Shown here: positions 1 through 32,000 of the stretch, one piece after another
Position numbering within the stretch: the stretch's first letter is position 1
How the letters are laid out: every line of letters begins with the position of its first letter
Assembly (NCBI RefSeq): GCF_014396165.1
Contig: NZ_CP060715.1
Coordinates: forward strand, 270,001 to 302,000
Length of the DNA: 32,000 nt
Direction of reading: 5' to 3'
From: Erysipelothrix inopinata
Lineage (GTDB): Bacteria > Bacillota_I > Bacilli_A > Erysipelotrichales > Erysipelotrichaceae
Translations under genes and position numbers: made by a program
Notes under the pieces: model-generated
The model's input: only the letters and a program-made list of their open reading frames with translations
The model's database searches: none
Told to the model about the DNA's origin: nothing

Positions 1-33
1 TTTCTACCAAAAGACTAAAAGAGAAGTGTCCAT

Positions 34-363
34 TCACTTCTCTTTTACATAAGATAACCCTGTTAATATTACATTTTTATTTAGTCCTAAAATTGGAATA
101 TCCAAACATGTGTATACATTAAGGATGTATTGTTTTTCTTCGACTGATAAGTCATAATCACATCCTTCACACTGAATCGTCCTAAGATAACTCTCAGCTG
201 AATTACTATCTGATAAATTCGTATTATTAAGATACGCAATTCCCCGTTCTCGCATGAGATGCGCTTGGTTGCACTGATAAAACATCAACAACAGCTGCCA
301 TGTAACCAAAATCCCAAATAAAACAGCAAGCATCGTTAAATAGTACTCTATAGCCCCTTTCAC
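34..363 (-). CDS. TadE-like minor pilin / pseudopilin (109 aa)
   Basis: GTG start at 363 overlaps the TGA of the upstream 48-aa ORF (GTGA), with GAGG about 8 nt upstream. The N-terminus MKGAIEYYLTMLAVLFGILV is a very short leader, Gly, an AIEY motif and a hydrophobic helix, as in Flp/TadE-type prepilins. It is the last gene of an overlapped operon. Confidence 0.5.
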   Translation of the reverse strand: MKGAIEYYLTMLAVLFGILVTWQLLLMFYQCNQAHLMRERGIAYLNNTNLSDSNSAESYLRTIQCEGCDYDLSVEEKQYILNVYTCLDIPILGLNKNVILTGLSYVKEK

Positions 364-506
364 TGTCTAACCTCTGTCATTGTATCCCATTGGGTTATCA
401 AGGTGTCCTTTAATATTTCCTTAAATTCATTTGAGAAAAAAATCATTCCCGTCGCAATAACTGTCACAACCAAAACTAATCCATATTCTTCAAAAAAAGC
501 TTTCAT
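360..506 (-). CDS. flp: Flp-like pilin, 48 aa (not in the supplied ORF track)
   Basis: Hand translation of the minus strand gives MKAFFEEYGLVLVVTVIATGMIFFSNEFKEILKDTLITQWDTMTEVRQ*. ATG is at 506, preceded by AGGGGGTGG. The EYGL motif plus an approximately 20-aa hydrophobic helix matches the Flp family core. The gene sits between tadC-like and tadE-like genes and overlaps both. Confidence 0.55.
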   Translation of the reverse strand: MKAFFEEYGLVLVVTVIATGMIFFSNEFKEILKDTLITQWDTMTEVRQ

Positions 507-1221
507 TATTGCCACCCCCTTCAATAACTGAAACAATCGTTAAAAACATTTGCACAACAAATAAAACAGTGACATTAAACATCGGCAATATGGCAATCCA
601 ACTTTTCACATCACGTTTATTTTTGAAGTATTGAACTCTTTCAATCTCAATCCAATCCACCGATCTTTCATACATTGTTTCAAGTTGTTCATTAATATTT
701 GATAAGTTACCACGGTGAAGTCTTTGTAATGTGCGCATTGATTTTCTGATTTCAATCATTTCATATTCTGTTAGAAAATTATCAAAAGCAGTTGCATCCC
801 AAGGATCATCAGTAATTTTTTTGATTAACACGTTCAAGTCATTTTTTATTAACTTTGGTGCATTTTCCGCACTTATTTTTAGAGCCACGACGACCGTGTT
901 ATCCATCAGTAACATTTGTAGTGTACGGAGCCAAATTGGAAATTCATACTTAAGCTCTACTTGGATTTTCAAAAATTGTCGTTGTAATTTTCTTAGAGTA
1001 TGAATATAAAAAATTGGAACTAGAACTAATACCTTCAAACTCAGTAAACTTATTATTAAGATGCAGAAAATACCATAATATTGCGTATCAATTACTCTTG
1101 AGTCTGCTACCAATCTATCTATTAAATATATACTTTCAGTTTTCAATCTCGTTAGTATTACTCGACCAAACTTGACATGGATAACAAGAAGAACAGTAAC
1201 GGTTACTTTACCAATCAACAT
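490..1221 (-). CDS. TadC-like inner-membrane platform protein (T2SS-F-like architecture)
   Basis: The preferred start is ATG at 1221 (MLIGKVTV...), behind GAGGTGG; the ORF-track start at 1245 lies inside the upstream gene. The protein has N- and C-terminal TM segments flanking a helical soluble domain. The call rests on position downstream of the ATPase and architecture only. Confidence 0.45.
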   Translation of the reverse strand: MLIGKVTVTVLLVIHVKFGRVILTRLKTESIYLIDRLVADSRVIDTQYYGIFCILIISLLSLKVLVLVPIFYIHTLRKLQRQFLKIQVELKYEFPIWLRTLQMLLMDNTVVVALKISAENAPKLIKNDLNVLIKKITDDPWDATAFDNFLTEYEMIEIRKSMRTLQRLHRGNLSNINEQLETMYERSVDWIEIERVQYFKNKRDVKSWIAILPMFNVTVLFVVQMFLTIVSVIEGGGNNESFF

Positions 1222-2032
1222 TTTCCACCTCACAATCAAATGCATTTCGGTAGATACCGATGGATTTTTGATAGATTAATATATTAACAATGTAGAAACC
1301 TAGAATGAATATATTTGAAGTATTCGAATTAATAATGTCACCAATTTGATTAAGCATATTGAGGGAAAAATAACTGACAACGAGACCACATCCTATTAAC
1401 ATCATGATCTGCTTTTGAAATTTGTGAATTTCATACTGGTGCTTATAGATCGTGTCATACCAAACATCAATCTCATTTAGAATTCGATTTAACTTATCTT
1501 GATACATTTCATCACCAAATTTTTCGTTGAATTCGATTGTTTTTACTAGAGATTGATAAAGATAATGCGATGAAATTTTAAGATAGCTATTTCTTTCTAA
1601 TTTTCCGCTTCTTAACTCATTAAAGAGATGGTTAATTTCTTCTTCAAAATAAACTTGTTGTGACAACAAGGATTCCATACATATATAGAGACTTGCATTG
1701 GATTCATACTCCGAACAAATCTGCACCAGTAGCGAAGCGTAGTTCTCAAAATACTCGTAATCTTTTGAATACGAGAGCAATACAGATAGAATTTGATATG
1801 TGCCTAAAATGATAAATAATAAGTAAACTACAATATCTTTCCAAATAAATTTTTGGCGAAAAATATGGATACCCTGGGAAAGGGCAATGATACTATAACT
1901 GATCAAAATTTTTTTCGAACTGAAATTAAGATTTTTATAGGAGTATCTTAAATTCCATCTTCTCAAGATGATTATTTGATACAATTCTGAGTGGTAAATT
2001 AATACAAAGCCAACTAATAATAAAACTACCAT
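1208..2032 (-). CDS. TadB-like inner-membrane platform protein (T2SS-F-like architecture)
   Basis: The start overlaps the ATPase stop, with an AGAGGTG RBS. The layout is TM segments, a central helical domain, then TM segments. The call rests on synteny and topology, not on a recognised motif. Confidence 0.45.
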   Translation of the reverse strand: MVVLLLVGFVLIYHSELYQIIILRRWNLRYSYKNLNFSSKKILISYSIIALSQGIHIFRQKFIWKDIVVYLLFIILGTYQILSVLLSYSKDYEYFENYASLLVQICSEYESNASLYICMESLLSQQVYFEEEINHLFNELRSGKLERNSYLKISSHYLYQSLVKTIEFNEKFGDEMYQDKLNRILNEIDVWYDTIYKHQYEIHKFQKQIMMLIGCGLVVSYFSLNMLNQIGDIINSNTSNIFILGFYIVNILIYQKSIGIYRNAFDCEVENVDW

Positions 2033-3006
2033 TTTACACCTCTTAATTGGGCTTTTTCTTTAATACCTTCTGGAATTGGCATCAACAATCGTTTGTTTCC
2101 TCTTTGATATATTTTCTTCACTTGTTTTTCATCATATACAACAATTTCACGTACTGAACGTGTAATTCCCTCAGTAGACATAAATAAATCAATATGAACA
2201 CCGACATCCAACGAGTTTAGTATTTTATCATACAAAATTTCGTTTGCGATATCTGCACTGGGAATCATATTTAGCAGTCTATTGGGAATTTCATGAGCAT
2301 TTCGAGCATGAATCGTACTCAGCAAATGTGTTCCCGTAGCAACGCAGTTTAAAAGGTCAAGTGCCTCCTCGCCTCTAACCTCACTCAATAAAATCCAATC
2401 AGGTCTTTGCCGCAAACTTGTTTTAATTGCATCTTGATAGTTAAATTTCGCATCAACTTTCATTGAGATGCAATCACGGCTCTTAAATATTTTACGATAG
2501 TGTAACTCATACGAATCTTCGATGGTAATCACTCTTTCTTGTTCTGAGATATAGCTTGACAAATATTTAATCAGCTCTGTTTTACCAGATCCCGGTAAAC
2601 CACTTACCATGATGTTACACTGTGAAAGTACACAATATCTTAAAAACTTTATACCATTCTTAGACAGGTATTCACTTTCTATCATTTTGCTCTCAGTAAG
2701 TCTCAACCGTAATGACGTCTTACGAATAGATAAGGAAACTTGAGTGGTGATACATGGATGAATTGCGCTGATTCTCAGATTATCAAGGTCTGACTCAAGT
2801 ACTGGCGTTTGAAGATTAAATTGTTTATTAACTTCGTTCGAAAGTCGATTGCATAGTTTTTCTACCTCCGATGCGTTCCAAAAATTTTCAATAGAATATC
2901 TCCCCTTTTCAAGATGGTCTAACCACAGATCTTTACCATTAAAGTTTATGTCTGTAATTTTTTCGTTATCAACATAGCGTTGCAACAATCCAAAATCAAA
3001 TGCCAT
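2026..3006 (-). CDS. tadA: CpaF/TadA-type secretion ATPase (T2SS-E / VirB11 superfamily)
   Basis: Motifs seen: Walker A GLPGSGKTE, Walker B-like DWILLSEVRGEEA and His box THLLSTIHA. ATG at 3006 is the likely start, since the ORF-track start at 3009 is TTG. The gene overlaps the cpaB-like stop. Confidence 0.85.
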   Translation of the reverse strand: MAFDFGLLQRYVDNEKITDINFNGKDLWLDHLEKGRYSIENFWNASEVEKLCNRLSNEVNKQFNLQTPVLESDLDNLRISAIHPCITTQVSLSIRKTSLRLRLTESKMIESEYLSKNGIKFLRYCVLSQCNIMVSGLPGSGKTELIKYLSSYISEQERVITIEDSYELHYRKIFKSRDCISMKVDAKFNYQDAIKTSLRQRPDWILLSEVRGEEALDLLNCVATGTHLLSTIHARNAHEIPNRLLNMIPSADIANEILYDKILNSLDVGVHIDLFMSTEGITRSVREIVVYDEKQVKKIYQRGNKRLLMPIPEGIKEKAQLRGVKW

Positions 3007-3670
3007 CAATCATACGTTTCCCTTCTTCATTTACTTCGGATTGTCCACTTTCGTACGCATTTGCGGATAATGTATAAACTAACTCTCCCATTTCATCACC
3101 TCGCAACAGTGTCTCATAGGATTCTTGAGTTACTGCAAGAACCATTACAACCGGTACGCTATCATTAGCCTCTTCACCTTTTCGATCCCTAACTGCTAGC
3201 ACCCTTGCATGTCTTACTAATTCTTGGACGACAGGGTCCGTATTTTTGGAAGTAAGGCGTATATAAATATCCACGAATTGATCTTTACGAATTGTATTTC
3301 CGCCACTACTTTGAATATCCACAGATGCCGTAAACATTTTTTCATCATCAACGAGTTGGGTGATAATTCCATCTCTCATTTCAGTGATTTCTTCAACACT
3401 TTCTCTGTGAACAAACTGTTGCGGGTATAACGTATGTCCTAAGGCAACATATTTTCCAACAAGATTGGTCTCTTCTTCAATAAATGAACTGAGATAAAGA
3501 TATCGAGGAATATTTACGGCAACGACATCCTCTTGCTTTATCTCTGTTCGTTGATCCTTGACTTTATTGAGTACGTAAACTGTTTTCCTACTATTAAGAA
3601 AGCGAATTCCCGACCACACTGACAACACCCAAAAACTAAGTGATGCAACGATTACAATTTTACGTTTCAT
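2996..3670 (-). CDS. cpaB: CpaB/RcpC-like Flp pilus assembly protein (N-terminal TM anchor)
   Basis: GGAGG RBS. The protein has a single N-terminal TM segment (IVIVASLSFWVLSVWSGI) and then a beta-rich periplasmic-type domain. It lies immediately upstream of the ATPase, as in Tad loci. Confidence 0.55.
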   Translation of the reverse strand: MKRKIVIVASLSFWVLSVWSGIRFLNSRKTVYVLNKVKDQRTEIKQEDVVAVNIPRYLYLSSFIEEETNLVGKYVALGHTLYPQQFVHRESVEEITEMRDGIITQLVDDEKMFTASVDIQSSGGNTIRKDQFVDIYIRLTSKNTDPVVQELVRHARVLAVRDRKGEEANDSVPVVMVLAVTQESYETLLRGDEMGELVYTLSANAYESGQSEVNEEGKRMIDGI

Positions 3671-3999
3671 ATCTTATCCTCCACCATGGTTTCTCTTAAA
3701 CTAATTAAGTGGCTACCTTGATAAAACGTAATTCTTAATTGAATTAAATTAGGGAATTGATGATATCCCTCTAAAAATGCATCCTCATAAGATACCTTTT
3801 GTTTCCTCAACATTCTTTCTATAAATTCTTGAGCATCAGCTTCATCTTTGAAGTGTTGTCTTACGGTAGCTTCTGTTGTCTGTCGCAAACCAAATCGTTG
3901 TTGTTTTTCAAAATAAACATTGACACTAAAATTAAATAAAGTTATTAAGATACTCAGATAGACAAGTAGCAATGCCGCAATAATATTAAAAGTCTTCAT
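3667..3999 (-). CDS. Small membrane-anchored protein, first gene of the Tad-like operon (110 aa)
   Basis: GGTGGTGA RBS. The N-terminal TM helix is FNIIAALLLVYLSILITLF, and there is an ATGA overlap with the next gene. No family was recognised. Confidence 0.5.
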   Translation of the reverse strand: MKTFNIIAALLLVYLSILITLFNFSVNVYFEKQQRFGLRQTTEATVRQHFKDEADAQEFIERMLRKQKVSYEDAFLEGYHQFPNLIQLRITFYQGSHLISLRETMVEDKI

Positions 4000-4096
4000 C
4001 TTTTCACCACCTGTTTAAACTATGAATTAAGTTATCGCTTTCCTACTATTTAATAAACTGTTTGGCAATGACCTTTTATGAATCTTTGTTAATTTA

Positions 4097-4105
4097 TGGT
4101 ATAAT
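4097..4105 (+). promoter_or_regulatory. Extended -10 element (TGgTATAAT), 6 nt upstream of the apbE ATG
   Basis: TG is at 4097-4098 and TATAAT at 4100-4105. The ATG at 4112 falls at the expected transcription start, and there is no Shine-Dalgarno in between. Confidence 0.4.
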
Positions 4106-4111
4106 TTCATT

Positions 4112-5227
4112 ATGAAAAAATTGATAACGATAATAGCCGTAGTCCTTTTATTAACAGGATGTACGAAGAAAAATGAACTTGAGAAATTCAGTGCAAAAAG
4201 TACTGAAGTTGGTTTTGACACTGTCTTAGAATTCATAGCCTTTGCACCCAATCAAAAAAAATTTGATGAATATTTTGATATGGTTAAGAAGGATTATATC
4301 CACTACAACGAACTGTTTGATAAGTACAATGATTACGAAGGCGTAAACAACATAAAAACAATCAACGACAAGGCTGGTATTGAAGCTGTGGAAGTTGATC
4401 CACTAATTATTGAAATGCTTGTTCAAGCGCGTGATTATACTGAAATATCAAAAGGATACTTTGATGTAACTTATGGAGCAGTTCTCGAAATATGGCACGA
4501 CTATCGTGAAGAAGGCGAACTTCTAAATGCTGAAGGAAAGCCAGGCAACGTCCCATCACGAGAAATGCTTGAAGAAGCTAATCAATATACAGGTTGGGAA
4601 TTTGTTGAAATTGATACAGTTAAGAATACAGTTTACTTAACTCATGAACGAACAAAACTTGACGTTGGAGCTATTGCAAAAGGATATGCAACTGAGCTTG
4701 CAGCACAAAACTTAGAAAAAGCTGGTGTAGAACATGCAATTGTAAGTGGTGGCGGGAATATCCGAACCATCAATGGAAAACCTGATGGTTCGGCTTGGGC
4801 AATTGGTATTGAAGAACCTTCTTTGGTTACAAAAGGAGAGAGTGTTGATATCCTTAACTTACAAGGAAGTATGTCGGTGGTTACTTCGGGTGATTACCAA
4901 AGATACTATCTTGGACCAAATGATCAAACGATCAGTCATTTAATCAATCCATTTACATTGGATTCACGCTCTGACTTTAGATCCGTTACGATTGTAACTC
5001 CTGATTCAACGATGGCAGATGCATTATCCACTGCTGCTTATATGATGAGTTACGAAGAAGCTCTCGAATTTGTTGATAATTTTAATACAAAGTATCCAGA
5101 CAAAAAAATTGATATCTTCTGGATTGCAGATAATCGCGATGATTGGACCGAGTACAAAGAGTTTCAATTTAATATGACAGACAATCTAAAACAATTTAGT
5201 AAATCCTATAACGAAAAGAAAGACTGA
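4112..5227 (+). CDS. apbE: FAD:protein FMN transferase (ApbE/Ftp family) lipoprotein
   Basis: Lipobox LLLTGC follows a basic N-terminus. ApbE-family strings DVGAIAKGYA, VTSGDYQRYY and HLINPFT are present. Confidence 0.9.
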   Translation: MKKLITIIAVVLLLTGCTKKNELEKFSAKSTEVGFDTVLEFIAFAPNQKKFDEYFDMVKKDYIHYNELFDKYNDYEGVNNIKTINDKAGIEAVEVDPLIIEMLVQARDYTEISKGYFDVTYGAVLEIWHDYREEGELLNAEGKPGNVPSREMLEEANQYTGWEFVEIDTVKNTVYLTHERTKLDVGAIAKGYATELAAQNLEKAGVEHAIVSGGGNIRTINGKPDGSAWAIGIEEPSLVTKGESVDILNLQGSMSVVTSGDYQRYYLGPNDQTISHLINPFTLDSRSDFRSVTIVTPDSTMADALSTAAYMMSYEEALEFVDNFNTKYPDKKIDIFWIADNRDDWTEYKEFQFNMTDNLKQFSKSYNEKKD

Positions 5228-5241
5228 TTTTATCAGTCTTT
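5219..5241. terminator. Bidirectional intrinsic terminator shared by convergent apbE and the LPXTG gene
   Basis: The arms are AAAGACTGA (5219-5227) and TCAGTCTTT (5233-5241), with loop TTTTA. T-runs follow on both strands. Both stop codons lie inside the arms. Confidence 0.7.
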
Positions 5242-6372
5242 TTTAGTTTCTTCTTTATTTTGTTTTGAAAGTAAATTTAAAGTTAACGCTACTAATCCTA
5301 CTGATGCAATACCGATTCCGATTAACACTGTGTGATTGTTAACGCCAGTATTTGGTAATGTTTTGGTTTGAGACATTTCTTTAATCGTTGGTTTTACTGT
5401 CTCAACTGGTTTCACAGGATCGACTGGCTCAGCGGGATCAATTGGTTTCACGGGGTCAACGGGTTTCACAGGATCAACGGGTTGTTTATCATCTACAACA
5501 TAAGTTAATGTTATATTTTGTAAATACTCATCTCTATCAAATGTTGCTGATATATGATTTTCTCCCTTAATCTTATATCCTTCAATTTCCGGTGCATCAT
5601 ACTCAAACTTTTTACCATGTAAATCTCTAACTAGTACTTGTTCTCTAATGATTTTTCCACTTTCATCTTTAAAGAGTACTCTAATTATTGGTTCTCTAAG
5701 ATAGACATTTGTTATTCTTTCACCAGAATATATGGAATAGGGTCCCATTTGATCCACTGCATCCGGCTCACTTAAGAAACTTGGGCTTAATACATTGTAG
5801 TCTTTAACATAGTCCCAATTCAAATAGAATTTATCACCTTTATAGTCAAGCACATTTGGCCATGCTTGTTTATGAATCCCTTGTTTGACTTCTTCATACA
5901 ATAATTCACGCTCTCCATTTTCCGATTCGTAAAGATATTTAATTGTAGCTTTTGAAGAAAGCGCGTAGTAGGTATGAACTTGCTTAATAGGCTTTTTGTT
6001 CTTTAAATCATTATAATTTAATGTTCTCTCAGAACCTAATTCAAAAGTTCCATCTGCATACTCAATCGAATATCCTGCATACCAATAGTCACCCTTTTTC
6101 ATGATAATATGGTTAGGCTCTTCACCTTTCATTTCTTCGTTGGTGTATGCTTTCCACACTGGATTTGATGCATCAACATCAAAAGTACCTCGTTTTAAAT
6201 CTTCAACATGGCAATAAGGTTCAATGAGACTAGCAGTTGTGCGAATCTCTACAAATTGTTCAGTAAATTGAATTGTTGTATTATCTCCTTGTTCGTCCGC
6301 TGATACCGATGTTGTGAACGGTGTTATTGCTATAAATATCCCCATCAATAGTACTAAAAATTTCTCTTTCAT
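5233..6372 (-). CDS. LPXTG cell-wall-anchored surface protein with a Pro-rich stalk (MucBP-like segment)
   Basis: GAGGTGA RBS and signal peptide (...TTSVSA/DEQ). The C-terminus has LPNTG, a hydrophobic helix and a KKD tail. The segment IRVLFKDESGKII...YKIKGENHISATF resembles a MucBP-type fold. Confidence 0.85.
   Translation of the reverse strand: MKEKFLVLLMGIFIAITPFTTSVSADEQGDNTTIQFTEQFVEIRTTASLIEPYCHVEDLKRGTFDVDASNPVWKAYTNEEMKGEEPNHIIMKKGDYWYAGYSIEYADGTFELGSERTLNYNDLKNKKPIKQVHTYYALSSKATIKYLYESENGERELLYEEVKQGIHKQAWPNVLDYKGDKFYLNWDYVKDYNVLSPSFLSEPDAVDQMGPYSIYSGERITNVYLREPIIRVLFKDESGKIIREQVLVRDLHGKKFEYDAPEIEGYKIKGENHISATFDRDEYLQNITLTYVVDDKQPVDPVKPVDPVKPIDPAEPVDPVKPVETVKPTIKEMSQTKTLPNTGVNNHTVLIGIGIASVGLVALTLNLLSKQNKEETKKD
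5389..5481 (-). repeat. Five tandem 18-nt (6-aa) repeats encoding PVDPVK-type stalk units
   Basis: Translation reads PVDPVK PVDPVK PIDPAE PVDPVK PVETVK P, immediately upstream of the sorting signal. Confidence 0.85.
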
Positions 6373-6460
6373 GATTTCACCTCTAGCAACACTATATCAT
6401 TCCTACAGTTTTTAAACATAATTATGTGAAGTCTTTCACCAATTTTTCATGGTTGCTTAG

Positions 6461-6491
6461 AAACAAAGAAAAGAAGCTTATAAAAAGCTTC
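6461..6491 (-). terminator. Intrinsic terminator ending the ndh2 / polyprenyl synthase / prenyltransferase operon
   Basis: On the minus strand the stem is GAAGCTT / AAGCTTC (6473-6479 and 6485-6491), followed by TTTTCTTTGTTTC. It overlaps the last codons of the prenyltransferase gene. Confidence 0.6.
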
Positions 6492-7377
6492 CTAAATATA
6501 TGAACAGTGCATGCGGTACAAGTACCAACATAAAGTTTTTAATTATAAAGATATCTGACTCATCCTTAATCAGTTTTTCTGCATAAGACTTTACGTTCTT
6601 ATATGCAGGTATGAATGTAATCAAACTCAATAATGCAGTCCAAGGTAGAACTTTTAAAATAACTGCAAGGACAATAGACCCATAAATTGAGAAAAAGAAA
6701 CAGTACATCAACTTCACCGAATGATCTATACCTAAATAGAATGGTAATGTATAACGGTTCACCTTAACATCTACCTCAAGATCACATGTATTGTTTGCCA
6801 ACATAATGCTTGAAGTAAGCAACGTTGGAACTAAAAATACGAGTAGAAATTTGAGAATATTAAGAATATTAAATTCAACATTCACCATACCTTGATGATA
6901 TGCAAAGTAAACCAAAGTATGAGGATCATTTGCATGAATTAAAATAAACGGAATAACATAACCAAATAAAACTCCGGAAATAATTTCACCATAAGGTTGG
7001 CGAGAAATTGGAATAGGACCAAATGTGTAGAAAATTCCTACTGCAAATGAGAACATTCCTAAGAGTAATACAACAATATCAGTTAGATATACCAAGTATA
7101 CTCCCAATACTGTACTTAATGTTAATAAACCTAAAGTGATCATGAGTGCAGTTTTCCGACTAAACCCCAGTGATTCACCATTTGTTTTCGTATCAATATA
7201 GTTATTGATTGAAGTTGTTGTAAGATCAAACACGAACATTCCTAAGAAGAAAATCAACGTTGGAAGGAACTGTATTTGATAGCCCGACACTTTCATATAG
7301 GCAATTGCCATAATAAAGGTAATTAAACTTGTTACCTTCGTTTTTATTTCTACATATTCTAATAAAGCTTTAATCAT
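6478..7377 (-). CDS. UbiA-family prenyltransferase, MenA/DmkA-like (1,4-dihydroxy-2-naphthoate polyprenyltransferase type)
   Basis: The protein is polytopic. The first Asp-rich region is NNYIDTKTNGE. The second is NNTCDLEVDVKVNRYTLPFYLG, matching the MenA NNxRDxxxDxxxGxxTL pattern. There is an ATGA overlap with the upstream synthase gene. Confidence 0.8.
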   Translation of the reverse strand: MIKALLEYVEIKTKVTSLITFIMAIAYMKVSGYQIQFLPTLIFFLGMFVFDLTTTSINNYIDTKTNGESLGFSRKTALMITLGLLTLSTVLGVYLVYLTDIVVLLLGMFSFAVGIFYTFGPIPISRQPYGEIISGVLFGYVIPFILIHANDPHTLVYFAYHQGMVNVEFNILNILKFLLVFLVPTLLTSSIMLANNTCDLEVDVKVNRYTLPFYLGIDHSVKLMYCFFFSIYGSIVLAVILKVLPWTALLSLITFIPAYKNVKSYAEKLIKDESDIFIIKNFMLVLVPHALFIYLGSFL

Positions 7378-8312
7378 TTCTTAGCCGCCAAATCTAAAAT
7401 AGATAAGAGTTCTTCTCTTTTTTCATTTTCAATGTCCAAACTCATAATATCTTTGTGTGCAATTTCGTAATAACGTTGTGCTTCTTGTTTAGTATAATGA
7501 ACACCTTCAGCTTGCTTTACAATTTGATTGACTTCCTTACGACTTAAATCACCTTTTTCAGCAATTTCAATATAGTCTGGGTTTTGATCAAATGCATGAA
7601 TTAACGGTAACGTTATCACACCTTGTTCGAAATCTGATTGAACAGGTTTTAGAGCAATTTTTATTGTTTCTTCAAAATCGATACAATCATCTAACATTTG
7701 GAAAATCATTCCTACATGATATCCAATGCGCTTATAAGTATCAAAGACTTCTTTATCTTCCTGAGACGTTACGGCCCCAGCGTAAAAAGATGCCTCAAAT
7801 AGTTTTGCTGTCTTGCCTTCGATAATTTTTAAGTAGTCATCCATTTTTAAACGATAGTTTCCATTGTTTAAATGTTGACTCAATTCCCCAAGTGCAATTT
7901 CTTCCATGTAATTCGGAAGTTGATAGTTTATATAAGCTTCTCTGCTTTCTACTTGATTTGCTGTATTAATCGCAAGTGCTAATAAGTAGTCTCCACAGAT
8001 TACAGCAGTCTTTCGACCATATTCTTTGTGCAGTGTTGGAACACCACGACGTACATCTGCATTATCCATAACATCATCATGAACTAACGTTGCAAGATGT
8101 AAAATTTCAATTGATGCGGCGAATTTAATCGCATCAGGATGAATACTACCGTCTGCACGTTGTGCTGCAGCCAAAACAGATGCTGCTCGAATATACTTTC
8201 CTTCTGACTTAAGAAGATGTTTCGTATAGGTTCTAATCACCAAAGGAGAGGTTGATAATGCTTTACCAACCTCGTCCTTGACATATTTTAAATTTAATTC
8301 AAACGTATTCAT
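7374..8312 (-). CDS. Polyprenyl diphosphate synthase (trans-IPPS; HepT/IspB/DmkB-like)
   Basis: The first DDxxD region is LVHDDVMDNADVRRG and the second is FQMLDDCIDF. Confidence 0.85.
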   Translation of the reverse strand: MNTFELNLKYVKDEVGKALSTSPLVIRTYTKHLLKSEGKYIRAASVLAAAQRADGSIHPDAIKFAASIEILHLATLVHDDVMDNADVRRGVPTLHKEYGRKTAVICGDYLLALAINTANQVESREAYINYQLPNYMEEIALGELSQHLNNGNYRLKMDDYLKIIEGKTAKLFEASFYAGAVTSQEDKEVFDTYKRIGYHVGMIFQMLDDCIDFEETIKIALKPVQSDFEQGVITLPLIHAFDQNPDYIEIAEKGDLSRKEVNQIVKQAEGVHYTKQEAQRYYEIAHKDIMSLDIENEKREELLSILDLAAKK

Positions 8313-8324
8313 GGATTCCTACCA

Positions 8325-10349
8325 TTAATCGTGGTACAAGTACCATTTCTTAATCCAAGGAAGGTTCTTCCACCATGTTTTAAGTTTTGGCATTACCCAG
8401 TAATCAAGACTTAATGTATTACCACCGAATAAGATTGCGATTCCTGCGAATAACATCCACATTGTATGGAGGTAAAGTCCTGTAGTCATCATGAACATTA
8501 ATTGTAATCCAACAGAGATTGCTCCGAAGAATGTTGTGAATAGACCTGCAATTAATGCAAGACCAATAACGATTTCTAATACAACAACCATTGCTTGCAT
8601 GAAGATTTGCATACCGTTACTTGATAAGATTACTGTATTTACAAACCAGTTCATCAATGGAACATTTAGTTTAAATGCAAAGTCAGTTAATTTCGCTGCT
8701 TCCAGTGTTGTTCCTGAAACTAAGATTGTTTGGAATAACCAGAAGTTCCAGTTCATTAATACTGTACCTGCTGCTGCTGCTCCACCTGTTGCTGCGCCTG
8801 TTGCCCCCGCTACCGCTTCTGCTGCGGCTCCAGTTGCTCCAGCTACTGCTTCTGCTGCTGCACCTGCTGCACCAGCTTGTGCTGCTGCTCCAGTTGTTAC
8901 GCCAAGAAGTCCGTCATACCAAGCTTGTGCTCCACCAAAGAATTTTTCTAATTGAGGAGTTCCTGATAACCAACCTTCTTGAACTTTCTTAACACCTTCA
9001 AATAACCAAACCATACCCAACCAAACTCGGATAGGGAATAACATAAAGCTTGGTGTACGGTTTGAGAAGTTACCACCCACAAAGCTACGTTTGTTACGGA
9101 TTGTAAAGATTTCATGTTTTAAGTAGCTGAATACTTTATTCCAGCCTAGAACTTGTACAAAGTAAACACAGTTCATCATATGTTTTGCAAACATTGCAAA
9201 GAATGACCATAAGTTAAATTCAACTTTACCAAGTTTAATATTTGCAGTTCCCCAACGACCACCGATACATACCATTGTACCGTGGAAGCTTGGTGTATAT
9301 GCTTTAAGATTTCCTGTTCCGCGAATTGATTCCGCAATGTTGTGAGCAACAAGTCCACCACTTTGTTCAGCGTTTTCAACCATTTGTGGTACAGGACGTT
9401 CTTCACCTTCTAATACGAAGTATGTGTTATCACCAACAACATAAACGTCTTCACGACCTTTTGCACGTAAGTATTGATCTGTTTCAATACGTCCTGCTCG
9501 TTGTGATGCTTCAAGTTCACTACCTGATTTGGATGTGATATCAGCACTTTCGATACCTGCAGTCCAAATAACTGTATGAACACTGTTTTCTTCAATTTTT
9601 CCATCAATATCTAAAGTAATTGATGAATCTGTAACTTTAATAACTTTAGCGTTTAGTTTGATTTCAACACCCATTTTTTCTAAACGGTTTTGAACTTTAT
9701 TCGCTAATTTCTCAGGTAAAGTCATAACTGTACGTGGCATTGCATCCACTTCTACAAGTGTAACTTCACTTGGTTCGATTGAGTATTTACTACATAATAC
9801 AGGAACGTATTCTGCAAGTTCACCCATCATTTCAACACCTGTAAATCCAGCTCCTACAACATAGAATGTAAGCAAGAAACGACGTTTTTCTTCATCAGGT
9901 TCTTGTGCAGCTTGTACAAATGTATTTGTAATATGTTGATGTAGATTTACGGCATCATCATATGACCACAATGTATGTGTGTGTTCTTTTGCACCTTCAA
10001 TACCAAAGTAAGTTGGTTTTGATCCTGCAGCAATGACAATATAATCATATTCATAGCTTTCGTGTGAACCCAATACAACCTTCTTATCAAAATCAATACT
10101 TTCAACGTTATCAAGTTTAACGTTAACATTACGACCTGCAAAAATTTTCGCTAAATCCATACGGATTGAGTACTCATCAACACGACCAGCAGCAACTTCA
10201 TGAAGTTCTGTTAACATCGTGCTAAATGGATTACGATCAATAATCGTAATATCTACAGCGTCTTGTTCTTTTTTAAATTTCTTAGCAAGTTTCTTCGCGG
10301 CTAAAATCCCGGAATAACCAGCCCCAACAACGACTACTTTCTTTCCCAT
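8325..10349 (-). CDS. Type II NADH dehydrogenase (NDH-2) fused to a C-terminal multi-pass membrane domain (FLEET Ndh2-like)
   Basis: ATG at 10349 (MGKKVVVVGAGYSG) lies behind AAGGAG; the ORF-track start at 10376 is TTG. Two Rossmann GxGxxG motifs are present (VGAGYSG, VGAGFTG), plus VYVVGDN. The C-terminal approximately 230 aa contain several TM helices and an Ala/Gly-rich loop. Confidence 0.85.
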   Translation of the reverse strand: MGKKVVVVGAGYSGILAAKKLAKKFKKEQDAVDITIIDRNPFSTMLTELHEVAAGRVDEYSIRMDLAKIFAGRNVNVKLDNVESIDFDKKVVLGSHESYEYDYIVIAAGSKPTYFGIEGAKEHTHTLWSYDDAVNLHQHITNTFVQAAQEPDEEKRRFLLTFYVVGAGFTGVEMMGELAEYVPVLCSKYSIEPSEVTLVEVDAMPRTVMTLPEKLANKVQNRLEKMGVEIKLNAKVIKVTDSSITLDIDGKIEENSVHTVIWTAGIESADITSKSGSELEASQRAGRIETDQYLRAKGREDVYVVGDNTYFVLEGEERPVPQMVENAEQSGGLVAHNIAESIRGTGNLKAYTPSFHGTMVCIGGRWGTANIKLGKVEFNLWSFFAMFAKHMMNCVYFVQVLGWNKVFSYLKHEIFTIRNKRSFVGGNFSNRTPSFMLFPIRVWLGMVWLFEGVKKVQEGWLSGTPQLEKFFGGAQAWYDGLLGVTTGAAAQAGAAGAAAEAVAGATGAAAEAVAGATGAATGGAAAAGTVLMNWNFWLFQTILVSGTTLEAAKLTDFAFKLNVPLMNWFVNTVILSSNGMQIFMQAMVVVLEIVIGLALIAGLFTTFFGAISVGLQLMFMMTTGLYLHTMWMLFAGIAILFGGNTLSLDYWVMPKLKTWWKNLPWIKKWYLYHD
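8763..8897 (-). repeat. GC-rich Ala/Gly/Thr low-complexity insert in the NDH-2 membrane domain, with a 2 x 33-nt tandem repeat at 8799-8864
   Basis: It encodes TTGAAAQAGAAGAAAEAVAGATGAAAEAVAGATGAATGGAAAAGT. The unit GAAAEAVAGAT occurs twice, back to back. Confidence 0.9.
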
Positions 10350-10392
10350 TTCATTCTCCTTTAATGTTGTAAACAACTATCTTGCATTCTAT

Positions 10393-10421
10393 ATTATATT
10401 ATAACCACCCTAAGTTCTCAA
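10393..10421 (-). promoter_or_regulatory. Sigma-A-type promoter of the ndh2 operon
   Basis: On the minus strand, -35 is TTGAGA (10416-10421), the spacer is 17 nt and -10 is TATAAT (10393-10398). A second overlapping TATAAT lies at 10398-10403. Confidence 0.55.
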
Positions 10422-10530
10422 ACAATAAGAAAATGAGGATACCATTTCACACTTTTAAAATCCTCTGTGCGACCTGATATCCTCACTCTTACATTTTAAT
10501 TGTGAAGTGAACCCCTTTCATTCACAAATA

Positions 10531-12936
10531 TCAAACTGTAGGTTTCACTACTAAGTTCACAATTTTGTTTTTAATGACTATTTCTTTCACAACTGTCATT
10601 CCTTCAAGATTCTTTTGAACTTGAGGTTGTTCATAAACAAGTGCTTTCAATGCAGCTTCTTCAAGATTATTTGCGGCATTAAATTTAGCACGTACTTTAC
10701 CATTAATTTGAACGACAATTTCAACCTCATCAAGGACTAGTTTTGATTCATCGTATTGTGGCCAGGCAACGTAGCTAATACCTTCTTTACCTGTTAACAT
10801 CATGTAAAGTTCTTCGCCTAAGTGAGGTGCAAAACATGCTAACATCTTAACAAATCCAATCGCATATTCTCTGTAAACTGTTTCCACTTTATATGCTTCA
10901 TTTACAAAAATCATCAATTGAGAAATAGCAGTATTCATGCCAAATCCCTCAATGTCATGAGTTACTTTTTTAACGGTTTGGTTATAGACAAAGTCAAGGC
11001 TTCCATCATTTGTATCTACAATCTTATTTTCATCTTCAAGTAAACGCCACACACGATCTAACCATTTTCGAATTCCGTCAAGACCCCGTGTACTCCAGCC
11101 AATCGCGCCATCCAATGGTCCCATAAACATTTCATAAACACGTAACGCATCTGCACCATGACTCATAACGATATCATCTGGATTCACAACATTACCACGT
11201 GATTTGCTCATTTTTTCATTATTTTCGCCAAGAATCATACCTTGGTGGAACAACTTTTTGAATGGTTCTTTTGTAGTTACAACACCCAAATCGTAAAGCA
11301 CTTTATGCCAGAATCTTGCATAGAGTAAGTGAAGAACCGCATGTTCGGATCCACCGACGTAAAGGTCCACATTCATCCAATGTTCAAGTAATTCAGGATC
11401 TCCAATTGCTTCTTCATTGAATGGGTCGATATAACGTAAGTAGTACCAGCATGAACCAGCCCATTGTGGCATGGTATTCGTTTCGCGTACTCCTGTGCTA
11501 CCATCTGCAAACGTGACATTCAACCAATCTCCTGCATTCGCAAGTGGAGAGCGTCCATCACCCGCAGGTTTATAGTTATCAATTGCAGGTAATTCTAATG
11601 GCAAGTCTTCAAGGTCAACCGTACGCATTGTGCCGTCTTCCATATGAACGATAGGAATTGGTTCTCCCCAATATCTTTGACGTGAGAATAACCAGTCGCG
11701 AAGTTTATAGGTCACCTTAGGAGCACCATAACCATTTTCTTGTAACCATGCATTCATTGTTTCGATAGCTTCTTCTTTTCCTTTTCCATCTAGGAAATCA
11801 GAGTTAATGTGAACGCCATCGCCTACGAATGCTTCTTCCGTAATGTCGCCACCTTCAAGTACAGGAACAATTTCTAAATCATATTTTTTCGCAAATTCGT
11901 AGTCACGTTCATCATGTGCAGGTACTGCCATGATGGCACCACTACCATATGCTGCGAGAACATAATCAGCAATAAAGATTGGAACACGTTTTTTGTTTAC
12001 AGGATTAATAGCATAAGCCCCTGTGAAAACGCCTGTTTTTTCTTTATTTAGTTCTGTTCTTTCAAGATCTGATTTATGAGCCACCGCATCGACATACTTA
12101 TCGACTGCTTCTTTATTTTCAGCAGTAGTAATTTTCGATACAAATGGATGTTCTGGTGCTAAGACACAGTATGTGTTTCCAAATAAAGTATCTGCACGCG
12201 TTGTAAATACTGTAAACTCAAGATCGTGATTATCCACTTTGAAGATAACATCTGATCCAACTGATTTTCCAATCCAGTTTATTTGCATTTCTTTTGTTGA
12301 TTCTGGCCAGTCTACAAGCTCAAGATCTTCAAGTAAACGTTCAGCATATGCGGTAATTTTTAGTACCCATTGACGCATAGGAACTCGAATTACATCAAAT
12401 CCTCCAACCTCAGATTTACCATTAATCACTTCTTCATTCGCGAGTACGGTTCCAAGCTCAGGACAGAAGTTTACGGGTTTTTCATCAATATATGCTAATC
12501 CCATGTCATAGAGTTGTGTAAAGATCCATTGTGTCCACTTGTAGAATTGCGGATCAGTTGTCGATATTTCACGCGACCAATCATACGATAATCCTAACGC
12601 CTTAATTTGATCAGTAAAGTGCGCAATATTTTGCTTTGTAAATCCATCAGGATGATTTCCTGTCTTTAATGCAAACTGCTCTGCGGGTAATCCAAACGCA
12701 TCCCATCCCATCGGATGAAGAACATTAAACCCGTTCATTCGTTTGTATCTTGCAATGACATCAGTCGCTGTATAGCCACGTGGATGTCCAACATGAAGTC
12801 CGTTTCCTGAAGGATACGGGAACATATCTAAGATATAGTATTTAGGAATCGACATATTATGAACATCTGTCTTAAATGTTTCATTCTCATCCCAGTATTT
12901 TTGCCATTTTTTTTCTATTTTTAAATGATTATACAT
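10531..12936 (-). CDS. leuS: Leucine--tRNA ligase
   Basis: ATG at 12936 ([15 protein letters not shown]) lies behind AAGGAGG. Class I motifs are present: HVGH (in [12 protein letters not shown]) and KMSKS. The length of approximately 801 aa is typical of LeuS. Confidence 0.95.
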
Positions 12937-12953
12937 ATGAGCCTCCTTGATAA

Positions 12954-13173
12954 TAAAAAAAGTACCTGCATAAAGGACGAATGTCTCGCGGTACCACCTT
13001 AATTCCAACCAAATATTGGTTGACTCTCAAACCCGTAACGAGGGAAACGAAATTTCCTAATTAGTTCAGAAACTTAGCTCATGGATGAGTTCAATATGTT
13101 TCTTCTATCGACTTGCACCAACCGTCGATTCTCTTAGAGAAGATTAATATCTACTAGTTCCATTCATTGCTTT
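12954..13173 (-). promoter_or_regulatory. T-box riboswitch leader, Leu specifier (CUC)
   Basis: The minus strand carries the conserved T-box AATTAAGGTGGTACCGCG (12987-13004). The specifier-loop context is GAA-CUC-A, with CUC at 13087-13089. The terminator helix GTACC...GGTAC (12962-12994) is followed by a U-run (12954-12961), directly upstream of leuS. Confidence 0.85.
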
Positions 13174-13179
13174 GATTTA

Positions 13180-13208
13180 ATCATAATTGAAGGTTCGTTA
13201 ATTGTCAA
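13180..13208 (-). promoter_or_regulatory. Promoter of the leuS T-box leader
   Basis: On the minus strand, -35 is TTGACA (13203-13208), the spacer is 17 nt and -10 is TATGAT (13180-13185). Confidence 0.6.
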
Positions 13209-13287
13209 TAAATTACCCTCTATAAAAAGGATATTAAGTGTGCTAATATCAACTTATAAATCGATATTCATGTCGTGTGAGGTTCAG

Positions 13288-14166
13288 ATGAAAGATGTCA
13301 TGATTAGAAATAAAAAATATCAGTATACTGAGGATATTAAAGATAATGATTCGTTACGATTTTCGTTCAACAAACTTTGTTACGAGACGTTTGGTTTTGA
13401 CTTTGAATCATGGTATCAAGAAGGATATTGGAGTGATACGTTCATTCCTCATGTATTAATTGTTGATGAAGAAGTTGTCGCAAATATTTCAGTAAACATT
13501 CTAAAGTTTAAGATGTCATCCGGTATCAAAACCTATATACAAATCGGAACTGTAATGACAAAACAACGGTACCGTGGTAAAGGCTGCGGTGACTTTTTAA
13601 TGCATACTATCCTTAATGATTGGAAGTTAAAGGCTGATGCCATTTACCTTTACGCTAATGGTTCCGTTCTCGACTTCTATTCAAATTATGATTTTAGACG
13701 TGCTTACGAACATCAATTTACCTATTATCCCAGTACCGTACCAACTCATGATTTTGAACCCTTAATCCTCAATCAAGAAACACATCCACTCCTTCTTGAT
13801 TTATACCATCATGGAAATCCATTCGCATCCGCGTCCCTAATAGATAACCCCGGTTTCTTCATGTTCTACTGTTTAGGTTTCTTTGAAGATTGTCTTTATT
13901 ACTCAAAGCAAGAAAATACACTCGTAATCTATGATGATTCTCAAAATCTTATCTACGATGTTTTTGGATCACCTTCCGTAAGTCTTACCACAATCCTCGA
14001 TTGTTTTGCTTCCGAAGAACTCTTCCTCGGTTTTACACCTGAAGAAATGGATCCAATGGATTATGCACCACTCGTTGAAGAAGATACCTATCTTCTCGTA
14101 TACTCAAAAAAAGAGAACCCATTTAAGGATTCTGTCATGATGTTACCATTACTCTCTCATGCTTAA
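13288..14166 (+). CDS. GNAT-family N-acetyltransferase with an extended C-terminal domain (approximately 292 aa)
   Basis: ATG at 13288 lies behind GAGG. The acetyl-CoA motif QRYRGKGCGDFLM (Q/RxxGxG) is present. The substrate cannot be inferred. Confidence 0.7.
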   Translation: MKDVMIRNKKYQYTEDIKDNDSLRFSFNKLCYETFGFDFESWYQEGYWSDTFIPHVLIVDEEVVANISVNILKFKMSSGIKTYIQIGTVMTKQRYRGKGCGDFLMHTILNDWKLKADAIYLYANGSVLDFYSNYDFRRAYEHQFTYYPSTVPTHDFEPLILNQETHPLLLDLYHHGNPFASASLIDNPGFFMFYCLGFFEDCLYYSKQENTLVIYDDSQNLIYDVFGSPSVSLTTILDCFASEELFLGFTPEEMDPMDYAPLVEEDTYLLVYSKKENPFKDSVMMLPLLSHA

Positions 14167-14960
14167 CGCTTTTTATAAAGACTGACTCCAAATTCGATTC
14201 GCGTCGAAAGTGTATCCAGTTTGCCAATCGCATCAAGACCGGATTTTGGCGTACGATGAAAATAGGGAGTCATTGAGAATAAATCCTGAATTTCTTGCTG
14301 GTTCTGTAATGTAATTTGCTCGTGAACAAACCGTGTTTCTACCAACTCGAAGCCTTCCATTGGTAATGCTTTATTATCATTTAGATACGGTTCTGAGTAA
14401 GCTACTTGTTTTAATTCAAAGAGATGATGTTCGAGAGGATATACCAAAATAAAGGATCCTCCTTTTTTTAATACACGCGTCGTATCTTCTAATGAATAGG
14501 GTGCAAATACAGAGATTGCAATATCCATACTTTCGTCCATGATTGGTAAATCATAGGTGCTTGCAACCACAAATGTGCATTCTTTATACTTTCTCGCAGC
14601 CAAATCAATCGCATCCTTTGAAATGTCCACACCGATTATCTGATGATTTTTACGAAACTTTTCAGTATAGTAACCTTCACCACATCCCATATCCACAATC
14701 ATATTATTCATGTCAGTGGATTCAATAAAATCATTGATAACATTCACAAGTGGTAGGTAATAGTTTTGTTCAAGAAATCTTCTTCTTGAAACAACCATTA
14801 CTTTTTCATCACCATGTTGTTTTGTTTTTGATTGTTGTGAATGCAACAAGTTCACATAATTACTTTTGGCACAATCAAACGCGTGTTTATTAACACAGTA
14901 ATACGTACGATTGTCCTTTTTTAAAGCCGTATGACATACGGGACATCTTAATGATTCCAT
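14163..14960 (-). CDS. rlmA: 23S rRNA (guanine-N1)-methyltransferase, RlmA family
   Basis: The N-terminal Zn-ribbon CPVCHTAL...YYCVNKHAFD is followed by NYVNLL, and the SAM motif VDMGCGEGYY is present. This is the typical RlmA(I/II) layout. Confidence 0.8.
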   Translation of the reverse strand: MESLRCPVCHTALKKDNRTYYCVNKHAFDCAKSNYVNLLHSQQSKTKQHGDEKVMVVSRRRFLEQNYYLPLVNVINDFIESTDMNNMIVDMGCGEGYYTEKFRKNHQIIGVDISKDAIDLAARKYKECTFVVASTYDLPIMDESMDIAISVFAPYSLEDTTRVLKKGGSFILVYPLEHHLFELKQVAYSEPYLNDNKALPMEGFELVETRFVHEQITLQNQQEIQDLFSMTPYFHRTPKSGLDAIGKLDTLSTRIEFGVSLYKKR

Positions 14961-15012
14961 ACTCTACCTCTGTTCTCTATTCATTGTACCATGATTTTTT
15001 TAAGAGTATTCA

Positions 15013-15040
15013 TTGATATTTCATAGCATTCCACTATAAT
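15013..15040 (+). promoter_or_regulatory. Sigma-A-type promoter of the CxxC lipoprotein gene
   Basis: -35 is TTGATA (15013-15018), the spacer is 16 nt and -10 is TATAAT (15035-15040). AGGAGG follows at 15051-15056. Confidence 0.6.
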
Positions 15041-15062
15041 TAATAATCGTAGGAGGTCACTT

Positions 15063-15581
15063 ATGAAAAAAACATTATTAGTGGCATTAACAGCATTACT
15101 GATTCTCACAGGTTGTTCAGGAAAATCAAACCTGATGTCTGGTTATAAAGGATTCGATAAAAAAGATAATCACTTCATTCGCGAAAATTACACCGACGCA
15201 ATGACTAAAATTGAAAATAAAGAAGCAGGCATCTTCTATTTTGGATTTGATACCTGCCCATGGTGTATCGCTCTTGTTCCTGTACTTGAAGATGCTTTAA
15301 CTGAAGCAGATGTCAAAGCAGAATACATTGACGTACAAGATAAAGAATTTAAAGAAGATAAAGAACTTCAAGATCGCTTCACTAAATTCAATGCTTCTCT
15401 ACCTCAAGATCAAACAAGTATGCAAAACGGAGCACCCACTGTACCTTTTGTTGTAATCATTGACAAAGATGGTAATTTATCAACTCACGTTGGAACAATT
15501 GATAATAAACAACAATTATCTGATACAGAAAAAGAATTCTTAAAACTTCGTTTAGCTGACAAATTTAAAAAAGTTAAATAA
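15063..15581 (+). CDS. Thioredoxin-fold lipoprotein with a CPWC active site
   Basis: Lipobox LILTGC and the CxxC motif DTCPWC are present. The product is predicted to be an extracytoplasmic thiol-disulfide oxidoreductase-like protein. Confidence 0.7.
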   Translation: MKKTLLVALTALLILTGCSGKSNLMSGYKGFDKKDNHFIRENYTDAMTKIENKEAGIFYFGFDTCPWCIALVPVLEDALTEADVKAEYIDVQDKEFKEDKELQDRFTKFNASLPQDQTSMQNGAPTVPFVVIIDKDGNLSTHVGTIDNKQQLSDTEKEFLKLRLADKFKKVK

Positions 15582-15588
15582 CAATTCG

Positions 15589-15615
15589 CTACCAGCATTT
15601 GCTGGTAGTTTTTTT
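15589..15615 (+). terminator. Intrinsic terminator
   Basis: The stem is CTACCAGC / GCTGGTAG with loop ATTT, followed by seven T. Confidence 0.8.
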
Positions 15616-15626
15616 ATCATTACACT

Positions 15627-15653
15627 AAAAAAACCACACACTGTGTGGTTTTC
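15627..15653 (-). terminator. Intrinsic terminator for the LytTR-GNAT pair
   Basis: The minus strand reads AAACCACAC-AGT-GTGTGGTTT, followed by a T-run. Confidence 0.6.
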
Positions 15654-15663
15654 TTTAAGATAA

Positions 15664-16074
15664 TTAAACTTGACCCAATTGTTTTACGAAAATGATTTCA
15701 AGATTTTCACCAGGGAGTACAAATGATCCTGCATCTTGGTATTCTAGTTTTCGATAAAAGTGCTGTGCTGATTCTTCAGCTAAGCTTGATGTCATCGCAA
15801 GATAATGTCCCATTGCTCGAAGTTCTGTTTCCCAGTAGTTCATTAACTCTAAACCAATGCCTTTATTACGGTAAGGTTTTAGAATGTAAAGTTTGTTTAG
15901 AAACGGAATGTGGTCCCAGAACATATTGTAGCGAAGCCAACCGATAAGTTTATCTTCATTCTCATAAACGAGCACGCGTTCTAATTTAATTATATTTTCC
16001 ATTTCACTGTATTCAATATCGTTATCTAAATCTAGAAGAATATTGAGATCTTCCAACGTTGCATGACGGATCAT
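15664..16074 (-). CDS. Small GNAT-family acetyltransferase
   Basis: The acetyl-CoA motif YRNKGIGLELMNYWE is present. I prefer the start MIRHATLEDL at 16074. Upstream in-frame starts at 16101 and 16134 (TTG) cannot be excluded. Confidence 0.65.
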   Translation of the reverse strand: MIRHATLEDLNILLDLDNDIEYSEMENIIKLERVLVYENEDKLIGWLRYNMFWDHIPFLNKLYILKPYRNKGIGLELMNYWETELRAMGHYLAMTSSLAEESAQHFYRKLEYQDAGSFVLPGENLEIIFVKQLGQV

Positions 16075-16137
16075 AGGATATACCACTCTTTCTAACTTCA
16101 TTTTAAAACTATTAGAGTGTGGTTTCAAGACCAACCG

Positions 16138-16776
16138 TCATTGATTGGTAATTCTAACAAATTGGTCCATCACGAAATTTTGTTTTCTTCGTGAAACTGG
16201 AAACCTTTTTCCATTCGTCAAGAACAGTTCCTGATTTACTATTTTAGTAACATATGACATGTTGACAAGGATGCCTCGATAACACTCAACAAAGTAATCC
16301 ATATCTAAACGTTCTTTCCACTGTTGAAATGAATCTGTACTAGAATATGTCATTGTTAGTGTTCCAAGTTCCACAATTCTGTTTCTCACCTCGATATAAA
16401 CAATGTCAGATACTCGAACTTTGTAAAGACCATTGTCATCAATAATAACAGTCTTTTTATCAAGACTGATACTATCAACAACTTGTTTAAGTCTTAGTAT
16501 CAAGCTTTCCTTCAAGAGTGAACGGAGTACTTGTACATGAACTGATGCATATTTAAAGTATTCGTCAGTAATTAGAATCACATACGCAACCTGTGTCATT
16601 TCATATTCGTAAGTTTTTTCATCAAGAATAAGAATATCGCATGGAATTGATTCATTCCACTTCTCATAAACAATATATCGAACATGATGATTGGTTAATT
16701 CTTTAAATAAATTAATACTATGAATGACTTCTTGCTGATCAATTGGATTGGATAAGTATACGGCGATTTCAATCAT
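16138..16776 (-). CDS. LytTR-domain DNA-binding protein with a degenerate receiver-like N-terminus
   Basis: The C-terminal LytTR-like segment reads VRVSDIVYIEVRNRIVEL...YFVECYRGILVNMSYV...FPVSRRK. The N-terminal half lacks the acidic pair of canonical receivers. No kinase gene is nearby. Confidence 0.7.
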   Translation of the reverse strand: MIEIAVYLSNPIDQQEVIHSINLFKELTNHHVRYIVYEKWNESIPCDILILDEKTYEYEMTQVAYVILITDEYFKYASVHVQVLRSLLKESLILRLKQVVDSISLDKKTVIIDDNGLYKVRVSDIVYIEVRNRIVELGTLTMTYSSTDSFQQWKERLDMDYFVECYRGILVNMSYVTKIVNQELFLTNGKRFPVSRRKQNFVMDQFVRITNQ

Positions 16777-16940
16777 AATATCCCCCTACGCCCTAAGATA
16801 TTCATTCACCAACATTTTGTAAAGTATAAATCCCAAAGGGTTGAATTGACTTCAATAAAGGTTTTCTTGAATGACTGTGAGGTATCAATAACTACGTATA
16901 TGTATGCCTAGAATCCTATGCAAAAGCATTGCTATTTGTT

Positions 16941-16956
16941 GTTTACAGTTGTAAAC
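16941..16956. promoter_or_regulatory. cop box operator (perfect 7-2-7 inverted repeat containing TACAnnTGTA)
   Basis: The sequence is GTTTACA-GT-TGTAAAC, 24 nt upstream of the copY ATG, inside the likely promoter spacer. TATAGT lies at 16958-16963. Confidence 0.8.
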
Positions 16957-16979
16957 TTATAGTAAGGATGTGATTTAAT

Positions 16980-17432
16980 ATGAAACCAATTGATCTACAA
17001 GCTTCACAAGCAGAATGGGATGTCATGAGAATTGTTTGGTCCTTAGAAAAACCAACCAGTCGTGATATTTCCACAGTACTTAAACAAACCAAAAACTGGG
17101 AACCTTCTACCACCAAAACACTCTTAAGTAGACTTGTAAAAAAAGGATACCTTGATGTAGAGAAGGATGGCAAATCTTTTATATATTTCCCAATGATGAC
17201 AGAAGAGGATAGTGTTACCCACCGTGTTAATGGTCTCTTTGACTCATTTTGCGAGAAAAAAGTTGGAGCAGCTATTGCCGAAGCTGTTGATAGTTATGAT
17301 CTAACTGAAGCAGATATCGATACAATCATGACACTTCTCAAAAACAAAAAAGCTTCAGACCACATACGGTGTTCATGTATTCCTGAAGAATGTTCTTGTG
17401 AAGGAATGAAATGCACCTGCCATCTTAAATAG
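16980..17432 (+). CDS. copY: CopY/TcrY-type copper-responsive repressor (BlaI/MecI/CopY family)
   Basis: The N-terminal winged helix reads SQAEWDVMRIVW...KTLLSRLVKKGYL. The C-terminal motif CSCIPEECSC fits CxCx4CxC. Confidence 0.85.
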   Translation: MKPIDLQASQAEWDVMRIVWSLEKPTSRDISTVLKQTKNWEPSTTKTLLSRLVKKGYLDVEKDGKSFIYFPMMTEEDSVTHRVNGLFDSFCEKKVGAAIAEAVDSYDLTEADIDTIMTLLKNKKASDHIRCSCIPEECSCEGMKCTCHLK

Positions 17433-17551
17433 TTTACGGATAATTTTAACCTGATTCATCTTTACATATTTGATAAAAGATTCACATAGTTTCTTTGACA
17501 TGACCTCTCTAATAACATATTATTTTATTATATTAATTAGGGAGAAATCGT

Positions 17552-17788
17552 ATGAAAAAAATTCTTACAGTTCTATTAGCTGTATTCTTATTAACGGGAT
17601 GTTCTGGTGGAAAATCCTCAAGTTGGGATTCTGATCAAATTACTGTCGATGGTCAAGTCATTTCTATGGATATGACGCTGAAAAAAATCTTGGAAGTATC
17701 TAAATCTGCTTATTCAATGTCACGGTACTACAAGCTCCCTAAAGATGTGAAATTCAATGAAGTCGAACTTGAGTATTGGAAATCTTAA
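17552..17788 (+). CDS. Lipoprotein, 78 aa; possibly the N-terminal part of a disrupted longer lipoprotein gene
   Basis: GGGAG RBS and lipobox LLTGC are present. The ORF ends 13 nt after the next ORF opens in another frame. Confidence 0.55.
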   Translation: MKKILTVLLAVFLLTGCSGGKSSSWDSDQITVDGQVISMDMTLKKILEVSKSAYSMSRYYKLPKDVKFNEVELEYWKS

Positions 17789-18213
17789 ACATCAATGTTA
17801 TGACAAAAAAAGTTATGACAAAAAAAAGTCTTGAAGAAGACGCATACGGGGTTATTGAGATGATGATTGTGAACACAAAAGAATCCACACAATCTCTTCC
17901 AGATAGTACACCGCTCGTAATAACCATTAACCTTGCAAATGCAGCTGAAGATTTTAAATCAACGGAAATTGAATTTCCAGGTGGCATTAAAGCGGGATCA
18001 ACTCGAGATGATGTTATCAAAGCCTATGGTGACAAATTCGAACCCACAGGCAAATCAAAAATAACATACACTAAGGAATTAACGAGCAAAGGTGGGAAGG
18101 CAGATCACTACCTGGAACTCGAGTTTAATTCTAAAGATGAGCTCAAGAGCTACACACTTGTGAACTCAAAAGGTGTTCCAGCATCTGATGTAGAAGAATA
18201 TACTTTCAAATAA
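17776..18213 (+). CDS. Hypothetical protein without a signal peptide; possibly the C-terminal part of the same lipoprotein
   Basis: This frame is open only from 17773. TTG at 17776 and ATG at 17800 and 17815 all lack a Shine-Dalgarno. The motif GGIKAGSTRDDVIKAYG resembles the ITVDGQVISMDMTLKKILE segment of the upstream ORF. Confidence 0.45.
   Translation: MEILNINVMTKKVMTKKSLEEDAYGVIEMMIVNTKESTQSLPDSTPLVITINLANAAEDFKSTEIEFPGGIKAGSTRDDVIKAYGDKFEPTGKSKITYTKELTSKGGKADHYLELEFNSKDELKSYTLVNSKGVPASDVEEYTFK
17797..17826 (+). repeat. Perfect 15-nt tandem duplication GTTATGACAAAAAAA x2 (encodes VMTKK VMTKK), carrying A7 and A8 tracts
   Basis: Read directly from the sequence: unit 1 is 17797-17811 and unit 2 is 17812-17826. 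Confidence 0.9.
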
Positions 18214-18220
18214 ACACTCA

Positions 18221-18252
18221 AACTGAGAAAGTCATCACTTTCTCAGTTTTTA
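18221..18252 (+). terminator. Intrinsic terminator
   Basis: The stem is AACTGAGAAAGT / ACTTTCTCAGTT with loop CATC, followed by a T-run. Confidence 0.8.
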
Positions 18253-18353
18253 TATATATCAAACGCCAATCTTACATTTCTGATACAATCAATGAACATT
18301 TGTTTACTCATGTCCCGTATTTTACTATAATTTAAATATACAAGGAGCCTTTT

Positions 18354-20114
18354 ATGAATCATTTTAAAATCAAAGACGTATTCAAGAAGAGTAAACTATT
18401 AATTCAACGCGACTTCTTTACTTATGTAGCGATAGTGATGATTATCGAATCACTCGCTTTATTCTTAATCAATCAAGTGAGTTCACGTGTTTTCAGTCTT
18501 GCCTTAATTTCAGCAAAGATGAAAGGAATTACTAACGAAAACTTTCTACAGGTCTTTTCCCATCCAACTGCTATATTCTTACTATTATCAGTCGCGATTA
18601 TATCGGCGATATTTATTGTTCTTCAGTTAACCATTACCACTTCATATGCAAATGGTGGTTACACTAAAGAACCCTTGAATCTTAAACGAGCGCTCGCACC
18701 GCTTAAAAGAATTAAGGCTAAAGAAATACTTTTACTTTTAATCTTTGTGTTTGTAATCTCTCCTAATGGCAACTTGAGTATTAGTTCGGAAATTACTTCC
18801 AATCTCCATCTTCCACGCTTTATCGTAGATACGATATTGGAAAACACACTCTACTCGACACTTTATTTCTCTGCTATTGCGATATCTTTCTACTTAAATC
18901 TAAGATTATACTATGCCTTTGTTATCTTTAGTTTAGAACCCCTTTCATTTACAGAATCTCTCAAGAAGAGTTGGAAGATTACAAAACACCAACAGTTACG
19001 AATCCTTGGATTAATTGGTACCATTACAATCAGTAGTGTCGTCGGTGTGCTCGTTATCTTTGCACTTGCTTATCTACCATATGTTGGATTAGCAGCCATG
19101 TGGCCACATTTAGATCGTCTCTTTAACTCAGTTATGCAAGTATTTTTCCTCTTTGGGACCATCATTTTTATATCCTTTGTAGCAATTCTATCCATTCAAG
19201 TTGCTGTCGTAAGTTATCACGAACTCAACAATGAAGAACCGTTCGAAATAACGAAAAAACATCATGCTCTAAAATATCGAATTGCATTTAACACCTTAAC
19301 ACTTCTCGCATTTTGTGCCGCTGTCTTTGCTGCATATTATGACCAACCCGATCCTTCTCTTCTTGGAAATGTGAAGATTGTAGCCCATCGTGGTGAATCC
19401 TTTGCTGCCATTGAAAACACAATGGAATCTCTCAAATTAGCAAATGAGTATAAACCCGACTTTGTAGAAATGGATATTCAACAAACAAAGGATCATCAAA
19501 TTGTTGTCTATCATGACTACACTCTTAAGAGACTTTCTGATCAAAGTGATCGCATTAATGCTTTAACATGGGATGAGCTCAAGGATGTGGAAATATCGCA
19601 TCGCGGACACACATCCACGATACCACTCTTTGATGATTACCTAGCTCTCGCATCAGAATTGAATCAACCATTAATGGTAGAGGTTAAAACGACGTCACTA
19701 GATAGTCCTGAGTTCCTAGATGATATGATGGCTCTAATCAAGAAAAATAAAATGGAACATCGGGTCATCTTCCAATCTCTTGATCTTGATGCTATCTTAC
19801 TTTTAAAAGAAAAATACCCTTCCGCAACAACAGGGTATATTCTAGGCTTTAATCTTGGAGGTCTTGAAAACATCAATGTCGATTTCTTCTCAATCGAAGA
19901 CTTCTCAATTTCATCTCGAGTTATGCGTGATGTTCATAAGTATAATAAAGGTCTCTTCGTATGGACTGTAAATGATGAAGATAATATGCGATTATACTTA
20001 CAATCAGATGTAACGGGAATTATTACAGACCATGCCGCAACTGCGAAAGACATCTTTAAAGATTTAAGAGAACGACGTTTAAGTGATATATTTTGGAACT
20101 TCTCGTTCGACTAA
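18354..20114 (+). CDS. Membrane-bound glycerophosphodiester phosphodiesterase (N-terminal polytopic domain plus C-terminal GP-PDE domain)
   Basis: AAGGAG RBS. About 330 aa with multiple TM helices precede the GP-PDE catalytic strings VAHRGES...ENT and FVEMDIQQTKDHQIVVYHD. Confidence 0.85.
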   Translation: MNHFKIKDVFKKSKLLIQRDFFTYVAIVMIIESLALFLINQVSSRVFSLALISAKMKGITNENFLQVFSHPTAIFLLLSVAIISAIFIVLQLTITTSYANGGYTKEPLNLKRALAPLKRIKAKEILLLLIFVFVISPNGNLSISSEITSNLHLPRFIVDTILENTLYSTLYFSAIAISFYLNLRLYYAFVIFSLEPLSFTESLKKSWKITKHQQLRILGLIGTITISSVVGVLVIFALAYLPYVGLAAMWPHLDRLFNSVMQVFFLFGTIIFISFVAILSIQVAVVSYHELNNEEPFEITKKHHALKYRIAFNTLTLLAFCAAVFAAYYDQPDPSLLGNVKIVAHRGESFAAIENTMESLKLANEYKPDFVEMDIQQTKDHQIVVYHDYTLKRLSDQSDRINALTWDELKDVEISHRGHTSTIPLFDDYLALASELNQPLMVEVKTTSLDSPEFLDDMMALIKKNKMEHRVIFQSLDLDAILLLKEKYPSATTGYILGFNLGGLENINVDFFSIEDFSISSRVMRDVHKYNKGLFVWTVNDEDNMRLYLQSDVTGIITDHAATAKDIFKDLRERRLSDIFWNFSFD

Positions 20115-20127
20115 TTTGAGGTAAATT

Positions 20128-21000
20128 ATGAAACAATGGACTATTGACACCACATTTGTGGGACTTCGTGCTGATATATTTATTAGTCAGCATTCTGACT
20201 ATTCACGGTCTAAAGTGAATGAAATGATTAAAAGTGAATGTATTATGGTAAACCACAATTCAATCAAAGCGAATTATAAATTACATTTAAACGATTTAAT
20301 TGAATTGCAAGATTACGTTGAAAAAGCACATGATTTAGCACCTGTTGAAATGAAACTGGATATTGTATATGAAGACGACTATCTTATTATTGTGAATAAA
20401 CCTTCCGGACTTGTTGTACATCCAAGTAAAGGAAATCGAGATCAAAGTCTTTTGCAAGGTTTGATTTACTATTACCAAAACACTTCATTTAAACCAGGAA
20501 TTGTCCACCGTCTTGATAAACAGACAAGCGGACTTCTTATCGTTGCTAAAGACATGATGACTCATCGACTCCTAGCGAGTGCTATTGAAAATAAAGAGGT
20601 TCAAAGATATTATCGAGCGTTAGTAAAAGGTGATTTTACAGAGAATTCCTGTTGGGTACGTCACAAGATTTCTGAATCATCAAAGCTCAAACAAATGGTT
20701 CTCGATCCCGAAAATGGAAAAGAGGCCGTAACTGAAGTTTTAAAAATCGCATCCAATCAAAGTTACTCTCTCTTGGAATATCATCTTTTCACCGGTCGCA
20801 AACATCAGATTCGCATTCACTCTCAATCATTGGGATTTCCAATTCTAAATGACCCCGTTTATGCTCTTGAATCTTTCGACCCAGATTACGGGCAATTTCT
20901 ATGTGCATTCAAGCTAATGTTCACCCATCCAAGGACACATGAAAACCTTGAATTTACAATCCCTCTCCCTGAGGAATTTGCACAGTATCTTCAACTCTAA
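20128..21000 (+). CDS. RluA-family pseudouridine synthase (RluD-like, S4-like N-terminus)
   Basis: The catalytic motif HRLDKQTSGLLIVAKD is present, plus the GRKHQIRIH motif. The gene starts 13 nt after the GP-PDE gene. Confidence 0.85.
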   Translation: MKQWTIDTTFVGLRADIFISQHSDYSRSKVNEMIKSECIMVNHNSIKANYKLHLNDLIELQDYVEKAHDLAPVEMKLDIVYEDDYLIIVNKPSGLVVHPSKGNRDQSLLQGLIYYYQNTSFKPGIVHRLDKQTSGLLIVAKDMMTHRLLASAIENKEVQRYYRALVKGDFTENSCWVRHKISESSKLKQMVLDPENGKEAVTEVLKIASNQSYSLLEYHLFTGRKHQIRIHSQSLGFPILNDPVYALESFDPDYGQFLCAFKLMFTHPRTHENLEFTIPLPEEFAQYLQL

Positions 21001-21004
21001 AGAA

Positions 21005-21033
21005 AAGCATCGCGATTCAATCTCACGATGCTT
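21005..21033. terminator. Hairpin between convergent genes (likely bidirectional terminator)
   Basis: The stem is AAGCATCG / CGATGCTT with a 13-nt loop, followed by CTTTATTT. Confidence 0.5.
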
Positions 21034-21039
21034 CTTTAT

Positions 21040-21903
21040 TTACTTACGATCTTCTAATATTTTTTCGATATATTTCGCAACACCATCATTATCATTGGTA
21101 TCGGTCATGTCTTTCGCAACGGCTTTTAATGAGCCCATGGCATTTTCCATAGCAACACCCAATCCCACACGTGAAATCATGCTTATATCATTTTCTGCAT
21201 CACCAAATGCTACGATCTCTTCAGGTTTTATTCCCTTTGAAGCAGCATAGGCAATTAATGCTTCTCCCTTATTCACGGATTTAGGCATGATTTCAGCCCA
21301 TCCATGTCCAACAAGTAGCAAGTCAAAATCATAGTGGATTTCTTTCTTAATTCGACCAAAGACTAAGTCGAGATAATCATCATTTTGAACAAACACAATC
21401 TTTAAGATTGGGTCATTGGCATCGAAACGATGTTTGATATCGGATAATGCTTGAACTTCTTCAGTATTAGCACGATCTTTAAAGAAACGTAGTTTGTTAT
21501 GTTTCATTCCAATTGTATAATCTTGATAAGCTATATTTTCCATTTGGAAATAAATAACATCATCATAACAATATAGAATTCCCATATGATACTTCTTACC
21601 CAGTTGTTCCATCTTCATACATTCTTCATATGTCATGGTTCGACCATCAACGCATTCTTCGTGAGGCAAGTTATAGGTTCTTAATCCATTTAGGCAGATG
21701 ATACCGTATCCTTCTTCTACGATATCCAACTGTTGGGCCACACCCAATGCACCATCATAAGAACGACCTGTAGCAATTACAAAATCAATACCATGGTCCT
21801 TTAAACGATGAATAACTTCTTTTGTATACTCTGTAGCTTGATGCTCTGAGTTAATAAGTGTCCCATCAACATCACTTGCAATTAATTTAATATTTTGAGT
21901 CAT
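21040..21903 (-). CDS. Cof-type HAD-IIB phosphatase
   Basis: ATG at 21903 lies behind AAAGGAGAG. HAD motif I is IASDVDGTL and motif IV is FGDAENDISM. Confidence 0.85.
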   Translation of the reverse strand: MTQNIKLIASDVDGTLINSEHQATEYTKEVIHRLKDHGIDFVIATGRSYDGALGVAQQLDIVEEGYGIICLNGLRTYNLPHEECVDGRTMTYEECMKMEQLGKKYHMGILYCYDDVIYFQMENIAYQDYTIGMKHNKLRFFKDRANTEEVQALSDIKHRFDANDPILKIVFVQNDDYLDLVFGRIKKEIHYDFDLLLVGHGWAEIMPKSVNKGEALIAYAASKGIKPEEIVAFGDAENDISMISRVGLGVAMENAMGSLKAVAKDMTDTNDNDGVAKYIEKILEDRK

Positions 21904-21950
21904 CTCTATCTCTCCTTTGATAAAAAAGTCCAACACAAAAATGCGTTGGC

Positions 21951-22334
21951 TTATTTTTTCATAGCTTCAATTGTTGCTTCAAGTTTATTATGTGGATCTT
22001 CCCAACCTGCAGGTTTAATTGTTTTTCCATCTTTGTTATAGTGTGGTTTTCCATCTTCCCATAACTTACTCATGTTTGCATGTTGTACAATTTCAAAAAG
22101 TGGATCTGGTTGAATTCCCATTTCTACAAGCGTACCTAAAGCAAAGTAGATTGTATCAATCATTGCATCTGCTTGTTCTGTAATATCATCTGCTTCTAAA
22201 AATTCATCGATTTCTTCAAGCATCCATTTGTAACGCTTTTGTGCACGTTCTTGATCCATGAACTTAGGCGTATCAGCAACTGGATGATCGAATTTTTCAT
22301 GAAAATCGCGAACTGCTTCCCATTCTTTATTCAT
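21951..22334 (-). CDS. Small all-alpha MazG-like NTP pyrophosphohydrolase-family protein
   Basis: ATG at 22334 lies behind GAGGAGG. The acidic helix pair EEIDEFLEA...EQADAMIDTIY has the MazG/dimeric-dUTPase style. The family assignment is tentative. Confidence 0.5.
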   Translation of the reverse strand: MNKEWEAVRDFHEKFDHPVADTPKFMDQERAQKRYKWMLEEIDEFLEADDITEQADAMIDTIYFALGTLVEMGIQPDPLFEIVQHANMSKLWEDGKPHYNKDGKTIKPAGWEDPHNKLEATIEAMKK

Positions 22335-22484
22335 CAACAAAATCCTCCTCATTCGTTACTATATTATCTTATCATATTGCTATTACAATATCACTTAGAC
22401 ATCCTCTTTTTTCACAAACTAAGTCAGTTATTATCTCAAGATTCCAGGTCAACTAATATTTTTATTACAAAATTAAAAGAGGCC

Positions 22485-22512
22485 TTGCATTTCAACTCGA
22501 TTGATGTATAAT
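22485..22512 (+). promoter_or_regulatory. Sigma-A-type promoter of the P-type ATPase gene
   Basis: -35 is TTGCAT (22485-22490), the spacer is 16 nt and -10 is TATAAT (22507-22512). Confidence 0.6.
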
Positions 22513-22518
22513 GAACGC

Positions 22519-22534
22519 ATGAACAAGTATTCAT
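22519..22534. promoter_or_regulatory. Candidate ArsR/SmtB-type (CzrA-like) operator
   Basis: ATGAACAAGTATTCAT contains TGAA-N6-TTCA and lies just downstream of the -10. As I recall it, this is one base different from the staphylococcal CzrA operator core TGAACAAATATTCA. Confidence 0.35.
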
Positions 22535-22551
22535 ATATTAGGAGGTATCAT

Positions 22552-24528
22552 ATGAGTCATAATCATTCAACACATGAACACAATCATGATAAACACGATC
22601 ACAACCATCATCATGATCACGATCACAGCCACGAGCATGGTCACAGTCATGATCACGATCACGGTGCATTACCAGTCTATTTATTCTTTGGAGGTCTTGG
22701 TGCATTCTTAATTGCTCTTCTAGCACCTCTAAGTCCAACTATTAAAGCAGTGCTTTATATTGTAGCAATGTTAGCATCGGGATATCACATTATTATTGAA
22801 GGTGTTACCGATACAATTAGCAGTACTAAAGAAAAAGGTAAGTTTACACCTAATGTACATATCTTAATGTCACTCGCTGCAGTGGGTGCATCAATCATTG
22901 GAAACTTTGAGGAAGGTGCATTACTAATTCTTATCTTTGCTGGTGCTCACTTCTTAGAACACTATGCAGAAGATCGCAGTAAACGTGAAATTACGAGTCT
23001 TTTAAACCTGAACCCTACCGAAGCACGTCGTCTTAAAGATGATGGAACCACAGAAACAGTTCAAGTTACTGATTTACAAATTGGCGATCGTCTACAAGTT
23101 TTAAACGGCGACCAAATACCTACTGATGGTGTTATCATCGAAGGATATAGTTCTATTGATGAATCTTCAATCAATGGTGAAAGTATTCCTCGCGAAAAAT
23201 CAGTCGGAGATGAAGTATTCGGAAGTACTATGAATGGTACTGGAAGCTTCGTTATGGAAGTGACTAAAGATAGTAGCGAAACACTTTTCGCTAAGATTAT
23301 TGAACTTGTAAATCAATCACAATCAAATTTATCACGTACCGCTACTAAGATTCAAAAATTAGAGCCAACATACGTTACAGCTGTCTTAATCATTGTTCCT
23401 ATCTTTATTCTTTTAGGTCCTGTCATCTTTGGATGGTCATGGTATCTCAGTTTCTACCGTGGTATGGTATTCTTAACTGTTGCATCTCCTTGTGCACTTG
23501 CTGCAGCCGCAGTACCTGCAACATTATCCGCAATTTCAAATCTTGCACGTCAAGGTGTACTCTTCAAGGGAGGATCATTTTTATCCAACCTGTCAGATGT
23601 TAAAGCAGTTGCATTCGATAAAACCGGAACACTTACGAATGGAAAACCTGTTGTAACTGATTCCTACTTTGAATCTCATTTATCACAAGATCAAATTCAA
23701 GCATATAAAGATATCATCGTTGCCATGGAAAAAACTGCAAACCATCCATTAGCTGATGCAATTATCAAAGGATTCCCAACGAACGAATCTTTAAAATTAG
23801 ATGTAGAAAATGAAATTGGTAAAGGATTAACTTCAACTTACAATAACAAGCAATATCAAATTGGAAAGCAAGCACTCTTCACCATTACAAATGAAGATAT
23901 GATTGCGAAAAGTGAAGCCTTTGCTAAAGAAGGAAATACTGTCGTTTACTTCGCTGAAGATGGTGTTGTATTAGGAATGATCGCTATGATGGATATTCCA
24001 AATGACTACGCTAAAGCTGTAATTGAATACTTACATACTCAAAACATCCATACTGTAATGATTACAGGTGATGCCGAAGTAACAGGCCAAGCAGTTGCTA
24101 AACAATTAGGAATTGACGAAGTAATTGGTAATGTAATGCCTGAAAACAAAGCAGCAATCGTAACACAACTCCAAGAAAAACACGGCGTTGTAGCCATGTT
24201 AGGTGATGGAGTTAACGATGCTCCTGCACTTGTTAAAGCAGATATTGGATTTGCAATGGGTGATGGTACAGATATTGCTATTGATGTTGCAGATGCAGTT
24301 CTCATGAAAAATGACTTAACTAAATTCGCTTATGCACATAAAGTATCCAAGAAGTTAAATAGAATTGTATGGGAAAATGTTATCTTCTCAATGTTCATCG
24401 TTGCACTACTTGTTGTACTTAACGTACTCGGTAAGATGTCCTTACCACTTGGAGTCATTGCTCACGAAGGAAGCACACTCGTGGTTCTCTTCAATGGACT
24501 GAGACTCTTAAAGAAAATTAATGAATAA
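22552..24528 (+). CDS. P1B-type heavy-metal-translocating ATPase with a His-rich N-terminus (P1B-4-like signatures)
   Basis: ATG at 22552 lies behind AGGAGG. The N-terminus is HNHSTHEHNHDKHDHNHHHDHDHSHEHGHSHDHDHG. TM motifs are SPC (VASPCAL) and HEGST. Catalytic motifs DKTGTLT, TGD and GDGVNDAP are present. Confidence 0.9.
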   Translation: MSHNHSTHEHNHDKHDHNHHHDHDHSHEHGHSHDHDHGALPVYLFFGGLGAFLIALLAPLSPTIKAVLYIVAMLASGYHIIIEGVTDTISSTKEKGKFTPNVHILMSLAAVGASIIGNFEEGALLILIFAGAHFLEHYAEDRSKREITSLLNLNPTEARRLKDDGTTETVQVTDLQIGDRLQVLNGDQIPTDGVIIEGYSSIDESSINGESIPREKSVGDEVFGSTMNGTGSFVMEVTKDSSETLFAKIIELVNQSQSNLSRTATKIQKLEPTYVTAVLIIVPIFILLGPVIFGWSWYLSFYRGMVFLTVASPCALAAAAVPATLSAISNLARQGVLFKGGSFLSNLSDVKAVAFDKTGTLTNGKPVVTDSYFESHLSQDQIQAYKDIIVAMEKTANHPLADAIIKGFPTNESLKLDVENEIGKGLTSTYNNKQYQIGKQALFTITNEDMIAKSEAFAKEGNTVVYFAEDGVVLGMIAMMDIPNDYAKAVIEYLHTQNIHTVMITGDAEVTGQAVAKQLGIDEVIGNVMPENKAAIVTQLQEKHGVVAMLGDGVNDAPALVKADIGFAMGDGTDIAIDVADAVLMKNDLTKFAYAHKVSKKLNRIVWENVIFSMFIVALLVVLNVLGKMSLPLGVIAHEGSTLVVLFNGLRLLKKINE

Positions 24529-24540
24529 CTACTACTAAAA

Positions 24541-24568
24541 AGAATGGTTCGATGACCATTCTTTTTTT
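24541..24568. terminator. Bidirectional intrinsic terminator
   Basis: The stem is AGAATGGT / ACCATTCT with loop TCGATG. It is flanked by an A-run and a T-run. Confidence 0.8.
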
Positions 24569-24809
24569 ATATTATCGCATTATCTTCTAAATATTTTTGA
24601 ACATCACGGGGATCTTTATTCGTTAGCTTAGCCTGTACCGTTTGTTGCATCACCCGAATAAATGATTGATAAAACTTTGTATCTGTTTCTTCAAATAGCG
24701 TAGCACACGCCACAAACAGGGTTATTAAATCGATATCAGAAAGTTCATCAAAGTGCTCTGCAATATATTTAACCCGATCCAGTATTATTATCTTACGATC
24801 ATCATTCAT
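24567..24809 (-). CDS. Hypothetical small helical protein (80 aa)
   Basis: GGAGG RBS and a clean ORF with a terminator. No family was recognised. Confidence 0.5.
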   Translation of the reverse strand: MNDDRKIIILDRVKYIAEHFDELSDIDLITLFVACATLFEETDTKFYQSFIRVMQQTVQAKLTNKDPRDVQKYLEDNAII

Positions 24810-24867
24810 GAATTAGCCTCCATCTTACTTATACTTATATTATATCAAACATTCACCTCAATAAGCC

Positions 24868-24890
24868 AAAAAAAGAGGCTAAGCCTCTTT
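24868..24890 (-). terminator. Intrinsic terminator
   Basis: The minus strand reads AAAGAGGC-TTA-GCCTCTTT, followed by TTTTTTGG. Confidence 0.75.
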
Positions 24891-24895
24891 AATAT

Positions 24896-25429
24896 TTATA
24901 CGGATTTAATTACCTTACCAACGCCGGTACCGATAAATCCAATACCAATCCATAGAACTAAGAAACTTTCTGCTTCTTGAGGATTAAAGAGCAAGCTTGC
25001 TCCGTAAACAATTAATAATACATCTAATATAATCATAACAATACGTGACCATCCCTTTTGGAAATGCACAACATATTGAAGTTGAACTGCACTATCAACA
25101 ATAATCCAGAAAACCAATAAGTAACTTAGCACTAATGTGTTGTTGATGAAATCACCAAATAAGAACATTAATCCAAGTAAGAGTAAACAGATACCTTCAA
25201 GAAAACTACCCGACCGCACTTCATCATTCTCTCTATTTTTAAATGATGAAAGTGTTGCAAGTATCCCCATGATGGTAACAGTCCATCCCATTGCAAACGA
25301 AAGCGTCGACAATGTTGTTGCTGGATGTTGAATCATCAAAAATCCAAGAACTGTATAAACAAGTCCTGTACAAATATAGACGATTTTTTTCCACAAACTA
25401 ACATGTCCCACTTCATACTGAGTATTCAT
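24896..25429 (-). CDS. HdeD/DUF308-like six-TM membrane protein
   Basis: AAGGAG RBS. The protein has repeated pairs of TM helices with small-residue spacing, and its 177-aa size is typical of the HdeD family. The assignment rests on architecture. Confidence 0.55.
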   Translation of the reverse strand: MNTQYEVGHVSLWKKIVYICTGLVYTVLGFLMIQHPATTLSTLSFAMGWTVTIMGILATLSSFKNRENDEVRSGSFLEGICLLLLGLMFLFGDFINNTLVLSYLLVFWIIVDSAVQLQYVVHFQKGWSRIVMIILDVLLIVYGASLLFNPQEAESFLVLWIGIGFIGTGVGKVIKSV

Positions 25430-25540
25430 AGTTTAAGACTCTCCTTTTCCTACTCAATTATACGCTTTATATTAACAACAACAATGATAAGCAAGGTTCT
25501 TTCACAAATCTTTCATACTATGGGAAAGAAGCAATAAATA

Positions 25541-26566
25541 CTATTTCGTTTCTTCGAGAACAATTTCATTAAATAGCTTTGTAATTTTTTTATCCTGGAG
25601 GTGTCTTCCAATCATAACAATTTTAGTTTCTCTAGCATCAGAATTCCATTTACGTCCCATTTCTGTTTTAAATGCCATATTAACACCTTGAAGAACGACT
25701 TGGTAATCAAAGTTATGAATACTAATAATCCCCTTGTATCTCATAAGATCTTCGCCATATTCTCCAATTATTAAGTTAATCCATGTTGAAAGTTTATGTT
25801 CATCAAGTGGCTTGTCAGTCACAATCGATAAAGTATCTACTCCAGTATGGTGGTGATCGTGATTATGGTCATGTCCATGATGATGGTGATGTTCACGTTC
25901 AACCATGGCATCGATATCTTCCTCTACACGATGTATTTCACCTGAGGCACGATCAAATAAATTCAACCCCACTACATCTTCAAACTTCACGGTATCTAGA
26001 TTAAGTACTTCGACTGCTATTAATGGATTAATATTTTTAATATGTGTTTCTACACGTTCTAATTCATCATCGGCAACCTCTTCCGATTTAGTAATAAATG
26101 CTTGATCTGCATAAGCAATTTGTTCACGTGTTTCTACAAATTCGTGCATTTGCTTAACACCATTTACCGCATCAACCAAAGTGATAATACTATCAATTGA
26201 TAGTTGTTCGCTCAGACGTGGTGTCCGTAAAACTGTTTGTGCAATAGGACTTGGCTCTGCTAAACCACTGGTTTCAATAATGATACGATCGATTTCAAGA
26301 CCCTCTTTTTCTCGAGCGTCCAAAATACCATAAAACATTTCAACTAAATCATCCCTCAAAATACAACACATACAACCACTGTTAATTTGATAGATTCTTT
26401 CCTCTTCATTCACAAGCACTAATTCATGATCAATGCCCATATCTCCATATTCATTCACAATCACGACGATATTTTCATCTTGATGGTTTTTCATAATTTT
26501 ATTGAGTAATGTTGTTTTCCCCGCACCCAAGAATCCTGTAACAATAGTAACTGGAATTGGTTTCAT
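25541..26566 (-). CDS. COG0523 (CobW/YciC/ZigA-type) metallochaperone GTPase with a His-rich insert
   Basis: P-loop GFLGAGKTTLLN, metal motif CMCC (CxCC) and His stretch EREHHHHHGHDHNHDHHH are present. Confidence 0.9.
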   Translation of the reverse strand: MKPIPVTIVTGFLGAGKTTLLNKIMKNHQDENIVVIVNEYGDMGIDHELVLVNEEERIYQINSGCMCCILRDDLVEMFYGILDAREKEGLEIDRIIIETSGLAEPSPIAQTVLRTPRLSEQLSIDSIITLVDAVNGVKQMHEFVETREQIAYADQAFITKSEEVADDELERVETHIKNINPLIAVEVLNLDTVKFEDVVGLNLFDRASGEIHRVEEDIDAMVEREHHHHHGHDHNHDHHHTGVDTLSIVTDKPLDEHKLSTWINLIIGEYGEDLMRYKGIISIHNFDYQVVLQGVNMAFKTEMGRKWNSDARETKIVMIGRHLQDKKITKLFNEIVLEETK

Positions 26567-26716
26567 AGTTATCCTTCTTTCTACTACTTATAGTTTTTTA
26601 ATTTTTGGATAAACTTATCTTAAACCTGTTCATCGATTCTGTCAACACAGTTGCGAACCATTTGCATTAAGTTATTTAATGCGTCCATTACCGTGCTTAA
26701 ATAAAATTTGAATTGG

Positions 26717-26986
26717 TTACTTTACACAACTCCCATTTGCTTTAAATATCTTCTCAACTAATTGAGTATTTCTTTCAACTTGAGACATTTCACGTGGATT
26801 ATAATTATCATATTCCCCAAAGTCTGCCATCAATTTTTTAAGCTCTATAACCATCCTCTTCATATAAATAACTTCAACGATTTCGAGATTAACATTAATT
26901 GTATTCACTTCTTCCATCTCATTTAAAGTATCATCCAGCTCTTGTAATAAACCTGCAATATCAATGATTAATTTTCTCTCTTCCAT
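26717..26986 (-). CDS. Hypothetical acidic coiled-coil-like protein (89 aa)
   Basis: I prefer ATG at 26986, behind AAAGGAGAAG; the ORF-track start at 27028 is TTG. No family was recognised. Confidence 0.45.
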   Translation of the reverse strand: MEERKLIIDIAGLLQELDDTLNEMEEVNTINVNLEIVEVIYMKRMVIELKKLMADFGEYDNYNPREMSQVERNTQLVEKIFKANGSCVK

Positions 26987-27050
26987 TTCTTCTCCTTTTC
27001 CATCAATATATTTAATTGGACCTGGCAATATTCAACTTCTCATCGTCTTT

Positions 27051-27115
27051 AATTAAATAACACACCACAGACTAAGTTTATTACTTCAAAACTTTCCATG
27101 GTGTGTTATTTAATT
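27051..27115. repeat. Perfect 16-bp inverted repeat with a 33-nt spacer
   Basis: The arms are AATTAAATAACACACC (27051-27066) and GGTGTGTTATTTAATT (27100-27115). Confidence 0.9.
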
Positions 27116-27290
27116 TAGTAATTATAAACTTTTGTACTATTTCTATTTAACGGTCTATAACTATTAATAGCCTACCTGAAAAATTAATAAAAATATTTTT
27201 TTTGCCTACATCAACTTTCCAATCAATAAAAATATTGATATTGAAATATTAGTTGCAGCTAAGTTGATCGATAACTTATCCCATTTCAGT

Positions 27291-27298
27291 TATCACTA
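27291..27298. repeat. Left 8-bp target-site duplication TATCACTA
   Basis: It is identical to 28643-28650 and immediately abuts the IS terminal repeat. Confidence 0.85.
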
Positions 27299-28642
27299 GG
27301 TAGTATAAAATATTTTGTGTAAACGTCTTGCGACGTGAAATAGAAAAAGGAAGTCATATCTTGTAGAATAAAGTTACTAGACAACATTCAAAAGGAGACT
27401 TCCCATGACTAATTTTAACACAGAACTTTATACTGCACTAGCCCAAGGAATATCATTGGATACTTTCATCAGAAGTGAGTTAGAAATTGCGATGAATCAA
27501 TTACTCCAAACAGAGCTGACTGTATTTTTAGACTATGAGCGATATGATCCAATTGGCTACAATAGTGGTAATTCTAGAAACGGAAACTATACTCGAACTG
27601 TTAAAACAAAGTATGGTGAAGTATGCCTTACCATACCACGTGATCGCAATGGTGATTTTAATCAACAAACCATTCCGCCTTACAAACGTCAGACTGATGA
27701 TTTAGAAACTACCATTCTTCAACTCTATTCTAAAGGCATCACCACTTCTGAAATTGCCGATTTAATTGAAAAAATGTACGGACATGCTTACACGCCACAA
27801 ACAGTTTCTTATATAACTCAAGCCATTGAAACTTCTGTTGATGAATTTCATAAACGATTACTTTCCAAGCGCTACCTTGCGGTTTATGGTGACTCAACTT
27901 ATCTAAATGTACGACGGGATTCTGTTTCTAAAGAAGCACTACATATTCTTATCGGCATCACTCCAGAAGGATATAAAGAAGTTTTAGATTATCGAATCTA
28001 TCCACAAGAATCAGCTGATAATTATCGTGAGATGCTTAAGGACATACAAATGCGTGGTTGTGAAGAAGTTTTGTTGTTTATCACTGATGGACTAACAGGT
28101 ATTCGAGATGCCTGTTTAGAAGTGTATCCGAAAGCAATGCACCAAACGTGTTGGGTGCATTTACAGAGAAACGTTTCACGCTTGGTGCGAGCAAAAGATC
28201 GTAAAGAAATTTTAGAACAATTGAAACCTGTTTATCAGGCAACTGAAAAATCAGTAGCGATCGACTTGCTGGAAAACTTCAAAGCATCGGTTAAGAAACG
28301 ATATCCGAAGGTTGTAGCTATGTTTGATAAAAACAAAAGTTTGTTTGAATTTTTAGATTTTCCAAGACAAATTCAGAGAAGTTTATATACAACAAACTTA
28401 ATTGAAGGATTCAATAAGCATCTAAAGCGGTATACTCGTCGCAAAGAACAATTTCCTAATGAAGAGTCACTCGACCGTTTTGTATGCTCTCAAGTGATTG
28501 AATACAATCACAAAGGCATTCGTAGGATTCATAAAGGATTTGATATAGTACAGTCTGAAATTGAAACATTATTTGAAGAAAAATACCATTAATAATTTTC
28601 TTCTACAAGAAACGATGTTTACACAAACTTCTTGACGCTACC
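27299..28642 (+). mobile_element. IS256-family insertion sequence, 1344 bp, apparently intact
   Basis: The terminal inverted repeats are GGTAGTATAAAATATTTTGTGTAAAC and, as the reverse complement of the right end, GGTAGCGTCAAGAAGTTTGTGTAAAC (20/26 identical, ungapped). A single transposase ORF and 8-bp direct repeats flank the element. Confidence 0.9.
27405..28592 (+). CDS. IS256-family (Mutator-type) transposase
   Basis: AAAGGAGA RBS. At 395 aa it has the typical family layout, with the CWVHLQRN motif region and the D...D...E spacing. Confidence 0.9.
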   Translation: MTNFNTELYTALAQGISLDTFIRSELEIAMNQLLQTELTVFLDYERYDPIGYNSGNSRNGNYTRTVKTKYGEVCLTIPRDRNGDFNQQTIPPYKRQTDDLETTILQLYSKGITTSEIADLIEKMYGHAYTPQTVSYITQAIETSVDEFHKRLLSKRYLAVYGDSTYLNVRRDSVSKEALHILIGITPEGYKEVLDYRIYPQESADNYREMLKDIQMRGCEEVLLFITDGLTGIRDACLEVYPKAMHQTCWVHLQRNVSRLVRAKDRKEILEQLKPVYQATEKSVAIDLLENFKASVKKRYPKVVAMFDKNKSLFEFLDFPRQIQRSLYTTNLIEGFNKHLKRYTRRKEQFPNEESLDRFVCSQVIEYNHKGIRRIHKGFDIVQSEIETLFEEKYH

Positions 28643-28650
28643 TATCACTA
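28643..28650. repeat. Right 8-bp target-site duplication TATCACTA
   Basis: It is identical to 27291-27298. Confidence 0.85.
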
Positions 28651-28746
28651 ACCATTCATAAGTTACAACTTTCATTTAGTTTATATTAAGATTATTCATT
28701 TCGTTATAAGTATGTAATTAAAGTTATTCGAAATGTAATGAATTAC

Positions 28747-28779
28747 AAGAAAAAAGCCTCATTTTTTAAGATGAGGCTT
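28747..28779 (-). terminator. Intrinsic terminator after the LURP-one-like gene
   Basis: The minus strand reads AAAGCCTCA-(10 nt)-TGAGGCTTT, followed by TTTTCTT. Confidence 0.8.
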
Positions 28780-28804
28780 TCATTAATATTTGTATTGGCT
28801 AATC

Positions 28805-29317
28805 TTATTGTGCTGAGGTTGAGCTCGATGAAGAATTATGACTTGAAGAACGATCTTTCTCGATTTCATTATCGACAACAATTGCGACACATAGTGCAAG
28901 TAATTGATACTTTTCATCAAGTATGTTCAATTCATAGCTATCACCCCATGTAAACCAATGTTTACGAAGCGACATGACAGGTGCTTTCCCATCTACTATC
29001 GAGTAGTTGTGTGACATGTAGTCACCTTTCAACTTCCAGTTTGTTCCTTCGATTTGGAATTTTTGTTTGAACATTGTGAAGTTTCGTTTGATGACAACGC
29101 TTGGTTGGCCTTCAATTGTAATCTTGTAATGAGCCATAATTTTCAACATTTGTCTCTCAATAGTTGCTACTTTTTTACCCGATTGATCGGTAATCGTAAA
29201 TTTCTTAGGAATTCGCATAAAACTTCCCTTAACCCAATAAACATCTTCATTGAATTCATTACGAACTGTGAATGATTCACCGATTGTAAAAACTTTTTGT
29301 TTGATATATAGTTTCAT
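28805..29317 (-). CDS. LURP-one-related / YxjI-like (tubby C-terminal-like fold) protein with a Ser-rich tail
   Basis: AAAGGAG RBS. The N-terminus MKLYIKQKVFTIGESFTVRNEFNEDVYWVKG and the repeating beta-hairpin pattern are typical of the family. The C-terminus is SSSHNSSSSSTSAQ. Confidence 0.7.
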   Translation of the reverse strand: MKLYIKQKVFTIGESFTVRNEFNEDVYWVKGSFMRIPKKFTITDQSGKKVATIERQMLKIMAHYKITIEGQPSVVIKRNFTMFKQKFQIEGTNWKLKGDYMSHNYSIVDGKAPVMSLRKHWFTWGDSYELNILDEKYQLLALCVAIVVDNEIEKDRSSSHNSSSSSTSAQ

Positions 29318-29338
29318 TTTTGAATCTCCTTTTAAACT

Positions 29339-29347
29339 ATTATATCA
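29339..29347 (-). promoter_or_regulatory. Extended -10 element (TGaTATAAT) upstream of the LURP-one-like gene
   Basis: The minus strand reads TGATATAAT, about 20 nt upstream of the ATG at 29317. The -35 is weak. Confidence 0.45.
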
Positions 29348-29374
29348 CTGTGACAGGATGTCTTTGATATCTTT

Positions 29375-31426
29375 TTAATTATTATCTAAGAGATTTTTTA
29401 CAAGTGATTCTGGAACAACGTCATAGCGAACTAATGTTTCCTGGTAACTACCACTACCCTGAGTCATCGAACGCAAATCAGCAACATATTTTTTCACTTC
29501 AACTTTAGGTACTTCTGCTTGAATCAATTGAAGTTGGTTTTCAAGAGCATCAACGCTTAGGATAACACCACGTCTTTTATTTAAATCTCCCATAATTGTA
29601 CCCGTAAAGGATTCGGGTACGGTAATCTCAAGTAAAACAATGGGTTCTAAAAGTTGAACTGTCGCTTTCTCCATAGCATCAAGATATGCCAAACGAGCAG
29701 CCTGCTTAAAGGCAATCTCTTTGGAATCAACATCATGATATTTACCATCTACAAGTGTTGCTTTGACACCAACCACTTTATACCCTGCTAGCACGCCTTT
29801 AACCATTGCTTCACGAAGTCCTTGTTCTACGGAGCTAAAGAATTGTTTTGGAACTGCACCACCGACGACACGCGTTTCGTAAACCATATCCTCGCAATCC
29901 CAAGGTTCAAACTCGATAAAGACATGACCAAACTGACCAGCCCCTCCCGTTTGTTTCTTATGTCTACCCTCACCGGTTACTTTATTTCTAATTGTTTCGC
30001 GGAAGGCAACTTTTGGTTCCGTTACATTCACAGTTACACCATATTTATCTTTAAGTTTTGTAATGAGTGAATCCAGGTGTTGATCTCCCAATCCATATAG
30101 GATCTGTTCCAATGTTTCAGGATTTTTTTCAAAACGCGCACCACAATCCTCTTCCAGAACTTTACTCAAAGCCATGCTAAGTTTGTCTTCATCTTTCTTT
30201 GTTTCAGGTTGAATCGTAACACCCAATAATGGTTGCGGAATATCGGGACTATCATAAATTATTTTACAATCCGATGCTGCAAGCGTATCGAACGTTTTAG
30301 TGCTTTGAAGTTTCGTTACCGCTCCAATATCTCCGGAAAATAATTTACCAACTCCTATTTGATATTTACCATTGATACTAAACACTTGGTTAATAGTTTC
30401 TGTTTCTTGTTGATTATTATTTGTTACTTCAGAATCAGCGCTGAGTACCCCACTCATTACTTTTAAGTAACTAATCTTTCCTACAAAGGGGTCAACAATA
30501 GTTTTAAATACTTGTGCACTAAATACTTCATCTTCTTGAGTTCGCAGGGTAATTTCATTTCCTTTTCGATCCTTACCCGTTACGGTTCCTTTTTCTTGAT
30601 AACTTGGAAAGTACTCTGTAATGAGATCAAGGAGGCGACGCATCCCAATCCCTGCATTGGCACTTCCACAATAAACAGGACGGATATCTCCGCTTCGAAC
30701 ACCAAGAGAAACACCTTTCAAAATATCCTCTTCTGATAAGTTTCCCTTATCAAAATATGTTTCCATCAACTCATCATCAGTCATTGCAACTGCTTCACAA
30801 ATTTCTTCCCAATGAATTGCTACTTGATCGGCATATTCTTCAGGAACTTCATGAGGTTTTTCAGGATGATCGTAGTACCATACCTTCTTACTTAATAAAT
30901 TAATACTTCCGATAACAACACCTTTTTCTCGAATTGGTATCTCAAATGCAATGACACTTTTTCCGAATGTTTCTCTTAACGTCTCATAGGCTGTGTGGAA
31001 ACTAACATTTTCATCATCCATTTTATTGACGAAGAAAATAGTGGGTTTGTTTTCTGATTCAACCCAACGAAATGCGGACTTCGTGCCCTCATCCACACCA
31101 TTTTTACCATCAACTACAATTAAGACATTATCCCCAACACTCAGTCCCGATAAAGTTTCCGCTACAAAATCTGCATATCCAGGTGTATCAATACAGTTAA
31201 TTTTACAGTCTTGCCACTCAATTGGTACCATCTTTAAAGATAACGTTTGACCCCTTTTTATTTCTTGGGGTTCAAAGTCAATTGAAGATTGACCACTCTC
31301 TGCTGAGACAATTCGATCTATTTGTTTAGCTTCTAACATCATGGATTGAATCACTGAACTCTTACCACTTCCGTTATGTCCCAGTACTGCTAGGTTTCTT
31401 ACATTCTCGCTTCTATAGTCTTTCAT
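29375..31426 (-). CDS. Elongation factor G paralogue with DTPGY in place of DTPGH
   Basis: G1 is GHNGSGKS, switch I is RGQT, G3 is DTPGYADF, G4 is NKMD and G5 is GSA. The domain IV strings KKQTGGAGQFGHV and DGKYHDVDSKEIAFKQAA are EF-G-like. The protein is 683 aa. Confidence 0.85.
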   Translation of the reverse strand: MKDYRSENVRNLAVLGHNGSGKSSVIQSMMLEAKQIDRIVSAESGQSSIDFEPQEIKRGQTLSLKMVPIEWQDCKINCIDTPGYADFVAETLSGLSVGDNVLIVVDGKNGVDEGTKSAFRWVESENKPTIFFVNKMDDENVSFHTAYETLRETFGKSVIAFEIPIREKGVVIGSINLLSKKVWYYDHPEKPHEVPEEYADQVAIHWEEICEAVAMTDDELMETYFDKGNLSEEDILKGVSLGVRSGDIRPVYCGSANAGIGMRRLLDLITEYFPSYQEKGTVTGKDRKGNEITLRTQEDEVFSAQVFKTIVDPFVGKISYLKVMSGVLSADSEVTNNNQQETETINQVFSINGKYQIGVGKLFSGDIGAVTKLQSTKTFDTLAASDCKIIYDSPDIPQPLLGVTIQPETKKDEDKLSMALSKVLEEDCGARFEKNPETLEQILYGLGDQHLDSLITKLKDKYGVTVNVTEPKVAFRETIRNKVTGEGRHKKQTGGAGQFGHVFIEFEPWDCEDMVYETRVVGGAVPKQFFSSVEQGLREAMVKGVLAGYKVVGVKATLVDGKYHDVDSKEIAFKQAARLAYLDAMEKATVQLLEPIVLLEITVPESFTGTIMGDLNKRRGVILSVDALENQLQLIQAEVPKVEVKKYVADLRSMTQGSGSYQETLVRYDVVPESLVKNLLDNN

Positions 31427-31441
31427 ATTAAGCCATCCTCA

Positions 31442-32000
31442 CTAAACTAAATACTGTTTCAATGTTTCGAAATCATGCTGTCTTACATAATGAATCGCCA
31501 AACGATCCTCGTCATCTTTAATTGTAATATCAGCATCCGAATCTACAAGAAATTTAATCAATTCTTCATAACCTGAGTATGCTGCTCTCATTAACGCTGT
31601 GCAGCCATTAGCGTCACGCTCATTAACGTTTGCTTGATGACGAACAAGATACTTGATAATGTCCATTTGGTACGCCAGCGTTGCTTCCATGAGCGCTGTA
31701 CGACCTAACGTATCTTTAGCATTAACATCGGCGCCATTTTCAACAAGTAACTTAACGATATCTAAATGACCTAAGAAACTTGCTCTCATTAATGCAGTGC
31801 GACCTTTTTCATCTTGAAGATTAACATTTGCACCTGCTTTAATTAATAAAGCAACAATATCAAGATGGCCCTTCTTAGCTGCACTCATTAAAGCATCTTT
31901 ACCAAAAATATCGAGTGCATTTACATCGGCATTATGATCAATTAAAAATCTTACGATATTTGTATGGCCACGTTTTGCACTTCTCATTAATGCGGTACGA
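31442..32000 (-). CDS. Ankyrin-repeat protein (5' end lies outside the window)
   Basis: At least five tandem 33-aa units fit xGxTALMxAxxxGHLDIVKLLxxxGAxVNxxD. The frame stays open to the window edge (RTALMRSAKRGH...). The stop lies 15 nt upstream of the EF-G-like ATG. Confidence 0.85.
   Translation of the reverse strand, partial: RTALMRSAKRGHTNIVRFLIDHNADVNALDIFGKDALMSAAKKGHLDIVALLIKAGANVNLQDEKGRTALMRASFLGHLDIVKLLVENGADVNAKDTLGRTALMEATLAYQMDIIKYLVRHQANVNERDANGCTALMRAAYSGYEELIKFLVDSDADITIKDDEDRLAIHYVRQHDFETLKQYLV

What the first reader, a model, noticed from the sequence alone, without database searches (positions are those of the whole stretch)
28805..32000. Ankyrin-repeat protein / catalytic-His-less EF-G paralogue / tubby-like LURP-one protein: an uncharacterised cassette
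**Sequence:**
- The ankyrin-repeat gene has at least 5 repeats and runs off the window.
- It stops 15 nt before the EF-G-like ATG, and the SD GAGGATGG sits in that gap. The two genes are therefore almost certainly co-transcribed and possibly translationally coupled.
- No terminator follows the EF-G-like gene. The LURP-one/YxjI-like gene starts 57 nt later and has its own TGnTATAAT.
- The only intrinsic terminator of the block is at 28747-28779.

**Established:** Ankyrin repeats are protein-protein interaction scaffolds and are uncommon in Bacillota housekeeping operons. I know of no described functional pairing of an ankyrin protein with a translational GTPase paralogue.

**Inference:** The ankyrin protein could recruit or regulate a ribosome-binding, hydrolysis-impaired EF-G. 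The role could be ribosome hibernation or protection, stress-dependent translation control, or a decoy or immunity function.
Basis: partly seen in the sequence, partly recalled or inferred. Interest (0 to 1): 0.7.

Follow-up and report, generated by a model that had tools for sequence, protein, structure and literature searches.

The report
Ankyrin partner of alternative elongation factor
In one family of gut and animal-associated bacteria (Erysipelotrichaceae), a second copy of translation elongation factor G that lacks its catalytic histidine is always encoded just after a small ankyrin-repeat protein and behind a translation-sensing switch, which points to an undescribed helper protein for this alternative factor.

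Summary
The sequence observation holds. On the minus strand an ankyrin-repeat gene stops 15 nt before a 683-aa EF-G-like gene, and a LURP-one (LOR) gene follows 57 nt later.

- **EF-G-like protein:** it is not an orphan. It belongs to the known EF-G2 (EFG II) family. The motifs GHxGxGK and DTPGY are family traits, also present in the solved T. thermophilus and M. smegmatis EF-G2 structures.
- **Ankyrin/EF-G2 pair (new):** it is a strictly conserved two-gene unit. Every ankyrin orthologue with room downstream is followed by EF-G2 (86 of 86 loci, gaps mostly 8-36 nt). Flanking genes differ and the two proteins diverge in step (r = 0.91). None of 78 Clostridia-type EF-G2 loci has the ankyrin gene.
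- **LOR gene:** it occurs only in this genome and is not part of the unit.
- **Control region (just beyond the window end):**
  - a promoter overlapped by a cre-like operator;
  - a 19-44-codon leader ORF whose stop codon abuts an intrinsic terminator (47 of 50 leaders against 3.6% of shuffles; 0 of 72 ankyrin-less loci);
  - no RNA antiterminator.

**Reading:** an energy-limitation-induced alternative translocase with a dedicated ankyrin cofactor. Physical binding between the two proteins is inferred, not shown.

The parts
31442..32000 (-). 3' 559 nt of the ankyrin-repeat gene. The full gene is 222 aa; its ATG lies 110 nt beyond the window end, at L001 9317.
   Evidence: - Pfam Ank families: 5 repeats, E about 1e-45.
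- Full length read from L001.
- Orthologues of 222-223 aa sit directly upstream of EF-G2 in 86 of 86 loci.
- The canonical ANK binding-groove positions (R38, K46/R47, K71, K79/K80, R104, R137, C170, Y178) are at least 95% conserved in 74 orthologues; F112 is conserved at a lower level (60-79%).
31427..31441 (-). 15-nt intergenic spacer holding the EF-G2 Shine-Dalgarno sequence (GAGGATGG).
   Evidence: - Sequence read directly.
- The equivalent gaps in 67 distinct loci are mostly 8-36 nt, with the commonest lengths 9-14 nt; the two genes are never fused.
29375..31426 (-). EF-G2-family (EFG II) elongation factor G paralogue, 683 aa.
   Evidence: - Five EF-G domains.
- NCBIfam NF009381 scores 803.5 bits against a cut-off of 583. 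It falls below the cut-offs for canonical EF-G, the EF-G2 equivalog, Bacteroides EF-G2 and Tet protection proteins.
- The G domain is closest to B. thetaiotaomicron EF-G2 (7uvp/8dmf).
31358..31381 (-). G1/P-loop GHNGSGKS (residues 16-23). It starts with Gly-His rather than the Ala-His of canonical EF-G.
   Evidence: -.
- Margus 2011 gives GhxxxGKT as the EFG II G1 motif.
31175..31189 (-). G3/switch II DTPGY (residues 80-84). Tyr84 takes the place of the catalytic His.
   Evidence: - Sequence read directly.
- 114 of the 120 closest homologues have D[TS]PGY or D[TS]PGC here; the motif was not found in the other 6.
- None of 89 locus homologues has His at this position.
- The same DTPGYADF occurs in M. 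smegmatis EF-G2 (9k0z) and DAPGYGDF in T. thermophilus EF-G-2 (1wdt).
29318..29374 (-). 57-nt spacer between EF-G2 and the LOR gene. It has no terminator and holds the extended -10 TGaTATAAT at 29339-29347.
   Evidence: Read-through from EF-G2 into the LOR gene is possible in this genome only.
28805..29317 (-). LURP-one-related (LOR, PF04525) gene, 170 aa. It is a local neighbour, not part of the conserved unit.
   Evidence: - Pfam 45.9 bits against a cut-off of 24.5.
- tblastn finds it in no other locus among 89 ankyrin/EF-G2 loci and 78 Clostridia-type loci.
28752..28781 (-). Intrinsic (bidirectional) terminator that ends the block.
   Evidence: Terminator scan: 11-12 bp stem followed by a T-run.
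27297..28644 (+). IS256/Mutator-family insertion sequence that bounds the block (transposase at 27405-28592).
   Evidence: - PF00872, E = 2e-106.
- 31-nt imperfect terminal inverted repeats at 27297-27327 and 28614-28644.
- The L001 contig ends inside this element.

Best explanation
The core of the finding is a conserved two-gene operon of the Erysipelotrichaceae, made of an ankyrin-repeat gene followed by fusA2.

**The two products**
- The second gene encodes an EF-G2-family translocase paralogue. Its GTP-binding motifs are intact, its catalytic His is replaced by Tyr, and its domain IV tip is EF-G-like.
- The first gene encodes a 222-aa cytosolic protein made only of ankyrin repeats. Its ligand-binding groove is nearly invariant.
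- I infer that the ankyrin protein is a dedicated cofactor of EF-G2. It would bind either EF-G2 or the ribosome-bound complex and adapt a factor that hydrolyses GTP weakly or not at all, for example by aiding loading or release.

**Two layers of control, both just upstream of the window end**
1. The sigma-A promoter is overlapped by a cre-like LacI-family operator, which suggests catabolite repression.
2. A short leader ORF ends at the foot of an intrinsic terminator, and no RNA antiterminator exists. Read-through should therefore need a ribosome sitting on the last leader codons just as RNA polymerase reaches the U-tract.

**Inferred function**
I infer that the operon turns on when carbon or energy is limiting and ribosomes keep up with a slowed polymerase. 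It would then supply slow, GTP-sparing or protective EF-G2 activity, by analogy with Bacteroides and mycobacterial EF-G2.

**Shown versus inferred**
- Shown: family membership, the conserved pairing, and the leader/terminator/operator architecture.
- Inferred: physical binding, the inducing signal and the biochemical activity.
- The LOR gene is an unrelated neighbour.
For: **Family**
- Five EF-G domains. NF009381 scores 803 bits against a cut-off of 583.
- G1 is GHxGxGK and G3 is DTPGY in 114 of the 120 closest homologues. None of 89 locus homologues has His.
- The same motifs occur in the solved EF-G2 structures 1wdt, 9k0z and 7uvp. They match the EFG II description of Margus 2011.

**Pairing**
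- The ankyrin gene is directly upstream in 11 of 11 Erysipelotrichaceae loci reached from the EF-G side, each with different flanks.
- EF-G2 is directly downstream in 86 of 86 loci reached from the ankyrin side.
- Gaps are mostly 8-36 nt.
- Pairwise distances of the two proteins correlate (r = 0.91) and their mean divergence is equal, 0.356 against 0.360.
- None of 78 Clostridia-type loci has the ankyrin gene.

**Ankyrin groove**
- The positions used for target binding in ANK proteins are at least 95% conserved across 74 orthologues.

**Regulation**
- Promoter TTGAAA-16-TACAAT and terminator in L001.
- A terminator is present in 78 of 82 loci and a leader ORF with a Shine-Dalgarno sequence in 69 of 82. 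The stop codon lies within 12 nt of the stem base, and in about half it overlaps the first two stem bases.
- Leader ORFs occur in 47 of 50 native leaders against 3.6% of dinucleotide shuffles, and in 0 of 72 ankyrin-less EF-G2 loci.
- The terminator 5' arm pairs with upstream RNA less than in shuffles, 0.31 against 0.47, in 41 of 50 leaders.
- A hairpin sequestering the leader Shine-Dalgarno sequence and AUG has z < -1.64 in 20 of 50 leaders, including all close relatives of the window.
- The cre pattern is absent from the 32-kb window (0.16 expected). It sits at the same promoter position in L001, L083-L089 and others, 27 of 82 loci in total.

**Analogy**
- B. thetaiotaomicron fusA2 is induced 238-fold by carbon limitation and silenced by glucose (PMC10294740).
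Against: - No direct evidence shows that the ankyrin protein touches EF-G2.
- Residues specific to ankyrin-associated EF-G2 are scattered and form no patch.
- T. thermophilus EF-G-2 also carries Tyr yet is reported to be GTPase-active, so the activity here is open.
- The strict cre motif is limited to the window's clade (27 of 82 loci). It could serve any LacI-family regulator, and the presence of CcpA was not tested.
- The direction of the attenuator response is inferred from geometry only. Bacillota are reported to uncouple transcription from translation (my own knowledge), which would make ribosome-dependent read-through rare.
- The terminator stem is conserved in sequence with little covariation. 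That hints at an unidentified trans-acting reader.
- The presence of a canonical fusA in the same genome was not checked here.
Confidence: 0.55

Rival explanations
1. The two genes are co-expressed, but the ankyrin protein does not act on EF-G2. Its target would be the ribosome, canonical EF-G or another protein. For example, it could displace or inhibit EF-G1 or occupy the stalk or factor-binding site, so that EF-G2 gains access or ribosomes are parked.
For: - Strict operon linkage and a conserved, partly basic ANK groove (R/K at repeats 2-4) are equally compatible with an rRNA or ribosomal-protein target.
- No EF-G2 surface patch specific to ankyrin-associated proteins was found.
Against: - The ankyrin gene occurs only with this EF-G2 clade, and the two proteins diverge in lockstep at equal rates.
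- Gaps of mostly 8-36 nt with a Shine-Dalgarno sequence inside or just after the ankyrin gene favour matched amounts of the two products.
Confidence: 0.25
2. The operon is an antibiotic-inducible ribosome-protection or target-protection module. It would resemble Tet(M)/Tet(O) or FusB-type systems and be switched on when a drug stalls ribosomes on the leader peptide.
For: - Leader-peptide attenuators upstream of resistance genes, tet(M) among them, are classic in Bacillota (my own knowledge).
- The protein is an EF-G homologue, as ribosomal protection proteins are.
Against: - The Tet-protection model scores 301 bits against a cut-off of 775.
- The domain IV tip is EF-G-like (HKKQTGGAGQFGH).
- The leader peptides share no arrest motif, and there is no stall-released antiterminator RNA.
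- The pair is a vertically inherited core gene pair in varied chromosomal contexts, not on mobile elements.
- The cre-like operator points to carbon control.
Confidence: 0.08
3. One reading: a three-gene functional cassette of ankyrin, EF-G paralogue and LURP-one protein.
For: In this genome no terminator separates EF-G2 from the LOR gene, so read-through is possible.
Against: - The LOR gene is found next to EF-G2 in only 1 of 89 ankyrin/EF-G2 loci. Downstream genes differ everywhere else.
- It has its own extended -10 and Shine-Dalgarno sequence.
- An IS256-family element lies about 110 nt beyond its terminator, which suggests local rearrangement.
Confidence: 0.03
4. The adjacency has no functional meaning, and the leader ORF and terminator are incidental intergenic features.
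For: None beyond the absence of experiments.
Against: - 86 of 86 linkage across EF-G2 identities of 43-100%.
- Leader ORFs in 47 of 50 leaders against 3.6% of shuffles, and in 0 of 72 control loci.
Confidence: 0.02

Closest known systems
Bacteroides thetaiotaomicron EF-G2 (fusA2, BT2167; PDB 7uvp/8dmf; Han et al. 2023, EMBO J)
   Same: - An EF-G paralogue outside the str operon that lacks the catalytic His (DCPGS).
- It is the best PDB match for the G domain of the window protein, 163 bits against 152 for canonical EF-G.
- Its transcription is tied to carbon status: 238-fold induction on carbon limitation and silencing by glucose (PMC10294740). This parallels the cre-like operator found here.
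   Different: - The window protein scores only 511 bits against the cut-off of 1000 for the Bacteroides EF-G2 model.
- Over the full length it is closer to canonical EF-G, 472 against 384 bits.
- It is 683 aa against 718 aa, and the alignment to 7uvp breaks after about residue 510.
- The papers I could read mention no ankyrin partner and no leader attenuator for the Bacteroides gene. There, control is by the regulator BT4338/Cur.
Mycobacterium smegmatis EF-G2 (PDB 9k0z/9k10)
   Same: - An identical switch II sequence, DTPGYADF.
- His to Tyr, reported to abolish ribosome-dependent GTPase activity. The protein is described as a stress-specific factor (bioRxiv 10.64898/2026.05.25.727771).
   Different: - A different EFG II sub-group (Actinobacteria), with much lower overall similarity.
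- No ankyrin partner is reported.
Thermus thermophilus EF-G-2 (PDB 1wdt/2dy1)
   Same: The EFG II prototype, with GHAGSGKTT and DAPGYGDF.
   Different: - It is reported to retain GTPase and translocation activity.
- It scores 357 bits against the window protein, less than canonical EF-G does.
EFG II subfamily, Clostridia sub-subgroup (Margus, Remm and Tenson 2011, PMC3150367)
   Same: - G1 GhxxxGKT.
- The G2 motif RGITI relaxed to RxxSI. The window has RGQTL and the clade consensus is RGxSx.
- G3 DxPG and G4 NKxD are kept, and domain IV is the best-conserved domain.
   Different: That study reported no conserved gene context for EFG II. The ankyrin-linked Erysipelotrichaceae clade, at 52-75% identity to the window protein, is distinct from the Clostridia-type loci at 40-47%.
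Ribosome-occlusion attenuators such as E. coli pyrBI (my own knowledge)
   Same: A leader ORF translated up to or into an intrinsic terminator, so that a closely following ribosome rather than an alternative RNA fold prevents termination. Here, too, no antiterminator RNA is detectable.
   Different: - No membership is claimed. The signal sensed is unknown here (UTP in pyrBI).
- The host is a Bacillota lineage.
- A hairpin sequestering the Shine-Dalgarno sequence and AUG is added in many leaders.
Pseudomonas aeruginosa katB-ankB operon (my own knowledge)
   Same: A bacterial ankyrin-repeat protein co-transcribed with, and needed for full activity of, the enzyme encoded beside it. It is a precedent for a dedicated ANK helper.
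   Different: The partner there is a catalase, the location is periplasmic, and there is no link to translation.

Membership tests
EF-G2 / EFG II subfamily | Full five-domain EF-G architecture (G with G', II, III, IV, V). | tested here: met
   Pfam GTP_EFTU, EF-G_D2, EFG_III, EFG_IV and EFG_C are all above their cut-offs.
EF-G2 / EFG II subfamily | G1 begins Gly-His (GhxxxGKT) instead of the AHIDAGKT of EFG I. G3 DxPG, G4 NKxD and G5 GSA are retained. | tested here: met
   - The window protein has GHNGSGKS, DTPGY, NKMD and GSA.
- The motif definitions come from PMC3150367.
EF-G2 / EFG II subfamily | G2 consensus RGITI relaxed (RxxSI in the Clostridia sub-subgroup). | tested here: met
   The window has RGQTL and the clade consensus is RGxSx. 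The Thr/Ser is retained.
EF-G2 / EFG II subfamily | Catalytic switch II His absent. This is seen in all three solved EF-G2 proteins but is not part of the 2011 definition. | tested here: met
   Tyr84 in the window protein. None of 89 homologues has His. Solved examples: 1wdt DAPGY, 9k0z DTPGY, 7uvp DCPGS.
EF-G2 / EFG II subfamily | Encoded outside the str operon and accompanied by a canonical EFG I gene in the same genome. | tested here: inconclusive
   - The neighbours are not rpsL, rpsG or tuf.
- The rest of the genome could not be read, so the presence of fusA was not verified.
EF-G2 / EFG II subfamily | Curated NCBIfam models. | tested here: inconclusive
   - The window protein passes NF009381 (PRK12740.1-5, named 'elongation factor G'), 803.5 bits against 583.
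- It fails NF009377 ('EF-G-like protein EF-G2'), 547.9 against 890.
- It fails NF058620 (Bacteroides EF-G2), 511 against 1000.
EF-G2 / EFG II subfamily | Weak or absent ribosome-dependent GTPase activity with slow translocation. | not testable with these tools
   This needs biochemistry, and published members disagree: T. thermophilus EF-G-2 is reported active, B. thetaiotaomicron and M. smegmatis EF-G2 inactive.
Canonical EF-G (EFG I, fusA) | TIGR00484 equivalog score, catalytic His in DTPGH, and RGITI in G2. | tested here: not met
   556.8 bits against a cut-off of 659.4. The protein has Tyr instead of His and RGQTL instead of RGITI.
Tetracycline ribosomal protection proteins (Tet(M)/(O)/(Q)) | NF012153 equivalog score. 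| tested here: not met
   301 bits against a cut-off of 775.
Ankyrin-repeat proteins | Tandem 33-residue ANK repeats. | tested here: met
   - Pfam Ank, Ank_2 and Ank_4.
- The 33-residue register holds across the whole protein. TALM replaces the usual TPLH motif.
LURP-one-related / tubby-like (PF04525) | Pfam LOR domain above the gathering score. | tested here: met
   45.9 bits against a cut-off of 24.5, covering residues 3-147.
Leader-peptide transcription attenuator | A short ORF with a Shine-Dalgarno sequence, followed by an intrinsic terminator, ahead of the regulated gene. | tested here: met
   - 69 of 82 loci.
- 47 of 50 native leaders against 3.6% of shuffles.
- 0 of 72 control loci.
Leader-peptide transcription attenuator | An alternative antiterminator RNA that competes with the terminator (trp/erm type). 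| tested here: not met
   The terminator 5' arm is less paired with upstream RNA than in shuffles, 0.31 against 0.47. The system therefore works like the ribosome-occlusion type, not the trp/erm type.
cre / CcpA-type catabolite operator | A match to TGWNANCGNTNWCA placed over the core promoter. | tested here: met
   - TGTAATCGGTTACA at L001 9168-9181 overlaps the -10 TACAAT (9178-9183).
- No match occurs in the 32-kb window (0.16 expected).
- The motif sits at the same place in the window's clade.
cre / CcpA-type catabolite operator | Bound by CcpA-HPr(Ser-P), with the gene repressed by glucose. | not testable with these tools
   This needs ChIP or EMSA and expression data. Another LacI-family regulator could use the same palindrome.

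The most novel reading that the evidence does not exclude
The ankyrin protein is a dedicated trans-acting cofactor that completes a crippled translational GTPase. It would dock through its invariant Arg/Lys-rich groove on EF-G2 or on the EF-G2-ribosome complex. There it would either supply the missing catalytic or release function, acting as a protein GAP or dissociation factor, or lock EF-G2 on idle ribosomes as a hibernation clamp.

The attenuator would report how closely ribosomes follow RNA polymerase. Together these would form a self-contained sensor and effector for translation under energy limitation. No bacterial translation elongation factor paralogue is known to need a private protein partner.
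Probability: 0.15. Interest if true: 0.85.

Novelty: new variant of a known kind. Interest (0 to 1): 0.6.

Why it matters
EF-G2 paralogues are widespread, but their roles have been worked out only recently and in only two phyla. In Bacteroides EF-G2 supports GTP-free slow translation needed for gut colonisation, and in mycobacteria it is described as a stress-specific factor.

- **A strictly conserved partner.** It gives an immediate experimental handle on how a His-less EF-G is loaded on or released from the ribosome in Bacillota.
- **A precedent.** It would be the first case of a translation elongation factor paralogue with its own dedicated cofactor.
- **A new regulatory design.** The leader couples a catabolite operator to a ribosome-occlusion attenuator that has no antiterminator RNA. 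It could be used to ask whether, and when, transcription and translation are coupled in Bacillota.
- **Relevant hosts.** The host family includes Erysipelothrix pathogens and abundant gut Erysipelotrichaceae.

Tried and rejected
- **Co-folding the ankyrin protein with EF-G2.** I submitted them as one linker-joined chain. No interaction prediction was possible.
- **Search for ankyrin/EF-G fusions or distant partners.** I ran the 185-aa ankyrin fragment against the 1.84-billion-protein representative library. The top 150 hits were all giant generic ANK-repeat proteins of 700-6500 aa, which is uninformative.
- **Group-specific residue mapping.** I compared ankyrin-linked EF-G2 proteins (57) with ankyrin-less ones (78). 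The 17 group-specific positions are scattered over the G, G', II, III and IV domains, with no patch and one single-column indel.
- **RNAalifold on two sets of leaders.** It recovers only the terminator, because the leader ORFs are too diverged to align. The hairpin sequestering the Shine-Dalgarno sequence and AUG had to be tested per sequence against shuffles.
- **Rfam.** No family matches the leader, and only sub-threshold chance hits appear.
- **PADLOC.** There are only generic ANK and P-loop matches, with no defence-system signature.
- **An RNA antiterminator.** I looked for one and rejected it.
- **An attenuator as a general EF-G2 feature.** Rejected: 0 of 72 Clostridia-type loci have it.
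- **Han et al. 2023 (EMBO J).** The paper could not be read. Statements about it rest on papers that cite it or on my own memory, and are marked as such.

Full report
**1. What is in the window**

On the minus strand of 28752-32000 there are three ORFs.
- An ankyrin-repeat ORF enters from beyond the window end and stops at 31442-31444 (TAG).
- A 683-aa EF-G-like ORF (29375-31426) starts 15 nt later. The gap is TGAGGATGGCTTAAT and holds the Shine-Dalgarno sequence.
- A 170-aa LURP-one-related ORF (28805-29317) starts 57 nt after the EF-G stop. A TGaTATAAT extended -10 lies at 29339-29347.
- A strong bidirectional terminator follows at 28752-28781.
- No terminator-like site lies between EF-G and the LOR gene.

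The exact EF-G protein is on record in the NCBI assembly GCA_965139835.1 (locus L001). L001 matches the window over the shared 4712 bases at all but 4 positions, and all 4 lie in the IS element. I used L001 to read what lies past the window end. The conversion is window position = 41427 minus L001 position.

The complete ankyrin gene is 222 aa (L001 9317-9985). It has six 33-residue repeats plus a C-terminal cap, no signal peptide that I could see in its N-terminus, and no other domain.

**2. What the EF-G-like protein is**

- It has all five EF-G domains.
- It passes the NCBIfam subfamily model NF009381 (803.5 bits, cut-off 583). It fails the models for canonical EF-G (556.8 against 659.4), for 'EF-G-like protein EF-G2' (547.9 against 890), for Bacteroides EF-G2 (511 against 1000) and for tetracycline protection proteins (301 against 775).
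- Its nucleotide-binding motifs are intact: GHNGSGKS, a Thr in G2 (RGQTL), DTPG, NKMD and GSA. The catalytic switch II His is Tyr84.
- This is not a private defect.
  - 114 of the 120 closest database homologues carry D[TS]PGY or D[TS]PGC.
  - None of 89 homologues from fetched loci has His. The residues found are Y, F, L, D, T, S, N and K.
- The pattern matches the EFG II subfamily defined by Margus et al. 2011: G1 GhxxxGKT, G2 relaxed to RxxSI in the Clostridia sub-subgroup, and domain IV best conserved (PMC3150367; my own conservation counts).
- The three solved EF-G2 proteins show the same change.
  - T. thermophilus 1wdt has GHAGSGKTT and DAPGYGDF.
  - M. smegmatis 9k0z has DTPGYADF, identical to the window.
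  - B. thetaiotaomicron 7uvp/8dmf, deposited under the name TetQ, has DCPGS.
- The G domain of the window protein is closest to the B. thetaiotaomicron protein, 163 bits against 152 for canonical EF-G. The full length is closest to canonical EF-G, 472 bits.
- The domain IV tip (HKKQTGGAGQFGH) is EF-G-like, so contact with the decoding centre is plausible.

Whether the protein hydrolyses GTP cannot be read from the sequence.
- The M. smegmatis protein and an H88Y mutant of its EF-G1 are reported to be inactive.
- B. thetaiotaomicron EF-G2 is reported to translate without GTP hydrolysis.
- T. thermophilus EF-G-2 is reported to be active.

**3. The ankyrin gene is a fixed partner**

*Starting from EF-G.* A scan of one genome per species returned 80 loci.
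- The two Erysipelotrichaceae-type loci (52-54% EF-G identity) had an ankyrin orthologue directly upstream. The 78 Clostridia-type loci (40-47%) had none within 6 kb.
- Clustering of all neighbouring ORFs found no other tightly adjacent conserved partner.
- Six further Erysipelotrichaceae homologues (54-72% identity, including the complete genomes of Erysipelothrix sp. HDW6C and E. larvae) gave eight more loci. All had a 222-223-aa gene ending shortly before EF-G2, and their flanking genes differed widely.

*Starting from the ankyrin protein.*
- A metagenome scan returned 80 more loci.
- Over all 89 ankyrin loci, 86 have EF-G2 immediately downstream. The other 3 are contigs that end 2-133 nt after the ankyrin gene.
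- In 67 distinct junctions the gap is mostly 8-36 nt, with the commonest lengths 9-14 nt. The genes are never fused.

*Co-inheritance and conservation.*
- Pairwise distances of the two proteins across 47 loci correlate at r = 0.91. Mean divergence is equal, 0.356 against 0.360. The pair is therefore inherited together and is under similar constraint.
- Within the ankyrin protein, the positions that ANK proteins normally use to bind targets are conserved at 95% or more in 74 orthologues. These are the residue before the Thr of each repeat and the two residues before Gly-His: R38, K46/R47, K71, K79/K80, R104, R137, C170 and Y178. F112 is conserved at a lower level (60-79%). The outer helices vary.
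- That is the signature of a conserved ligand.

Which ligand it is remains open.

**4. The LOR gene is not part of the unit**

- It was found next to EF-G2 only in this genome.
- Everywhere else the downstream gene differs. Examples are a glycoside hydrolase, superoxide dismutase, a glycosyltransferase and a protease.
- Here it sits between EF-G2 and an IS256-family element (27297-28644, with imperfect 31-nt terminal repeats).
- Read-through from EF-G2 is possible in this strain, but the three-gene cassette is not a conserved entity.

**5. An unreported control region lies just past the window end**

In L001 the features are as follows.

| Feature | L001 position | Source |
|---|---|---|
| Promoter TTGAAA-16-TACAAT | 9156-9183 | |
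| cre-like palindrome TGTAATCGGTTACA, overlapping the -10 | 9168-9181 | |
| Shine-Dalgarno sequence and 22-codon ORF (MFNLIAFITDVGKHCVTIDDLS) | 9204-9272 | |
| Intrinsic terminator, starting at the base after the stop codon | 9271-9296 | |
| Ankyrin ATG | 9317 | |

The palindrome fits the cre consensus TGWNANCGNTNWCA. That pattern has no match in the 32-kb window, where 0.16 is expected.

Across 82 loci with at least 200 nt of upstream sequence:
- 78 have a terminator hairpin 20-75 nt before the ankyrin ATG.
- 69 have a leader ORF of 19-44 codons, preceded by a Shine-Dalgarno sequence, whose stop codon lies within 12 nt of the base of the stem.
- In about half, the TAA supplies the first two stem bases (TTTTAAGATGGAC...GTCCATCTTTTTT).

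Controls:
- The same detector scores 47 of 50 distinct native leaders, 3.6% of dinucleotide shuffles and 0 of 72 ankyrin-less EF-G2 loci.
- The leader peptides are unalignable. Where the frame differs, the same nucleotides are read differently. So the act of translating the leader matters, not its peptide product.

Further properties:
- There is no RNA antiterminator. With the 3' arm removed, the 5' arm pairs with upstream RNA less than in shuffled controls, 0.31 against 0.47, lower in 41 of 50 leaders.
- In the window's clade and some others the leader's own Shine-Dalgarno sequence and AUG are sequestered by a hairpin with codons 10-25. The variable bases covary, for example GAAC/GTTC, GCAC/GTGC and GGCC/GGCT. 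z is below -1.64 in 20 of 50 leaders, against 2.5 expected.
- The strict cre motif is present in 27 of 82 loci, including all of the window's close relatives. Elsewhere it is degenerate.
- Rfam has no family for this leader.
- Erysipelothrix sp. HDW6C has lost the leader ORF and terminator but keeps the promoter.

**6. How it most likely works**

*Shown:* the pairing, the family assignment and the regulatory architecture.

*Inferred:*
- The two genes are made from one transcript in matched amounts.
- The ankyrin protein is a private cofactor of EF-G2, either on or off the ribosome.
- The default state of the leader is termination, because nothing but a ribosome can keep the terminator from folding.
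  - A ribosome with the leader stop codon in its A site covers the whole 5' arm. I take the 12-15 nt downstream footprint from my own knowledge.
  - At closest approach, RNA polymerase would then be about 30 nt ahead, which places it on the U-tract.
  - Read-through should therefore report tight ribosome-polymerase coupling: prompt initiation before the sequestering hairpin closes, and translation keeping pace with transcription.
- With the cre-like operator, this suggests induction when carbon or energy is short and polymerase slows.
- This matches the carbon-starvation induction of Bacteroides fusA2 and the stress role proposed for mycobacterial EF-G2.
- The direction of the response is the weakest link, and the opposite logic is not excluded.

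**7. Comparison with what is known, and novelty**

- The protein is a member of the known EF-G2/EFG II kind. Within it, it forms a distinct Erysipelotrichaceae clade.
- Neither Margus et al., who looked at gene context, nor any paper found by full-text search reports an ankyrin partner.
- The attenuator works like ribosome-occlusion attenuators such as pyrBI (my own knowledge) but is not a described family.
- I rate the finding a new variant of a known kind.
  - The ankyrin partnership is real, strictly conserved and apparently undescribed. It also comes with an informative regulatory leader.

**8. Limits**

- There is no interaction prediction or measurement and no expression data.
- The genome's canonical fusA was not checked.
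- The taxonomy of the metagenomic loci was not determined.
- Han et al. 2023 was not readable.

Noticed in passing
L001 9271-9296 and the equivalent positions in L085-L169 (beyond the window end): The attenuator terminator stem is conserved in sequence (TTTTAAGATGGAC...GTCCATCTTTTTT, then GTTTGAA) across about 30 leaders whose ORFs cannot be aligned. There is little covariation. A plain terminator should drift, so something may read this sequence.
   Followed up: partly
L082 4160-4322 (Erysipelothrix sp. HDW6C, CP049861.1): This genome keeps the promoter and a one-mismatch cre (TGCAATCGGTTACA) but has lost the leader ORF and terminator upstream of the ankyrin gene. It may be a natural constitutive variant.
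   Followed up: partly
window 12970-13176 (-): A T-box leader (Rfam RF00230, 155 bits) lies directly upstream of a leucyl-tRNA synthetase gene at 10531-13008.
   Followed up: no
window 27297-28644: An IS256/Mutator-family insertion sequence with a 395-aa transposase and 31-nt imperfect terminal inverted repeats. The public contig L001 ends inside it, and the only 4 mismatches between window and contig lie here.
   Followed up: partly
window 25541-26566 (-): A CobW/COG0523-type GTPase with a His-rich insert (EREHHHHHGHDHNHDHHH), which looks like a zinc metallochaperone. Next to it are a DUF308 membrane protein (24896-25429) and, further on, a P-type ATPase (22501-24528).
   Followed up: no
window 31445-32000 and L001 9317-9982: The ankyrin repeats carry TALM(R/x)A in place of the usual TPLHxA motif in every repeat and every orthologue.
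   Followed up: partly
L001 8631-9080: In this genome a cold-shock-domain gene with its own terminator lies just upstream of the operon's promoter. So does a 49-aa ORF on the opposite strand, which appears hydrophobic from its reverse-strand sequence. A sub-threshold Rfam RT-9 hit overlaps the small ORF (31 bits against a gathering score of 46).
   Followed up: no
PDB entries 7uvp and 8dmf: The B. thetaiotaomicron EF-G2 structures are deposited under the molecule name 'Tetracycline resistance protein TetQ'. This can mislead annotation transfer.
   Followed up: no

Follow-up and report, generated by a model that had tools for sequence, protein, structure and literature searches.

The locus described here raises the question as to what a paralogue of elongation factor G (EF-G) may do when the catalytic His of switch II is replaced by Tyr. 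The window, a stretch of 32,000 nucleotides from Erysipelothrix inopinata, encodes such a protein on its minus strand (29375..31426; 683 aa, ATG start). A Shine-Dalgarno sequence, GAGGA, lies at 31436..31440, 9 nt before the ATG and inside the 15-nt gap that follows the stop codon of an ankyrin-repeat gene. Direct reading of this strand gives GAT ACA CCT GGA TAT GCA, or D80-T-P-G-Y84-A. The G3/switch II motif (31175..31189) is thus DTPGY, with the Tyr codon TAT at 31175-31177, as an earlier note on this DNA had observed. The same note called the protein EF-G-like on account of its GHNGSGKS, NKMD and GSA motifs, and all five EF-G domains of Pfam (GTP_EFTU, EF-G_D2, EFG_III, EFG_IV and EFG_C) indeed score above their cut-offs.

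Several observations establish that Tyr84 is genuine. The identical TAT codon is found in L087, a second assembly obtained independently from the same species (98.2% DNA identity), and the relatives use either TAT or TAC. Of the 120 database homologues that match best (identity 54-100%), 119 have DxPGY and one has Cys. The open reading frame is intact and differs from that of L087 by 25 synonymous codons and 1 non-synonymous codon. With these data, we can eliminate practically any possibility that the residue stems from an error in sequencing, from a mutation confined to one strain or from a pseudogene in decay. The small number of non-synonymous changes, together with the invariant domain IV loops described below, argues that the gene is functional.

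To establish how common Tyr is at this position, we aligned 162 related sequences with MAFFT. Y84 shares its column with the catalytic His87 of Thermus thermophilus EF-G, with Tyr84 of T. thermophilus EF-G-2 and with Ser84 of Bacteroides thetaiotaomicron EF-G2. Tyr or Phe accounts for approximately 70% of the relatives (Y 78, F 35, D 12, L 8, H 8, A 5, N 4, T 4, S 4, E 2, Q 1, M 1). The eight His-bearing sequences comprise five canonical EF-Gs (two PDB chains, P0201, P0259 and P0262) and three non-canonical proteins (P0171, P0239 and P0242). Among 80 GTDB genome loci fetched by similarity (40-57% identity), the 79 with a readable motif contain no His at this column, and no orthologue of the window protein has one. 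The premise that every ribosome-activated GTPase carries His after DxPG is therefore too broad, since loss of this residue is the rule in the described EFG II / EF-G2 proteins, including those of solved structure (1WDT, 7UVP and 9K0Z). It follows that Tyr84 is no novelty in itself. A column that admits almost anything but His argues instead that the EF-G2 family as a whole gave up catalysis activated by the sarcin-ricin loop (SRL).

The assignment to this family is based on profile scores, motifs and a tree. The best NCBIfam model, NF009381 (PRK12740.1-5, 'elongation factor G' subfamily), is passed with 803.5 bits against a cut-off of 583, and the match is full-length (1-681 against 1-683 of 692). 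The canonical EF-G model TIGR00484 is not passed (557 bits against 659), and the motifs AHIDAGKT, RGITI and DTPGH of canonical EF-G (EFG I; PDB 1DAR, 7PAO) are all altered, to GHNGSGKS, RGQTL and DTPGY. Length, domain order, NKMD, GSA and the cores of domains IV and V are shared with the canonical protein, which is also the best-scoring solved relative: by bit score the window protein stands nearer to canonical EF-G (approximately 464-472, best 472) than to the solved EF-G2s (357-390). The EF-G2 equivalog models NF009377 ('EF-G-like protein EF-G2', 548 bits against 890) and NF058620 (Bacteroidetes EF-G2, 511 against 1000) are not passed either; it is thus no orthologue of these named EF-G2 groups, and belongs only to the wider EFG II kind. 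In a neighbor-joining (NJ) tree built on 687 columns from 66 taxa, a branch with a bootstrap of 100/100 separates canonical EF-G from all sampled non-canonical relatives, among them the window protein, 1WDT and 7UVP, a result to be read as that of a distance method on a similarity-selected sample with only 5 canonical sequences, on which the deep monophyly of EFG II also rests here. The three His-bearing non-canonical representatives fall on the same side as the window protein. P0168, considered as a candidate for M. smegmatis EF-G2, proved nearest to canonical EF-G.

Sequence features by which EFG II was defined are also found. According to Margus et al. 2011 (PMC3150367), these proteins have the five-domain architecture of EF-G, a G1 motif of the form GhxxxGKT and a relaxed G2 motif, which reads RxxSI in a Clostridia subgroup. 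The window protein has the five domains and the motifs GHNGSGKS, DTPG, NKMD and GSA, with Ser instead of Thr as the last P-loop residue, as in many members of its clade. Its G2 motif has lost RGITI and kept Ser/Thr at the fourth position (RGQTL; clade consensus RGxSx), and in the NJ tree it groups apart from EFG I and together with known EF-G2 proteins. By these measures we consider the protein an EFG II (EF-G2)-type and putative second copy of translation elongation factor G. Genomes with a single EF-G copy always have EFG I (PMC3150367), and by this pattern a canonical fusA gene is expected elsewhere in the genome. The canonical gene context is rpsL-rpsG-fusA-tuf, whereas, both in the window and at the related loci, the surroundings of the EF-G2 gene contain neither rpsL, rpsG nor tuf. 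The other open reading frame of 683 aa in the window (8325-10376), considered as a candidate for canonical fusA, was rejected because it encodes a pyridine nucleotide-disulfide oxidoreductase.

We then turned to the question as to which parts of the EF-G machinery are retained. The P-loop (G1; residues 16-23, 31358..31381) differs from AHIDAGKT by Ala to Gly, by N18 in place of the hydrophobic-gate Ile and by G19 in place of the Asp. The G2/switch I motif R58-G-Q-T-L62 (31241..31255) retains the Mg-coordinating Thr and has Q60 for the second gate Ile. The alteration of the P-loop context pointed out in the earlier note thus extends to switch I. G4 (NKMD, residues 134-137, 31016..31027), which confers guanine specificity, is intact, with N134, K135 and D137 invariant in the family, and so is G5 (G254-S-A256, 30659..30667). 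To judge from these motifs, the nucleotide-binding scaffold is retained (P-loop Lys/Ser, switch-I Thr, DxPG, NKMD and GSA), while the whole apparatus for ribosome-activated hydrolysis in canonical EF-G appears lost (His to Tyr, gate Ile to Asn and Gln, P-loop Asp to Gly).

The protein also keeps the whole of the EF-G body that binds the ribosome, and with it the tip of domain IV, which extends to the decoding center. In an alignment of 39 family members, loop I at this tip (HKKQTGGAGQFGHV, residues 489-502, 29921..29962) has ten invariant residues (H489, K490, K491, Q492, G494, G495, G497, Q498, G500 and V502), and loop II (DGKYHDVDSKE, residues 560-570, 29717..29749) has six (G561, H564, V566, D567, S568 and K569), of which H564 aligns with H573 of T. 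thermophilus EF-G. The domain IV motifs that had been described as nearly identical to canonical EF-G are therefore present, but they lie closer to the EF-G2 signature H/Y-KKQ-S/T-GG-x-GQ-F/Y-G than to the canonical I-R/K-Q-S/T-GGRGQYG.

Since the changes in the catalytic center extend beyond the replacement of His by Tyr, weak or absent ribosome-activated GTPase activity is plausible for this protein. The earlier note had drawn this prediction, GTP binding with little or no hydrolysis stimulated by the ribosome, from the Tyr residue, and data on Mycobacterium smegmatis lend it support: EF-G2 of this organism (Tyr98) has no ribosome-dependent GTPase activity, and the H88Y mutation nearly abolishes that of M. 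smegmatis EF-G1 (bioRxiv 10.64898/2026.05.25.727771). T. thermophilus EF-G-2 speaks against such a derivation, as this protein also has Tyr84 and yet is reported to bind GTP, to hydrolyze it and to support the synthesis of poly(Phe) (PMC3150367). Tyr alone is therefore no predictor of a dead GTPase.

The same comparison leads to one alternative, namely that the window protein is a still-active GTPase, perhaps with higher intrinsic activity, that serves as an alternative but otherwise ordinary factor for translocation or recycling and differs in its kinetics or in the conditions of its use. T. thermophilus EF-G-2 (EFG II; PDB 1WDT / 2DY1) has the same five domains, lies on the same side of the tree and shares the GHxGSGKT-type and DxPGY motifs (GHAGSGKT against GHNGSGKS; DAPGY with Tyr at the identical number, 84) as well as a KKQTGG-type domain IV loop. 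In addition, G1, G4 and G5 of the window protein are intact, and the strict retention of Tyr in the clade by way of both codons could mean that this residue has an active role. Such a catalytic role is hard to reconcile with a column that, in the wider family, freely accepts Phe, Leu, Asp, Asn, Ser and Ala. The effect of H88Y in M. smegmatis EF-G1 and the concurrent changes of the hydrophobic-gate and SRL-contacting P-loop residues also argue against this reading, and we consider it quite unlikely. The resemblance to T. thermophilus EF-G-2 has further limits: overall similarity is weak (357 bits, below the score of canonical EF-G), and the Thermus protein has TKLD and an altered G5 where the window protein retains NKMD and GSA.

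A second alternative, close to the idea of the earlier note that the protein stalls on the ribosome rather than translocates, is a GTP-locked factor that, under stress, would sit on ribosomes or 50S subunits or block them. The loss of the catalytic His, of the two gate Ile residues and of the Asp in the P-loop would suit such a factor, and the cre-like box described below suggests starvation-linked expression. M. smegmatis EF-G2 (PDB 9K0Z / 9K10; residues taken from the preprint) provides a precedent. As in the window protein, His is changed to Tyr (Y98), and the P-loop positions that contact the SRL carry other residues. The mycobacterial protein, whose structure was determined on the 50S subunit, is reported to be non-essential, stress-linked and regulatory, and not competent for translocation or ribosome recycling (bioRxiv 10.64898/2026.05.25.727771). 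This precedent is incomplete, because the mycobacterial protein also has degenerate G4 (TKLD) and G5 motifs (bioRxiv 10.64898/2026.05.25.727771), both of which are intact in the window protein, and it matches the latter with 390 bits in two stretches. The proposal of a stalling factor is contradicted by the tip loops of domain IV, which translocation requires and which are invariant in the family, and by the His-less EF-G2 of B. thetaiotaomicron, which PMC10294740 describes as enabling GTP-independent translation. We therefore judge a locked, non-translocating factor unlikely.

The protein from B. thetaiotaomicron (fusA2, BT_2167; PDB 7UVP / 8DMF) offers the model that we prefer. It lacks both the catalytic His (DCPGS) and the canonical P-loop (GSSGSGKT), and its HKKQSGGAGQFGEV resembles loop I of the window protein, with HKKQ-S/T-GGAGQFG as the common domain IV loop. 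Unlike the window protein, it has 718 aa, an insertion of approximately 30 residues in domain IV and YGYSV as its G2 motif. Second-hand accounts in PMC10294740 and PMC10994844 attribute to it a slow, GTP-independent translocation and an induction that proceeds via a carbohydrate-utilization regulator; no gene is reported to be induced more strongly when carbon becomes limiting (PMC10294740). By analogy, the window protein would bind GTP and the ribosomal A site as EF-G does, the SRL would fail to trigger efficient hydrolysis, and the protein would then act as a slow, hydrolysis-sparing factor for alternative translocation or modulation of translation under nutrient limitation. M. smegmatis EF-G2, by contrast, is reported as a stress regulator and not a translocase, and thus there is no single agreed function in the EF-G2 family. 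Taking the evidence together, we favor, with rather more confidence than doubt, an EFG II-type, hydrolysis-sparing factor that is encoded in an operon with an ankyrin-repeat gene and controlled by a cre-like box and an attenuator.

The ankyrin gene is located 15 nt upstream of the EF-G2 start codon on the same strand (31442..32000). It encodes an all-ankyrin-repeat protein of 222 aa (Pfam Ank), the 3' 186 codons of which lie in the window and the first 110 nt outside. The protein is 63% identical to that of the equivalent gene in Erysipelothrix sp. HDW6C, and comparison with L087 reveals 13 nt differences and 0 amino-acid differences. An orthologue is found directly upstream of the EF-G2 gene in 16 of 16 Erysipelotrichaceae-type loci (approximately 14 distinct) with unrelated flanking genes, and in none of approximately 70 other Bacillota EF-G2 loci, where only patchy, lineage-limited neighbors were found. 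The ankyrin gene is likely an operon partner of the EF-G2 gene, and this linkage makes it probable that the encoded protein is a binding partner, chaperone or regulator of EF-G2. A literature search for a link between ankyrin proteins and EF-G returned nothing relevant; no ankyrin partner is known for T. thermophilus EF-G-2, and neither an ankyrin partner nor a leader attenuator is described for the B. thetaiotaomicron protein. New here are the dedicated ankyrin-repeat partner gene and, in the relatives, the cre-like box and attenuator ahead of the pair.

Both of these regulatory elements were identified in L087 and in relatives, upstream of the ankyrin/EF-G2 pair and outside the window. The cre consensus TGWAANCGNTNWCA is that established for Bacillus subtilis. 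L087 contains a perfect TGTAATCGGTTACA that overlaps the -10 element TACAAT, and 8 distinct loci have a perfect TGWAANCGNTNWCA in the region of the operon promoter, where approximately 0.12 matches are expected per 32 kb. The box overlaps the -10 element in L087 and its closer relatives, lies approximately 290 nt upstream of the ankyrin start codon in L051, and is weak or absent in some relatives (L007-L009). Its position over the -10 element suggests a putative catabolite repression of the operon by CcpA, consistent with an induction that would occur when the preferred carbon source runs out. The regulator of B. thetaiotaomicron EF-G2 is Cur/BT4338 and not CcpA/cre; nevertheless, the cre-like box suggests that the same logic may apply.

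The second element, downstream of the promoter, consists of an SD-preceded leader ORF of 22-33 codons with its stop codon abutting an intrinsic terminator. In 9 of 11 loci, and in 3 further ones, the distance between the stop codon and the terminator foot ranges from -2 to +9 nt, and all 6 pairs of the terminator hairpin show compensatory changes. Because the ORF reaches the terminator, a ribosome at its end would occlude the 5' arm of the hairpin. This arrangement suggests a predicted translation-coupled attenuation, by which the operon would respond to ribosome occupancy of the leader. Translation-coupled leader attenuators are known from the E. coli pyrBI leader and the Tn916 tet(M) leader, in which a short SD-preceded ORF likewise runs up to or into an intrinsic terminator. 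The Erysipelotrichaceae leaders differ from these in that their peptides show no conservation, the search for an antiterminator found none and no Rfam family matches. When the leaders were folded with the 3' arm left out, the 5' arm did not pair consistently, and RNAalifold recovered only the terminator. At several loci the 3' portion of the leader ORF is paired by RNAfold with the Shine-Dalgarno sequence and start codon of the leader, a candidate pairing in sequences that are not alignable. No gathering-level Rfam match lies near the ankyrin/EF-G2 genes in the window and 9 related loci; the matches elsewhere were limited to a leuS T-box, a TPP riboswitch and tRNAs.

Attenuators of this leader-ORF/terminator kind precede tet(M) and ABC-F genes, and the leader of the ankyrin/EF-G2 operon thus resembles those of resistance genes that target the ribosome. 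Accordingly, we considered a factor of the Tet(M)/Tet(O) type that protects the ribosome from tetracycline or another inhibitor and is induced by way of the leader peptide. Models of the Tet family do match the window protein significantly, but far below their cut-offs: NF012153, for tetracycline ribosomal protection, with 301 bits against 775, and those for Tet(M), Tet(Q) and Otr(A) with 171-210 bits against 900-1425. Moreover, the domain IV loops are of the EF-G/EF-G2 type, and the gene, which has a cre box, is chromosomal and vertically conserved throughout a whole family, not part of a mobile element. We rejected the assignment on the basis of these scores and hold such a role to be highly improbable.

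For the hydrolysis-sparing factor that we prefer, the combined observations allow a more specific but tentative proposal, which we regard as possible rather than probable: the His-less EF-G2 of Erysipelotrichaceae may form an obligate module with its ankyrin partner, which would act as a loader, chaperone or switch that replaces hydrolysis-driven release, and this module may be turned on by relief from CcpA/cre together with ribosome occupancy at the leader stop codon. If so, it would represent a starvation-specific, energy-sparing mode of translation that involves a protein cofactor, unlike any EF-G paralogue described. A real partnership would be the first protein cofactor for any EF-G paralogue, and would tie catabolite control in Gram-positive bacteria to an alternative mode of elongation, as a parallel to Bacteroides. 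Reports on the function of EF-G2 diverge, with an active protein in T. thermophilus, an inactive and regulatory one in M. smegmatis, and slow GTP-independent translocation in B. thetaiotaomicron. The Erysipelotrichaceae clade provides a compact, testable system for this problem, with strict Tyr, intact G4 and G5, an ankyrin partner, a recognizable cre box and a leader attenuator.

Downstream of the EF-G2 gene, a LURP-one-related gene (PF04525, 170 aa, 28805..29317) follows on the same strand after 57 nt with no terminator between, and is possibly co-transcribed. This gene is species-specific, being present in L087 and absent from the other relatives examined. Finally, a hairpin that resembles an intrinsic terminator (28752..28781, minus strand), with a stem of 11-12 bp followed by a T-run on both strands, likely marks the end of the transcription unit.

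The EF-G paralogue of the window is encoded on the minus strand by an ORF of 683 amino acids (29375–31426) that starts with ATG and carries the Shine–Dalgarno sequence GAGGA 9 nt upstream. The minus strand of 31160–31195 contains GAT ACA CCT GGA TAT GCA, which translates to D80-T-P-G-Y84-A, with the Tyr84 codon read from the sequence at 31177..31175. In an alignment of 162 sequences, Y84 shares its column with the catalytic His87 of T. thermophilus EF-G. Codon reading and alignment thus confirm an earlier note, which had reported Tyr at the catalytic-His position of this protein. The motifs quoted there (GHNGSGKS, NKMD, GSA, KKQTGGAGQFGHV and DGKYHDVDSKEIAFKQAA) are also present, and the EF-G domain set is complete according to Pfam. 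A second ORF of 683 amino acids (8325–10376, minus strand), considered as another EF-G, matches the first in length by coincidence only, as its product belongs to the pyridine nucleotide-disulfide oxidoreductase family.

An error or a strain-specific change as the origin of the TAT codon can be dismissed, since the identical codon occurs in L087, a Logan assembly from a different sample, and since DxPGY is found in 119 of the 120 best homologues from a collection of 5.8 billion proteins (54–100% identity; those named are all from Erysipelothrix or Erysipelotrichaceae). The remaining homologue carries Cys, so His, which the earlier note had considered for the orthologues as evidence against its reading, is absent from the closest relatives. 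All 120 contain a P-loop of the GHxxxGK[ST] type. L087 is 98.2% identical in DNA to 28643–32000 of the window and therefore stems from the same species. Between the two EF-G2 genes we counted 25 synonymous codon differences and a single non-synonymous one (D513E), and among ten relatives TAT and TAC are used about equally for the Tyr. Judged from these comparisons, the EF-G2 gene is under purifying selection, and selection on Tyr84 acts at the protein level.

With regard to subfamily, the window protein passes the NCBIfam model NF009381 (PRK12740.1-5 "elongation factor G" subfamily; 803 bits, cut-off 583), and fails those for canonical EF-G (TIGR00484; 557 bits, cut-off 659), the "EF-G2" equivalog (NF009377; 548 bits, cut-off 890), Bacteroidetes EF-G2 (NF058620; 511 bits, cut-off 1000) and Tet protection proteins (NF012153; 301 bits, cut-off 775). 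EFG II proteins have been defined by a G1 motif GhxxxGKT, a relaxed G2 motif with Ser/Thr kept, and conserved DxPG, NKxD and gSAx motifs (Margus et al. 2011, PMC3150367). The window protein fits this description with GHNGSGKS, RGQTL (clade consensus RGxSx), DTPG, NKMD and GSA. In a neighbor-joining tree of 66 taxa (100 bootstraps), a distance method applied to a sample biased by its selection for similarity to the query, canonical EF-Gs split from all other sequences at 100/100 bootstrap. The window protein falls on the non-canonical side together with the solved EF-G2 structures 1WDT and 7UVP, and the Erysipelotrichaceae form a clade, again at 100/100. In pairwise comparison the window protein scores higher against canonical EF-G (472 bits) than against the solved EF-G2s (357–390 bits), in agreement with the rapid evolution and long branches that EFG II is described to have (PMC3150367). 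The protein is a further member of the known EFG II/EF-G2 paralogues, and since the NF009381 subfamily is uncharacterized, we regard it as a novel member and not as a kind of its own.

The earlier note had also stated that all ribosome-activated GTPases keep the catalytic His. This generalization does not hold, as the loss of His in EF-G2 has already been documented structurally and biochemically. T. thermophilus EF-G-2, the sequence of which matches PDB 1WDT at 100% over residues 8–665, contains GHAGSGKT and DAPGY, the Tyr again being residue 84, whereas B. thetaiotaomicron EF-G2 (7UVP) contains GSSGSGKT and DCPGS, with Ser in place of Tyr. M. smegmatis EF-G2 carries Tyr98 instead of His (bioRxiv 10.64898/2026.05.25.727771). 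In PDB entries 7UVP and 8DMF, the B. thetaiotaomicron EF-G2 chain is labelled 'Tetracycline resistance protein TetQ', which can mislead similarity-based annotation.

A survey of the 150 nearest representatives (clustered at 50% identity, from 1.84 billion proteins), together with references, gave the following residues in the catalytic column: Y (78), F (35), D (12), L (8), H (8), A (5), N (4), T (4), S (4), E (2), Q (1) and M (1). With Y, F, L, D, N, S and A all freely used there within the family, a catalytic function of this position is unlikely; the bias towards aromatic side chains suggests that it serves in packing. Canonical EF-Gs (AHIDAGKT and DTPGH) or sequences close to these account for five of the eight proteins with His, and non-canonical representatives for three. 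These three proteins (P0171, P0239 and P0242) lie on the EFG II side and combine His after DxPG with non-canonical P-loops (e.g., GQRGCGKT with DCPGH), which could reflect retention or reversion of His within a His-less group. No His was found in 80 GTDB species-genome loci fetched by similarity (40–57% identity; Clostridia, Oscillospiraceae and others), one of which is incomplete with an unreadable motif.

The catalytic center differs from canonical EF-G beyond the Tyr. In the P-loop, the context of which the earlier note had already called altered, Ile21 and Asp22 of T. thermophilus EF-G are replaced by Asn18 and Gly19, and in switch I Ile63 is replaced by Gln60; the substituted positions correspond to hydrophobic-gate and SRL-facing residues of EF-G (bioRxiv 10.64898/2026.05.25.727771). 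All elements that bind the nucleotide are preserved (Lys22, Ser23, Thr61, Asp80, NKMD, GSA). In domain IV, both tip loops are invariant among 39 clade members, and H564 aligns with T. thermophilus His573. Although the earlier note had found the domain IV motifs nearly identical to canonical EF-G, the loop HKKQTGGAGQFG belongs to the EF-G2 type, as do those of B. thetaiotaomicron EF-G2 (HKKQSGGAGQFG) and T. thermophilus EF-G-2 (YKKQTGGHGQYG); the canonical form is F/Y-I-R/K-Q-S/T-GGRGQYG. What emerges is a conserved and selected GTP-binding protein of EF-G shape in which the canonical residues for hydrolysis are missing.

Characterized relatives behave in different ways. The H88Y mutation in M. 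smegmatis EF-G1 nearly abolishes ribosome-dependent GTPase activity, and M. smegmatis EF-G2 is devoid of this activity and unable to recycle ribosomes (bioRxiv 10.64898/2026.05.25.727771). For T. thermophilus EF-G-2, which shares this Tyr, GTP binding and hydrolysis as well as poly(Phe) synthesis are reported (PMC3150367). B. thetaiotaomicron EF-G2 is described as allowing translation to proceed independently of GTP, and its gene as showing the strongest induction of all under carbon limitation (PMC10294740). A factor that stalls on the ribosome instead of translocating, as the earlier note proposed, represents a minority possibility. Most likely, the protein would bind ribosomes in an EF-G-like manner with weak or absent SRL-triggered hydrolysis, and would mediate slow translocation, or modulate translation, under nutrient limitation.

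If anything makes this EF-G2 more interesting, it is the candidate ankyrin partner described here and the leader/cre architecture in front of it, both of which are undescribed in the literature as far as we found. An ORF consisting entirely of ankyrin repeats (31442–32000, minus strand, continuing past the window edge) ends 15 nt upstream of the EF-G2 start. Judging from L087 (5317–5985), the protein comprises 222 amino acids and the first 110 nt of its gene lie outside the window; the shared part differs from L087 at 13 nucleotides and at no amino acid. Orthologues of 222–223 amino acids occur 9–30 nt upstream of the EF-G2 gene in 16/16 Erysipelotrichaceae-type loci (window, L001–L009, L051 and L087–L093, with several near-duplicates and about 14 distinct), for example at L001:9323–9991, L002:5301–5969, L003:5320–5988, L004:4323–4991 and L006:4320–4991, and also in L091–L093. 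Some 70 EF-G2 loci from other Bacillota all lack this gene. Since the genes flanking the pair are otherwise unrelated between loci, it looks like a conserved two-gene operon. This linkage points to a probable physical or functional partnership of the two proteins; we found no literature on ankyrin/EF-G pairing.

The regulatory elements fall outside the window and were read in L087 and relatives, where a promoter with a cre-like box, a leader ORF, a terminator and finally the Shine–Dalgarno sequence and ATG of the ankyrin gene follow one another. The −10 element TACAAT of a sigma-70-like promoter is overlapped by TGTAATCGGTTACA (L087:5168–5181), which fits the cre consensus TGWAANCGNTNWCA established for B. 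subtilis without a mismatch. Eight distinct loci carry perfect matches in this upstream region (L087, L002, L003, L004, L088, L092, L093 and, further upstream, L051), and other loci carry versions with one mismatch. About 0.12 perfect matches would be expected in 32 kb; the 93 fetched loci contain only a handful at other places, and the window itself contains none. This arrangement suggests CcpA-type catabolite repression of the operon while preferred sugars last, following the same physiological logic as B. thetaiotaomicron fusA2, which is induced on carbon limitation.

The leader (L087:5168–5316 and equivalent regions of L002, L003, L004, L006–L009, L051, L088 and L091–L093) contains an ORF of 22–33 codons with a strong Shine–Dalgarno sequence and a non-conserved peptide. 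Measured from the foot of a GC-rich hairpin with a trailing T-run, its stop codon falls at −2 to +9 nt; 20–40 nt beyond this terminator come the Shine–Dalgarno sequence and ATG of the ankyrin gene. Compensatory changes were found in 6/6 pairs of the consensus hairpin, which is missing in L001. The leader region matches no Rfam family, and no conserved antiterminator was found in it. We consider the leader a candidate translation-coupled attenuator: a ribosome that completes the leader ORF would cover the 5′ arm of the terminator, and read-through would then be set by ribosome occupancy at this ORF. In RNAfold predictions for L087, L088, L002, L003, L004, L008, L009 and L092, the sequences of which could not be aligned, the leader Shine–Dalgarno sequence, the spacer and the start codon pair with a segment 40–60 nt downstream inside the leader ORF. 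The partner segment changes together with the spacer sequence, and the predicted stem may sequester the Shine–Dalgarno sequence.

Downstream of the EF-G2 gene by 57 nt lies a gene for a LURP-one-related protein (PF04525, 170 amino acids; 28805–29317, minus strand), with no terminator in between and a terminator-like hairpin past it (28752–28781). This gene is kept in L087, with three amino-acid differences as compared to one in EF-G2 and none in the ankyrin part. As other relatives do not have it next to EF-G2, the gene probably lies outside the core module. Just beyond the terminator of the transcription unit sits an IS256-family insertion of 1344 bp (27299–28642; transposase ORF 27405–28592, plus strand). 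Its terminal inverted repeats are imperfect (GGTAG...TTTGTGTAAAC), and 8 bp of the target are duplicated (TATCACTA); L087 has an empty site, which makes the insertion strain-specific. Around the ankyrin/EF-G2 pair in relatives, a Fe/Mn superoxide dismutase gene recurs downstream on the opposite strand (L002, L004/L005, L092 and L093) and a DEAD-box helicase gene upstream (L003, L004 and L093, divergent in the latter two), which may reflect a stress-related neighborhood or simply residual synteny. Elsewhere in the window, a T-box leader (RF00230, 155 bits; 12970–13176, minus strand) precedes the leucine-tRNA ligase gene (10531–13008, minus strand).
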